This document shows positions 1 through 64,000 of a stretch of 64,000 nt of DNA, in pieces. The notes beneath the pieces were generated by a model. That model searched no databases. It worked only from the letters and a program-made list of their open reading frames with translations, and was not told the DNA's origin. How positions within the stretch are numbered: position 1 is the first letter of the stretch; each line of letters begins with the position of its first letter. Source of the DNA: Octopus vulgaris. Lineage: Eukaryota. The DNA lies in NCBI GenBank assembly GCA_951406725.2, contig OX597821.1, positions 48,608,001-48,672,000 of the forward strand, given 5' to 3'. A program made the position numbers and the translations under genes.

Positions 1-86
1 AATCTCCCATAGGTGGAAGATTTTTAAGTGTTTTTTCTTTTAAAACTGCGCCCAGTAGCTAATGTTTTTCGCAGCGTGGCTCTAAG

Positions 87-250
87 ATGCCACCCAAACG
101 CGCTACACCTTCTAAGGCTTCTGGCAGTGAACCTAAGCGCCAGAAAAAAGTTATGACGCTTCCATGAGAAGGTACAACAACTGGATATGTCCCAGGAAGG
201 TAAAAGTTATGCTGCAGTAGATCGCTATTATGTTGTCAACGAAAACCGAA
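87..250 (+). mobile_element. Pogo/Tigger-like transposase N-terminal fragment (frameshifted, truncated by microsatellite)
   Basis: Reads MPPKRATPSKASGSEPKRQKKVMTL / [27 protein letters not shown], resembling the psq/CENP-B N-terminal HTH of pogo/Tigger transposases. Confidence 0.6.
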
Positions 251-268
251 AACACCATATATATATAC

Positions 269-332
<64 letters not shown>

Positions 333-347
333 ATGTATGTATGTATG

Positions 348-379
<32 letters not shown>

Positions 380-599
380 TATATATATATATAAGGTGAT
401 AAAACCAGCAAAGGCAATGTAGAATTGTGAGGAACCATAACCTCGCACCATCTACGGGATAATAAATACCCTATATACTACTGGATGCATACCTATGTAT
501 TTACATCCAAATGCTTACTATTGCAAGGCAATAGCGAAATTGAATAATAGGTATGAGTTGAGGTAAACAAAAGTTTACCCAGAATCTATAAGGCAAAGA

Positions 600-980
600 A
601 GAAAATGGAGAAGATAAATAGTTGACAAGTGTCATCTTACAAACATCAATTAGATCTATTTATTAATTATAATCATATGGATAAATAAATAAATAATTAA
701 ATAATAAGAATTAGTGAATACAATTTTACTCTTACACCGGTTTCTACTTTGGGGGGTCCAGCATATCAAAGTTGACACATCATACAAATATTATACAGAG
801 ATCCTACCAAGGTTGAACAAAAGTTGGACAAAAGTAGAAATAGCTGTAAGAGTAAAATTTTATTCACTCATTTATCCATATTTTATTTTATTTATTGATC
901 CATAAGATTGTAATTAATAAATAGATCTAATTGATGTTTGTAAGCTGATATTTGTCAACTATTTATCTCCTCCATTTTCT
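600..980. repeat. Imperfect inverted repeat (fold-back), arms ~600-735 and ~846-980
   Basis: agaaaatggagaagataaatagttgacaa...acaaacatcaattagatctatttattaatta is mirrored by taattaataaatagatctaattgatgtttgt...ttgtcaactatttatctcctccattttct. Confidence 0.85.
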
Positions 981-1522
981 TCATTACACATACACACACA
1001 CACACACACTCACACACAAACGATGTCATAAATAACAATGACAAACGAAAATACACCGCCGATAGTTGTTGTTGACAAACAACGGCAGTAATTTTATTCA
1101 GCTGAATACACGTCATTGATTGATTGAAATAACCGAAATATGAGAACTTCGACGTGAAATAACTTCGTAAAAGTAATTTTTTTTCCTCAAAAATGCTAAG
1201 AGTAAAAGATGTTTTATATGATACATTCTACCAGTGTCCGAAGTTTGTAAGTGTTTAGTAACAAAAAATTATTTTTTTAAATCTGTCGCTCAAATGGTAA
1301 AGACCCTTGAAGTTTTTAAACAGTGAGAAATCAGTTTATTTGGAAAGAAACAATGCAGTTATTAATTAAGAAAAGAGATGAAATTAATGCATGCAAAATT
1401 TCACAGATTTAGCATCAATCCTTCAAAGTCAACCTATGAACTTTTCAGACAACCCTTGTACACTTACACACACACACACACACACATACATATACTTTTA
1501 TACATATATTTATACATACACA

Positions 1523-1583
<61 letters not shown>

Positions 1584-2586
1584 TTATTTCTAGAAGTGAG
1601 TTTGCTGAGTTAAAATGTTTCATACTACCAGGTGTATGCTATGAGAACTACAACGAAAATTGGTAGCGACGTGCAAATAATTTTGAGGATTTATTTGACA
1701 AGATTATTATTAGTCTATCAACTACTTTAATTAACCTGTTTTATGTTGAGAATGAAACAAAAGACCATTTTGATTTAGAAAACCACCACATTTAAAACCC
1801 CTGTCAATATGGTCTGTCTTCCTAATTACACCAAGAAAGTATGATATCTATTAGTTTTTTTTCTGTATTGTTTCATGTTGTGTCCGTCTCTCAGTGTCTG
1901 TTTTGCTTTTTCTCCTTCGTTTCCTTTGTTTTCATTTTCGTTTGTATTTTAGTATATTCACTTTCACATGAACAAAGACTAAACACGGAAAGATGCAAAA
2001 AAAAAAGAGGAAGCATTATATATATATATATAACGATTGTTGGAACCAAATAAATGACAGGAAGAAAACATTATTAGTTGAAAAAGCCCTTTATTTTCAT
2101 CGTTACAACTTCTTTGATACAACTTCTTTGAGTTGTTACTCAATGATTAATTTTCTCTTGCGTTATCTATTCTGTAGGTAGTTAACTTCTTCTGAGGATG
2201 ATTGGTAGAAAACTTGTCTGAAAGGGAAAAGGAGAAAGAGCAAGAGGATCTAAACAAGTAGAGAGGGTAAAATCTGTCCCTCGCATAAGGTGCTTCCTCC
2301 GTCGGCGCCCAAAAAAGGGAACAACAAAGTTTGGGCTCTGTATTTATATTTTCTCTAAATTTGGATAGGTTAGACAAAGGATTTTCCGTCTCTTATCTGC
2401 CTGAACCCTATTTACCTGAAAATGTTGATTTAAACAATAGAATTTAACTAAGTGTAGCAGTTGACTCACATAGATTTCTAAGTGCAAAAGTCGACAACAA
2501 TAAGAAAGGAACAGGTAGGAAAATGTAGATTCGGTTTCAAATCGTAGCTTAAAAACTAGGAAAGTATTCGTTATATGTATGTGTGA

Positions 2587-2631
<45 letters not shown>

Positions 2632-2636
2632 CGTAT

Positions 2637-2717
<81 letters not shown>

Positions 2718-3281
2718 TACATATATATACAGACATATATATACAGGCATACATTTATGAAAATGTGCACACCTACTTATACCTACACACTCAGATGAGC
2801 ACACACGAACACTTATGTGTGTATGTATACAGGCAAGCAGATAGGTAGGTAGGTAGGTAGGTAGGTAGGTAGGTAGGTATTTTGGTAGGTAGGTAAGAAG
2901 GTAGGCCGGTAGTTAGGTATTCAGTGAATCCATATGCCTTGTAACAGCAAAAATCTGCACCACAAATATTCCTCTTCAAGACACAGGTATGTCGAGGTAA
3001 AACTTTTTTCTAGGAAAGCCGATTGTTGCTCTTATATGCAAGTCTTCCAACTATGAGACAGTGATGATGCTCAAGAAGACAGGTCCAACACAGTTCCAGC
3101 AGCAGTCTGGTTGCAGATATTGTTATCAGAACGCAATTAGTTGACATATCGTTCCATACAGTTCTATATTTAAGAGATGAGGAATTATGCACATTATTTA
3201 TAATTGACGGGTATATGGCATAGAGGTTAAGAGCGCGGGCTACTGGCCCCAAGATTCCAAGCTCGATTCTAGGCAGTGATT

Positions 3282-3321
<40 letters not shown>

Positions 3322-3323
<2 letters not shown>

Positions 3324-3899
3324 GCCCTGATGCAGTACCATAAATGCCCTGATGCAGTACCAGGCAGTGGCCCTCATGGCTTCTGATCTTAACTGATTGG
3401 AAGTGTTATCATGTACATTGTTTTGTCTTGGTATAAAAGATGGGCTACAGCAAATATTCTGCTCAATACCACAGATTTGCTTGTCAGTTGTTTGACCTTA
3501 ACCAGTTGAGCATGTCCCTTAGTGGCAGACGATATGTGCATCTCTGATCACGAGCAGAAGTAGTGGGGGAGCATCATAGCCATGTGTTGAGAGGGATTCT
3601 TTGGGGTTTGAATAATTCACCTCTGGAAACATGGGTGGTTCTTTCAACATCCTTAAACAACCCTTATTCAGGGACCTTTTGAGCGGGATGGGCTACTCAA
3701 CCTGAAGAAAATTCTAACTGGGCCCCACCTGCAAGGTCATGTGCTGTTTATCTTGATATGAGATCACCATGTCGTGCACATATGGTTGTGATGCATGTGC
3801 CTGGTGTACCTTTATCAGACGGGTAGCCATGATGGGTATATTGGGCTTCGTATATTTTACCCCAGTGTCACTTTGATGGCATGCACTGCTCTCTCACTC
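3322..3899 (-). mobile_element. ~580-bp non-coding element inserted in (AAT)n, copy 1
   Basis: Close reverse-complement copy at 62166-62755; both are flanked on each side by (AAT)n/(ATT)n; terminal motif ATGCCCTGATGCAGTAC is tandemly duplicated; strand is inferred. Confidence 0.85.
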
Positions 3900-3954
<55 letters not shown>

Positions 3955-4004
3955 GCATCGAAAAATACCTTAGGAATAAGAACCAAGGTTCGAAATTTCC
4001 CCAA

Positions 4005-4050
4005 GACACCTGATGAAGGCTGGAGGGTATATCAGCCGAAACATTGTGTT
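4005..4050 (+). ncRNA. Minimal type I hammerhead ribozyme motif (Penelope-type), helix III probably mutated
   Basis: gacac CTGATGA a ggctg gagggtatat cagcc GAA acat t gtgtt: helix I gacac/gtgtt, helix II ggctg/cagcc. Confidence 0.7.
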
Positions 4051-4139
4051 AACAACAAACAAGATAAGGACAAATATCCGTCAAATGTAAATAATGTATA
4101 TCGTTCCACGTCCAAGGTTGCTGTTTTATACTAAAGAGA

Positions 4140-4785
4140 ATACTTCTTCTTTGATAACCAATGTTACCTTCAAATAGTCAGGGCAATTGACATGAAAGTT
4201 GCGCACACGTTTGAAGCAGTAGTGACAGGATACGTTGAAGAAAAACTTTATGCCTGATTGCGATTAATTCTGATCACCATTTTCAATCTTATTGAAAACA
4301 AAAGCTGGAAAAAGATTACTGGATGATTTCTTCGTATTCAGGAAGAGAAACCAGGAAGACCTTATAAGATTCCTTACATTAATAAATCGCATTCAATTTA
4401 CCATGGAAATGAATGAAAGGAAACTTCCTTTTTAGACATCTCTGCGACAAGCACACAGATATATACCAATACTTAGATCCTAGATCTAGTCGCTCATCCC
4501 ATATTAAAAAGAACACCTGATTTAATATAAGATGTATATACTCGATAGTCATGGAAATGATTAGTAGGACTCTCTTTACTCTTTTACTCTTTTACTTGTT
4601 TCAGTCATTTGACTGCGGCCATGCTGGAGCACCGCCTTTAGTCGAGCAAATCGACCCCGGGACTTATTCTTTGTAAGCCCAGTACTTATTCTATCGGTCT
4701 CTTTTGCCGAACCGCTAAGTGACGGGGACGTAAACACACCAGCATCGGTTGTCAAGCAATGCTAGGGGGACAAACACAAACACGA

Positions 4786-4818
<33 letters not shown>

Positions 4819-5450
4819 CATATATACGACAGGCTTCTTTCAGTTTCCGTCTACCAAATCCACTCACAAGGCATTGGTCGGCCCGGGGCTATAGCAGAAG
4901 ACACTTGCCCAAGGTGCCACGCAATGGGACTGAACCCGGAACCATGTGGCTGGTTAGCAAGCTACTTACCACACAGCCACTAAAAATATTTCATCAGAAA
5001 CAAAAAAAAAAAAAACTTAGTGAATTATTCCATAACCAAGGTAAAAGAAATCCTCATGAGGGTAAACTCAAAAGCAAAAGCATAAATGTTCCGTTTGTAG
5101 TCACCCATAATCCAAGAAATCATAACGCCTTACATTCGAACAAAACGATACCTTCAAATTCTCATCAAATCTCAGAAAAATAATTTAAAAATCACAAATT
5201 ATCAACAGCTGAAATCAGCCATCAGATATTAAAAGACCCTTAACAAAGTTGAAATCCACAACAGAAGAAATAATTGAGGAAAACAATATGTGAATATCTT
5301 TGGTTTGGGACGTGTGAACAGGGAAAACTCAAAATTTTCAAATATGGAAAGAAACTGAAGACTAAAATGACTATGAATTGCAAAACAAAACATTTCATTT
5401 ACTACATCACACTTCCACAATTCAAGGAGAATTATATCAGATAACAAGAT
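4140..5450 (+). mobile_element. Decayed Penelope-like retroelement RT/linker fragment, interrupted by a SINE
   Basis: Segments WKRLLDDFFVF, IQFTMEMNERKLPF and VPFVVTHNPRN resemble the PLE RT C-terminal region. Confidence 0.55.
4571..4981 (-). mobile_element. tRNA-derived SINE family A copy
   Basis: Minus strand shows an A-box (TGGCTGTGTGG), a B-box (GGTTCAGTCCC), CORE-like ccttgggcaagtgtcttc, an internal microsatellite and an (AAAAGAGT)n tail; about 10 copies in the window. Confidence 0.9.
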
Positions 5451-5589
5451 AAAAGTTAATACATCGCGGGTGAGTACGTAAACAACAAATTAAATATTCA
5501 TCTCTTGGAAACGTTCCATGTAGAAAACATTTAGATACTTGTGCATAGAAACTTCAGATTATTCCCGTTCATCAAAATAAAGAAATTTT

Positions 5590-6563
5590 ATGATCAACTA
5601 CGAAGGAACAGCGTGCTTCCGTGGAATTCTGTTTTCTGCTGGGAAAAACAGCGGTCAAAACAGTTGTCATGCTTCAAACAGCTTACAAGGACGTTGCCAT
5701 GAGTAAAACGACAAGTTTATCAGTGGTTTTTTATGCTTTAGGAATGGTCACTTGTCGCTTGAAGGCCAACCTCGTTCAGGGTAACCGTCAACCTCCCGAA
5801 CGAATGAAAACATCTCGAAAATTCATGAAATGACCTTAGAGGACCGTCACCGAACAATTGACGAACTTGTTAATATGATTAGTGCGTCATGAAGCACCTG
5901 ACAAGGAATTTGCGCTTCGCTTGCTCATGGAAGATCAAAAGCAGTCACAGAAACGAAGCAACAATCAAGCCAATGGAAGCATTCAATGTCACTTCGCCCC
6001 CCCACACACACACACCAAAAAAAAAAAGTGCGTCAAGTGAAGTCCAGTGTCAAGACGATACTGATTTGTTTCATCGACGCGAAAGGAATTGACACACAGA
6101 ATGTGTTCCTCCTGATCAAACTGTTAACCAAACATTTGCGAGACACGGTGAGAGGAAAACGCTACGACTTATGGAAAAGTGGAGCTGGCGGTTGCTTCAT
6201 CCCGACAATACGCCTACGCACACCGCTTTGGGTGTGAGACAGTTTATGACCAAGAATGGCATGACCTGGCTTACCTACCCTCCCAATTCACCCAGTCTTG
6301 TTCCCAACAACTTTTTGTGTCCCCACCCCGAATGAAAACGTCCTGTAGATGTGAAAGAGATGAAGGAAAAAACGACGGAGGCGTTAAAAGGCATCATTTC
6401 AAAAGAGTTTCAGGTCTGCTTCGAACAGAGGAAAATGCGTCTGGATTGGTGCATTGCTTCAAATGGAGAACACTTTGAAAGCGATAAAAACAAAATTTCA
6501 TTTAAAACTAAGGGAACAAAATAATATTGCAAAATTCCGGTTTCTTTTAGGTACCCCCTCGTA
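5590..6563 (+). mobile_element. Degenerate Tc1/mariner transposon
   Basis: EFCFLLGKTA..TVVMLQTAY, KKVRQVKSSVKTILICFIDAKGI and HPDNTPTH motifs; right TIR-like end ggtaccccctcgta; many frameshifts. Confidence 0.85.
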
Positions 6564-7835
6564 TATAGGTTTATATATATGTTAGTTTTTATGTGAAGCT
6601 ATAAATAAAAACAATTTAACATTAACATTTTTAATAGAATACATGTTTATTAACTTTTACGAAGAAAATTTTGACATTGAATTGGAATCAGTTTGTGGTT
6701 TATTTTGGCTCTTCTGACAGTTTTTGGCTGAAGATTCTTCTGTTAGGTAAAGTAAATGAGAATAAAGTGTGGTGTTTGCATAGGAAGAGTGAAAAGAGAA
6801 CGATAGGAGAGAAATACGTGTTTGTGGGGTGTGAGTTGATTGAAAGGTATGGGGAAGACAGTTATTCTAGTTTGATGCGAATTTTCTTACTTCTTAGGGT
6901 TCAGTCCGGCGATTAAGTAAAGAAATAAACAGATATATCATATTCATCAAACTTTATGTGACTTCGTTGGTTTTAGTGCTTAGTTAATTTTTGGATTATT
7001 TCAGGGTTCACAAAAATATGTTTCTAGATAGTAAAGTTGGATCTATCACACAGCATAACTCAGACCAGGGGTGAATTTGTGGTGATATTAGCACCGTTTT
7101 TAAAACACAAATTAGATCGATTATGTTAGAAAGATTTAGATTGTTACGAAGAAAATGTAAGTTCCATTATTAAAAGATGAATTTACAATCATTCCAAACA
7201 GATTCTTTTGGTGCTGAAATAAAGAAATCGTTATACTTGCGATGTCAAGGAAAAATCATAAAACGAAATGAGTTTGAAGATAGATAAAGCGTAATGACAT
7301 TGTCAGCTTATTAAAATCGTTGAAATGGGGTTGGGTAGGATATGGCGAGAAAACGAAGGACAAAAGTTAAGTGAAAACTCTAGAAGATTGGATCTCCCAA
7401 ACCCGTAATTAATATAGAGGACAATGATGGACAAAGTAGACGGATGAAATGAATATATTTGACGAAGATTAGAGAGAAAGCAAGGGAACTTGAAAGCTTT
7501 GAAGAAATAAAAGGCAAGTTTATACCCAGCGGGGTGTAAGAAATGGCTGTTTTTAAGGAAATTTTATTCAATCCTAAACTCTATGGTGCTTAGATGGCAT
7601 ATTAAACTCCATGGTAGACTTTAATATATTGGATGAGAAGGAAAGAGGAAGTAAGAAGAGCATAAAGAGGTGATTGTGATAGGGTCAACGCGGGACAGTT
7701 ATCTTTCTGTATTTTCTTTTGTAGGAGAATCTGATTCCAGCACCAGTTATATAGTTCCTTCCCTCATTACAACAGTAATGTGTGCTTCCACCTGCTTACG
7801 TAGATTAAAGCTGAAATGTATTTTATTACGAACTA

Positions 7836-8032
7836 GCAGAATCGTTAGCACGCTGGCAAAATGCTTAACGGCATTTCATTTTTACGTTCTGAGTTCGAAT
7901 TCCACCGATGTCGACTTTGCCTTTCGTCTTTTCGGAGTCGATAGAATAGGTACCAGCTGAGCACTAAGGTCGATGTAATCGACTTAGCCCTTTCTGTGAA
8001 AAAAACTGCTAGCCTTGTACCAAGATTTGAAA
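7836..8032 (+). mobile_element. SINE family B copy (diverged)
   Basis: gttctgagttcgaattcc...gtcgactttgcctttc...gtcgat...gtaccag shared with the copies at 12428 and 25699. Confidence 0.75.
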
Positions 8033-10360
8033 CACGTGTGATGCATCGTGGCACAGGTGAAATATATTTGCTGATAAAAGTTTGACAGGTAAACCGTGAA
8101 CGAACATCTTAGTTTGTTGCGATTCGCAAGAATTACTAGAATTTATTCATTGAATATCCAAAAATAAAAGAGCTGTCTTTTGGTAGAATTCCAGCTTAGA
8201 ACCATGTGTCACATTGATAACCATGAACATGTTGCCAAATATGCAATATAGTGGTTCTTATATATTTATCAAAGTTGGCACCAATAATTGAGCAAATAAG
8301 TTTTCTTTCAGCGTTCTAGCTATCAGCATCAATCTCTTCCTACAACCAGATATTTTGTTAAAATAGACGTCAAGAATAACAATTTCTCTAAAGCAAGAAA
8401 CAAGAACAACAACATCAACAATAACAGAAAACGATGATAGTGTAGAAAGCAAATAACCAAGAAAATAAGTGAAAATAAAAAAAAAATAGAATGAAGGGAA
8501 AAAATAGTGGAAGAAATTCAAGTGCGAGAATACCGTGGAGAATAAGTAGAAAACATAAGAAATCCTACGCAAAAATTATTGAATGCATTAGCAGAAATCT
8601 TTGTTGTTAATGCAAACTTATAAAACCCTCGACGTAATGTTATTACATCGATAGGATAAATGGGGAGACTATTAGATTTATTTAACTACATTAATGGAGA
8701 TATTAGTCTATACTTCGTTTGTATTGCATTCTTCTCTCTCATTTCATAGATATTATTACAATTTTGTCAATGTAGTTATTTATCTTATTATTGCTTGATG
8801 TCTTTATTCAAACTTGAATGTGTTTTTCTTCGTAATATTAACACATTTTAGAAATCTTTATTATTAAATTATCTTGTAAAAGAAGGTTTATTAAATCGAA
8901 ATGCTAGATTTCAAATTGCATTTATAAGCAATACCAACACATAGTTATCAAACACCGAGATATAGGGAATGTGATGGTATGACATGCATGGTATTTCACA
9001 TCAACTTTACTGATGTAATTCCGAAAGAACATTTATAATTGTGAATGAAAACTGATAGGTTAAGTTCAGTTGCTTGGCCCTAATTCTACAACTGCCCCAT
9101 AATATATTGGTAAATATATTATGAACTAGTCAGAAATATCAATTGTCTGGTAGCATAATTTATAAATATTCCCACGTTTTACGAAAGAAAATTAGTCATT
9201 TACCTCTCTGTGAATAATATAGTTGAAGAAGAAATAGGATTTGTACTGTTCACGATTATCCAAAGGCACTAATTGGTACTAAACTTGGTTTTAGTGACAA
9301 AATAATAGCTATAGTAATAAAAGGTTCTGCATGGTTAGAAGATATTGGAATTTTCTGAAATGAGTAAAATGAATACGTTCTACTAGATTTTCCACATAAT
9401 CTTGCATGAACAACAGAGCAGAAAACGGTTGACCCCAATTAGGCATTGAAAGTAAAAAAACAACTATAATTGTGTGAATAAGGGATATGAATGGACAGTG
9501 ATTCTTGGCTGCATAAGTTCTATGATGTCAATAAAAATATTGACATCAAAGGAAGACAAAGAACTACTTAACGAGAAGTGGTGGGATCAAATCTTAGCAT
9601 ATTGAATTCTACATAAGAAATCAAGACGCAAAATCAAGACAAGCGGTATTATATGAAACTGCAACTTTATCCAACCCAAGTTAATATAAAAAAAATAAAA
9701 AACGATAACATTAATTTCAACTTTTATGTCTGATACCCTAAATCTATAAATGTCAACTTACCCATATTTCAAACTGAAGGTTATTTCAATAGTCATTAAA
9801 TTTATTCTTGGATACAATTTTAATCTTTGATTTGACAACCTCTCTTCATAATTGATTCCAATATTGATCTTGGTTTGCTCTCAGGATACCTTGTTGCGTT
9901 GCTTCTTAAATGATTTTTGTGAATGCTTTTTTTATCAGTGACTGAATGACTTGTAAGATATTCATTTTTTTTTTCAGAAGAACCGCTGTTCCTGTTACAA
10001 TCTTAAATGTATGTCAAAGTGGTGGAAGGCAGGAGAGTTAAATCTACGTTCTTAGTTCAAAGCACACAAGCGTCAAATTAAATTGCAATTCATCCAAGCC
10101 TAATCACCAAGTCACTCTTTTCCCCTCTTCCCTCTCTCCGCACACAAAAATTGTTAATAAGAAAAATTACGGAATACATATGCATGTGTGTATATATAAA
10201 CACATATACATAAATGCATGCATACATACATACATACATACATACATACATACATACATACATACATGCATACATACATACATACATACATACATACATA
10301 CATACATACATACATACATACATACATACATACATACATACATACATACATACATACATA

Positions 10361-10937
10361 CAGAGAAACTGTGTACAGTTGTGGAAATTAGCTGCCCAGC
10401 AGATAGGTCAGTGAAAAAGAGAATACCTACGCTGAACTATTGAGAAATCTGCAGTTACTCTATCCAGATTACAAGTTCAGGTTTATACTTGTAATTATTG
10501 GGGCCCTGGGATATGTAACGCACTGCCTAAATAATTGAGAAATTAAGCTTCTCAAAACCAGAAAGGAGAAAGCTAATTCGAAAACTTCAAATCCAATCCA
10601 TCACTGGAACTGTAAAAGTCTGTAAAACTTTCCAGAAATTCAACATTTAAATATATATGAGCATGTCTCGATATGCAATTATATGCATGAGAATGCATAC
10701 ATAAAACAAAACATACAATTCTACCCATATGCTTGTATACATAAATACATAAACACATACATACATACATACATACATACATACATACATACATACATAC
10801 ATACATACATACAACATAATGCATACAAACAAAAATATCCTGTTGATGTTGAAATTCCAATGAAGGAATCTTGATGTAGGTTAGAAACCGGCCTTTTCTT
10901 TATTGGCAATAAATCTTGAAATAAAACTAAATAATGA
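10361..10937 (+). mobile_element. 5'-truncated RLE-type non-LTR retrotransposon 3' end (R4/Dong-like), copy 1
   Basis: EKLCTVVEISCPAD...YAELLRNLQLLYPDYKFRFILVIIGALG followed by a 3' UTR; flanked by (CATA)n on both sides. Confidence 0.75.
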
Positions 10938-10948
10938 CATACATACAT

Positions 10949-11395
10949 GTCATCAGGGTATTATCTGCTGATGAGACATGATGTTGTAGCTAGAGCACTG
11001 TATAACGAGATCTGTCGAAAGGTTAACCCCAGAGACAAAGAAATAAGAGCCCACAGTACGGTGGAAGTCATAGCCACTCATAATAAAAAAGAGTACTGGT
11101 GGAATGTTCCAGTCAAAACCTCAATAAAATGTAAATATAAGAGATCTGATATAATGATTTGGGATAGAGAAGAGAAATTGTGTGCAGTTGTGGAAATCAG
11201 CTGCCCAGCAGATGTTAACATAAAGCTGAAGATCAGTGAAAAAGGAAATATTTACGTTGAACTATTGAGAAACTGCAGTTACTCTATCCAGATTACAAGT
11301 TCAGGTTTATACCTGCAATCGTTGGAGCGCTGGGATATACAACATGCTGCCTAAATACCAATCTTGAAAATTTAGGCTTCTCAAAACCAGAACTG
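10949..11395 (+). mobile_element. RLE-type non-LTR retrotransposon fragment (R4/Dong-like), copy 2
   Basis: RHDVVARALY...WWNVPVKT...KRSDIMIWDREEKLCAVVEISCPADVN matches the RH, PD and D/E motifs of a restriction-like endonuclease. Confidence 0.8.
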
Positions 11396-12025
11396 GGAGT
11401 GTACTCTTGACAGTGCTTACGAGTGATAATGTTCTTCGTATTTGGGCAGAAACTGTATATATTTATCGAGTGCCTGTTAAAAATATTTATGATTTACTGG
11501 GAAATGCTTATCTAAAAAAAAAAAAGACAGGAACTTGTTGCCTGCGTTAGCTTTAACATTTGGGGAGAAAGGGATATGCGACCCATATTATTTTCCATGG
11601 TCTATTTTTAGAATAGACCTAAACGGGAGTTTAGGTCTATGAAACATCCAAAATGTAGACTTTAGAGAGTTAAGTGATAAACAGTGATTTTGTGGCCTAA
11701 TTACCCCTCTCCGTTCAATAAATCTACAACAACGGTCAAAGAAAGCGTAACTCTAATATTTTTCTTCCCTTTCTTTTCTTTTCTCACTTTTACTCACCCT
11801 TTGTCTTCTCATCTCACTTGTTTTCTCGTCTACCAGTGTCTAGATTTTCAAATAGAACAAACCATGTGCTCAGAGCCTGAGACTGCTTGTAGACACAAGA
11901 CACGATATAAAAACCTGCTTAACCATGTACCTTAATGGCAAGAAACTATTAGTATCTCTTATTTTAATACAGTGCACATTAAACCATATTCATTTCTAAC
12001 CGGATAGAGTGCTTTCTTTGTAGTA

Positions 12026-12177
12026 GTTTCTTTCAGTTTCCATTTCCCAAATTCACTTACAAGACTTTAGCCGGTTCGAGGCAATGATAGAAGACACTTG
12101 CCAAAGGTACAACGCAGTGGGATTAAACCCGGAGCCATGTGCCTGGGAAGCAAACTTCTTACCACACAGCCACGCCT
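12026..12177 (-). mobile_element. SINE family A, diverged 5' half
   Basis: aagacacttgccaaagg...accacacagccacgcct. Confidence 0.75.
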
Positions 12178-12427
12178 TTTTCCTTCTCTGAGTTGAAGAG
12201 CCTTGGGTCAGTTTTCGTGTGGCTGACCACTTAAGGAAACAGTTTACTTCCTAAGGAAACTTACTCACCAATCATCAAGTGATGTCGCTACATCCAAAGT
12301 AGCCGGTTATCATAACATTAAATACTACCACAAAGTTACGCATGTGAATTAATTAAAAATGTGGCAAGAATGTTTAGGATAAAGACACACTTATATGTTA
12401 ATAAAACTCTATTTCAATATTCATATT

Positions 12428-12830
12428 TAATAAGGCGATGAAGAGGCAGAATCGTTATCGCGATAGACAAAATGGTTAGCGAAATTTCTTCCGACTTCAC
12501 GTTCTGAGTTCAAATTCCGCCGAGGTCGACTTTGCCTTTCATCCTTTCGGGGTCGATTAAATAAGTACCAGTTACGCACTGGAGTCGATGTTATCGACTT
12601 AATCTTTTTGTCTGTCCTTGTTTGTCCCCTCTATTTAACCCCAACCCCACCCGTGGGCAATAAAGAAATAAATATTCATATTTAATAAGGCGATGAAGAG
12701 GTAGAATCGTTATCGCGACAGATAAACTGGTTAGCGAAATTTCTTCCGACTTTACGTTCTGAGTTCAAAGGCCGCCTGGGCTCGACTTTACCTTTCACTT
12801 TTTGGGGTCGATAAAGTAAATACCATTTTG
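12428..12830 (+). mobile_element. SINE family B, tandem pair (12428-12672 and partial 12683-12830)
   Basis: Direct repeat taataaggcgatgaagagg.agaatcgttatcgcga...gttctgagttcaaa; B-box-like GAGTTCAAATTCC; central gcctttcatcctttcggggtcgat..aataagtacca recalls the Deu/Nin SINE domain. Confidence 0.8.
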
Positions 12831-12962
12831 TGTACACGAATGTGCTAAATTTAATTGTGCAAACTTGTGTGTGCGTCTGTGTGTGTGCGTGTGTCTGTGT
12901 GTGTATGTGTGTGTGTGCGCACACACACGCACACACATACACATGTATATATATGGTGGTTG

Positions 12963-13740
12963 TCTACTCCTTATGCAGAGATTGACCACCTCCTGTACCT
13001 ACACCTTAGAACCATCATGGCGTCTGATGGTTTTTTAAACCAGACAATGTTTTGAAAAGACACCCACATAGATTGCATATCTGTTTTGGGACCACCATGA
13101 GCTGCAGTTAAGTTCTGATCTTTGTGGATCTTAAAATGTCTTTTGAGGCCTCCGTTAGATTTGGGGACCTTATGGCATTCATGAAAGGTGTGCACAGACA
13201 TATATTCAGAATAGTTGGTGGAGGTTCGTTTTCCATGCGTCCGCAAATGAGATTTGAGTCTAGCAAAAGAAAAGCATGGTCTGTCACAAACTGTACACGC
13301 AAAAAAGGTCATAGTGATTCACCTTCTCGATCGTAAGATTTTTCTTTAAATCTCTCTTGAGTCTTGCACGCGTTATCCTGGCCTCTTCAAACGCTTTCAC
13401 TCCACTCCACACCTTTGTTCGCCATCCAGCTCGATCCGAAGCAAGGGTTTCTATGTCATCTGGATCCATTCCAAGTGACTTCGTGGTAGTCCTTACGCTG
13501 TCCTTAAGCCTCTTTTTTAGGTTTACACCGATAGCGTTTCCCCTCTGCAAGCTCACCATAAAACAACTGTTTGGGCGTGCGTTCATACGCCATTCGAACA
13601 ATACCACGCCATCTCATTTGGTATTTCAGAATCATTGCTTTAATTGAAGTGATGCCTGCAGACGAACTATGCTTGGAGTAAAAGAACTCGATTTAATGTT
13701 TAAAATGCGATGAAGGCATTTTTGGTAGAATTATTTGAAA
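12963..13740 (-). mobile_element. RTE-clade LINE 3' fragment with C2H2-like fingers
   Basis: KKRLKDSVRTTTKSLGMDPDDIETLASDRAGWRTKVWSGVKAFEEAR followed by CTVCDRPCFSFARLKSHLRTH. Confidence 0.8.
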
Positions 13741-14312
13741 CATACATGAGATTATATGATGTGCAAGCATACATTGAAAGAGACAGAAGACAAGAACCAT
13801 AATTAATGATACAGAAAAGGAATTCAATGTGAGAAGATTCTATAGATTGTTGCATCGACATCTACTTTTCATATATTTTCTGTTTTTCAGTATCTTATGT
13901 TTTATATTTTATGCAAAGAAATCCAATTACGCACAGTTTTATTGTGGTTTCACAATACTTCGCTTTCCTGATTTACATTTTTTTGTTATATATTTTGCAC
14001 AAAGTTTTATAAACATTTTTTCATAAGGTCATTTTTTATGCTTTCGTTGTAATTATTATTGTGATTTGCGGTGATGCACTTATAGTTTACTGTACTGAAA
14101 GTGTTTTTCGTAGGATGTGTGCGTGCCCAGTAGTGCTATTTTCTGTATGCTATATATATTTGTTAGTCCTGGTGTTTTTGTTATGCATTTGTCTGAATAT
14201 TTTTTTATCATGCCTGATGCGTCCACTATGATAGGAATTGTTTCTCTTTTTAGACTCTACATTCGGGTTACCTCTATTTCCAGTCTTTGAATTTTGAAAG
14301 TTTTTCCATTTC

Positions 14313-14375
<63 letters not shown>

Positions 14376-14402
14376 TACTATTGTTGTTGTTGTTGCTGTT
14401 GC

Positions 14403-14433
<31 letters not shown>

Positions 14434-14442
14434 AGTAGTAGT

Positions 14443-14741
14443 AGTAATATTTAATAGGATTGAGGTAACTCCTACAGAAGGTAATCAGAAGCAAAAAATA
14501 GAAGAGTACCATTGTTATCAAATGAACGCTATTTCGGTACCTAGTGTGCCTTCCGCAGGTTCAAAAAATAAACTTATCGGTCGACTTCATTTTTGGTAAT
14601 ATTTGATAGGATTGAGGTAACTCCTACAGAAGGTATACAGAAGTAAAAACAGAAGTAGCATTGTTATCAAGTGCCTTCCACAGCTCCGAAAAATAAACTT
14701 GTCAATCTACTTCATTTTTGGTAATATTTGATAGGATTGCG

Positions 14742-14745
<4 letters not shown>
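14443..14745. repeat. Local tandem duplication (about 2.2 units of 125-150 bp) between trinucleotide microsatellites
   Basis: gtaatattt.ataggattg.ggta recurs at ~14443, ~14596 and ~14721. Confidence 0.85.
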
Positions 14746-14782
<37 letters not shown>

Positions 14783-14799
14783 ATTATTATTATTATTAG

Positions 14800-15480
14800 T
14801 CAAGACGAAGAGTGCGATTCGATTGTAAGATATTTTATTGAACGATATTTCAACAGTATGTCTGTCATTGTCAAGTTCAAAATAAGAAGTGATAAAAATT
14901 CAGAAATTCAAACGTAAAGTATGAACGAGAGCAAGTAGCGTGCACACGTTGATAGAATGATGACATCATCAGTTTTTAAGTCTTTAACAGGCGAAAAGAA
15001 AGAAAAATAAACAGAAAAAGGAAGACGACAGAAAAAAGGAAAGAAAAATATTTAATCAAACAGCTTTGTATAAATTTGAGCTGAAACTTTAAAAAATTTT
15101 TTTTTTTAAATTAGTCGTGAAAGATAGAGATTGGGAGAGTTGGCGATCTAAAAGTTATGTTATTTCTCATAACATTTTTTTTTATTTATGGACGACCTTT
15201 TCTTTGGAATGCAGATTTGGAAAATCGAATTCGTGTTTCTCGAGGATGCAAAATCAGTGAGGTTAGACTACTACCATGCCTGGCAAAAGAGTGCCCACCA
15301 CCGAAGAGATCCAAAAAGGATTGAAATCACGTTGTCTGGTGGTCTTGGAGCTAGGGAGGCAGGAGTTCTCTCCCGCTTGCAATAAATATCGAGTGCGAAA
15401 GTGCACTGAATAAACCAACTGGAGGAGATGTCTTCCTAAGGTTAAAACGGCAATATCGTCATCTCTTAGAGAACACCCAC
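14800..15480 (-). mobile_element. Penelope-like element 3' fragment (related piece at ~60500-60780)
   Basis: Shares tctaaaagtt...tttctcgaggatgcaa with 60548-60663; hammerhead motif at its end. Confidence 0.45.
14838..14880 (-). ncRNA. Minimal type I hammerhead motif with U3-A8 variant core
   Basis: Minus strand: ttgaac TTGACAA t gacag acata ctgtt GAA atat c gttcaa. Confidence 0.65.
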
Positions 15481-15786
15481 GTTAAGGTGCCATAAACACT
15501 ACCTATATATATATAAATATGTATGTGTGTGTATACGTATAAATCCATTTTTAAAGGTGTATCTTGTAACTAGTTTTGATCATATCGTTATTTCTGTTCT
15601 ATTTTAACAAAACTGTCCGACGAACGGGAGCGTGAAGCACTGAGTAACAGTTTTTGTTATATTTCTGCCGCTTTTAAATGAAGCATATTACTCTACATCT
15701 GGTATTTGAGTACTCTTTTTTCCACTTTGTTTCACATTTATGTACTTACTCCATATGTGGCAACATATGAAATTTTGTCCAGGTAT

Positions 15787-15857
15787 ATGCAGCTGATGAA
15801 GACAAATCAAATCTACGTTGTCAAACGTATTTGAAGAGTCTGAAACCGGTACCGCAT
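15787..15857 (+). ncRNA. Type I hammerhead ribozyme motif, canonical core, extended helix II
   Basis: atgcag CTGATGA agac aaa tcaaatctacgtt gtca aacgtatttga aga gtct GAA accggt a ccgcat; palindromic helix III ACCGGT; GUA site. Confidence 0.8.
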
Positions 15858-16041
15858 TATCCGATTCTAGGTTTTCCATTTTTCAGATGTTCTTCCTAGA
15901 GGTAAGACAAATTTTTTTCATGTTTGTTGCACACACGCGTCTTTGCTAGTATATACGCAGTGAAGCTATACTATAGCGTCGTATTTATTACGATTGCTAT
16001 TTTCCAGTAAATATCGGTGCCTCGTTGTACCATTTATTTAC

Positions 16042-16094
<53 letters not shown>

Positions 16095-16541
16095 TATACA
16101 TATATACATATGTGCGTGCGTGTATGTGTTGTGTGCTATAGTCCATTCATATACATATATACACACACACAGACACCAACACACAAGCACACAAAACAAG
16201 CGCGCGCATACACACACACACCGATGTAGATCTATCTTTTGGTTAGTTAACTATTGTTTTTGATTCTATTTTATTGAATACATTTTGTATTTCAAAATTT
16301 TTTTAACTTCTTTCAATTTTTTTTACAGACCGTATTTAAAAAATTTTTTTTTTACCATTCTGCGGCTCACCTGCCCGAATTTTATGGAAAATGTTTTTAT
16401 ACTTCACATCAGTCACTATGACAAAATAAGAAGCTTTCAAAATGGCGACTATTACATCAAAAGAATATTTGACAAAAGCTGCTAATAAAATGAAAGACGT
16501 ACACAATTTTGTTGTTTTTCATATTATGAGAGTATTGTTGT

Positions 16542-16573
<32 letters not shown>

Positions 16574-16937
16574 TTTCTTGTACTCCCTTTGTATCAATTG
16601 TATTTTGTAAAACATACTTACACAAGCATACGCACGCACACATTCATTTATGTATGTATGTGCATGTGCGTGCGTATACACACACACATACACGTACACA
16701 CACACACACACATATACATATGCACACATACATACATACGTACATACATACATACATACATACGTAGAGAGAGAAGAGAGTGAGTGAGTGAGTGAGAGTG
16801 AGAGAGAGGCAGAGAGTGAGAGAGAGAGTGAAAGAAAGAGAGATACAAACATACGTAGCATACGTGTAAGTTTGTGCGCGCGTGTGTGAGTGTTGGGTCA
16901 GACAAATACGTGTCTGAGTGTTGGGTTAGACAAATAC

Positions 16938-18085
16938 GGGAGTACGTCCTTATAAATGAAACTCCCCCAATACTAAATAGGAAATATACATTGTAGATAT
17001 CATACCTCCATACCCATAGTTTTGTGAGGGCGCGTGGCTTAGTGGTTAGGGCATTCGGCTCATGATCGTAAGGTTGTGAGTTCGATTCCCGGCGACGCGT
17101 TGTGTCCTTGAGCAAGACACTTTATTTCACGTTGCTCCAGTCCACTCAGCTGGCAAAAATGAGTTGTACTTGTATTTCAAAGGGTCAGCCTTGTCACTCT
17201 CTGTGTCACGCTGATTATCCCCGAGAACTACGTTAAGGGTACACGTGTCTGTGGAATGCTCAGCCATTTGCACGTTAATTTCACGAGCAAGCTGTTTCGT
17301 TGATCGTATCAGCTAGGACCCTCGTCGTCGTAACCGGCGGAGTCTTTAAAAAAAAAAAGAAAGAAAAAATACCCACAGTTTACACAGGTAGAGTAGAATA
17401 GTTAGTGGATTGTTATGTAGATAGATGTATGCATGTGTGTGTGTGTGGGTGTGAGTGCGTGTGTATGCACATGTTTGTTTTTTTTTGTATGTAAGCATGT
17501 GGATATAAAAATAAACAGATCAACATACAGACGGATAGGTACATTGGTTATAAGAACAGACAAGCACAGATACGCAAATGGAGACTGAAACACATGACCA
17601 TATATACACACACTTTACTCTACACAAGGACACATATGGAGACACGTGTCCACACATATAGAGATACACATCCATACATACAAACATGGTACATAGTTGC
17701 AAAACACACACACACAGACATGCACACACAAGGAGACAGAGGTGCATACATATACAAACACATACACACACACACATACATAGAAATTACACAAACACGG
17801 ACAGGCAAGCACATGAATATGCAGAATACATACATACATATGCATAGACACACATATATACATACACACACATGCATACATACATACATACATACATACA
17901 TACATACACACATACATACATACATACATACATACATACATACATACATACATACATACATACATACATACATACATACATACATACATAATACATACAT
18001 ACATACATGCGTATATACATGCATGAATGCATAGGCACACACACACTGACCCACACACATGCACACAAACAAACAAAAGGGAACG
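16938..18085. repeat. Microsatellite-rich dispersed repeat; inverted paralogue at ~63075-63590
   Basis: ataaatgaaa...aaataggaaatataca..., catgcacacacaaggagacagaggt and catgaatatgcagaatacata recur reverse-complemented near 63.1-63.6 kb. Confidence 0.75.
17023..17368 (+). mobile_element. Full-length tRNA-derived CORE-type SINE (family C) with A-rich tail and TSD
   Basis: A-box TGGCTTAGTGG, B-box GAGTTCGATTCC, gtgtccttgagcaagacacttta; TSD atacccaYagttt at 17010-17022 and 17369-17381. Confidence 0.9.
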
Positions 18086-18275
18086 CAGTGTCAATAACGG
18101 ACAGAGTCAAGACTATTGAAAAGGTTGCAAGACGCAATGAAAATTTTAGGAAAATAAAAATAAGAAATAAGTGGAAATTTTACCGGTGAGTGTGTTAAAT
18201 TATAAGGCACAAAAATAAAATTACTTTTCCCAGACACAACAGAATATTCTTCGACACACGATCTCATATAAAGGA

Positions 18276-18567
18276 ATGGACGGAATTTTCTAGTTAACTA
18301 AAAAATTTGAAACTTCATACTGGTAGAATGTGTCAAAAGAAAACATTATTGTAAACAAAATTGAAAACAAAATTGTAATTCGTAACTTTAACGTAGTTTG
18401 ATTCTTCGAATTTTAACCAATGAAATCCCAGCATCTTCGAATTTTAACCAATGAAATCCGAGCATTTGAGCTCAAATCATTTGCTGCGTTATCGATATTG
18501 ATAAAGAAACATAGCAGACGCATGCCGCACACACACACACACACACACACAATACACACGTACACTT

Positions 18568-18604
<37 letters not shown>

Positions 18605-19355
18605 GTCACTCTCTCTCTCTCTCTCTCTCAAACACATGCATATACATTTGCACAAGCACATAGTAATTAATATATAAGCGTACACACATCCAAACGGAGA
18701 TATACATACACACACATATGCACACAAGCATACATACACGTTCGTGAGTTGCCCCTTGCCGCAACAAATTTACACAAAAGGTAAATAAACCAGAAGGGGG
18801 GTTCAATGTTTCATCGTTTCGGGGTCGATAAATTAAGTACCAATTATGCACTAGTGTCGAGGATTTTTTTCCCAATTTATATCACAGCCTCCGACAAGCT
18901 GGGGCATCCTTTTATGAAAAAATATTTCACAATTTTTTAGACCGCTTTAGGCATATTATTGTTTTGCTTTTGTTGTTTCTGGCCCTTCAAAACCATGGGA
19001 GAAGCCTTTTCGGTAAAAAAAATAAAGAAAATATTCAAAATATATCGTTAATATTTTTATTGGGCGATGAAATTCATCGATTTAAGGGATATAGCTGTTA
19101 TTTCTAGCACATGTAGAAGACAGAAGAGAGAAGGGATGAATAAGACGTGTGTGTGTGAGTTTTTAGACGCAGCAAATGGTTTGAGCTCGAATGCTGCGAT
19201 TTCATTGAAGTTAAAATTCGTAGAATTAAACTACGTTAAAGTTACGAATTACAATTTTGTTTTCTATTTTTGTTTAAAATGATGTTTTCTTTTAACACAT
19301 TCTACCAGTATACGAAAGTTTCAAATTGTTTAGTTAACTAGAAAATTCCGTCCAT
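18276..19355. mobile_element. Non-autonomous fold-back DNA element with ~200-bp inverted arms
   Basis: atggacggaattttctagttaacta...tttgagctc...tttgctgcgt is mirrored by acgcagcaaa...tagttaactagaaaattccgtccat. Confidence 0.8.
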
Positions 19356-19585
19356 CAAAAAGAAAAGATCCAAGAATCTTGCAAACCAAATCCAAAAACG
19401 AAATTTTAATTTCATCTTCTTCTAAAAAGCTTACACTAAATTTGAAGAAATTTAACTGATTTCTTAAAGTTAATTTTCTAATGGATTTAAAGACTCTGTT
19501 AGCTATTTGTTAAATTAATGAGGAAGTGGCAAGGAAATATTGCCTCGAAATCAAAATAATTGATTTTTATGTAACAGTACAAAAT

Positions 19586-19629
<44 letters not shown>

Positions 19630-19726
19630 CCAAACATGAAAACATAAAGAGAAAGCACAACAACGCGAGGACGTGGAACAAGTATAGTGCAATTGAACGT
19701 TCAGGAAAGGAAGGAAAGAAGGAAGG

Positions 19727-19761
19727 GTTTAACGCTTCGATCGGAGCACTTCGTCAGAAAC
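19727..19761 (-). ncRNA. Degenerate minimal hammerhead motif
   Basis: Minus strand: gttt CTGACGA a gtgc tcc gatc GAA gcgt t aaac; helix II and A15.1 are mutated. Confidence 0.5.
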
Positions 19762-20215
19762 ATAGGAAAAGGAAAAATCCAAAGACGGAGAAGCCAGACA
19801 CATGGAAACAAATCGCCATACATACATACATACATACATACATACATACATACATACATACATACATACATACATACATACATACATAACTAATCGATAT
19901 TGAGCTGACTTTTGAAACCAAAAGAGTTTTACATTGATGAGATTAAAAAGCTTGTTAAATAGATGTACGAATGCGAATAACACTAGGCAACAAAGATTTT
20001 GTAACAGAAGACCAAATAGGTTTTCCTAGCTAATTTCGGCATGATGATTTCAAACCTAAAATTTTTTTTTTTTCTTTATCACGTCTAGATTTTGTGTAAA
20101 ATGTAAATCGCTTAGTAAAATTTCCTACCACGTCCAGATTTTGGTTTTAATTGGCTTAATGCCAATAATATAAAACTTGCTTTTCAAAGTTAAAGCACTG
20201 TCTGTTTGCCGACTA

Positions 20216-21154
20216 TCAGGTTATCCCATAAGCTATGTCGGATTTTACCTTTTTTAAAATTGAATGAAATTTAATAGTATTTGAGAATGTCTAATGGAAT
20301 TCAAAATTATTTTTATGCATTTGTGTACATTTAAACTAATTAAATATTATCTTACAGAATAATAGAATTAAAATTTCTTTGATTAAAACCCTTTCTATTT
20401 AAGGCACATAATGCTTTATGAGTACAAAAAACGAAACTCTGCAGCCAAAGCGACTCGAAACATACACTCAGTTTATGGGAAAGAATGCTTCAATGAAAAA
20501 AATGGACCTTTTATCGAAATGTTAAATGTCGTAAACAGTGGCTTGATAAAAGGGAAAAAGTTCAATCACAAGGGAACTCAATCCGAGAAGGGAACTTCAT
20601 GGGGAAAAGGTTCTTCTCTCTATCTGGTGGGATTGCAAAGGAGTAATTCACTTTGAATTGTTACCACCTAATGCAACAATCAATGCTCAAGTCTACTGTC
20701 AACAATTAGAGCGTTTGAATGAAGCTTTGAAGAAAAAAAGACCCGCTTTTAAAGTGAATCGAAAAGGAGTGATGTTTCATCAGGACAACGTGCGACCCCA
20801 CACTGCAAAGATCACATTACAGAAGATCGAAGAACTTGGTTGAGAAAAAATTCCTCATCCACCATATCCTCCGACCTTGCTCCTTCAGACTACCATTTGA
20901 TTCGTAGTTTACAGAATCATTTGGGGGGCATAACTTTCGAAAGCCAGGAGGAGGTCGAAAGTGATATTTTAGAGTTCTTCGCTTTGAAACCAAAAGAGTT
21001 TTACATTGATGAGATTAAAAAGCTTGTAAATAGATGGAAGGAAATCATAGATAATCAGGGAAAGTACATTGATGATTAAATTTCAATTCAACATAACGTT
21101 TGACCACTTGTTTTCTTTATTCAAAACTCGGACAGAACTTATGGGATGACCTGA
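20216..21154 (+). mobile_element. Internally deleted mariner element with TIRs and TA target duplication
   Basis: TA|tcaggttatcccataag ... cttatgggatgacctga|TA; FHQDNVRPH and DLAPSDYHL motifs. Confidence 0.92.
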
Positions 21155-21456
21155 TATATACAAATTCTCACGATTTTGATTAATAAAATTTATCCCGAGT
21201 TGGTAACACTGAGTCAAGAGCATGATAATGGATCAACGGTCAGTCGCAACGTAACAGTTAAGTGGAGCGGTTGTAGAAACTCCCAGCTGGTAAGCAAGTA
21301 ACAAGCTATGGTAACTTCTGTGTTTTTATAGCATTTGTTTTATACTACGGTGTGCATTTCTTTCGATTTTGTACATCATAATTATTATTTTACAAGTTTC
21401 TTGGGGGTTTTATTCAGATAATGTATGATAATTAAAATGCAATCAAATAGACGTGC

Positions 21457-21872
21457 TTACTCTTACTCTTTTTCTCTTTTACTTGTTTCAGTCCATTTGA
21501 CTGCGGCCATGCTGGAGCACCGCCTTTAGTCGAGCAAATCGACCCCGGGACTTATTCTTTGTAAGCCCAGTACTTATTCTATCGGTCTCTTTTGCCGAAC
21601 CGCTAAGTGACGGGGACTTAAACACACCAGCATCGGTTGTCAAGCAATGCTAGGGGGACAAACACAGACACACATACACACACACACATATATATATATA
21701 CATATATACGACAGGCTTCTTTCAGTTTCCGTCTACCAAATCCACTCACAAGGCATTGGTCGGCCCGGGGCTATAGCAGAAGACACTTGCCCAAGATGCC
21801 ACGCAGTGGGACTGAACCCGGAACCATGTGGTTGGTTAGCAAGCTACTTACCACACAGCCACTCCTGCGCCT
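21457..21872 (-). mobile_element. SINE family A copy
   Basis: Near-identical to 4571-4981. Confidence 0.92.
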
Positions 21873-23489
21873 ATGTAAATCACCCAGACAACTCCTGTGC
21901 TTATGTAAATCACCCAGACAACTTCTGCTATATCTGTGGACAATATACAACAATGATTAAACTTGCCTACAAGTATTATGTTGACTGTAAGTTCGGAGAG
22001 CAAGAGAGGGACTGGGCACCATATATTTACTATGCACAATATAACGTAATGTTAATCGCTTGAATGAATGACAAAAGAAAAGCCACACCGTTCTCAGTCT
22101 CCGTGTTTAGTGTGAGCCGAAAAATCATTCCAATGATTATTTTTATTTAACAAAGATTGCTTGTTTCCCAAAGAAAAACAAATCAAAAATCATGTACCCA
22201 AACTACGAATCAGCAATGTAACCAGTACCACATGATGAAACAAATCCACCACCAGTTCCCCCAGTAACGACAATAGGTAGCAGTTCATCTGATAATTCTG
22301 CTAGTGATATAGAAATAAGGAAAGATGGCGTTCCAGATGCAACTAATTCCCTACTTTTGTTAAGTCAAGCAGATGTTAGGTGACTTAGTACACGATTTGG
22401 AGTTACCAAAAGAAAAGGCAGAGTTGCTTGATTCCAAACATCACGATTGGAATTTTCTTCAGCCACACACCAAAGTTCCCCATTTCCGCCATCACCATTT
22501 GCAGTTTTCGTCGTTTGACTTACAGGAAGAAAACTTTTGTTTCTGCCACGATATTAGTAGCCTAGTGGAAAGGACTGGCTTCTGCTATGAGCCATGACTC
22601 TAGTAAAGCTAGCCTTAAAGCTGTATTACTGCACAACGGCAATGAAAACCTTCAATAACTGCAGCACATGCCACTGGCCTTAATGAGACTTATGAATCAA
22701 TGGAACTGCTACTAAAGCTCATCAAATATAAGGACTACATATGTAATATCTGTGGCAACCTTAAACTTGTATCATTACTTCTTGGGTTGCAGCTGAGCTA
22801 CTCAAAACATATGTGCTTTTGTGTCTATGGAACAACAGAGATGACAAGAACCACAGCTAAAAACATGCTTGGCCGTCTAGAACTGAACATGGTAAAGATA
22901 GTGTGAAACACCCAGCACTTATTGACCCTCAGAAAGTACATCTTCCAACACTTCTCATTAAACTTGGCCTTACGAAAACTTTCGTGAAGGGTGTGGATCA
23001 TCAAAGTGGTGGTTTCCAATATCTAAAAGATAAATTCAAAGAAATATTGACAGATGCTAAGCTAGAAGCTGGCGTTTTCACTGGACTACAGGTCCACAGT
23101 GTCATCCACGACGCATTGTCTCCATCTAATCTAAATGAGAACGAACTAGAGTCATAGACATCTTTGCTGTCAAAACTTTTCTTGGAAACCACAAAGTTAA
23201 AAGTCACCATGAACTCGAAGAAAACTCGCTTAAATCTTATGAAAAGTGGGATGCAGAATATCTTTGAAAATGCATCCAGGCCATCCTTGAGGCTGTGAGT
23301 GACAAGCACGGTGAGCGCTTCCACCAACAGATCTCAGTTATAGAAAACAGATACCAGGGTAATTTTAGCCCAAATATCACAGGAGATTATTGTTGGTTCC
23401 TACAAGAGAACTCGTCATCCTACAAGCAACAAAGGAAGAGGAAACACCTACGTTTCACTTAATAACAGGACGTTGCCTGTCGGTAGTAA

Positions 23490-24130
23490 CAACAAAATAT
23501 TAACGCGCTTTGGTTGAGTGCAAGGATGGTAACTCCACCATCAGAATTCCGTTGTCTGTTATAAGCCAGAATAAAGGAGGAAAGACATTCCAGTTCACTG
23601 ATTATCTAAGTATGCTTAACATAAAACGCGATAAATGAAAAAAGTGTTTTCGATTGCACAAAATCTGGATGTGGTAGAGCAATTGGTTAGAATTACGTTT
23701 AACACTCGGCCACAAACAAACAAAAAAATAAGTCTAATTAGTTTTTTAAAAATGTGTATTAAACGAATATGAAAACCAAAATTTACCACAACGAACCGAT
23801 TACTCGTCAGAGGAAATATCATCCTGGACTTGGGTAAAGTGTTGCAGCCTCCAATAGAAATTAGTGCAGTCGTTTGGCACTGCGCTCCAAGAAAGAGTTT
23901 TTAAACAGAGACACGGAATATCCGCAATCAGTTCCAACATGTCGGCAAAGGCGAAAAGCGTTTCTGCAGCGGAATATGTTTGTCCCATCGCGAAAGAAGC
24001 AAGCTGAATTGCATGATGGGCAATGTACAGTAGTAGGAACAACTCTGTGTTGGCGAAAAAAACTCAATAGCTGCAGTGTCATTTTCATGAAAACGGAGAG
24101 TAGCACTGTAAAGGGTCAAATCACGGGAGG
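23490..24130 (-). mobile_element. Merlin/ISXO2-like transposase N-terminal fragment
   Basis: AAIEFF-RQHRVVPTTVHCPSC...FRC...CGYSVSLFKNSFLE zinc-ribbon pattern. Confidence 0.5.
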
Positions 24131-25147
24131 TACAAGAGACCCTCCTGTTGTAACACGTCTTGAGATAGAAACAACTTAAAGGAGTTAAACTATTTGAGCA
24201 TGTCTATTGGTCAAGCAACCGCAATATCAGTGCGTTAAAACAAAAAAAAAGGGGGGAAATTTTATTTTTTGTCAAATACAAGATCGCAAAAAAATTTTCG
24301 GTATTCCTGCATAAATTAATTACCTAAAATATATTAAAAAAAGTCTTTTTACTATCGGTAGCTGAGTGTTAGACTTAATATTAACCAAGAAATTTAGATA
24401 TCAGATCTGAAATTAGCATCAGAAATTTGGTAGGAACCAGCAGTTTACGTCTCGGTAACAAAAAGAAAAGTTGAACTTTGTTGCCTCAATACGTACCATA
24501 CGAAATCGGATGTCAAAAAAAAGAAACAGATTATAACCCGCTGCCTTCAAACTTTCTGTTTACAAAACAGCATAAACTAATACTTTTCATTTATAGGATT
24601 AGACACTTAAAACCTTTTGATTTTGAACAACGGCTCTCTATTCTATCAAGGAACTGTGTCAACACAACTTCATTATCAACCATTAATCAAGGGAGAGAAC
24701 TTGCCTCATGGGAAGCTACTTTCTAAATATGTTCATTTCTTTTGTCAGGGGAGATTACTCTTAAAGGCCTAAAACTGGAAGTCAATATGCCACTGAGACT
24801 AACAAACTATTTTTAAACAGCTCTACATTTGTAACTTATCTGAAAACTAAATCGCTAATTGTTCTTTTAATCGATGACAGTATCACAGCCGTCCGAACCT
24901 GGACCGTAAACTCAGTTTTTAATTTTCCTTCACTAATATGAAAGAAATAAAATTTCTTAGTTCTAACATTTCGTATTTGTTGTTGCTGTTGTTTAGCACA
25001 AGACAACTCTTGCTGGGAAGGCCTATAATTAATAGCATGCCAAACGTGCCTCTCCGTTTTTATGAACAAGTGTCAGCTGTTTCCAGCAAGGACGAAACTG
25101 GCTTCTAGTTTCCCCTGTGAACTTGTCACTCAGGATTATAACGTATT

Positions 25148-25690
25148 TATGGGGGGTCAGCTGAAAAGTTCATAGGCCGATTAAGATACTCTCGTGGAAT
25201 GTAACCAAATGAGGTTTAGTTTTCAACACGTGCCCCAATCTTTCATCTTCGTCAGAAAAGACATCAACAGTAGATATGACATCATCATCACTGCGATATT
25301 GGTTCCCAGTCAAGTGTTTTTCAGATGGGGCCAAATCAGAAGAATAGGGAGGCTGATCAACCAGTTCAGTGCCACAGTCGCGCACAGTAGCCATTGAAAG
25401 CAAGTTCTTGTGCGCTGGAGCATTGTCCTCGTGAAACAAGATCCCTTTCGTCAGTTTTCCGAGGTATTTGTTCTTGATAGCTTTTTGTAACTGCCTCAGC
25501 GAGTTGGCACAGTACTCTGCATTGTTGATGTGGTCCTTTTGAAGATAAGCAATAAACACAATGCCTCTTGCATCCCGAAAAATGGAGTTCATCACCTTCC
25601 ACGCAGACGAAACGACCCTTGGCGTTCTTTGAAGCAAGTGACGAGGGATGTTTCCACTGCATGCATTGTCCCTTTGTCTCTGGTTCAAAG
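25148..25690 (-). mobile_element. Mariner transposon 3' half
   Basis: KVMNSIFRDARGIVFIAYLQK, FHEDNAPAH and PPYSSDLAPS motifs; TIR-like tatggggggtcagctgaaaagttc. Confidence 0.88.
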
Positions 25691-25698
25691 TTGCGGCT

Positions 25699-25968
25699 AC
25701 GTTCTGAGTTCAAATTCCGCCGAGGTCGACTTTGCCTTTCATTCTTTCGGGGTCGATAAATAAATTACCAGTTTCGTACTGGGGTCGATGTAATCGACTT
25801 AATCCCTTTGTCTGTCCTTGTTTGTCCCATCTATGTTTAGCCCCTTGTGGGTAATAAAGAAATAGGTATTTCATCTGTCGCTGCATTCTGAGTTCAAATT
25901 CCGCCGAGGTCGACTTTGCCTTTCATCCTTTCGGGGTCGATAAATAAAGTACCAGTTTCGTACTGGGT
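25699..25968 (+). mobile_element. SINE family B, tandem partial copies
   Basis: ttctgagttcaaattccgccgaggtcgactttgcctttcat occurs twice. Confidence 0.85.
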
Positions 25969-26379
25969 TATATTGTTACTACTGCTGGTATTGTTGAACT
26001 TGTTACTATTATTTGTTGAACTGTTCTATTTCTTGGTTACGGGAGATAGAAATCGTTACATATTTCCTGTGTCCATTGTGACATTGTATATATTTTTCGT
26101 TTAAAAAAATTGAACTATTTTAAAGTCTTTGCAGACTGAACTGTTTTAAACTGTGTCGTACTATTTTGAACTGTTGACCTCTTCTTGAGGAGAATTTAAA
26201 TTATTTTATTCTTGTGCTTTCTCTGTTCCTTAGTTATGAATTTCGGCCAAGTATGTCGGTTGAAATTATCAGAGAAAAGTGCACTCTCGAAGAGAGTAAT
26301 GTTGATGTTGGCAGTAGTGCCAACACTGTGAAGACATTTTCGGCGGGAATTACAGGCAGTGTATTTTGCTGTCAAGCAT

Positions 26380-27800
26380 TTTTGACACATGCTGGAAGGT
26401 CATGTTTTCTCCATTTATGCCTTCAACGCCAAGCCTGGTCATCACTCACCCATAGAAGTCCGACATCTAGATTTCATATCACAGCACACAACAAACATTC
26501 GCCACATCAAGGGTGCAAACAACTCTGTGTGCATGGAATTTAACGCTATCCACACCACTGCTACCATTGATCTCCAGCAGATTGCAGTTGATCAACAAGA
26601 TGAAGAACTGTTACAGCTCCGGAATTCGTCATCTTTGAAATTTCAGTAATCACTGATACCCTCTGCTACAGGCTATATTTGGTGCGACACCTCTACCAGA
26701 CATGAACGTCCGTACATACCGCAGAAGCATAGACATGTCTTTTTCTCTGCTTTGCATTCCCTAGCTGATATCGACCTGTTTCGTGTGGCCCAACATCAAC
26801 AAGGACACTCGTGATTGGGCTAGGATCTGCGTCGCGTACCTAAAAGCAAAGGTCCACCGACACATTTAATCTCCCATTGGTTCATTTGCAACTCCAGATG
26901 CAAGTTTTCAACACGTGCATGTTAACATCGTTGGATCCTTGCCTCCTTTTAACAACTGCACTCACCTGCTCACCTATGTTGACAGATTTTCTCGCTGGCT
27001 GGAAGCTTTTCTCCTATCGAACACTTCCACGGAAACTGTCGCCAAAACGCTAGTGTTTTACTGGGTTTCGTGACGATCACCAGCGAAAGAGGACGTCAGT
27101 TTGATTCTCACCTTTTCACCGAGCTGACTCATCTCCTCGGGTGTAAACACACTCGCACAACATCGTTTAACCCCACAGCAAATGGCATGGTCAAATGCTT
27201 TCACAGCCGACTCAAGGCGGCTATAAAAGCTTATCCAGACTGCTGCAACTGGTTGGAATATCTTCCACTCATCCTCCTTGGTATTCAATCCACGGTTAAG
27301 GAGAGAGTTGGACATACTCCTGCTGAACTGGTTTACGGCACAGCACTCGCCTTACCTGAACAGGTGATCGACCCTGTTTCACCATAAAACTTTCCGGACC
27401 CAGCAAAATATGTCCGCCGCTTACGGACATCTATGTTACATTTGTCCCCTGCAGGCCCCAGACAACAGAACGTTGCTTCACATGTCCGAAAGGACATTAA
27501 TACTTGGACGTATGTTTTCGTTAAAAATGATGGAATACTCTCTCAACTTCGGCCACCATATTCCGGGCCATACAAAGTAATAAAAAAAACAAAGTATTTC
27601 GTTCTCGATTTTGGAGGAAAACGAAATACTGTCTCAGTCGATCGCTTAAGAAAAAGTATTCGCCCTTCCTCAAACGGACTCGACAACTTCAGTTACACCC
27701 ATCGCAAACACCTTACATTCTGCACAACCCCGGCACACCAAATCGGAGAGAACAGTTCGATGGCCCGCAAGATTTGTTCAAGTCTTCCGAGTAAGTACAA
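26380..27800 (+). mobile_element. Gypsy LTR retrotransposon pol remnant (RNase H end, integrase, GPY/F)
   Basis: RHLDFISQHTTNIRHIKGANNSV; ITSERGRQFDSHLF...TTSFNPTANGMVKCFH; LRPPYSGPYKV; multiple stops and frameshifts. Confidence 0.9.
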
Positions 27801-28526
27801 ACTCTTCACCAACCCATCATTTCAATGGAAATGTCCACAATGTCCACATCAACAAATAAAAACAATTTTTTTATGACTATGAACAGTTTACACATACATA
27901 ACCAAAGTGACTCTGCATCACCTACATACAAATCAAAACAAAGCAAAGAAAATTTTGTATAAAAAAACATTTTTCTATATCAGCGAAAAACATTTTTTTT
28001 TTATGAACATTGTTCTGCTAGTTGAACTGACTGAACATTTAACCAACGAACTTTTTGCATAACCATTTTCATTTCTCTGTACATATGTTTTGCTTTGTTT
28101 TGAAAATATTTTGCTCTCTATATCACACCTGTATGCTTACACACACCTGCACAACTCATATTTTCATGTGTGCTATCACTTGCTCTCCGTGCCACTGAAA
28201 GACAACTTACCTCTATTAGACCTTTAATGGGTCATGTAATCAATAGAGTTGCCAATCTCTTTCAACAAACAGCATATTACATTTATGCTTCTGCCTAGGC
28301 ATATACATATTGCCTAACATATTTTGCATACACCAACACTGAACGTTAATTTTTTTGCTCTACATTTTTTTTTTCATTTCTTTCGCTTCATATATTTTTG
28401 ACATGTATTCATTTGTAAATGACACTGTACCCATTTTTCTGCATTACACACAAAATCACACATTTTCAATATCACACGCATCTGTATCGTTCAATCTCTG
28501 AGGCTTCCTCACTAGAAGGTGAGTAG

Positions 28527-29250
28527 TGTAAAAACTAACACTTCCTCTTTCCGAGCTGAGATTAGAAAACGGATCTAGAGATTCTCGCTCGTCTGATCCA
28601 CCACTGGCCAAACAGGAGCGTGAAAAAATTCTATGTCCTGTCAAAAAATGATGGATAGATTTCTCTCCGACCACCGATCTGAGCTGTGTCATTAAAGGTT
28701 GACGTGGACAGGAGGCGACCTACATAGGTAGAAAATTCTCCCGTACTATGTCATTCCTTCTAGCCGGGATGACCATTATAAATATAATCACAGACATGAC
28801 AGATAATCAGAGATAGCCATCAACAGGCAAACAGTCAAGAGACAAGAGACAGCCAGCAAGAGGCAAATGGTCGACAGGCAGCAGTTAACTTGCACCAGTC
28901 AAGCAGCCAACACAGAACCACATATTCAGCATGAATGACCAAACACAGTAGCAGAACATAAATAGACACAACTGAATGACCAACGCACACACAGACACAA
29001 AACAGACCCGGTTCTACCTCATCACATTGACACAGTATTTCTCCTGTTTATTTTTTACTTCGCCAACTCAAAGCAAGTTGGTAATGTCATATAGTGGATT
29101 TCCTTGTGTATACAACACGTAGATGCAAGTGTCGATTAAATAAATTATTTAAACCACAATCCGATGCTGTCCCAGTTTTACTTTGATGTCATCCACATGC
29201 CTATTTCATCTGCTACCTCAACAACATCCTTTGCTACTCATCCTGCTACA
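28527..29250 (+). mobile_element. Probable 3' LTR of the Gypsy element
   Basis: Purine-rich agaaggtgagtag immediately precedes TGTA; the segment ends in TACA; it lies downstream of the integrase. No second LTR in the window to confirm. Confidence 0.55.
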
Positions 29251-29682
29251 GGAAGAAAATGATCAAACTTTAAACCTCAATAACTTTTTAAAAACATTTT
29301 TCTGGAAAAAATGAAATAACTCCAGCAATTCAGTTTGGGCAAGCGTATTACTGTGCCAAATTTTAAAATTTTTGGTAAACTTTAATTTTTGAAATGCTGG
29401 CAGATGATAATATTGGACAGCAGTAGTAACAATATTTGCTACACTAGAACAAACCAAATCTAGCTGCCACACTGATGATGTGATGATGGCTGTCCCCTAG
29501 TAATCAAAGAAGCCCATCATTGACCATTAAGAACATTATGCACTCAAATTTATACTTTATATGTGTGGCTCTGCTGATGACAAATGAGCTCAGCTCTTGA
29601 CAAACAGACACATCTGTAGATATTGCAGACCAAGTTTCCCTCATTCACTACGCACACACACATATGCATGCATGCATACATA

Positions 29683-30030
29683 CATCATCATCGTTTAACG
29701 TCCGCTTTCCATGCTAGCATGGGTTGGACGGTTCAACTGGGGTCTGGGAAGCCCGAAGCCTGCACCAGGCCAGTCAGATCTGGTGGTGTTTCTACAGCTG
29801 GATGCCCTTCCTAACGCCAACCACTCCGTGAGTGTAGTGGGTGCTTTTTATGTGCCACCAACACAGGTGCCAGACGAGGCTGGCGAACGGCCACGCACGG
29901 ATGGTGCTTTTAACGTGCCACCGGCACGGAGGCCAGGCGAGGCTGGCACGGCCACGATCAGATGGTGTTTGTTACATGCCACCAGCACGGAGATCAGTCG
30001 ATGCGGTGCTGGCTACGGCCACGTTCGGAT
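29683..30030 (-). mobile_element. SINE-like family D 3' part with (GAT)n tail and internal ~60-bp repeats
   Basis: catcatcatcgtttaacgtccgctttccatgctagcatgggttggacgg...ctggatgcccttcctaacgccaacc; second copy at 39652-40170. Confidence 0.75.
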
Positions 30031-31452
30031 GGTTCTCTTATACATATAAACATATACATTCATGGTGATTGTTCCATCTTCACAGATGGTTTCTGTCTCC
30101 TTGTCCTTCCTCATTGTCACCCTGTTGCAAATCTGCATGGTTTGAATCAAAGGTGACAGACAGAAGTTGTTATTTACTGTGGTACTTCCAACTGGTTAAG
30201 TCTGCATAGGCCACCACTCTTCTATCACCATAGGACTTTTAGTAGATAAAACGACAAATGAGGTTACCATAAAGAGACATCTGTATGTCATTGGATTGCG
30301 AATGCAAGTACAACTTGAGTACCACTTACTGAGTGTCCATGAGTATTACCTAGTGACAGGCCAAAGTGAGATGACTGGTAAGCATGTGAAACTACAGAAT
30401 TTGTATCAGTGTCCCTCTCCTAGAAAGTTACTGTGACAATGGCAAGGGTTCCCTCATTCATATTGGTTTCATTGTATGCCCTGACACCAACCAAGAGTAT
30501 TATATATGAAGTGACATATATATATAGGTAACAAATGTGGCCTGTGTTTTAATTTGTATTATATTTGCTTTTTCCCGTTTAACAAAGCTTTGCACATACC
30601 CGCTTAATGTACCCTCAATCAATTAGTTGCTTATGTGGAACTTGGGTTTCACCTTCTCACCCTTTCACCCTCGTGCAATTACAGTTTCCAACTTGAGTAG
30701 CTTAATCACTGACAGCTAACAAAATAAAGTAAACCTCTAACCTACCATTACTGGCCTCCTTGAGATTTTATTGTCATTGCCGTAGTGACAACCCTATATC
30801 ATCAGGCATATTTATTTGTATATTTGTTTTAGATAGCAATTACTGAATGATAAAGATGTTAGTTATATGTTTCTAACATACCAGTCACTGGTTCACTGAT
30901 ATTTATGATAGCAATGCTGATAAGGAAATGTTCATACAGTAAAAAATATCTCAAGAAACTCTTTATAAGGCACCTATTATTTTTTTTTTTACCCTTTACT
31001 GATATGCATAAGCAAAAAGGCACAGACATACATGCACAGCATTAAATCGTTTTTTAAGCATTTCATTTTACTTTTGTTAATTTGTTAAAACTCGCCATCG
31101 AGAATAATGACAAGTGTGAGCAAACACTTGTTTCATCTAAATTTAGATTAGTTTTGTTTAAATGAGATACTCACCAACAAAGATAAAGTTTGATTTTATT
31201 TGAAAATCAATTTTTGTAAAAAATGCTTCCAACTCTTTGGAGTCAAACATATTCCTGAGATTAAGAAACAAAACTAAAGTTTTTCATTCTTCCTTTTCTT
31301 CATTAAAGAATAAATGGAAAACAAATTCTTTTTGAAAAAACAAACCCCAAATCATCTTTTTTATCCTGTTTGTCAGAACAAGAATATAGTGATGATATAA
31401 AATGAAAGACCATAAAACAAAACCATTCTGAGTTAGTAAAGTCAATAAGAGG

Positions 31453-31952
31453 TCAAGGTTTTTCTCCCAGACTTAGTCTTCTATTAATATCATCAACTAC
31501 TTTTGGTAAATCTGCAACAGAATCTATAACATAGTGTGCCCCACTGTTACGTAGGATAGTTCGTGAATGTTCCAAACGCTGTTCAAGAGCCTCTTCAGTG
31601 AGTTCTGCCTCTTGTTCAAGACTGTCAATGTTCATATAGTTACTGTATTTGCTCACACCAATACCCCAACAACCAGCCTCAAGTGCTTCAACAACACCTG
31701 AAGCTGTATCATCAACTTTTATCACAGATTCAATAGGATGAATATCTAAAAGATCCATATTACGATAAATCATAAATGGTTTGGGACGGCATCCATTGAT
31801 CACTTCATCGCCAGCCACTGTAACATCTGGTGTGAAACCTTGTTTTGCTACATCTGCCAAAACAACATCCACCATAGAACGTACATAACCAGTCGTACTA
31901 CCAATCTTAATATTGAAGTCTTTCCGAAGTTTTTGCATTGTCTCTGCAGTTC
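31453..31952 (-). CDS. phnX: Phosphonoacetaldehyde hydrolase (phosphonatase, HAD superfamily), last coding exon
   Basis: Acceptor tttctttcttgcacag|GA; encodes KIGSTTGY, GCRPKPFM, IKVDDTASG and GAHYVIDSVADL; ends in TGA; phase 1 matches the upstream donor. Confidence 0.93.
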
Positions 31953-33761
31953 CTGTGCAAGAAAGAAATTACTAATTGATATGGGTTATTATCAACATTA
32001 TTATAATCTTAAACATTATCATAAACATTATCATCTACATCATCAACATAATCTCCATCATTCCAACTATCATCAAGTCACATTATCAACATTATCTCGA
32101 TCATTATAATTATTATTGTTCCCATAACATTTCCACCATCAACACCACCAACAACACCATTTTCAGTATTATAATTACTACCAAAATAATCCTTATCAAT
32201 GTTGCCATTATTTATTTGGATATTATCACAAGAATCTCTACCATTGCCATATTTACTACCAACATCACTATAATTACTATTATTAGTATAATCACCATCA
32301 TTATTGTAATCACCTATAATAATGAGTGTCCGTTGTGCCCACTCTTAATGTCTTACTAAATATTAAAAGAATTAAACTAAAATATTTAGTTTAATTTTAA
32401 TCCTTTCAATAATATTTTCATCTCAAACCTGTTCATGATAAATTTTGTATTCCATACTTCAAGAACAAACAAATACAAATACCAGTTATATCATAAGGTG
32501 ATCTTTGCAATGATTATTGCCATTAATAACTACAACACTCATGTGTGAGATTGTTACACATAAATAGCTAATGAGTAGGCAAATCAACTTCCATGTTGTG
32601 ATATTTTGTAGGATTCAGCAAGGCTGGTTGTTATAAAGACTATGAGATAGCATAAAGCCAAACCTTGACAGAAACATCAGCTTGGATCCCCATAACAAGT
32701 ATGGATACTTGGCAATTTTTCTGACAACTTCTACAACCAAAGTAGACCAGTTATAATACCTGCATTTTCTTCTGTTCTGGTTTTCCCTTGCATCAAGATC
32801 TACTCAGATTCTTCTTTGTTTCCTTCCTATCACTCTTTCTTTTCTCACCATGGAGAAGGTACTCCGCCATTATAGAATAAAAACACGTGCAAGACAACAG
32901 TTACGCACTACAAGTCCTGTCTGAATTGTTATAAAGTAGGTTGCCATATGCTATTTCTATGGGCAAGTTCCAGCCAATGATGTCAAATCTGAAATAGTCT
33001 GGCAGCTGCTTTGGACATAAGGACCCTAAAGTGTTTGAGTTTGACAAATGGACAATAAAATAGTGTACCAAACATTACATGCAAAAATTCAAATAAGTTT
33101 CCAGCTATTTCAGGAAGCTGAAATGTTAGAACAATTATTGTCCAGTGATCTGAAACTAATCAATGACAGACACAAAATAGTTGTTATTGATGCTGAACTT
33201 GCATGAATGTAAGAAGTTATGTATGGGTTCAAAGTTCAGCAAAAGCTATCAAATGACTGAGATTTAGGAATAATTTTTCAGCATCATGGAGACATATAGA
33301 GAGTAATGATGCATGGACAGGTCATGGAAATCTTCATTCTAGAGGCCTGGTTCAAATTGCAACAAATGGAACAATTACCACAAAGAAAGCAGTGGCAATT
33401 AGAATTATTACAGAAAAGTACCTTACCAAATTTAGTTACCATCTTCTACACTCTGAGTTGAAATAAAGCTATGGTGAGCTGCTCTATGTTTCAGTTTTCT
33501 GTGGTCAACAAAATTTAGAGCAGACAAGTACTAGGGATGTCTTAATTAGTACTCTTCCTACAAATTGGTGCTACTGATAGAAATCCTTATTATCACAATG
33601 ATTGAAATCTTAGATTGACTATCTAAATGTATAATAACATTTAGTTGCCTCTTTATATATTCTGAATTCAAATCCTGCTGGAGTCTACTTTGTATTACAT
33701 TCCACAGAGATTCAACCACATACTGAAGTCAATATAATCCACTGAGATGAAATATATTACC

Positions 33762-34063
33762 GTGAAGGCACATGGCCTAGTGGTTAGAGCAGTGGACTCA
33801 CGGTCGAGAGATCGCGGGTTCGAATCTTAGACCAGGCGATGTGTGTGTTTATGAGCGAAAACACCTAAGCTCCACGCGGCTCCGGCAGAAGGTAATGGCA
33901 AACTTCTGCTGACTCTTTCACCACAACTTTCTCTCACTCTTTTCTCCTGCATCTTGCAGCTCACCTGTGATGGACCAGCGTCCCGTTCAGGTGGGGAACC
34001 TATACGCCAAGAAACCAGGAAACTGGCCCTTATGAGCCAGGCATGGCTCGAGAAGGAACAAAC
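33762..34063 (+). mobile_element. Full-length tRNA-derived SINE (family E) with a perfect 12-bp TSD
   Basis: A-box TGGCCTAGTGG, B-box GGTTCGAATC; cctgtgatggaccagcgtcccgttcagg recalls V/Meta-SINE domains; TSD aaatatattacc at 33750-33761 and 34064-34075. Confidence 0.9.
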
Positions 34064-34145
34064 AAATATATTACCATTATTTAATAATAACTACCTTTGA
34101 AATCATTATACCAAATGACCAGAAGCTAACATGGATTAAGGTCAA

Positions 34146-34541
34146 ACTCTTTTACTTGTTTCAGTCATTTGACTGTAGCCATGCTGGAGCACCACCTTTA
34201 GTCAAGCAAATCAACCACAGGACTTATTCTTTGTAAGTCTAGTACTTATTCTATCGGTCTCTTTTGCTGAACCACTAAGTTACGAGGACATAAACACACC
34301 AGTATCGGTTGTCAAGCGATGTTGGGGGGAACAAACACAGACACACAAACATATACACACACATATATACATATATACGAGGGGCTTCTTTCAGTTTCTG
34401 TCTACCAAATCCATTTACAAGGCTTTGGTCAGCCTGAGGCTACGGTAGAAGACACTTGCCCAAGGTACCACACACTGGGACTGAACTCGGAACCATGTGG
34501 TTTGTAAGCAAGCTACTTACCACACAGCCACTGCTATGCCT
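34146..34541 (-). mobile_element. SINE family A copy (intronic)
   Basis: Similar to 4571-4981. Confidence 0.9.
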
Positions 34542-34552
34542 ACGTTTAGTAC

Positions 34553-34699
34553 AGCAGGGTTCACCACCATCCCCCGCCGGAGCTTTGTGGAGCTTTAGGT
34601 GTTTTCACTCAATAAACACTCACAACGCCCGGTCTGGGAATTGAAACCACGATCCTATGACTGTGAGTCCGCTGCCCTAACCACTGGGCCATTGCACCT
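34553..34699 (-). mobile_element. SINE related to family E, 5' part
   Basis: Minus strand tggcccagtggttagggcagcggactcac...aaaacacctaaagctccac resembles the head at 33762. Confidence 0.75.
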
Positions 34700-35061
34700 G
34701 AAAGGTTGCAATCATTTCGCATCACCCTTTCAATTGGATAACCAACAAGACGCCACGTCTTCACTGGCTTCTTAACCTCAAAGGGGGTTTTTTTCAGCTA
34801 AGAGGTTTACAGTCACAGATACATTTAAAAAAGATACTTGCACTGTGAGATGATGTAAATGTTGGTAGTTCTAACATACAACCCAGTCTTTGGGAAGCAG
34901 ACTTAACACAATCACCTGGTCATCGAGAGAGAGACTTAACATCTTGTCTAATACCATCACTTGGTAATTGAGAGGAGTTAATATACCAGCTTGGAGGAGG
35001 TGACAGTTGAGAATCTAAGGTGTCATTCAATGTAAAAGATGAGAGCTTGATCCACACTTAC

Positions 35062-35404
35062 CTGGAAGTAACTGGCTATACTTGGAAAGAACTGAGAGTT
35101 GTAAGGGTACGAAATCATGATACATTTTATCAACATCTGATTGGTCAGGAAATCTTCCATGTACCTCCTTCCATCTTTGTCTGACATCAACATTTTCTGT
35201 TAATGCTTTGATGTGTGCATCCTTCCGTAAACCCATCGGCACTCGAGCCTCAGTCATTGATACAGAGACCCCATGTTTCTTGAAGACATCAACAAATGCA
35301 ACAGCTGGTGCCATTACATAACGGTCAACTGTTGTGCCAGACCAGTCCAGTATAATAGCTTTCACAGCACCAGTGTACTGCCGTATATATCTATAACTGT
35401 TCAT
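35062..35404 (-). CDS. phnX: Phosphonoacetaldehyde hydrolase, first recognisable coding exon (exon begins at 35409)
   Basis: KAIILDWSGTTVD (HAD motif I); EARVPMGLRKDAH (cap-domain Schiff-base Lys loop); acceptor (t)n-cag|aaattATG; donor G|gtaagt. Confidence 0.93.
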
Positions 35405-36112
35405 AATTTCTGAAAAAAAAAAAAAAAAACTACAGAATTAGAATCATGATACCATTTGCACAAATGTGTGAGAGTGAGTATATGTATACATGTATGTATG
35501 TGTGTGTGTGTATGTGTGTGCATGCATGTGTGTTTATATAAATGTGACTACATGTGTATATGTGTGTAAATGTAACTGTGTATATGTATGCATGTGTGTA
35601 AGTATAACTGTGAGTGTATAAATGTGACTATAAATGCATATGCAAGCCCATTATAGATTTTTAGCATTTAATAAACTTTTTATAACAGTACAAGTAACAC
35701 AATATAATTTCTACTTGAAAGGACTAACACACTACCACAAATTCAGATAGGATGGCTAAGGAAGATAAAATTGTTAATTGTGTTACAAGTGTTTTGATAA
35801 GTTATCAAGTGTACTTATGTATAAAAGCAGATACCTCCTATCATGTTTAGCTCTCAGGTGGCACTAAGTTCATTTTCTTTTTATCATTTAGTACAATCAT
35901 CTTATAAAGACAACATATTAATCAGTTGGTAGATATTCTGGAAGAATAACTTGAAGATGAAACTTGCGCATCAGATTCTGACCCCTGAGAGTGACAGCGA
36001 ACTTAATGACAGCGATTTCCTTGTGAGAGGGGGGGGCGGTCAGACAGTAATACTGAAAGTGATGGTGTTGATTATTAATCAGAGACTTGAAATGACTCAT
36101 GGTTCATGAATA

Positions 36113-36339
36113 ATCTTTATCTTTTATCTTTTACTTGTTTCAGTCATTTGACTGCGGCCATGCTGGAGTACCGCATTTTAGTCGAGTAAATTGACCCCGG
36201 GACTTATTCTTTGTAAGCCCAGTACTTAGTCTATCGGTCTTTTTTGCCGAACCGCTAAGTGACGGGGACGTAAACACACCAGCATCGGTTGTCAAGCAAT
36301 GCTAGGGGGACAAACACAGACACACAAACATATGCACAC

Positions 36340-36398
<59 letters not shown>

Positions 36399-36564
36399 TA
36401 CGACAGGCTTCTTTCGGTTTCCGTCTACCAAATCCACTCACAAGGCATTGGTCAACCCAAGGCTATAGCAGAAGACACTTGCCCAAGATGCCACGCAGGG
36501 GGACTGAACCCGAAACCATGTGGTTGGTAAGCAAGCTACTTACCACACAGCCACTCCTGCGCCT
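36113..36564 (-). mobile_element. SINE family A copy
   Basis: Similar to 4571-4981. Confidence 0.92.
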
Positions 36565-36773
36565 ATTGTTTTCCTCTTTGACAATTATGTGGTGTATGTG
36601 GATGGGACAAAGTCCAATGCGTTACAAAGTTAATGAAACTGAGGACAGACATAACTGTCGTGAAAATAAGATACAACCAGGTAAGAATTAGGATGAATGC
36701 TTAATGGAAATCTGTTGATTCAAATTGTAATGATCTGAAGGATGCTCAGCTGAGATTTCTAACTCAACTTTAA

Positions 36774-36993
36774 CCCTTTCATTACCAACCTGGCTGAAAC
36801 CGGCTCTGGCTCTGTAGTACAAATGTCTTGTTTTCATAAGTTTTCAATTAAAATCTTCCACCAAACATTAGTCACAATTTATGTTGCTAACACTAGCTGA
36901 ATGATAACAAAGTTATTTTACTAAAGTATTTGTTATATTTAAAGTAATTAAAGAAACACAGAGCATCTCAAAATAAATACAGTAACAAAAGGG
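36774..36993. mobile_element. piggyBac-type MITE
   Basis: TTAA|ccctttcattac ... gtaacaaaaggg|TTAA. Confidence 0.85.
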
Positions 36994-37814
36994 TTAAAGC
37001 AAACTCATACATCCATTGTTTTAATTCTGTGTATATACCAACCAGGATGGAAGGTAACTGCTGCAACACTTGAAATGGATCTTGTTTAAACTTGAGAGAT
37101 ATACAATATTATACAAGCTGGTATTTGTTTCAATATCAAAATTATATGGTGTATTTCATAACGACCATGTATAACAAACTGCTATGGTGAAGGGTCAACT
37201 TTTGTTTACTTTTCACTTCAACAACCTCTTTAATGAAAATATTTGCTTAATTTGATGTTTCATTTTATAGATTAACTCAAATATCATCTTCTGTGGTCAT
37301 TTGCAATGATTCGAAGAAAGATTCCTAAGTACCATTTGCTAGATTTTTGCCTTACTTCTATTCAACACATTCAGCAATACATAAAAAACAGTATGTAAGA
37401 GTGCAGAATCATCTCGCATCCCATGGAGTAAACACAACTTCTTTTCAATTTCTTTTTACTTCTGGTATTAAAAAGCACATGTAAACCTTCGTTTTGATTA
37501 ATTTTCAATACAAAAAAAATGTATTTTCTTGGTGATAAATAAAACCTGTGAATGTGAGACATAATAAGTAAAGGTCAAAGTTTGTGATCTTTTTAGACCA
37601 GGGCCAGATTTATGGGGGTGCCAAAGGTGCAATAGCTTGGGTTCCCCTGGACAATGGTCCCTCCCTTTAATATTGAGAGAGCTCCTTTCTATGAAAGATA
37701 TGGTGCAATCAGTACAAGGAGCCCTCTCCACTTCCCAGCAATCTTGCATGTAGAGCTACCTTTCAAATTACAAAGATCTGTACTGCTTAAAAAAATGTAA
37801 AGGATTCTCTTTAA

Positions 37815-38887
37815 CCCTTTCGTTACTATATTTCTGACCAAATTACACCCCTTATATGTTTCAATTAATTTCTAACGTAATCATAAATTTAGTCTGGTTT
37901 CATTAAACAACTATAACTTGTTTATTTATCGATATATTAATCTGATTTTTGGAAGATAATTTAATGAAATATTCTCAACCAATTCTATACTATAATTTTT
38001 GTCACAAAGTGACTCTAATTGCAGGTAGATACAGGTAAATTCAACAAAATATAAAATTATTAAAATTTTGTTCAAACATCGCTATAGAAAATGGGTTATA
38101 CAATTGGGTATACAACAAAATTTTACTATAGAATTTGTTATTCTGGGTAACTTTCTGATACCCATAATAATATTTATGGCAAAATAGTCTTAATTTCATT
38201 TAAGGTTGTGGGAAACCACAAACTATCGTTTCTTTCGCTTTGTTTACGTTTAGTGTAACGGTTCGTTCCCGCCATAATGATTTCAAATAGGCTCATTTGA
38301 AAAAGTAAAAAGAAATAGTCTAAGGCTTTACTCTTCTGGGAAAGTCTGTGACTTGGTCCAGTTTCTTCAGAAAAATCACCGAAAGAAATAGTTTTTAAAT
38401 GTTCACTCCATTCGGGTGCCAATTCATTTTCTCTATCGCTGTCGATTTCGGATTCACAGTTTTCACTTTCGGAAAAGGAAACATCAGATTCATTATCAAA
38501 TACCACATGCTTTTTTTTTTCAGTCATAGAGTTAGATTTATGAAGGTCTTCAGTAGAAAATCCTTCGAATTCTGACTCGCTGCTTGATATAATGAAATTC
38601 GTATCCATTTTTTGTCAGAATTACAAATTTTGAAAACACAATAGGAACAAATTTCGGAAAAAAATCTCCCAAAATTCACGGAATTAAAATTACACTTCGA
38701 TTATTGTACAAAACTGTAGTTGAACTCTTTACGAAGTATAATACGTGTTTTCACGAATGTACTAAAGAGATTTGCTCTGATATTCTCATTTAAATATGAA
38801 TAGGTAAATTTGGGCTGCTTTGGGCAGTTTGGTCTCATTAACCAAAATTTTTTTCGGGCGGCTTTGGGCGGTTTGGTAACGAAAGGG
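37815..38887 (-). mobile_element. Internally deleted piggyBac element retaining the transposase N-terminus (38174-38608)
   Basis: TTAA|ccctttcgttac ... gtaacgaaaggg|TTAA; acidic N-terminus followed by ALDYFFLLF...TNRY...WFPTTLNEIK. Confidence 0.9.
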
Positions 38888-39170
38888 TTAATGATAAATG
38901 ACTAAAGATTTTCTCCACTTTAGTGACAACAGTTCATAGAATTAAAAGAAAGCAAAAGTAAAGCAGATTTTTCTACTTTAGCTACACCAGTCTCTAAAAG
39001 CATGTGTATGTGTCCCCTAAAAAAGGCATGGTGCCAGTGAACCGACAAAGAAAAGTAAAAAACATGCATGTATGTATGAATGAATATGCATATGTATGAA
39101 TGTATGTGTGTATGTATATGTACATGTATGTGTGTGCGTTTGTGTGTGTGAATGTATATATAAAAAGAAT

Positions 39171-39327
39171 GGAGTGGCTGTGCAATAAGTAGTTTGCTTA
39201 CCAACCATATGGTTGCAGGTTCAATCCCACTATATGGCACCTCCAGCAAGTGTCTTCTACTATAGCCTTGGGTTGACCAACGCCTTGTGAGTGGATTTGG
39301 TAGACAGAAATTGAAAGAAGCCTGTCG

Positions 39328-39329
<2 letters not shown>
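39171..39329 (+). mobile_element. SINE family A, 5' half
   Basis: gagtggctgtgc...ggttcaatccc...gtggatttggtagac...aaagaagcctgtcgta. Confidence 0.85.
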
Positions 39330-39372
<43 letters not shown>

Positions 39373-39446
39373 AATATTAGGGAATAAATCCAAATTTACA
39401 GGGAAAAATCAGATTTAGGATTGAATCCAATTTTATAGTAAAATAT

Positions 39447-39646
39447 TATATAATATTAATTAGAGACAAAACCACTATTTTGCAAATCAAACAAGGAAAG
39501 ACTTAATCAATACATAAAAAAATTTTAATATAAAGTATTTATTTATTTATTTATTTACTTTATATTAAAATTTTTTTATGTATTGATTAAGTCTTTCCTT
39601 GTTTGATTTGCAAAATAGTGGTTTTGTCTCTAATTAATATTATATA
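39447..39646. repeat. Essentially perfect palindrome: 91-bp arms, 18-bp spacer
   Basis: 39447-39537 is the reverse complement of 39556-39646. Confidence 0.95.
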
Positions 39647-39651
39647 TATAT

Positions 39652-40170
39652 CATCATCATCATCATCATCATCGTTTAACATCCGCTTTCCATGCTAGCA
39701 TGGGTTGGACGGTTCAACTGGGGTCTGGCGAGCTCGAAGGCTGCACCAGGCCAGTCAGATCTGGCAGTGTTTCTACAGCTGGATGCCCTTCCTAACGCCA
39801 ACCACTCCGAGAGTGTAGTGGGTGATTTTATGTGCCACCGACACAGGTGCCAGGCGAGGCTGGCAGACGGCCACGCTCGGATGGTGTTTTTTATGTGCCA
39901 CCGACACAGGTGCCAGACGAGGCTGGCAGACAGCCACGCTCGGATGGTGTATTTTATGTGCCACTGACACAGGTGCCAGACGAGGCTGGCAGACGGCCAC
40001 GCTCGGATGGTGTTTTTTATGTGCCACCAACACAGGTGCCAGACAAGACTGGCGAACGGCCACAATCAGATGGTGTTTGTTACGTGCCCACAGCACGGAG
40101 GTCAGTCGATGCGGTACTGGCTACGGCCACGTTCGGATGGTTTTCTTATGTGCCACCGGCACTGGTACCA
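39652..40170 (-). mobile_element. SINE-like family D copy with an expanded ~62-bp minisatellite
   Basis: ttttatgtgccaccgacacaggtgccagacgaggctggcagacggccacgctcggatgg repeated about 4-5 times. Confidence 0.8.
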
Positions 40171-40376
40171 CAAAGATACAAATTCCATTGATGTTCATCT
40201 ATTTTGATTTGGTTTGATTTGATTTGATTTTCACTTGCCTCAATAGGTCTTCACAAGTGTCACAAGAAGGAAGGTATATATATATATATGCATATGTGGG
40301 CACAGGACTTCATGAAACGTGTACAACAAAACGTACGAAGCACGAGTACATGGAACATGAACTATTCTTTTGAACA

Positions 40377-40410
<34 letters not shown>

Positions 40411-40469
40411 GTATATATATATATGTATGTATGTATATATATGTATGTATGTATGTATATATATGTATG

Positions 40470-40501
<32 letters not shown>

Positions 40502-40513
40502 TATATATGTATG

Positions 40514-40544
<31 letters not shown>

Positions 40545-40587
40545 GTATGTAAGTATATATATATATGTATGTATGTATATATATATG

Positions 40588-40621
<34 letters not shown>

Positions 40622-40952
40622 TGTATGTATGTATGTATGTATATGTATGTATGTATATATATATATATGTACAGCCGAAATTACTACGATGATCCGGTTC
40701 TTGACTGAAGACTGAGGGTTTCGAATGTCCTGTCCGTGTTTATTGTATCGTCTTCTAAGAGTTATACGTTCTTGTCCATGTTGTATTTTTCTACATACCT
40801 TAATATATATATATATGTATGTATGTATATATATATGTATATATATATGTATATATTGTGCTAAGAAATACCTATATTAAAGGTCACTTCAGGGGAGTAG
40901 GGGTGTGTGAATCAGATAGCTTTCCTATTCCTATGTTTCCTTTTATTTATTA

Positions 40953-41437
40953 TAGGAATAGGAAAACTATCTGGTTCACACCTCCCTACTTCCCCAAAGT
41001 GACCTTTAATATAGGTAAGTATTTTTTAGCACTGATAGATAGACATTTTCCAGTCAACCATACTTACAGAAAGCTCTTTAACAGACATAACTTAAAAATC
41101 AGTTTCAGCTCAACTACTAATTTTTAAAGATATAATCGCACACAACACACAAAAACCACAAAATGAAACCAGCTATTCATGCAGGGATAAAAATTTGTGC
41201 CCGCTAAATGGAGCTTGCATGTCCGAAACCATCATTTATGAAGGAGCCGTAGACTCTATATCCACTAGGGACACGGTTTCGACGAAGCAATACGTGGGCC
41301 TTAGAGGGTAATTTCAAGGTCAGGTTCAGTAATCACACCTTGAGCTTCAGGAACTAGGATAAAAGGAAAACGACCAAATTATCCAGTCATATATGGTCCT
41401 TAAAAGATAAAGGTGTCAGTTACAACATCCATTGGAA
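40953..41437 (+). mobile_element. Penelope-like element GIY-YIG region fragment
   Basis: RKTIWFTPPY..., CRDKNLCPLNGAC...IIYEG...QYVG...FKVRFSNH...LSSHIWSLKDKG..YNIHWKI. Confidence 0.85.
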
Positions 41438-41865
41438 GATCTTTTCGGTTTGAACGGCAGTTTTTTCTAGCAGTGTCATATGAAATTGTCACCCATAATT
41501 ATGACCCTAGTATCAATCTATTGCATTTCAATCTGTTTTAGGGTTAGTTAGGGTTAGGGTTAGGGGCGGGGGGGAAGGGTATCTTATTTTCTTCGCAAAT
41601 GTAAATAAACCCAATCTGTTTCTTAAACGAGGGACATATTCATACAGCACAGAATGTTTTTTTTACCTCAATAGACGTCAGTGATTGGTTGAAATTGCAG
41701 AAATTGAAGAAAAAAAACAACAAACATCTTACAAACTATAGAATTTTCTCAATAAAGCCAAGAGAAAAAGATGTTTTATAAACACATTCTACCAGTATAC
41801 GAAGTTTAAACTTTTTTAGTTACCTAGAAATTATGTTAAAAACTGCCGTTCAAACCGAAAAGATC
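41438..41865. mobile_element. MITE with 28-bp TIRs and a short internal (TTAGGG)n tract
   Basis: gatcttttcggtttgaacggcagttttt ... aaaaactgccgttcaaaccgaaaagatc. Confidence 0.9.
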
Positions 41866-42040
41866 CACACAAAGTAAATAATTTTTTAAACAAAGTAAAT
41901 AACACACAAAAACACAAAGTAAAGATCGACTAGTCAGGACTAGCTAGTGCGAGTGCGCGCACCGGGACCACTGTTCTCAAGTAGTACCTCATTAACCTAT
42001 TAGTCATAATTCAGCAACATAAAATCCATAACAGTTTGTT

Positions 42041-42452
42041 TTATTCTTTTATTCTTTTACTTGTTTCAGTCATTTGACTGCGGCCATGCTGGAGCACTGC
42101 CTTTAATCGAGCAACTCGACCCCGGGACTTATTCTTTTGTAAGCCCAGTACTTAGTCTATCGGTCTCTTTTGCCGAACCGCTAAGTAACGGGGACATAAA
42201 CACACCAGCATCGGTTGTTAAGCAATGCTAGGGGGACAAACACAGACACACAAACACACACACGCAGACATATATATATACATATATACGACGGGCTTCT
42301 TTCAGTTTCCGCCTACCAAATCCACTCACAAGGCTTTGGTCGACCCGAGGCTATAGTAGAAGACACTTGCCCAAGGTGCCAGGCAGTGGGACTGAACCCG
42401 TAACCATGTGGTTGGTAAACAAGCTACTTACCACACAGCTACTCCTGCGCCT
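42041..42452 (-). mobile_element. SINE family A copy
   Basis: Similar to 4571-4981. Confidence 0.92.
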
Positions 42453-42823
42453 ACATATGTCTGCATTATTCAGTAATATTACATTCCGATATATTTTACA
42501 GTGAAACGTAAATCGAGAAATATATTTGGTTTCCTTGCAATTTCATGTTGGTTATGAATGAAAGCAATCACCACGAACGTTGTAAAGAATGGTTTACAAA
42601 GTTAGGGTCCTTTTTTCGTTCAGAGTAAAAAGTAAAAATTTTAGATTATTATTTTTCATTTTCGCTATCATAATCATAATCCACATCATTGAAAATATGA
42701 CTGCGTAAAATTTCATCTAAATAACGTATTTATTAAAGGAAATTACGAGTAAGTTTGTGAGGGACACCAAACTATAGTTATGCCTCTATTTGAGGTGTGT
42801 GGACATGTCCATTCACATATGCG

Positions 42824-42864
<41 letters not shown>

Positions 42865-42920
42865 TTCGTTTTTTGGGATTTGGTTTGCAAGATTCTTTAT
42901 ATGAGTTCGTGTGTTGAAGC

Positions 42921-43101
42921 ATATTCTGTTGTGTCTGGGGAGAGTCATTCTCTTTTAGTGCCTTATTATTTAACACACTCACCGGTAAAATTTCTACTTT
43001 AAAAAAATTTTTTTTTTAAGAAATAAGTGGAAATTTTACCGGGAGTGTGTTAAATTATAAGGCACCAAAAGAGAATGACTCTCCCCAGACACAACAGTAT
43101 A
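42921..43101. repeat. Inverted repeat with ~78-bp arms
   Basis: ctgttgtgtctggggagagtcattctctttt...ccggtaaaatttc is mirrored by gaaattttaccgg...aaaagagaatgactctccccagacacaacag; a single-arm relative lies at ~18165-18270. Confidence 0.9.
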
Positions 43102-43362
43102 TATATATATATATATTGTCAGTAATTCATGTATCCGAAAAGGAAACACACTCTAAAGCATTGGAGCAGTAATATATTTTTAGGAAATCAAAAAATGATG
43201 GCCAGTCATAAGGTGACCATCGATTTCGCACCTATTAAGCATTACAGGTGGCTCGTGAGACTCAAATGTCTGAAGGTACATAGCCGTTTGAGTCGCTTAC
43301 ACTGCTAAGCGCCAGATGCGAAACCAATGGTCACTCCATGACCGGCCATAACTTTTAAGTTG

Positions 43363-43412
<50 letters not shown>

Positions 43413-43638
43413 GTGGATTATCATTATAATATATATATGCATGTATATATATTATATTATATTAGAGATAAAACCACTACTAGGCAAATCAAACAGTGAA
43501 AATCATAAGCCAATACATAGAAATAAAATGAATTAAAAAATATATAAAAAATATAAAATATAAAAATCCAATTAAAATATTTAAATTAAAGTTAAAATTT
43601 TTTTAAAATTATATATCAAAATATATTTCAATGATATG

Positions 43639-43679
<41 letters not shown>

Positions 43680-45649
43680 AGCTATGTTAACCTCATGAGG
43701 GGATGGTTACATGCAAGGAAATATTAGTTCAATACCTAGTATTTTGGGGAATGAATTTCCTTAAAATATGTATATCATATCAATGGATATAAAAGTTATA
43801 AAGTTTATATCCATTTAAAAGAAGAAGAGAAAATAGAGAGTAAGAAGTTAATAATTGTTTATTATTAACAAAATGCTCATTTTCGCTTCTTACAGCCGAA
43901 GATGACCAATTTGTAGTAATTAATAATAAACTGTTATCATTAAACTATTAGTAACTTCCTAAATTTCCATTTTCTTCTTTTAAATGGATATAAACTCTGT
44001 GTGTGTGTGTGTGTGTACACACGAACGTACACAACAAGATGCAAAATAAAACACGAAATGTATTAATTCTACACGTGAAAGATGCACATTTATGCAGTAT
44101 ATCAGTATGCATACATATCAAATAAGAATATACATACATTGTAAACAGACAAGTGAAAACATGTGAGTGTATAAACGTTGTTTTTAACCACAAACGGACG
44201 GTGTGTGCAATCGCAATGGCCAGTCTTGTCGCGTTGATTCATTCTGCAGATTATGTGAAGGGAACAAGTGTCTGCGGAATACTCGACGTTTTACTATGAT
44301 TTACAAATGTAAATTCTAGGTTGATGGTGGTGGAGTGGAAACTATCCTTTCGAAGTGCCAGACTTCATAGGAAAGAAAAGTCTCTTCCGTTTTTTCCTTA
44401 TTATTTTTTCCCCTTTTTTCTTTTTACTAATCTTCTGTCTCACGCAACGGAAATTAATTTGATTCTGAAAAGACTTTTTATTTCCCCAAAATTATTTTGC
44501 ATTTTTGTCCTGCTTCCTATCCTTTTCCCTTCGGAAGAACAAAACTTTAAAAATGTTCAGTTGGTTCTACTATTGGTGTAGTTATTATAGAAGTCGACGA
44601 AGGATCTATATATTTACTTATCTCCGCGTTTACACATGCGGTGAGTATTCACACAGCCATCTCCACGATTAAACATGCCGGTGATTATACACAGCAACTT
44701 TTACAATGAATTACAAATGATAATGGCTATATACACAACTACACAACCAACATGAACAGTCCAACAGAGATATGTGTGAATAAAATATGAATGAAAACAT
44801 GAGGACAGTAGTAGCACGTTTTATCAACCCATTCATTGCTGATGTATGAATGAACACATCATAGTAGTAGCAAAGAAAGGCCGGAGTATATTTCTATAAA
44901 TTCCCAATCAATATGTTGGTGGAGAAATGGAATTTGAAATATAATTTTCTCTTGTTGTGTAATAAGTGTAGAAAGCAAAAATGAAAAAGCATTGGTATTT
45001 CTTAGACAATACTTACGCCGGCGATGTAGAGAAATAACGGGAGAAAACAAGGTTTGGTGTAAAGAACAACAATTCCCCCACCTACAACATTGAAGGCAAA
45101 TCTTAGAAGGGCACTCAGCAGGCAGGAAATTGAACAATAGCTATACACACAAGCAAATATAGAGCGAAGAGGGAGTGGGGACGGACACACACACACACAT
45201 CTACACAGACATCTATACCTACTCTGTGTGTGTGTGTATGTATATATGTATGTTTCTATTAAGTTGTCTATAAATAGATAACTATATGCACACACACACA
45301 TACACACACACTTATATAATGCCTCCTTTCAATCTCTACCAACTCCACTCGCAAGGCATTTGTCTGCCTGTCTATAATAGAATATACTTGCCTAAGAAGA
45401 CGCTTCTATATGTATATGCATGTGTAATTATGTTTGTTTGTATATACATACAGAAGGCATTGTTATACATCCATGTACATACATATGCCTGCATGTGTGT
45501 TTGTGTGCGCGCGCTTGTTTACACTCCCCCGGAATCGTCTTTCAACTTGTTGCTGACAAGTTAGTGTTAATAACTTACTGTTCGGAAGACATGTATGTAT
45601 GAAATAAGTTAACCGTTACAGGGAAAAACTTGAAAGAAGCAAAAAGAAA

Positions 45650-45694
<45 letters not shown>

Positions 45695-46169
45695 AAAGTA
45701 AAAAAAATATACAAACTGGGACAAGAACGTGAAACACCCAGAAGACGACACAAAAAACACGGACGGGTCATTCGAAGCCCTCAATCATCAGTCAAGAACC
45801 GGATCATCTTCGCAATTTCGGCTGATTAATCTTGAGATTGCTCCAATCTGGGCAGCCCCCAAGGGAAATCTAAGCCAAGCGCATTAGATTCCCTGGAAGA
45901 AAGCCTCGAATGTATACAACACAGGGATGGAAAAAGGACGATGTTACACGAATAAAAATACAAAAATACGTAAAAACAATAATGATAGCACGAATAAGAA
46001 TACAAAATACGTAAAAACAATAATGGTAAGGATAACAACAAAAGCAGGACGTCAGGACAAGCGTCTTTTCGACAGGACGAGTTAAGTTTTGAGCTGGCTA
46101 TAGAAGAGTACCTTAAGGCCACAGAGAACAAACAAATACGTGTTGCCACAATGACTGCTGGATCCCTTA

Positions 46170-46695
46170 TCCGGTAGTCAATGAGGAAACTAGGGATAGA
46201 TGAATGGTTAGTGAGAGCTGTGCAAACCATGTACAGGGATGCTGTAAGTAAGGTAAGAATTCAAGGTAGAGGTTGGGGTCCACCAGGGTTCAGTCCTACT
46301 ATTTATCATAGTCCTCCAGGCAATAACGGAGGAATTCAAGACAGGATGCCCCTAGGAGCTCCTCTAAGCTGATGACCTTGATCTGATTGCTGAATCACTA
46401 TCAGAACTGGAGGAGAAGTTTCAGGTGTGGAAGCAAGGATTAGAATCGAAGGGCCTTAGAGTCAACCTAGCTAAAACCAAAGTCCTAAAAAGTAGGAAGG
46501 CAGGCAAACCACAAATCCCTTCAGGTAGATGGCCCTGCTTGATCTGTAGAAAAGGCATAGATAAAAATTCTATAAGATGTACCCAGTGTTAGCTATGGAC
46601 ACATAAGAGGTGCAGCAATATCAAAGGAAGGCTAACTGGGAAGATAGTTTTTGTATGTGGCAGATGCTCAGGTGCAATAAACACTGAAAATGTGT
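46170..46695 (+). mobile_element. LINE RT fragment (RTE-like) with Cys-rich insertion
   Basis: MRKLGIDEWLVRAVQTMY, GVHQGS, ADDL and C..CRKG...SIRC..C.LWTHKRC. Confidence 0.85.
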
Positions 46696-47139
46696 AGAGA
46701 AAGTAAGAGAGAGTGACCATGAATGAGCGCAGGAACAGGTATGCCGTTGTAGAGGAGGTACGTGGCTACCCAGCCAAAGGAAAGAGAGACAGAGAGTAGG
46801 AAGCAATAAAAGTGTAAGAGAGAGCAGGAGAGCGATGGTGAAGCACCAGGGTATACTCACAAGTAACAAGGATCAGAGCACAGATGTGATGGATGAGTGA
46901 AGAAGAGAGAGGTAGCCAAGAAGGCACAAGTAGGGTAGGGATTGCAGTGATTGGTGAAAACCTGGGTGGAAGGCAGTGAGGGCAAGAAAGGGGATTGGAA
47001 CACAATCATAGTTTATGAAGAGGAAATGTGAAGATGAGAAAGATGCTGTTTGGAAGACATGTAGTTCGGTTTCATGGAGTAGGGTGTGTGAAATGTTGTT
47101 TCATGTGGCATGTGAATGGGACACAACTCTTCTAGCACT

Positions 47140-49030
47140 CACTTTTGCTGATGTGGACGGGTCTTCTCTAGAACCTCATATCACCAAACATCTCAGTCCA
47201 TTGTCATTTCCTCCATGAGCCCCAACATCCTAAGATCACTCCTCACCACTTCATCTCATGACTTCCTGGGTTTCCCTCTTCCACAGGTACCATCCACTTT
47301 CAGTGACAGACACTTCTTAATACAGCTGTCTTCACACATAAACTTGACATGAGTGCTACATTTAATTCTTCTTATTATGCCTAACTTTTCTCTCTACACA
47401 TTTGTGCTTTGTCAGCCATGCACACTGATGCTGCAAATCCAACAGAGCATACAACCTTCATTCCTCTCCAGTTTATGCATGTCCTCTGCAGTCATAGCCC
47501 ATGTCTCACTACCACGTAATATAGTCATTCTCACACAAGCATCATACAATCTGCTTTTCATTCTGAGAGAGAGTCCTCTTGTGGCCAACAGAAGTAGGAG
47601 CTCTCTGATCTTCCTCCATTCTATTATTTTTCTAGAAACAATACTTTCAGAGCATCCACCAGCTTTACTAATTTGGTCACCTAAATAGCAGAAACTATCT
47701 ACTACCTCAAGAGAGCCTTAGTGCTCTTAGTACTTATTGTTCCAGGGCATCTGCCACACATGAAAGTGACCTTATCTGTCATCTATGATTCCATTGCATC
47801 TCTTATGTGTCCATAGGTTACACTTGGTGCAGCAAATTGAATTATGTCCCACTCCTTTCCTACATATTAAGCATATTAAGCAAGCCCATTTACCCGACGG
47901 AAGGAGAGTCTTATCTGCTTTCTTGTTAACAACAACTTTAGTCTTTGCTAAGTTAAATTTAAGGCCCTTTGATTCCAGGTTTTGCTATCAAATCCAGAAC
48001 GTCTCCAATTCTGCTTTAGATTCTGAAATAAGAGCAAGATCATCAGCATATAGTAATTCTCATGGGCATCCAGTTTTGAATTCCTCTGGTATGGACTGGA
48101 GAATGATGATGAATAAGAGTGGACTAAGAACTGATCCTTGGTGAACTCCAATTGTACACTAAATTCATCACTGTATTCAAGGACAACCCTTACCTTACTG
48201 ACAGCATTGCTGTACATATCTTGAACTGCTCTAAGAATTCACTCCTCTACTCCTAGCTTCCCTAGAGACCACTGGATAAGAGAGCAGGGAAGCCTGTTGA
48301 AAGTTTTTTCCAGGTCAACGAAGGCTAAGTACAATGGTTTACTTTTGGCCAGATACTTTTCTTGCAACTGTCTCACTATGAAGATGGCATCAGTGGTACT
48401 TCTCCCTGGAACAAAACCAAACTGCATTTCATCTAGTTTAATTCTATCCCTAATCAGTTGAGATATAACTCTCTCTCTGTAATTTTCATGACCTGCTCCA
48501 GCAGCTTGATACCTCTGTTGTTTCTAAGGTATCACCTTTACCTTTGTAGCAGCTAACTATAATACTACTACAGCAGTCTTTAGGGATGACACCTTCCTGA
48601 ACAACCTGATTAACTATGCAAGTGACTAAGCCTTATCCCACACTGTCTGATCTTTTAATCATCTTGGCAGTGATACTTGATGGTCCAGGGGCTTTCCACG
48701 CCTTCATATTCTCAATTGCCTTATGTGTTATACTATCATCAACTTTAATAGCTGGTCCCTCAATTGGTTCAATATTTGAATGACTCAAATTCTTCCAATC
48801 ATTCTCCACATTTAATAAACTTTCATAATGGTATCTCCATGCATCTTTCTTCGTTGAGTCACTAAACACAAGCATACCATTATCCATTCACACACACTTT
48901 TCACCTACCACATCTCTATTCTCTCTGATACACTGTTTGGCAATCCTGAACACCTCATGGTATAGAACATTGGCAAACTTCTTACCTTCTGCTATTTGTT
49001 TTGCTATGAAAACTTGTTGCCTAGCGTCCC
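47140..49030 (-). mobile_element. Decayed LINE (RTE-like) RT, related to 46170-46695 but in opposite orientation
   Basis: KAPGPS, QFGFVPGRSTTDAIFIVRQLQEKYLAK..PLYLAFVDLEK and YADDL. Confidence 0.9.
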
Positions 49031-49123
49031 TGCACATACATACATACATACATACATACATACATACATACATACATACATACATACATACATACATACG
49101 TACATACATACATGTATATATAC

Positions 49124-49182
<59 letters not shown>

Positions 49183-49257
49183 TGCAGCGTGGAAGGTGTT
49201 TATAAGCCATTTAAGAAACGCACAAAAAGTTAGATTCACTTCAACATTTAAATTTAA

Positions 49258-49308
49258 TTTGTCAAAATATTTTCGTCGTTTTCAGACCGCGACCTGTTCA
49301 CTGACAAA
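49258..49308 (-). ncRNA. Minimal type I hammerhead motif with G3-C8 variant core
   Basis: Minus strand: tttgtca GTGAACA g gtcg cggtctgaaaa cgac GAA aatatt t tgacaaa. Confidence 0.7.
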
Positions 49309-49529
49309 ACTTCATGCTACATCTATACATATACATCTATATATATATATATCCAAATATATACATGTATATATTTATATATATATACACACATATACAT
49401 CGATATATATACATGTATATATATATACATCTATATATAAATATATATATATATATATATACATGTTAATTTAATAATTTATATATAAGTTGGAATTCCT
49501 TTGAATAATATATATACATATTTTACCAA

Positions 49530-50420
49530 ATTTGGCCTTCCGCAAAATCTCAAATTTTATTTAATTTGCTTTGCGAGAGCAACTGTTTTGACGAAGGCGT
49601 ATCTTGTCAATTCCTTGAAATATGGAGTAGAAAAACAGCCAACGACTGATGAAGAGTCGTTCTTTATGTTGCATGTCTTGTTTTCCATTTGTTTCTTTCA
49701 TTTTTCGCAAAAAAGAAAAAAGTTTGTATTCCACGTACATTTCTGTATTTCATATTTCATGTTTTCTTATTTTTGTATTTCATGTTGTTTACGTTCTGTG
49801 ATGTCTTGTGCTCATATATACATATTTTCAAGTAAGTGTTATCGTAATAATTTCTATACGACCCTTATTGACACTCCTATCACTATCTCTGTTCTCCCTC
49901 TCTTCTTTCTTTCACTTTTTCTCTCCCACCCTTTCTCCAATTCTTCTCCTCCCCTTCACCATTATCTATCTGTCCCTCTTTCTCCCGCACTCTTCCTCCT
50001 TGACTCTCTCGTTGCTCTCACATAACCAGTGGCTATCTTTCTTTTCTTTATGCTACAAGAGACAAAATGCATTTTGCCTGTCTCCTGTCAAAGCTTGCTT
50101 TCCCAGCGTTCACCATTTCACCTCGTTATGGCATAACAGCCCTTACCGTTTGCTTTAACTGTTTTGTTTTTGTTATCACTTTAACCCTCCGCAAATCCCA
50201 AATTTTATTTAACTTGCTTTGCGGGAACGACTGTTTTGATGAAAACACATCTTGTCCTAACGTTCATAATACGGAGTAGATAAAACAGGGGACAACTGAT
50301 GAAGAAATTGTTGTTTTTTTTTTTTATGTTGCCTTTCTCATTTCTCTATTTCTTTCTTTCGTTGTTCGAAAAAAAGTTTGTTTTCCATGTTTTTGTTTTT
50401 CATGTTTTTTTTTTTCGTCC
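49530..50420. repeat. Diverged direct repeat (~49530-49800 and ~50185-50420), possibly PLE pseudo-LTRs
   Basis: ccgcaaa..caaattttatttaa.ttgctttgcg...ctgttttga.gaa...ggagtaga.aaaacag...actgatgaaga occurs twice. Confidence 0.65.
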
Positions 50421-51556
50421 TTGTGTATATAAATATATATATGTAGGTATATACATGTGTGTATATATGCATATATATATTATTTATATTATTATATATA
50501 TGTATATAGATATATGTGTTTTTATATATATATGTTATTATATATATGTATATAGATATATGTGTTTTTATATATATATATGCTAAGCTAAGTATATATT
50601 TATATTTAAGATTTGCAAATTTTAAATTTTAATATTTTATAAGTCTTATGGTATAATATTATTGTTTTTTATGTAAATATCGTTGTTTATGTAATGATCT
50701 AATTATCGTAATTTTCTATATAATTATTAGATATTAACTTTAAGTTTATTCGTAAGAATTTACTTAGCGATAGATATATTGTTTGATAGTAAGTATACGA
50801 GTTGTTTAAAGTTAGGTTTCATGTATATACATGTATTAATAGCATTAATTGCAGTTTTAAATTTCTTATAATTATTATTATAACTTATATATTGTCTTTT
50901 TAAATTGATAATGGGTAGTTATATTATTCCCATTGATAAATATATTTATAGTATTTAATTGATACTATATAACTACGAATTGATTATTTCTTTAAGTATT
51001 TTAAATATAAGATTTTTGAAAGTTATTATTTTGCCAACGAGATAAAAAGATAGCTAATTTGCTTTAGCGTTCGTTTAAGATTGTTTGTTTGTATTTTTGC
51101 AATTAGCTATTTCATCTTTATTATTTTAATATTTTTATTAAGATATGGATAATTAATTTATTAGGTCTTTTTTATATGTGCTTATATATTTATTTATAGA
51201 GATAATTTTAGATCTTAATTCTAATATTTATATACATTTATATATTTTCATTTATAATTTATATATTATTTAAATATTATATTTTTAATAATATGAATAG
51301 TCATTTTTTTTGTAAAATATTTATGTAATTAAATATTGACTATAACTGATATTAGATTATTTGTGGGTTTCTTACCTTAAAAATTAATACTTAAGAATTA
51401 AAATTAATATTTAACATTATAATCGATGTTTTGACATAATCATAATCGTTAAGTTTATAGTTTGATAATAGATTTTTTATAAGAAAAATTATTATTTTAT
51501 TTATTTCTTAAAAAATATTGTTTAAATATTTCTGATTATTTATTAAAATATTACAA

Positions 51557-51655
51557 TTAACCTGAAGATTGACTGTAACCATAATTCGAATTATTAATTA
51601 AATTAAAATTATTGTTATTCGAATTGGTTACGGGCATGAAACGATCGTAGTGGTT
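51557..51655 (+). ncRNA. Type I hammerhead motif with long helix II, at the end of a very AT-rich tract
   Basis: CTGAAGA, helix II including tgtaacc..aattcgaa/ttcgaattggttacg, GAA, palindromic acgatcgt, then A; helix I is weak. Confidence 0.6.
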
Positions 51656-51792
51656 TTACTCTTTATCTTATATTAAACTTTTAATACTTTTTGATAGTTA
51701 TATAATAAAAAAAATAATAATAAATAAATAAATAAATAAATAAAATAATAATAAAGTATATATATATATATATATTACAATTATATACATAA

Positions 51793-53080
51793 CTAGCAGT
51801 ATCGCCCGGCGTTGCTCGGGTTTGTAAGGGAAATAACTATATAAGCATTTTTATTGAGTTATAGCAAAAAAATAGCAAAAAATGCATTAAAAATGGAATA
51901 AAAGATTATGGTAATTTTTTTTTTTAATCGTTGACTCATCGTAGACATTTTTAGAGAGTTACTTCCCTTATATAATAGCGAAAAATGCATTAAAATGGAA
52001 TAAAAAATGATGGTAAATTTTTTTTAAATCGTAGACTCATCGTAGACGCGCGCTAATACCCAGAAGGGCTCGATATGAATCACGACTATAAGATACCCGG
52101 TTTTGGTTACACTGCACCGCAAAATGTGGGAGTAGTTAGGAATCTAAATCGTAGGAGACAGACACACGACCTTACTTTTATATATAAAGATTTGTGCAAC
52201 AACTAAAACATTCGGTTGTGCAAATTGTTTGCACAGGAAACCTGCCCTGTGTGGCGGTAATTGCCGTTTTTGTGGATCTGTTTCAGCTTTTTTAGCGATT
52301 TTTGTTTTGGCGACTTCAAACCATGAAGTCGTTGTTCTAAAAGAACGTTGGTCTCCTTGACAACGCATTACGACGTTGATTTCCTTACACTCCCTTCCCC
52401 ACAGCTTCACGAGGGAGGGAAGAAGGGGGAGAAGCAAACAGGTGCAGGTGTGAGCGTGGACGCCAACTCCGCCGCCATCGACACACGAAAAAATGTGCAT
52501 TAAAATGGAATAAAAAATGATGTTAAATTATTTTTAAAATCGTAGACTCATTGTAGACGCGCGCTAATACCCAGACGGGCTCGATATGAATCACGACTAT
52601 AAGATACCCGAATTTGGTTAAACTGCACCGCAAAATGTGGGAGTAGTTAGGAATCTAAATCGAAGGGGACAGACACTCACACAACTACAGTTTTATATAT
52701 ATAGACTAGCAGTATCGCCCGGCGTTGCTCGGGTTTGTAAGGGAAATAACTATATAAGCATTTTTAGAGAAAAATAGCCAAAAAATAGCAAAAAAATGGG
52801 AAAAAATGATGGTAAATTTTTTTTTAAATTGTTGACTCATCGTAGACATTTTTAGAGAGTTACTTCCCTTATATAATAGCGAAAAAATGCATTAAAATGG
52901 AAAAAAATGATGGTAAATTTTTTTTTTAATCGTAGACACGCGCAAATACCCAGAAGGGCTCGATATGAATCACAACTATAAGATACCCGGTTTTGGTTAA
53001 ACTGCACCGCAAAATGTGGGAGTAGTTAGGAATCTAAATCGTAGGAGACAGACACACAACTTCTCTTTTATATATAAAGA
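51793..53080 (-). mobile_element. Head-to-tail array of non-autonomous Helitron units
   Basis: Minus strand: 5' TC ends at 53080, 52705 and 52190; 3' hairpin cccgagcaacgccggg plus CTAG ends at 52706 and 51793; outer flanks are A and T. Confidence 0.85.
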
Positions 53081-53118
53081 TAACAAGGGATTGGCTTTAC
53101 GGCTCACCACGCGCTGTA

Positions 53119-53460
53119 GGTTAACCGTGTACAAGATCCTGTTTCAAGCTTAAAGTAAAGAAATATTACTGCTGTCATCAGTGACAGTATTCCATAGCAT
53201 AAATTTACGAGTATCTCAAAATATGCATGCGAGCTGTGATGTCACATAACCAGTATCCATCCACACACAGAAATATACTGCAATATATTCTGCAGTACAT
53301 TTCTACGAGTGTAGATGGATATTGGTTATGCAATGTTGCAGCTCACATGCATGTTTTGAGATGCTCATAAATTTATGCTATGGAATACTGTTGCTGATGA
53401 CAGCAGTAAGTAATATTTCTTTACTTTAAGCTTGAAACAGGATCTTGTACACGGTTAACC
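53119..53460. repeat. Long hairpin with ~165-bp arms and an 8-nt loop; outer arms at 53080-53119 and 53560-53599
   Basis: 53119-53282 is largely the reverse complement of 53291-53460. Confidence 0.95.
53388..53454 (+). ncRNA. Type I hammerhead motif (mirror copy on the minus strand at 53125-53187)
   Basis: ctgttg CTGATGA c agc agtaag...tttact ttaa gct t GAA acagg at cttgt a cacgg. Confidence 0.6.
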
Positions 53461-53716
53461 GAAAAGTTGTTGATTCATTATTTTTATTTTGCTTTCCTAC
53501 AATATACTATGTTATTCTCAGAGATTTTAAGGTGGTAATAGGGCTTTTGGTGTCTATTTCTACAGTGTGTGGTGAGGTATAAAGCCAATCTCTTGTTATA
53601 ATTATGTATATGATTATAAAATATTTTGTAAAATTTACCTATGAGGTTTTTATTTCTGCACTAACCACCTGGTAAAATTATTAATGATTTTATCCTTTAT
53701 TATAATTATAGTTATA

Positions 53717-53779
<63 letters not shown>

Positions 53780-53849
53780 ACACATGAATATATGTATATA
53801 TACATAAATATAAATCCCGAGGAACTGCTAACATCATTACGCTTTACAA

Positions 53850-54722
53850 AAACAAAGGTGACCGTGGTGATTGTAACAATTACCGTGGAATATCTCTTAT
53901 CAGCAATCTTGGAAAGACCTTTGCTCGCGTTATCCTGTCCAGGCTACAACTGCTTGCTTCCCGAATTTATCCAGAATCGCAGTGTGGCTTTAGAAGAAGC
54001 AGATCAACTATTGATATGATATTCTCCATACGCCAACTTCAAGAGAAGTCCGGAGAGCAGAAAATGCCATTATATACGGCCTTCATTGACCTGACAAAGA
54101 CCTTCGACTTGATAAGTAGAAAAGGCCTCTTCATCCTGTTTCAAAAAATCGGATGTCCACCAAATCTGCTGAGGATCATCAAATCTTTCCATGATGATAT
54201 GCAAGGCACCATACAGCACAATGGTTCAACATCAGCCACCTTCCAAATAAAAAACGGGGTAAAGCAAGGTTGTGTCCTTGCATCTAAATTATTTGGCATC
54301 TTCTCGCTGCTGCTGTTACATGCCTTTGAGACATCAGATAATGGAGTATTTCTGCACAGTAGAAGTGACGGGAAACTGTTCAATCTCTCACGTCTGCGTG
54401 CCAAGAGCAACTGGGAAGCAGTTGCTAGCAACCGTGGAGATTGGCAACGCACCGTAGAAGAGGGAACACAAAGGAGTGACAGAGGGAGAGAAGAGAAATG
54501 GAAAGACAAGAAAAGACGTCAACAAAAAACTATGACATTACAACCAGCCTAGTAAAGTCATCGCTACACTTGCGGCACCTGCCAGAGGGAGTGTTTGTCC
54601 AGGATAGGAATACACAGCCACAGCAGGAGATGTATGAAGACATGAAATGTAAAAACCGGACTAGATTATTTTATGCGCAACCACATTGTCTCCCGAGACA
54701 GAAAGGATGCCAACAACAACAA
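53850..54722 (+). mobile_element. RTE-clade LINE with internal deletion and (CAA)n tail
   Basis: KGDRGDCNNYRGIS, QCGFR, MIFSIRQLQEK..EQKMPLYTAFIDLTK and GVKQGCVLA, jumping to WEAVASNRGDW. Confidence 0.92.
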
Positions 54723-54733
54723 TATAAATAAAT

Positions 54734-55106
54734 AGTGGCTGTGTGGTAAGTAGCTTGCTTACCAACCACATAGTTCCGGGTTCAGTCCCACTGCGTAGCA
54801 CCTTGGGAAAGTGTGTTCTACTATAGCCTCGGGCCGACCAAAGCCTTGTGAGTTGATTTGGTTGACAGAAAGTGAAAGAAGCCCGTCGTATATGTGTGTG
54901 TGTTTGTGTGTCTGTGTTTGTCCCCCCAACATCGCTTGACAACCGATGCTGGTGTGTTTACGTCCCCGTAACTTAGCGGCTCGGCAAAAGAGACCGATGG
55001 AATAAGTACTAGGCTTACAAAGAATAAGTCCTGGGGTCGACTTGCTCGACTAAAGGCGATGCTCCAGCACGGGCGCAGTCCAATGACTGAAACAAGTAAA
55101 GAGTAA
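54734..55106 (+). mobile_element. SINE family A copy
   Basis: Reverse complement of the 4571-4981 family. Confidence 0.92.
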
Positions 55107-55235
55107 ATATACATATATATATATATATATGTGTGTGAATAAATATATATATAAGTATATATATATATGTATATATATATATATGTATATATATATGTAT
55201 ATATATGTATATATATATATATGTATATATATATG

Positions 55236-55344
<109 letters not shown>

Positions 55345-55428
55345 ATATATATATATTTACATTAGGGAATGAAAATTCCGGCGTCACAGGGATTCAAATA
55401 AATTGAACTATTCTCGATAAGGAAATAT

Positions 55429-55634
55429 ACTCATTTACCTATTTCAGTCATTTGACTGTGGCCATGCTGGAGCACCGCCTTTTAATCGAGCAACTCGACC
55501 CCAGGACTTATTCTTTTGTAAGCCCAGTACTTATTCTATAGGTCTCTTTTGCCGAACCGCTAAGTAACGGGGACATAAACACACCAGCATCGGTTGTCAA
55601 GCAATGCTAGGGGGACAAACACACACACACACAC

Positions 55635-55674
<40 letters not shown>

Positions 55675-55832
55675 TACAGGCTTCTTTCAGTTTCCGTCTA
55701 CCAAATCCACTCACAAGGCATTGGTCGACCCGGGGCTATAGCAGAAGACACTTGCCCAAGATGCCACGCAGTGGGACTGAACCCGGAACCATGTGGTTGG
55801 TTAGCAAGCTACTTACCACACAGCCACTCCTG
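55429..55832 (-). mobile_element. SINE family A copy
   Basis: Similar to 4571-4981. Confidence 0.92.
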
Positions 55833-56699
55833 TCATTTAGAGATAGAAGTCCCCATGCAATTCATCAAATCCTAATATACATCACACCGTATCATAGAAT
55901 TTTATTTTAATACTTACTATTTCAGTTCCAACTTTCTCTTCTGCACCTGTTTCATGAGGTGCGTTTAACGTTCCCGAGACACTCAGTCTTTTTTCAGAAA
56001 CATGTCTTAACTGCAACCCCAATCATCAGGACTCTCCATAACTTTTCATAATTCTATTACTATTCCTATATTTTTATATTTTATCAGTTACGAATGTAAC
56101 TAACAAACATGCGGGTATGCCAATAAATTCGCCAAACCTTGCCGTGCAAGCCATAATTTGATTAATCAAAAATTAAAAATTTAACAAAACTAAAATCAAA
56201 CGTGACTTACGCCTATGAACATACATATGAATTAATAATATTTAGGAATGAAGAAAATTATATAATAATGAAAAGAATATATAATATAGTGATGATAAAA
56301 TAAACGGTGACAAAGAAATATATATTCGAATAAAAACTATATAAAAAATAACATAAAAATACCGTAAAAAATATCGTATAACAAGTGTCGTAAAAATATG
56401 TATGTTCAATCTACCGTTGTATAACATGGTCATAATTCAAGCTAAGTTCAACTTAACACCGCAAGACTCAGCGAAAATATCTAGAAATCTTTATTATAGG
56501 CATATAGCCTGAATAGAGAGTGGACATAACAACACAAAGCATGGGGTACATATGACGAAAGATAAAAAAAGATGATTATGAAATGAAATATTTACAACGA
56601 ATAGAATGGAATGGCTTACGAGCCCCACAAAGCTCGTAGTTTCATTTTACTGTTTATGAATACAGTTAAACTTATCCGGGGTATTCGTCCGTTTTGTGC

Positions 56700-58000
56700 T
56701 CTAGCAGTTGCTCCTGCTCCATGACGCTGGGAAAACTGTTGTAACGTACATAGAGACTGATACACACAATAGTGTTAATCTGTCCACTGTTTCATACTCC
56801 AACAATACTGCTTTCATTTCATTGCCATACATTCCAGGGTCTAACTTCACTCTTATTAGCCCTTTCATTATGGCTAGTCTTTTTTCGATTTCTTTGTCTT
56901 TTAGGTAATACATCAGTGCTCTAAAGTTCCTTCCCTTAAGTCTTCCTCCTTTTTACAAGCTTCCAGACGTTCCTCCACCCTTTTTGTCCATCCTTCAATT
57001 TTCTCCTGCATTTGATCTTCAGTTGATCTATCTGTTGCTTATTTCACTTCCCGAGTTCGATTATCTGGTGTCTCGTCAGCAGACTTCTTTTTTCCTTTTT
57101 TTCTTTTTTAGGTTTTTCGGTGGTGATTCCACCCGTGTTCTTTTTCTACCTTCCTTTTTCTCTTCCTCTTTTTCTTCTTTTCTCTCTTTTTCTTTCTCTT
57201 TCTCTAGCTCGTCGTATCTTACCATGTTATCCATGGTCATGAGCTCCTCTTCCGCATTCAATTCTCTCGTCTTCATTTTCTTTCTCTATCTCCGCTCTGA
57301 CATCTCTCATGAAGTCCTCCATGGTCATCTCTTCTACCTGTATTTCTCTTAGAGGACATATTGCCTTCATGTGCTCTCTGCTTTTACACTTATAACATAC
57401 TGGAGGTCTGCCTCCCACCATGACTCTCAGTCGGGTCTCATCGGGGAACACCAACTCCTCTGAGATGTTGTGCAAATCTGGCAGGGTTATGTGTATTAGT
57501 GCTTCTACTGCATAACCCCACCGGTTAATATCGTTAGACTTCTCCACCTTGAGGATATCTACCTCTTCCTTACAATTATATATAATTGCTGCTACCAGTC
57601 TTTCTATGTCTATTTCCGGTGGTACTTTACTAATTCGAACTCTCACCGCTCGCCTACCACAGTATGTAGGTAGGAGTACCCACCTAGTTGTTCTTAATGC
57701 TGTTGTTGCATGTCTTCTTGCTTCTTCGTTTTCGAAGCGTACTTCAACTGTGGCGTACTTTCTCCCTCTAGTGTAGAAGGTAGTTCTATCTTTAATCTCT
57801 TCTAGACACTGTTCTATCTCCTCTATTTCTGCCACTTCAATTCTTTTTGTGGCTACATTCCACGTTCTATATGTTATTTTGAACTGCATGTATCGGCGGT
57901 CTGATTCTTAGACAGTCTCCTTCTTTTTTAAAGCTGTCAAAATATTTCTTAAGACTTTCTTTTTCAATTCTCACTTCCTTCAACTGCAACGCATCGGCAG
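56700..58000 (-). mobile_element. LINE ORF1 (gag-like, L1/Tx1-type) remnant
   Basis: VRISKVPPEID...RVMVGGRPPVCYKCKSREHMKAICP CCHC zinc knuckle followed by a charged tail; frameshifted. Confidence 0.75.
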
Positions 58001-58479
58001 ACAGCCTTTTGCCTGCTGCTCTCATATAAGTCTCAGATTGTAATACCCAACAGTGGGCAGCAGCAAAACAGTTTTCAAAAATTCAACAATTAATACAACA
58101 TTCAAAATAACAGTTTTCAACAACAATTTGCAACAACAAAATTTAGCTCACAATCTCATCACCGTACACTCTGAAAAACCAACATTCAACTACCGTTTGG
58201 TGAAAATATCTATATTCCCACATACTTGCTGCTTCTTTTAAACTATTACTTAATTAGCATATTATCTTAAGAGTAACGATGGTGCAAGAAATAAATAAAT
58301 GCATTATGGGGGCATTACTTTTATTTCTTATTATTACCACCTTTGTTCACACTCGCCGCACTACTATACCTCCCCACATCGAATGGTAAGTTAATTTAAA
58401 CTAATACGTTCATAAATTTATTTCTTTATTTTAGGGTTGGACGTTATTAATTAAACACTTCAGTTTATGTTTACATTTT

Positions 58480-59500
58480 ACTTTTCTTTCCTCCTGAGCG
58501 TTAAGTGTTGGCCCATATCTCCATGAATTCATGGGTACATAACAGACATAACCTATTCCCAATTCTATACGACTTAGTTTTACTTATTATATCCAACTTT
58601 AATTCATATTTAGTATCTTTCGACTTTAACCTCCAAATGATTTTATTTAATCCTGTCGATTTCATTTAGTTTCTTATTTTTAAATGAATTCCTATGCTCT
58701 GCTATTCGTTGTTTAATTTTATTCGATGTGGATCCAATATACATTCTATCTGGATAACTTTCAATATCCGTATTATTTATTTCGCTTTTTTCATTTCCAT
58801 CTGCATTTACAGAAACCACACATTTATATACTACATCCATTACATTACATCTACCGTAATCTTACAGTGGTTTTTATCCCTACAATTGCAACTATTTTGG
58901 TCTTCAAAAAGTACCCTCCTATTAAGATGCTTATTTAATTTATCGTAGTAATATTTATTCAACCTATGCTTATTTAATGATGAGATGATGTTCCCTACAT
59001 TGTTGGTAGTAGAATATCCCACTCCTATATTATTTTTAGAGAATTTGTCTATATATTTTTTGTTTTCCATAATAAATGATTCTATTGTTTTTGTGATTTC
59101 TTTTATAATATTACTTTTAACTTGAGTTCCATATGGGACTATCAAACATATTGTTTTATTTTTACTTGTATTTATATTATTATCCCTCGTATCTTTATTT
59201 GCGCAAATATTGTTATTATCTTCTATATTATTTAAAGTTTGGTCTGAATTATAATTTTCGTTTAATTTTAAATACTTCCCCATTAATCCAATCCTATACT
59301 TATTCTTTATTCCATTTGTATTTTTTATGTTTTTATGTGTTTTATCAGCTGCTTGAATTCAATAAAATTACGATGTATTACCCTATTATGACTACTATAC
59401 TTATTATTTTTATTTTTATTTAAATTTCTATTCCCGTCTACGTTTTCTTTTATGTTTTTCCCTATATTAATATTATTTAGATTGTTTACGTTTTTGTATT
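58480..59500 (-). mobile_element. AT-rich Penelope-like element, GIY-YIG region
   Basis: CNCRDKNHC, DVVYKCVV and MYIGSTSNKIKQRIAEHRNSFKN. Confidence 0.85.
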
Positions 59501-60018
59501 TTGTGTAATTGTTACTATTTTTATTCTTATTATAGAATTTAATTTCTTCCTTGTGTCCAGCCTTCCTTAATGCTTCGTTGTAGTAGTCAGCATTTTGTTT
59601 TGAAGCTCTCGTAATTCGAAGAGAGCATTGAAATTCTATTCCAAATGTTATCTATCAATGTTTTCTTTATCTATTGCTGGGAATCAGAAATCAAACAAGA
59701 CATGTTTTTTCCTAATCGTATGAATTCTTGTGTCCAGAACACAAGTTCACAAAAACTTTTCTGAAAATTCCGCCTCCCACCAAAATATGAGGAATTATAT
59801 GGGGTGCTTAAACAGAATTCCGCCAAATATTTATTTAAATCTTTAACTTTACATCGCATCAAGTGAGTTCGTGTGTGTGTGTGGGTGTGTGTGTAAAAGA
59901 TATGTTTACCAACAAAAGTATGCTATTAACATAAATTATCTTTTACAACCATTTTAAAAATCACTGTTACCCGAATGAAGTTCCTTACACACATGCATGC
60001 GCACATATTGAGAAACAT

Positions 60019-60085
<67 letters not shown>

Positions 60086-61249
60086 ACGCGATATACTTTT
60101 TTTATAGAGGGTGAGGAAGTTTACCAAGAGAAAATGAAAGACAAATAGAGGGAGAGAGATCTTATCTGTCTCTGTCACAAATTTTGAAATTTTAAAATTA
60201 AATAAAAATTTTAAAATTTGATATATAGATGTACTTTTTCACACTGAATCCGAGTTTGGGATTCATTTACTCCGGAAAAAAATTGGGAAAATGTTACAGA
60301 AGTTTAACGTTTCATCATTTTTATACAATCAGAAGGCAAGATTTATGCGTTATAACTGTCATAAAATGAAAGTAAACGTTAGAAGAACAGATTTTAACAA
60401 AACGAAAGTTATGCGTGAAAGTTGTTGCATATACAATTAGAGTGAGTTTCAAAGTATATGGTAAATATATGAGTAAATAAAGTATATGGTAAATATATGT
60501 GAAGAGATACATTGATGGTGAAAGACCGAGAGTAGAACTGTTGTCGATCTAAAAGTTGAATTATTTCTTGAAGGAAATTATATTTTTTCATTATCTATGG
60601 CGGCGATTTTTTTCTTTGGATCGCAAATTTTGAAAATCAAATTTGTTTTTCTCGAGGATGCAACGTTTCCAAGCTCTTTTGGGTTTGTCGCTATAGATTT
60701 TAGGCAGAATTCAGAGCCAGCACTGCAGGTTACAAAGTTTCGTAAACGAAACCATCTATGTAAACCATGCAACTGAAAATTGAAAAAATAGTTAATGGGT
60801 GTATGTGCTTATTTCAAGAGTTATTGCTCTTTCATTAGTTCATACAGCAGCACCTTATATATTCATCTAACTTTTAAAATCTACATGTTTTTTACTCACA
60901 ATGTGAGGAGTTTCTATCTACCATTGTACATTTACGACCTTATTTTTTCTATCTACTGTCCTTTATACCTCACACTAGCCCTCCACTTATAATCTACTTC
61001 ACTCTCTCATTTTTTTCTTTGAAGATACTTAAACCGCTACTTTATGGATAGCTTATTTTTGCTGGGAAATGCACCATATGCGTATCTATTCTGGAAACAA
61101 CTGTAAGAAACTATCTGCATGCCTTTTTTTTCTTACAATCCTAACTACTTTGTTGTAACAACTCAACAATTATGTTTCAAATTATAAATCCCATCATCTA
61201 AACCGATACCAGTTGTTTGCTTGCTCATACTTTCTTTCTACTGTGCACA

Positions 61250-61407
61250 CGCACACACACACACACACACACACACGATGGGCTTCTTTCACTTTCCGTC
61301 AACCAAATCCACTCACAACGCTTTGGTCGGCCCGAGGCTATAGTAGAAGACATTTGCCGAAGGTACCACGCAGTGGGACTGAACCCATGTGGTTGGTAAG
61401 CAAGCTA
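61250..61407 (-). mobile_element. SINE family A partial copy
   Basis: gggcttctttcactttccgtcaaccaaatccactcacaa...ggttggtaagcaagctat. Confidence 0.85.
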
Positions 61408-61531
61408 TACATATATATTTATTTGATATATTCTCTCTCACCTCTTTACGAAAATAAACAAAAGACGAAGGCAGGTGGAGTACAAACAAACAATGTATTA
61501 GTATGGCGCTCAGGAATAGAAATAAAACAAG

Positions 61532-61569
61532 TCTTTTACGTTTCAAGCCTACGCTCTTCGATAGAAAGA
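61532..61569 (-). ncRNA. Minimal hammerhead-like motif with altered core
   Basis: Minus strand: tcttt CTATCGA a gagc gtag gctt GAA acgt a aaaga. Confidence 0.55.
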
Positions 61570-61869
61570 TACACAGAAAAGAAACAAGGAGAGAAAAAAA
61601 TTGCGTGTAGGGGCTAACGATCCAACATGGCGTCATATATATATATATATATATATATAACGTTATATATATATATATAACGTTATATAATTAGGGCTCA
61701 GTAAAATAATTTACTTTGCCACATACTGAAATTTTTAGAAATAGCAACCAAAAAGTTTTTTTTAGCCATTTCTACTACTTTAAGAAGAGTCTCCCAGATT
61801 TGTTTACTCAAAAATAATTCACGTAGATATGGAGGGAAAACACCAAAATATCACATGTACAAAGATTAT

Positions 61870-61932
61870 TTGAGAACGCTCACGTTTCTAGATTAGTCGA
61901 ATTAAAACTCGACATTTCTTTCGTCAGCTCAA
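61870..61932 (-). ncRNA. Type I hammerhead motif with closed helix III
   Basis: Minus strand: ttgag CTGACGA aagaaat gtcga gttttaat tcgac taatcta GAA acg tgag cgt t ctcaa. Confidence 0.65.
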
Positions 61933-62165
61933 CATTTCTTAATTTGGATTTGAAAGCACTAAAAAAACGAACATACCCGTCCGACATGAATCACCTCAGA
62001 CAAACATTTAAAAATTAATAAATAAATAAATTCATGGATGGATGTTATTTTCACAACGATAGTGCTCTTCTCAGTACATGAGCAGTTCCAGTTAATACGA
62101 TTTTTTGCACTTCCTGTAGGGATGGTAAGCCTGGAATTATTATTATTATTATTATTATTATTATT

Positions 62166-62754
62166 GAGTGAGCGAGCAGAGCATTCCATCAAAGTGACAC
62201 TGGGGTAAAATATACGAAGCCCAGTATACCCATCATGACTACCCGTCTGATAAGGGTACACAAGGCACATGCATCACAACCATATGTGCGCGACATGGTG
62301 ATCTCATATCAAGATAAACAGCACATGACCTTGCAGGTGGAGCCCAGTTAGAATTTTCTTCAGATCGAGTAACCCATCCCGCTCAAAAGGTCCCTGAATA
62401 AGGGTTGTTTAAGGACGTTGAACGAAACACCCATGTTTCCAGAGGTGAATTATTCAAACCCCAAAGAATCCTTCTCAACACATGGCTATGATGCTCCCCC
62501 ACTACTTCTGCTCGTGATCAGAGATGCACATATCGTCAGCCACTAAGGGACATGCTCAACTGGCTAAGGTCAAACAACTGACAAGCAAATCTGTGGTATT
62601 GAGCAGAATATTTGCTGTAGCCCATATTTTATACCAAGACAAAACAATGTACATGATAATACTTCCAATCAGTTAAGATCAGAAGCCATGAGAGTCACTG
62701 CCTGGTACTGCATCAGGGCATATACTGCATCAGGGCATGTACTGCATCAGGGCA

Positions 62755-62755
<1 letters not shown>
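62166..62755 (+). mobile_element. ~580-bp element inserted in (ATT)n, copy 2
   Basis: Reverse complement of 3322-3899; ends in three copies of tactgcatcagggca. Confidence 0.85.
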
Positions 62756-62796
<41 letters not shown>

Positions 62797-62820
62797 CATT
62801 ATTATTATTATTATTATTAT

Positions 62821-63075
62821 TCAGGTCACTGCTTACAATCGAACTCGAATCTTTGGGTTAGTAGTCCGCGCTCTTAACCACTTCGACATATGCCCGCAGC
62901 CCACCCTTTTTTTGGGAATGAGAGCCCAAGTTCGAAATTTCCCCAAGACACCTGATGAAGGCTGGAGGGTAGATAAGTCGAAGCGTGTTAACAACAAACA
63001 AGATGAGGACAAATATCCGTCAAATGTAAATGATGTAAATAATGTAGATAATTCCTCATCTCTTAAATATAGAAC
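62821..63075. mobile_element. Rearranged copy of the 3159-4098 composite; degenerate hammerhead at 62947-62989
   Basis: tRNA-like head on the minus strand (62821-62897) abuts the tail on the plus strand (62912-63075). Confidence 0.7.
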
Positions 63076-64000
63076 TGCGTTCTTTTTGTTTGTTTGCAAG
63101 TGTGTAGGTCAGTAGGTGTGCTCGCATGCAAGTGTGTACATGCATGTATGTATGTGTGTGTGCGTATGTACATATGTATGTGTATACGTATCTATGTATG
63201 TATTCTGCATATTCATGTGTTTGTATGTTTTTATGTGTGTGTTTGTGTTTGCATGTGTGTGTACCTCTGTCTCCTTGTGTGTGCATGTCTGAGTGTGTGT
63301 GTATGTGATTATGTGTTTTAGTCTTCATTTGTGTGTATGTGTGTGTGTGTGTGTGTGTGTACATATAACCCATATCTATCTGTTTACTTTCATATCCATA
63401 TGCCTACATACATGTGCATATACATATACACATATACACACATATATATATATATATATATATTTACATAACAGCCCGCTAACTATTCTACCTGTATATA
63501 AGTATAAACTGTGGGTATGGGTGTGTGATTACTATGTATATTTCCTATTTAATACTGGAGATATTTCATTTATGAGAACATACTTATTCCACACCGAGGT
63601 ACGAAATATTTACCGAAAGAATAAAATCTTGTACGAGTTATACCTGAATTTTAATTCATTCAAATTAATGTACCTCATCTCGAAAAGTCACAAAATTTTT
63701 GTCGGTTGCCATCTGGGATAATTTTAGTAACAAATCAAACAGGTAAGGTGCATTAAGAATTTCAGTTTTTGTGTTTATTGCATTTAACACCTGTTAATTA
63801 AATTTACCCGCCCTTAAAAATCAAATTTACTCAGCAAGATCAGCTAAAATTACATAACTATATACCAGTTATATATAAAGCACTCACTGACAAAATTTCA
63901 AATCTGTATGTAAAAAAACTAGCAAACGCAACCGTCCTTTGAACGGTTTAAGTTGCTTTCGTGGTATATTTTTCACCAAATAATTGAACTACCGAGAAGG

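Follow-up and report, generated by a model that had tools for sequence, protein, structure and literature searches.

Cleavage of the carbon-phosphorus bond is usually regarded as microbial, and the locus studied here raises the question of whether an octopus carries its own gene for this chemistry, what such an enzyme would do in the animal, and where it came from. Within the window (the whole 64,000-nucleotide stretch of Octopus vulgaris DNA that was analyzed), two coding exons of a gene on the minus strand join into a 280-amino-acid frame whose sole stop is the terminal one. The features of the gene are as follows.

35062..35409, minus strand: exon A (first coding), with the acceptor at 35410/35409 and the ATG at 35404, based on frame, profile match, and spliced contigs.
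Residues 1-114, minus strand: content of exon A, namely motif I (nucleophile Asp20) and the Met57/Gly58/Lys61/His64 cap loop.
31953..35061, minus strand: intron of 3,109 nt, phase 1, GT..AG with a pyrimidine-rich acceptor, skipped exactly in contigs of three of four runs.
31453..31952, minus strand: exon B (second coding), 500 nt including the TGA, encoding residues 115-280 with Thr135, Arg170, and Asp195/Asp196.
30973..31452, minus strand: 3' UTR, minimum extent, from the spliced contig of run X10.
45017..45080, minus strand: likely upstream 5'-UTR exon, with a GT donor at 45016, based on sequence homology.

A preliminary description of this DNA had reported an intact, spliced phosphonatase gene (PhnX) and had proposed a search for RNA across the 35062/31952 junction. 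The gene is indeed a spliced host gene, with a phase-matched GT-AG intron (the coding part of exon A, 35404-35062, is 343 nt and ends in phase 1), and the exact 3,109-nt skip is present in assembled contigs from three of four runs (X1, X7, and X10, from three studies), these runs being classed as RNA by automatic guess only and the contigs indicating presence, not expression level. The spliced junction is absent from run X15, which has an unspliced 3.5-kb contig spanning the acceptor. Very high-copy repeats lie inside the intron at about 33740-34700, and at the 3' end the contig from run X1 extends beyond 30700, with AATAAA signals at 31200, 30816, and 30772. Composition is host-like (coding GC 0.40, GC3 0.28; window 0.36). 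The gene is single copy in a search of the genome, the sole other match (contig C20, 33.6 bits) being a distant HAD exon that we rejected as a second copy. Contamination is excluded, and a pseudogene or nonfunctional relic is rejected, on the basis of the intron, GC content, spliced contigs, and intact orthologues.

The extent first given for the gene, 31453 to 35409, holds for both coding exons but not for the upstream boundary. A splice acceptor (poly-T followed by CAG) lies at 35409 itself, and therefore an additional exon lies upstream of coding exon A. This exon is probably 5'-untranslated: the segment at 45017..45080 shows homology to the extra N-terminal stretch of isoform X1 in O. bimaculoides, but has no open frame back to an ATG here. 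For coding exons corresponding to the N-termini of O. sinensis isoforms X1 and X2, no convincing donor was found upstream within the 64-kb window.

We conclude that the product is a member of the PhnX family and, by sequence and modeled fold, a typical phosphonatase. The search against PhnX profiles that had been suggested gave 301.9 bits for the whole protein against TIGR01422 (the PhnX equivalog, EC 3.11.1.1), above the curated cut-off of 220 and spanning model positions 1-251. The separate exons match this model at positions 1-101 (E 4e-35) and 104-251 (E 6e-48), contiguous over the intron, which far exceeds chance. The next best family, the PhnX-like hydrolase TIGR03351, reaches 75.6 bits (cut-off 218.9), and the inactivated PA2803/PcrP family NF053741 reaches 38 bits (cut-off 240). 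A Pfam scan of the two exons taken separately gave no family at E<=0.001. A single-sequence fold (pLDDT 35.9) was discarded and replaced by a model built from a 100-row alignment (pLDDT 97.0), whose helical-cap HAD core agrees with solved PhnX structures. The top eight Foldseek matches in the PDB are all PhnX (E 4e-27 to 1e-21, TM 0.75-0.95), and the ninth has an E value of just 4.5e-12. A protein atlas has at least four PhnX clusters of bacterial majority among the matches listed and was unusable for taxonomy.

The five motifs quoted in the preliminary description are all present, at residues 20, 56, 132, 170, and 193. Alignment to Bacillus cereus PhnX (2iof/2ioh) equates Asp12, Lys53, His56, Met49, and Gly50 with octopus Asp20, Lys61, His64, Met57, and Gly58, and Thr126, Arg160, and Asp186 with the retained Thr135, Arg170, and Asp196. 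All 15 named animal proteins retain equivalents of Asp12, Met49, Gly50, Lys53, His56, Thr126, Gly127, Arg160, and Asp186. The B. cereus enzyme (PDB 1fez, 1rql, 2iof, and 2ioh; TIGR01422) shares the fold of the octopus model (TM 0.75-0.86), and the PhnX-like protein of Oleispira (3iru) superposes at TM 0.95. Both share the catalytic Asp12/Lys53/His56/Arg160/Asp186 equivalents with the octopus protein, at 36-39% identity. In contrast to them, the octopus protein belongs to a distinct subfamily, is encoded by a spliced, stand-alone gene outside any operon, and carries Ser at Ala14, Val at Cys22, and the G185D/D190G variant of the motif-IV acidic pair. The Cys22 and Ala14 replacements were counted against function. 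Cys22 is among 12 active-center residues, and C22S cuts the B. cereus kcat about 7-fold (PMC11203657). The G185D/D190G swap occurs in a purified, active Achromobacter PhnX, and the corresponding B. cereus double mutant still has a kcat of 1.7/s (PMC11203657).

The gene is not confined to this species, nor is it new to the databases. The protein is identical over 280/280 residues to GenBank CAI9726784.1, "phosphonoacetaldehyde hydrolase-like [Octopus vulgaris]," and matches O. sinensis XP_029640286.1 at 279/280 and O. bimaculoides XP_052826159.1 at 264/280 residues; these records are the same gene, their names being database annotation. Four mollusc classes and the brachiopod Lingula have named orthologues, which are intact in three Octopus species, with other molluscs at 62-67% identity. 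The gene likely dates back to the common ancestor of molluscs, and probably to the one that they share with brachiopods. PhnX has been reported, with the proposal that the animal itself degrades 2-aminoethylphosphonate (AEP), in a bdelloid rotifer (PMC3499245) and in corals (PMC4878875; bioRxiv 10.64898/2026.05.06.723128), and the hemocyte proteome of Biomphalaria includes both PhnX and AEP transaminase (PMC6281880). These proteins resemble the octopus one in enzyme annotation and in their presence in an animal. The coral copies are reported to be dinoflagellate-related and apart from "the other Metazoa," a phrase of the coral tree legend (bioRxiv 10.64898/2026.05.06.723128), and could not be placed by name in our tree. 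The existence of animal PhnX and the catabolic idea are therefore already known, and the octopus protein and its RefSeq orthologues are already named. We found no enzyme assay of any animal PhnX in the literature searched, no functional study of the octopus records, no paper pairing phosphonatase with octopus, and nothing relevant on phosphonatase in molluscs.

The nearest bacterial relatives are 57-66% identical to octopus PhnX, and at their GTDB loci 13 of 15 adjoin phnW and the other two adjoin phosphonate ABC transporters. The marine genes (in Kiloniellales, Rhodospirillales, Rhodobiaceae, and Gammaproteobacteria MAGs) belong to the same subfamily and have the same active-site variants as the octopus gene. 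Marine proteobacterial phnX lies in operons with phnW, phnA, pbfA, and transporters, whereas the octopus transaminase is on another contig. In a 67-row tree, octopus PhnX falls inside a 57-row subfamily (support 100/99), within which the 20 near bacterial rows group together as a single clade (100/99). The remaining branches are those of animals, of a EukProt protein and two relatives, and of rows with giant-virus surroundings; the viral evidence consists of metagenome loci, one adjoining an NCLDV capsid gene, and one named record, Yasminevirus. Scans of viral contigs with two PhnX queries confirmed no relative, and the part of the literature available on phnX in giant viruses held nothing relevant. 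A cluster of unnamed, near-identical proteins nests among bivalves in the tree. An unrooted-ingroup FastTree with a single long outgroup gave no information about the backbone.

The preliminary description had offered either an ancient retained gene or a domesticated transfer. As judged from the sequences, the origin is old and not octopus specific; a recent or octopus-specific transfer is disfavored because orthologues are spread over four mollusc classes and a brachiopod, and because octopus PhnX does not nest among bacteria in the best tree. Ancient retention and ancient transfer both stand (AU p 0.16-0.29). One reading, just short of an even chance, is an old, vertically inherited eukaryotic gene of which giant viruses and one marine bacterial clade later took copies. 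It accords with the single bacterial clade within a subfamily of animal, EukProt, and giant-virus-context branches. That clade is broad in phyla (mainly marine alpha- and gammaproteobacteria, with one actinobacterial and one planctomycete MAG) yet shallow, and the AU test does not reject animal monophyly (p-AU 0.164). However, neither does it reject a tree with the near bacteria next to canonical bacterial PhnX (p-AU 0.176), a Rhodoferax cluster likewise falls in the subfamily, the 49-row core has a poorly resolved backbone, and most deep rows are unnamed, several on long branches. The alternative that an early eukaryote or the lophotrochozoan stem acquired the gene long ago from marine proteobacteria, and that the intron was gained afterward, may nearly as well be right as wrong. 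The near bacteria are as close to the octopus as other molluscs are, the bacteria-first topology just cited is compatible with the data, and the separate, dinoflagellate-related coral PhnX points to repeated acquisition, but the bacterial clade includes no animal row in any of the rooted trees built here. A cephalopod-specific bacterial transfer, or a contaminant or relic, is very unlikely: in the best tree the cephalopod rows (95/80) stand away from the 13 remaining animal rows, and their grouping with bacteria is not rejected (p-AU 0.293), but against it stand the spliceosomal intron, a host-like GC content, the contigs with the splice, and orthologues that are intact across molluscs and in three Octopus species. 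Fast evolution in cephalopods is also a more parsimonious account than a second, separate transfer.

With respect to function, we consider it likely, from sequence and model, that octopus PhnX cleaves phosphonoacetaldehyde and so recycles phosphorus from the animal's own and dietary AEP. The predicted products are acetaldehyde and phosphate. By analogy with the B. cereus mechanism, Lys61 would form a Schiff base with the aldehyde, Asp20 would attack the phosphorus, and Mg2+ would be bound by Asp20 and the Asp195/Asp196 loop. The phnW neighborhoods of the nearest bacterial relatives support this role. An AEP transaminase, not visible in the window, was sought elsewhere and found unlinked, on contig C11 as opposed to C8 (C11:55296356-55297432; 457.9 bits, cut-off 400.8). 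The genome also has five exon matches to PEP mutase and two to phosphonopyruvate decarboxylase, each below the whole-protein cut-off, these loci having been examined without N-terminal exons; PhnA has no match in the O. vulgaris genome. O. vulgaris muscle has been documented to contain ceramide-AEP (CAEP) lipids (PMC12335516), in line with the earlier statement that molluscs have AEP lipids and PEP mutase, and with the transaminase they make the proposed phosphonate turnover by the animal itself plausible. Turnover of ceramide-AEP would free AEP, which would pass through the transaminase to C-P cleavage by PhnX. The transaminase N-terminus is mitochondrial-type as judged solely by composition (5 basic and 0 acidic among 43 residues), and PhnX, which has no presequence, is predicted to be cytosolic. 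If the two are located in this way, the aldehyde would have to cross a membrane, which counts against the pathway, and the same split into two compartments could spare the aldehyde from PhnX during AEP synthesis.

The same chemistry might instead serve mainly for overflow or damage control, or for tuning AEP supply, and not for phosphorus salvage. This is compatible with the AEP-synthesis genes, whose intermediate is the PhnX substrate, with the presequence-like N-terminus on the transaminase and none on PhnX, and with a phosphate shortage being improbable in a carnivore. We regard it as unlikely, as the gene clusters around the closest bacterial relatives are of the uptake-and-degrade kind, with phnW, phnA, pbfA, and ABC transporters. 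That the protein has become a general HAD phosphatase by drifting to a different substrate is very improbable, for the four substitutions relative to B. cereus (Ala14, Cys22, Gly185, and Asp190) are common to 8 of 8 named near bacterial proteins, whose clade adjoins phnW in 13 of 15 GTDB loci, generic HAD families score below 32 bits, and the Schiff-base Lys and its His are retained.

A 2023 review describes phosphonates as "even more cryptic in eukaryotes" (PMC10574752). We suggest, tentatively, that molluscs may possess a complete, compartmentalized phosphonate cycle of their own, in which a mitochondrial transaminase would take part in synthesis and the C-P bond would be cleaved in the cytosol, and an old eukaryotic PhnX subfamily that was passed to giant viruses and a widespread marine bacterial clade. 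If this is true, bacteria in the ocean would owe part of their AEP degradation to an enzyme of eukaryotic derivation, opposite to the usually assumed direction. The locus raises the questions of what prevents a futile cycle between AEP synthesis and cleavage and in which direction the gene moved among eukaryotes, giant viruses, and marine bacteria. If the octopus enzyme is active, major producers of phosphonates would also recycle them, by means of a small, soluble, readily assayed protein.

We conclude that the octopus gene is a real, intact member of the PhnX family. The preliminary description had proposed two exons and a phase-matched GT-AG intron, and this model holds at the same place: the joined exons give a frame of 280 amino acids whose sole stop is the terminal one, and all five motifs quoted at that time lie within it. 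Position 35409 is also a splice acceptor, and an exon further upstream is likely to be an untranslated part of the gene.

Features of the octopus phnX gene (window positions)
35404 (ATG) to 35062, minus strand: coding exon 1, 343 nt, ending in phase 1
Between 35062 and 31952, minus strand: intron, 3,109 nt, GT-AG
31952-31453, minus strand: coding exon 2, 500 nt, with its TGA ending at 31453
Donor at 45016, minus strand: candidate untranslated upstream exon, matching the extra N-terminal segment of isoform X1 from O. bimaculoides

Contigs from four of the 24 listed sequencing runs were compared with positions 30700-35470. The exact 3,109-nt skip that a spliced junction predicts is present in contigs of three (X1, X7, and X10, from three studies and two organisms), with the RNA nature of these runs being a guess, as none is on record as RNA, and with contigs carrying no expression level. 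It was not found in the approximately 76% of run X15 that was read, which holds an unspliced contig spanning 30700-33789. An unnamed gene call (P0003) starts at the octopus intron position, whereas two other such gene calls from long contigs (P0049 and P0092) read through it, weakly hinting that the intron may be limited to cephalopods. The coding GC content is 0.40 (0.28 at third positions), and that of the window is 0.36. The window also contains open reading frames resembling remnants of transposons (reverse transcriptase, mariner-type and piggyBac-type transposase, integrase, and LINE ORF1).

Transposon-relic-like fragments (open reading frames; window positions)
53788-54552
47412-47717
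25170-25709
20753-21079
26983-27876
38174-38614
57227-57907

The identification as PhnX made in the preliminary description is borne out by profile, residues, and predicted fold. The full-length protein scores 301.9 bits on the equivalog profile TIGR01422 (cutoff, 220), the next-best family reaches 75.6 bits against a cutoff of 218.9, and the exons scanned singly match profile positions 1-101 and 104-251. In an alignment to the B. cereus K53R mutant chains 2iof and 2ioh, octopus Asp20, Met57, Gly58, Lys61, His64, Thr135, Arg170, and Asp196 correspond to Asp12, Met49, Gly50, Lys53, His56, Thr126, Arg160, and Asp186, and all eight are invariant in the 15 named animal rows. An AlphaFold model built from a 100-row alignment has a pLDDT of 97.0, and the top eight matches in a structure search are all PhnX (TM score of 0.95 to 3iru and 0.75 to 0.86 to B. 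cereus chains). The protein likely functions as named. In the B. cereus enzyme, Met49, Gly50, Arg160, and Asp186 have active-site roles. Asp12, Lys53, His56, Cys22, Thr126, Gly185, and Asp190 have also been named for that enzyme (PMC11203657). The octopus protein differs from that enzyme by Ala14Ser, Cys22Val, and G185D/D190G. The last pair occurs in purified, active Achromobacter enzymes; in B. cereus PhnX, kcat is 1.7/s for the G185D/D190G double mutant and 2.26/s for C22S, compared to 15/s for the wild type (PMC11203657). Because such substitutions reduce kcat in B. cereus, the octopus enzyme could possibly be the slower of the two.

Among the best 120 of 1,937 to 3,777 hits per search, a sample that says nothing on other animal phyla, named orthologues occur in cephalopods, gastropods (Haliotis, Patella, Lottia, Batillaria, and Bradybaena), bivalves (Mercenaria, Mactra, Dreissena, Sinanodonta, Argopecten, and Pecten), a chiton, and the brachiopod Lingula. 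The octopus protein differs from that of O. sinensis (RefSeq) at one residue and from that of O. bimaculoides at 16. About 22 near-identical full-length proteins in the Logan, ENA, and JGI data (the P0094-P0171 group, e.g., P0105 and P0158) nest among bivalves; one of them lies on a 110-kb contig, a hint that some common bivalve may carry an intronless copy.

The closest bacteria among the matches listed are uncultured metagenome-assembled genomes, mostly of marine proteobacteria, at 57 to 66% identity. With the phnW of one such locus (L012) as the query, phnW was found within the flanks retrieved for 13 of 15 near bacterial loci (two loci come from one metagenome-assembled genome), and the remaining pair lie next to phosphonate ABC transporters; this context supports an unchanged substrate across the subfamily. 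One alphaproteobacterial phnX (L016:5001-5831) is interrupted by an in-frame stop; the phnW next to it is intact.

The IQ-TREE tree was built on 67 rows picked from 146; redundant rows were excluded, as were several long branches without names. A 57-row subfamily splits from 10 outgroup rows (100/99), which are mostly unnamed and classed as canonical on identity. Within it, 20 bacterial rows (100/99), the cephalopod-type rows (95/80), and the other 13 animal rows (95/75) each form one clade; the remainder comprises a EukProt protein and its two relatives, rows of giant-virus context, a Rhodoferax cluster, and unnamed rows. No tree places the octopus inside bacteria. AU tests reject none of the alternatives of near with canonical bacteria (P = 0.176), all 17 animal rows together (P = 0.164), or cephalopods with near bacteria (P = 0.293). 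From the tree and these tests, we infer that the gene is old in molluscs. Of the question posed earlier, ancient retention or horizontal transfer, the antiquity of the gene in molluscs stands; as to direction, bacteria may have given phnX to an early eukaryote or taken it from one, and the AU tests (P = 0.164 to 0.293) favor neither.

A Rhodoferax/Burkholderiales cluster (P0193, L070, and L075; 58 members) has its own long branch in the subfamily, and its position apart from the marine clade would be compatible with a possible second exchange. Subfamily members also adjoin NCLDV major capsid and poly(A) polymerase genes (L039:4998-10535), adenosine deaminase and Got1 genes (L062:975-1838, AT-rich contig), or adenosine deaminase only (L069, AT-rich contig), and one is in a Yasminevirus record (P0195). 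A metagenome contig (L029:2118-4975; GC, 0.30) carries in a row a class-V aminotransferase (37% to PhnW), one unlabelled ORF, and PhnX, along with PARG, BTB, and RING genes; it looks like a giant-virus contig with both AEP-degrading enzymes.

PhnX is single-copy in a profile search of the O. vulgaris contigs; a second candidate (C20:19324129-19324428, 33.6 bits on TIGR01422) is one exon of a different, distantly related HAD hydrolase. The AEP transaminase sought in the genome was located on contig C11, over its family cutoff (418 amino acids). Phosphonopyruvate decarboxylase, which catalyzes the step of AEP synthesis consecutive with that of the transaminase, is represented by two exon matches about 200 kb away. 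PEP mutase is represented by five ordered exon matches on contig C16, and a genome search found no match to PhnA.

Phosphonate pathway genes on contig C11
55296356-55297432: AEP transaminase, intronless
55497749-55513347: phosphonopyruvate decarboxylase, two exon matches

O. vulgaris muscle contains 29 CAEP and 6 N-methyl-CAEP species (PMC12335516). Given these lipids and the pathway genes, the octopus can plausibly both make and break AEP. Because phosphonoacetaldehyde is also a biosynthetic intermediate, some separation of PhnX from synthesis would be needed. Judging from composition, the transaminase N terminus (five basic and no acidic residues in positions 1 to 43) resembles a mitochondrial presequence, and PhnX, beginning 13 residues before the family model, appears to lack one.

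Phosphonoglycans of Helisoma eggs are consumed in embryo development. They make up 95% of the phosphorus compounds in those eggs (PMC6429109). The phosphonatase mechanism has been summarized (PMC3266647; PMC10574752), as have coral genes for AEP synthesis been described (PMC3640398). A 2012 paper assigned bdelloid AEP-transaminase and PhnX transcripts a foreign origin and a catabolic role (PMC3499245), anthozoan PhnX appears in a 2016 table of horizontal transfers with a dinoflagellate source (PMC4878875), and PhnX and the transaminase are among the proteins found in Biomphalaria hemocytes (PMC6281880). According to a 2026 preprint, nearly every coral genome that it examined carries PhnX and PhnW, both expressed, and AEP degradation by corals is proposed; its tree also covers "the other Metazoa," and mollusc sequences may already be among its data (10.64898/2026.05.06.723128). 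The octopus gene is itself already annotated (CAI9726784.1, "phosphonoacetaldehyde hydrolase-like [Octopus vulgaris]," identical at 280 of 280 residues), and such genes are widespread in its animal group; the preliminary description had allowed for automated annotations of similar invertebrate genes. In the open-access literature, with subscription journals mostly outside the search, we found neither a paper about the octopus gene nor an assay of PhnX from any animal. The residual interest lies in a first enzyme assay and in a possible eukaryote-to-bacteria direction of transfer for the octopus PhnX subfamily.
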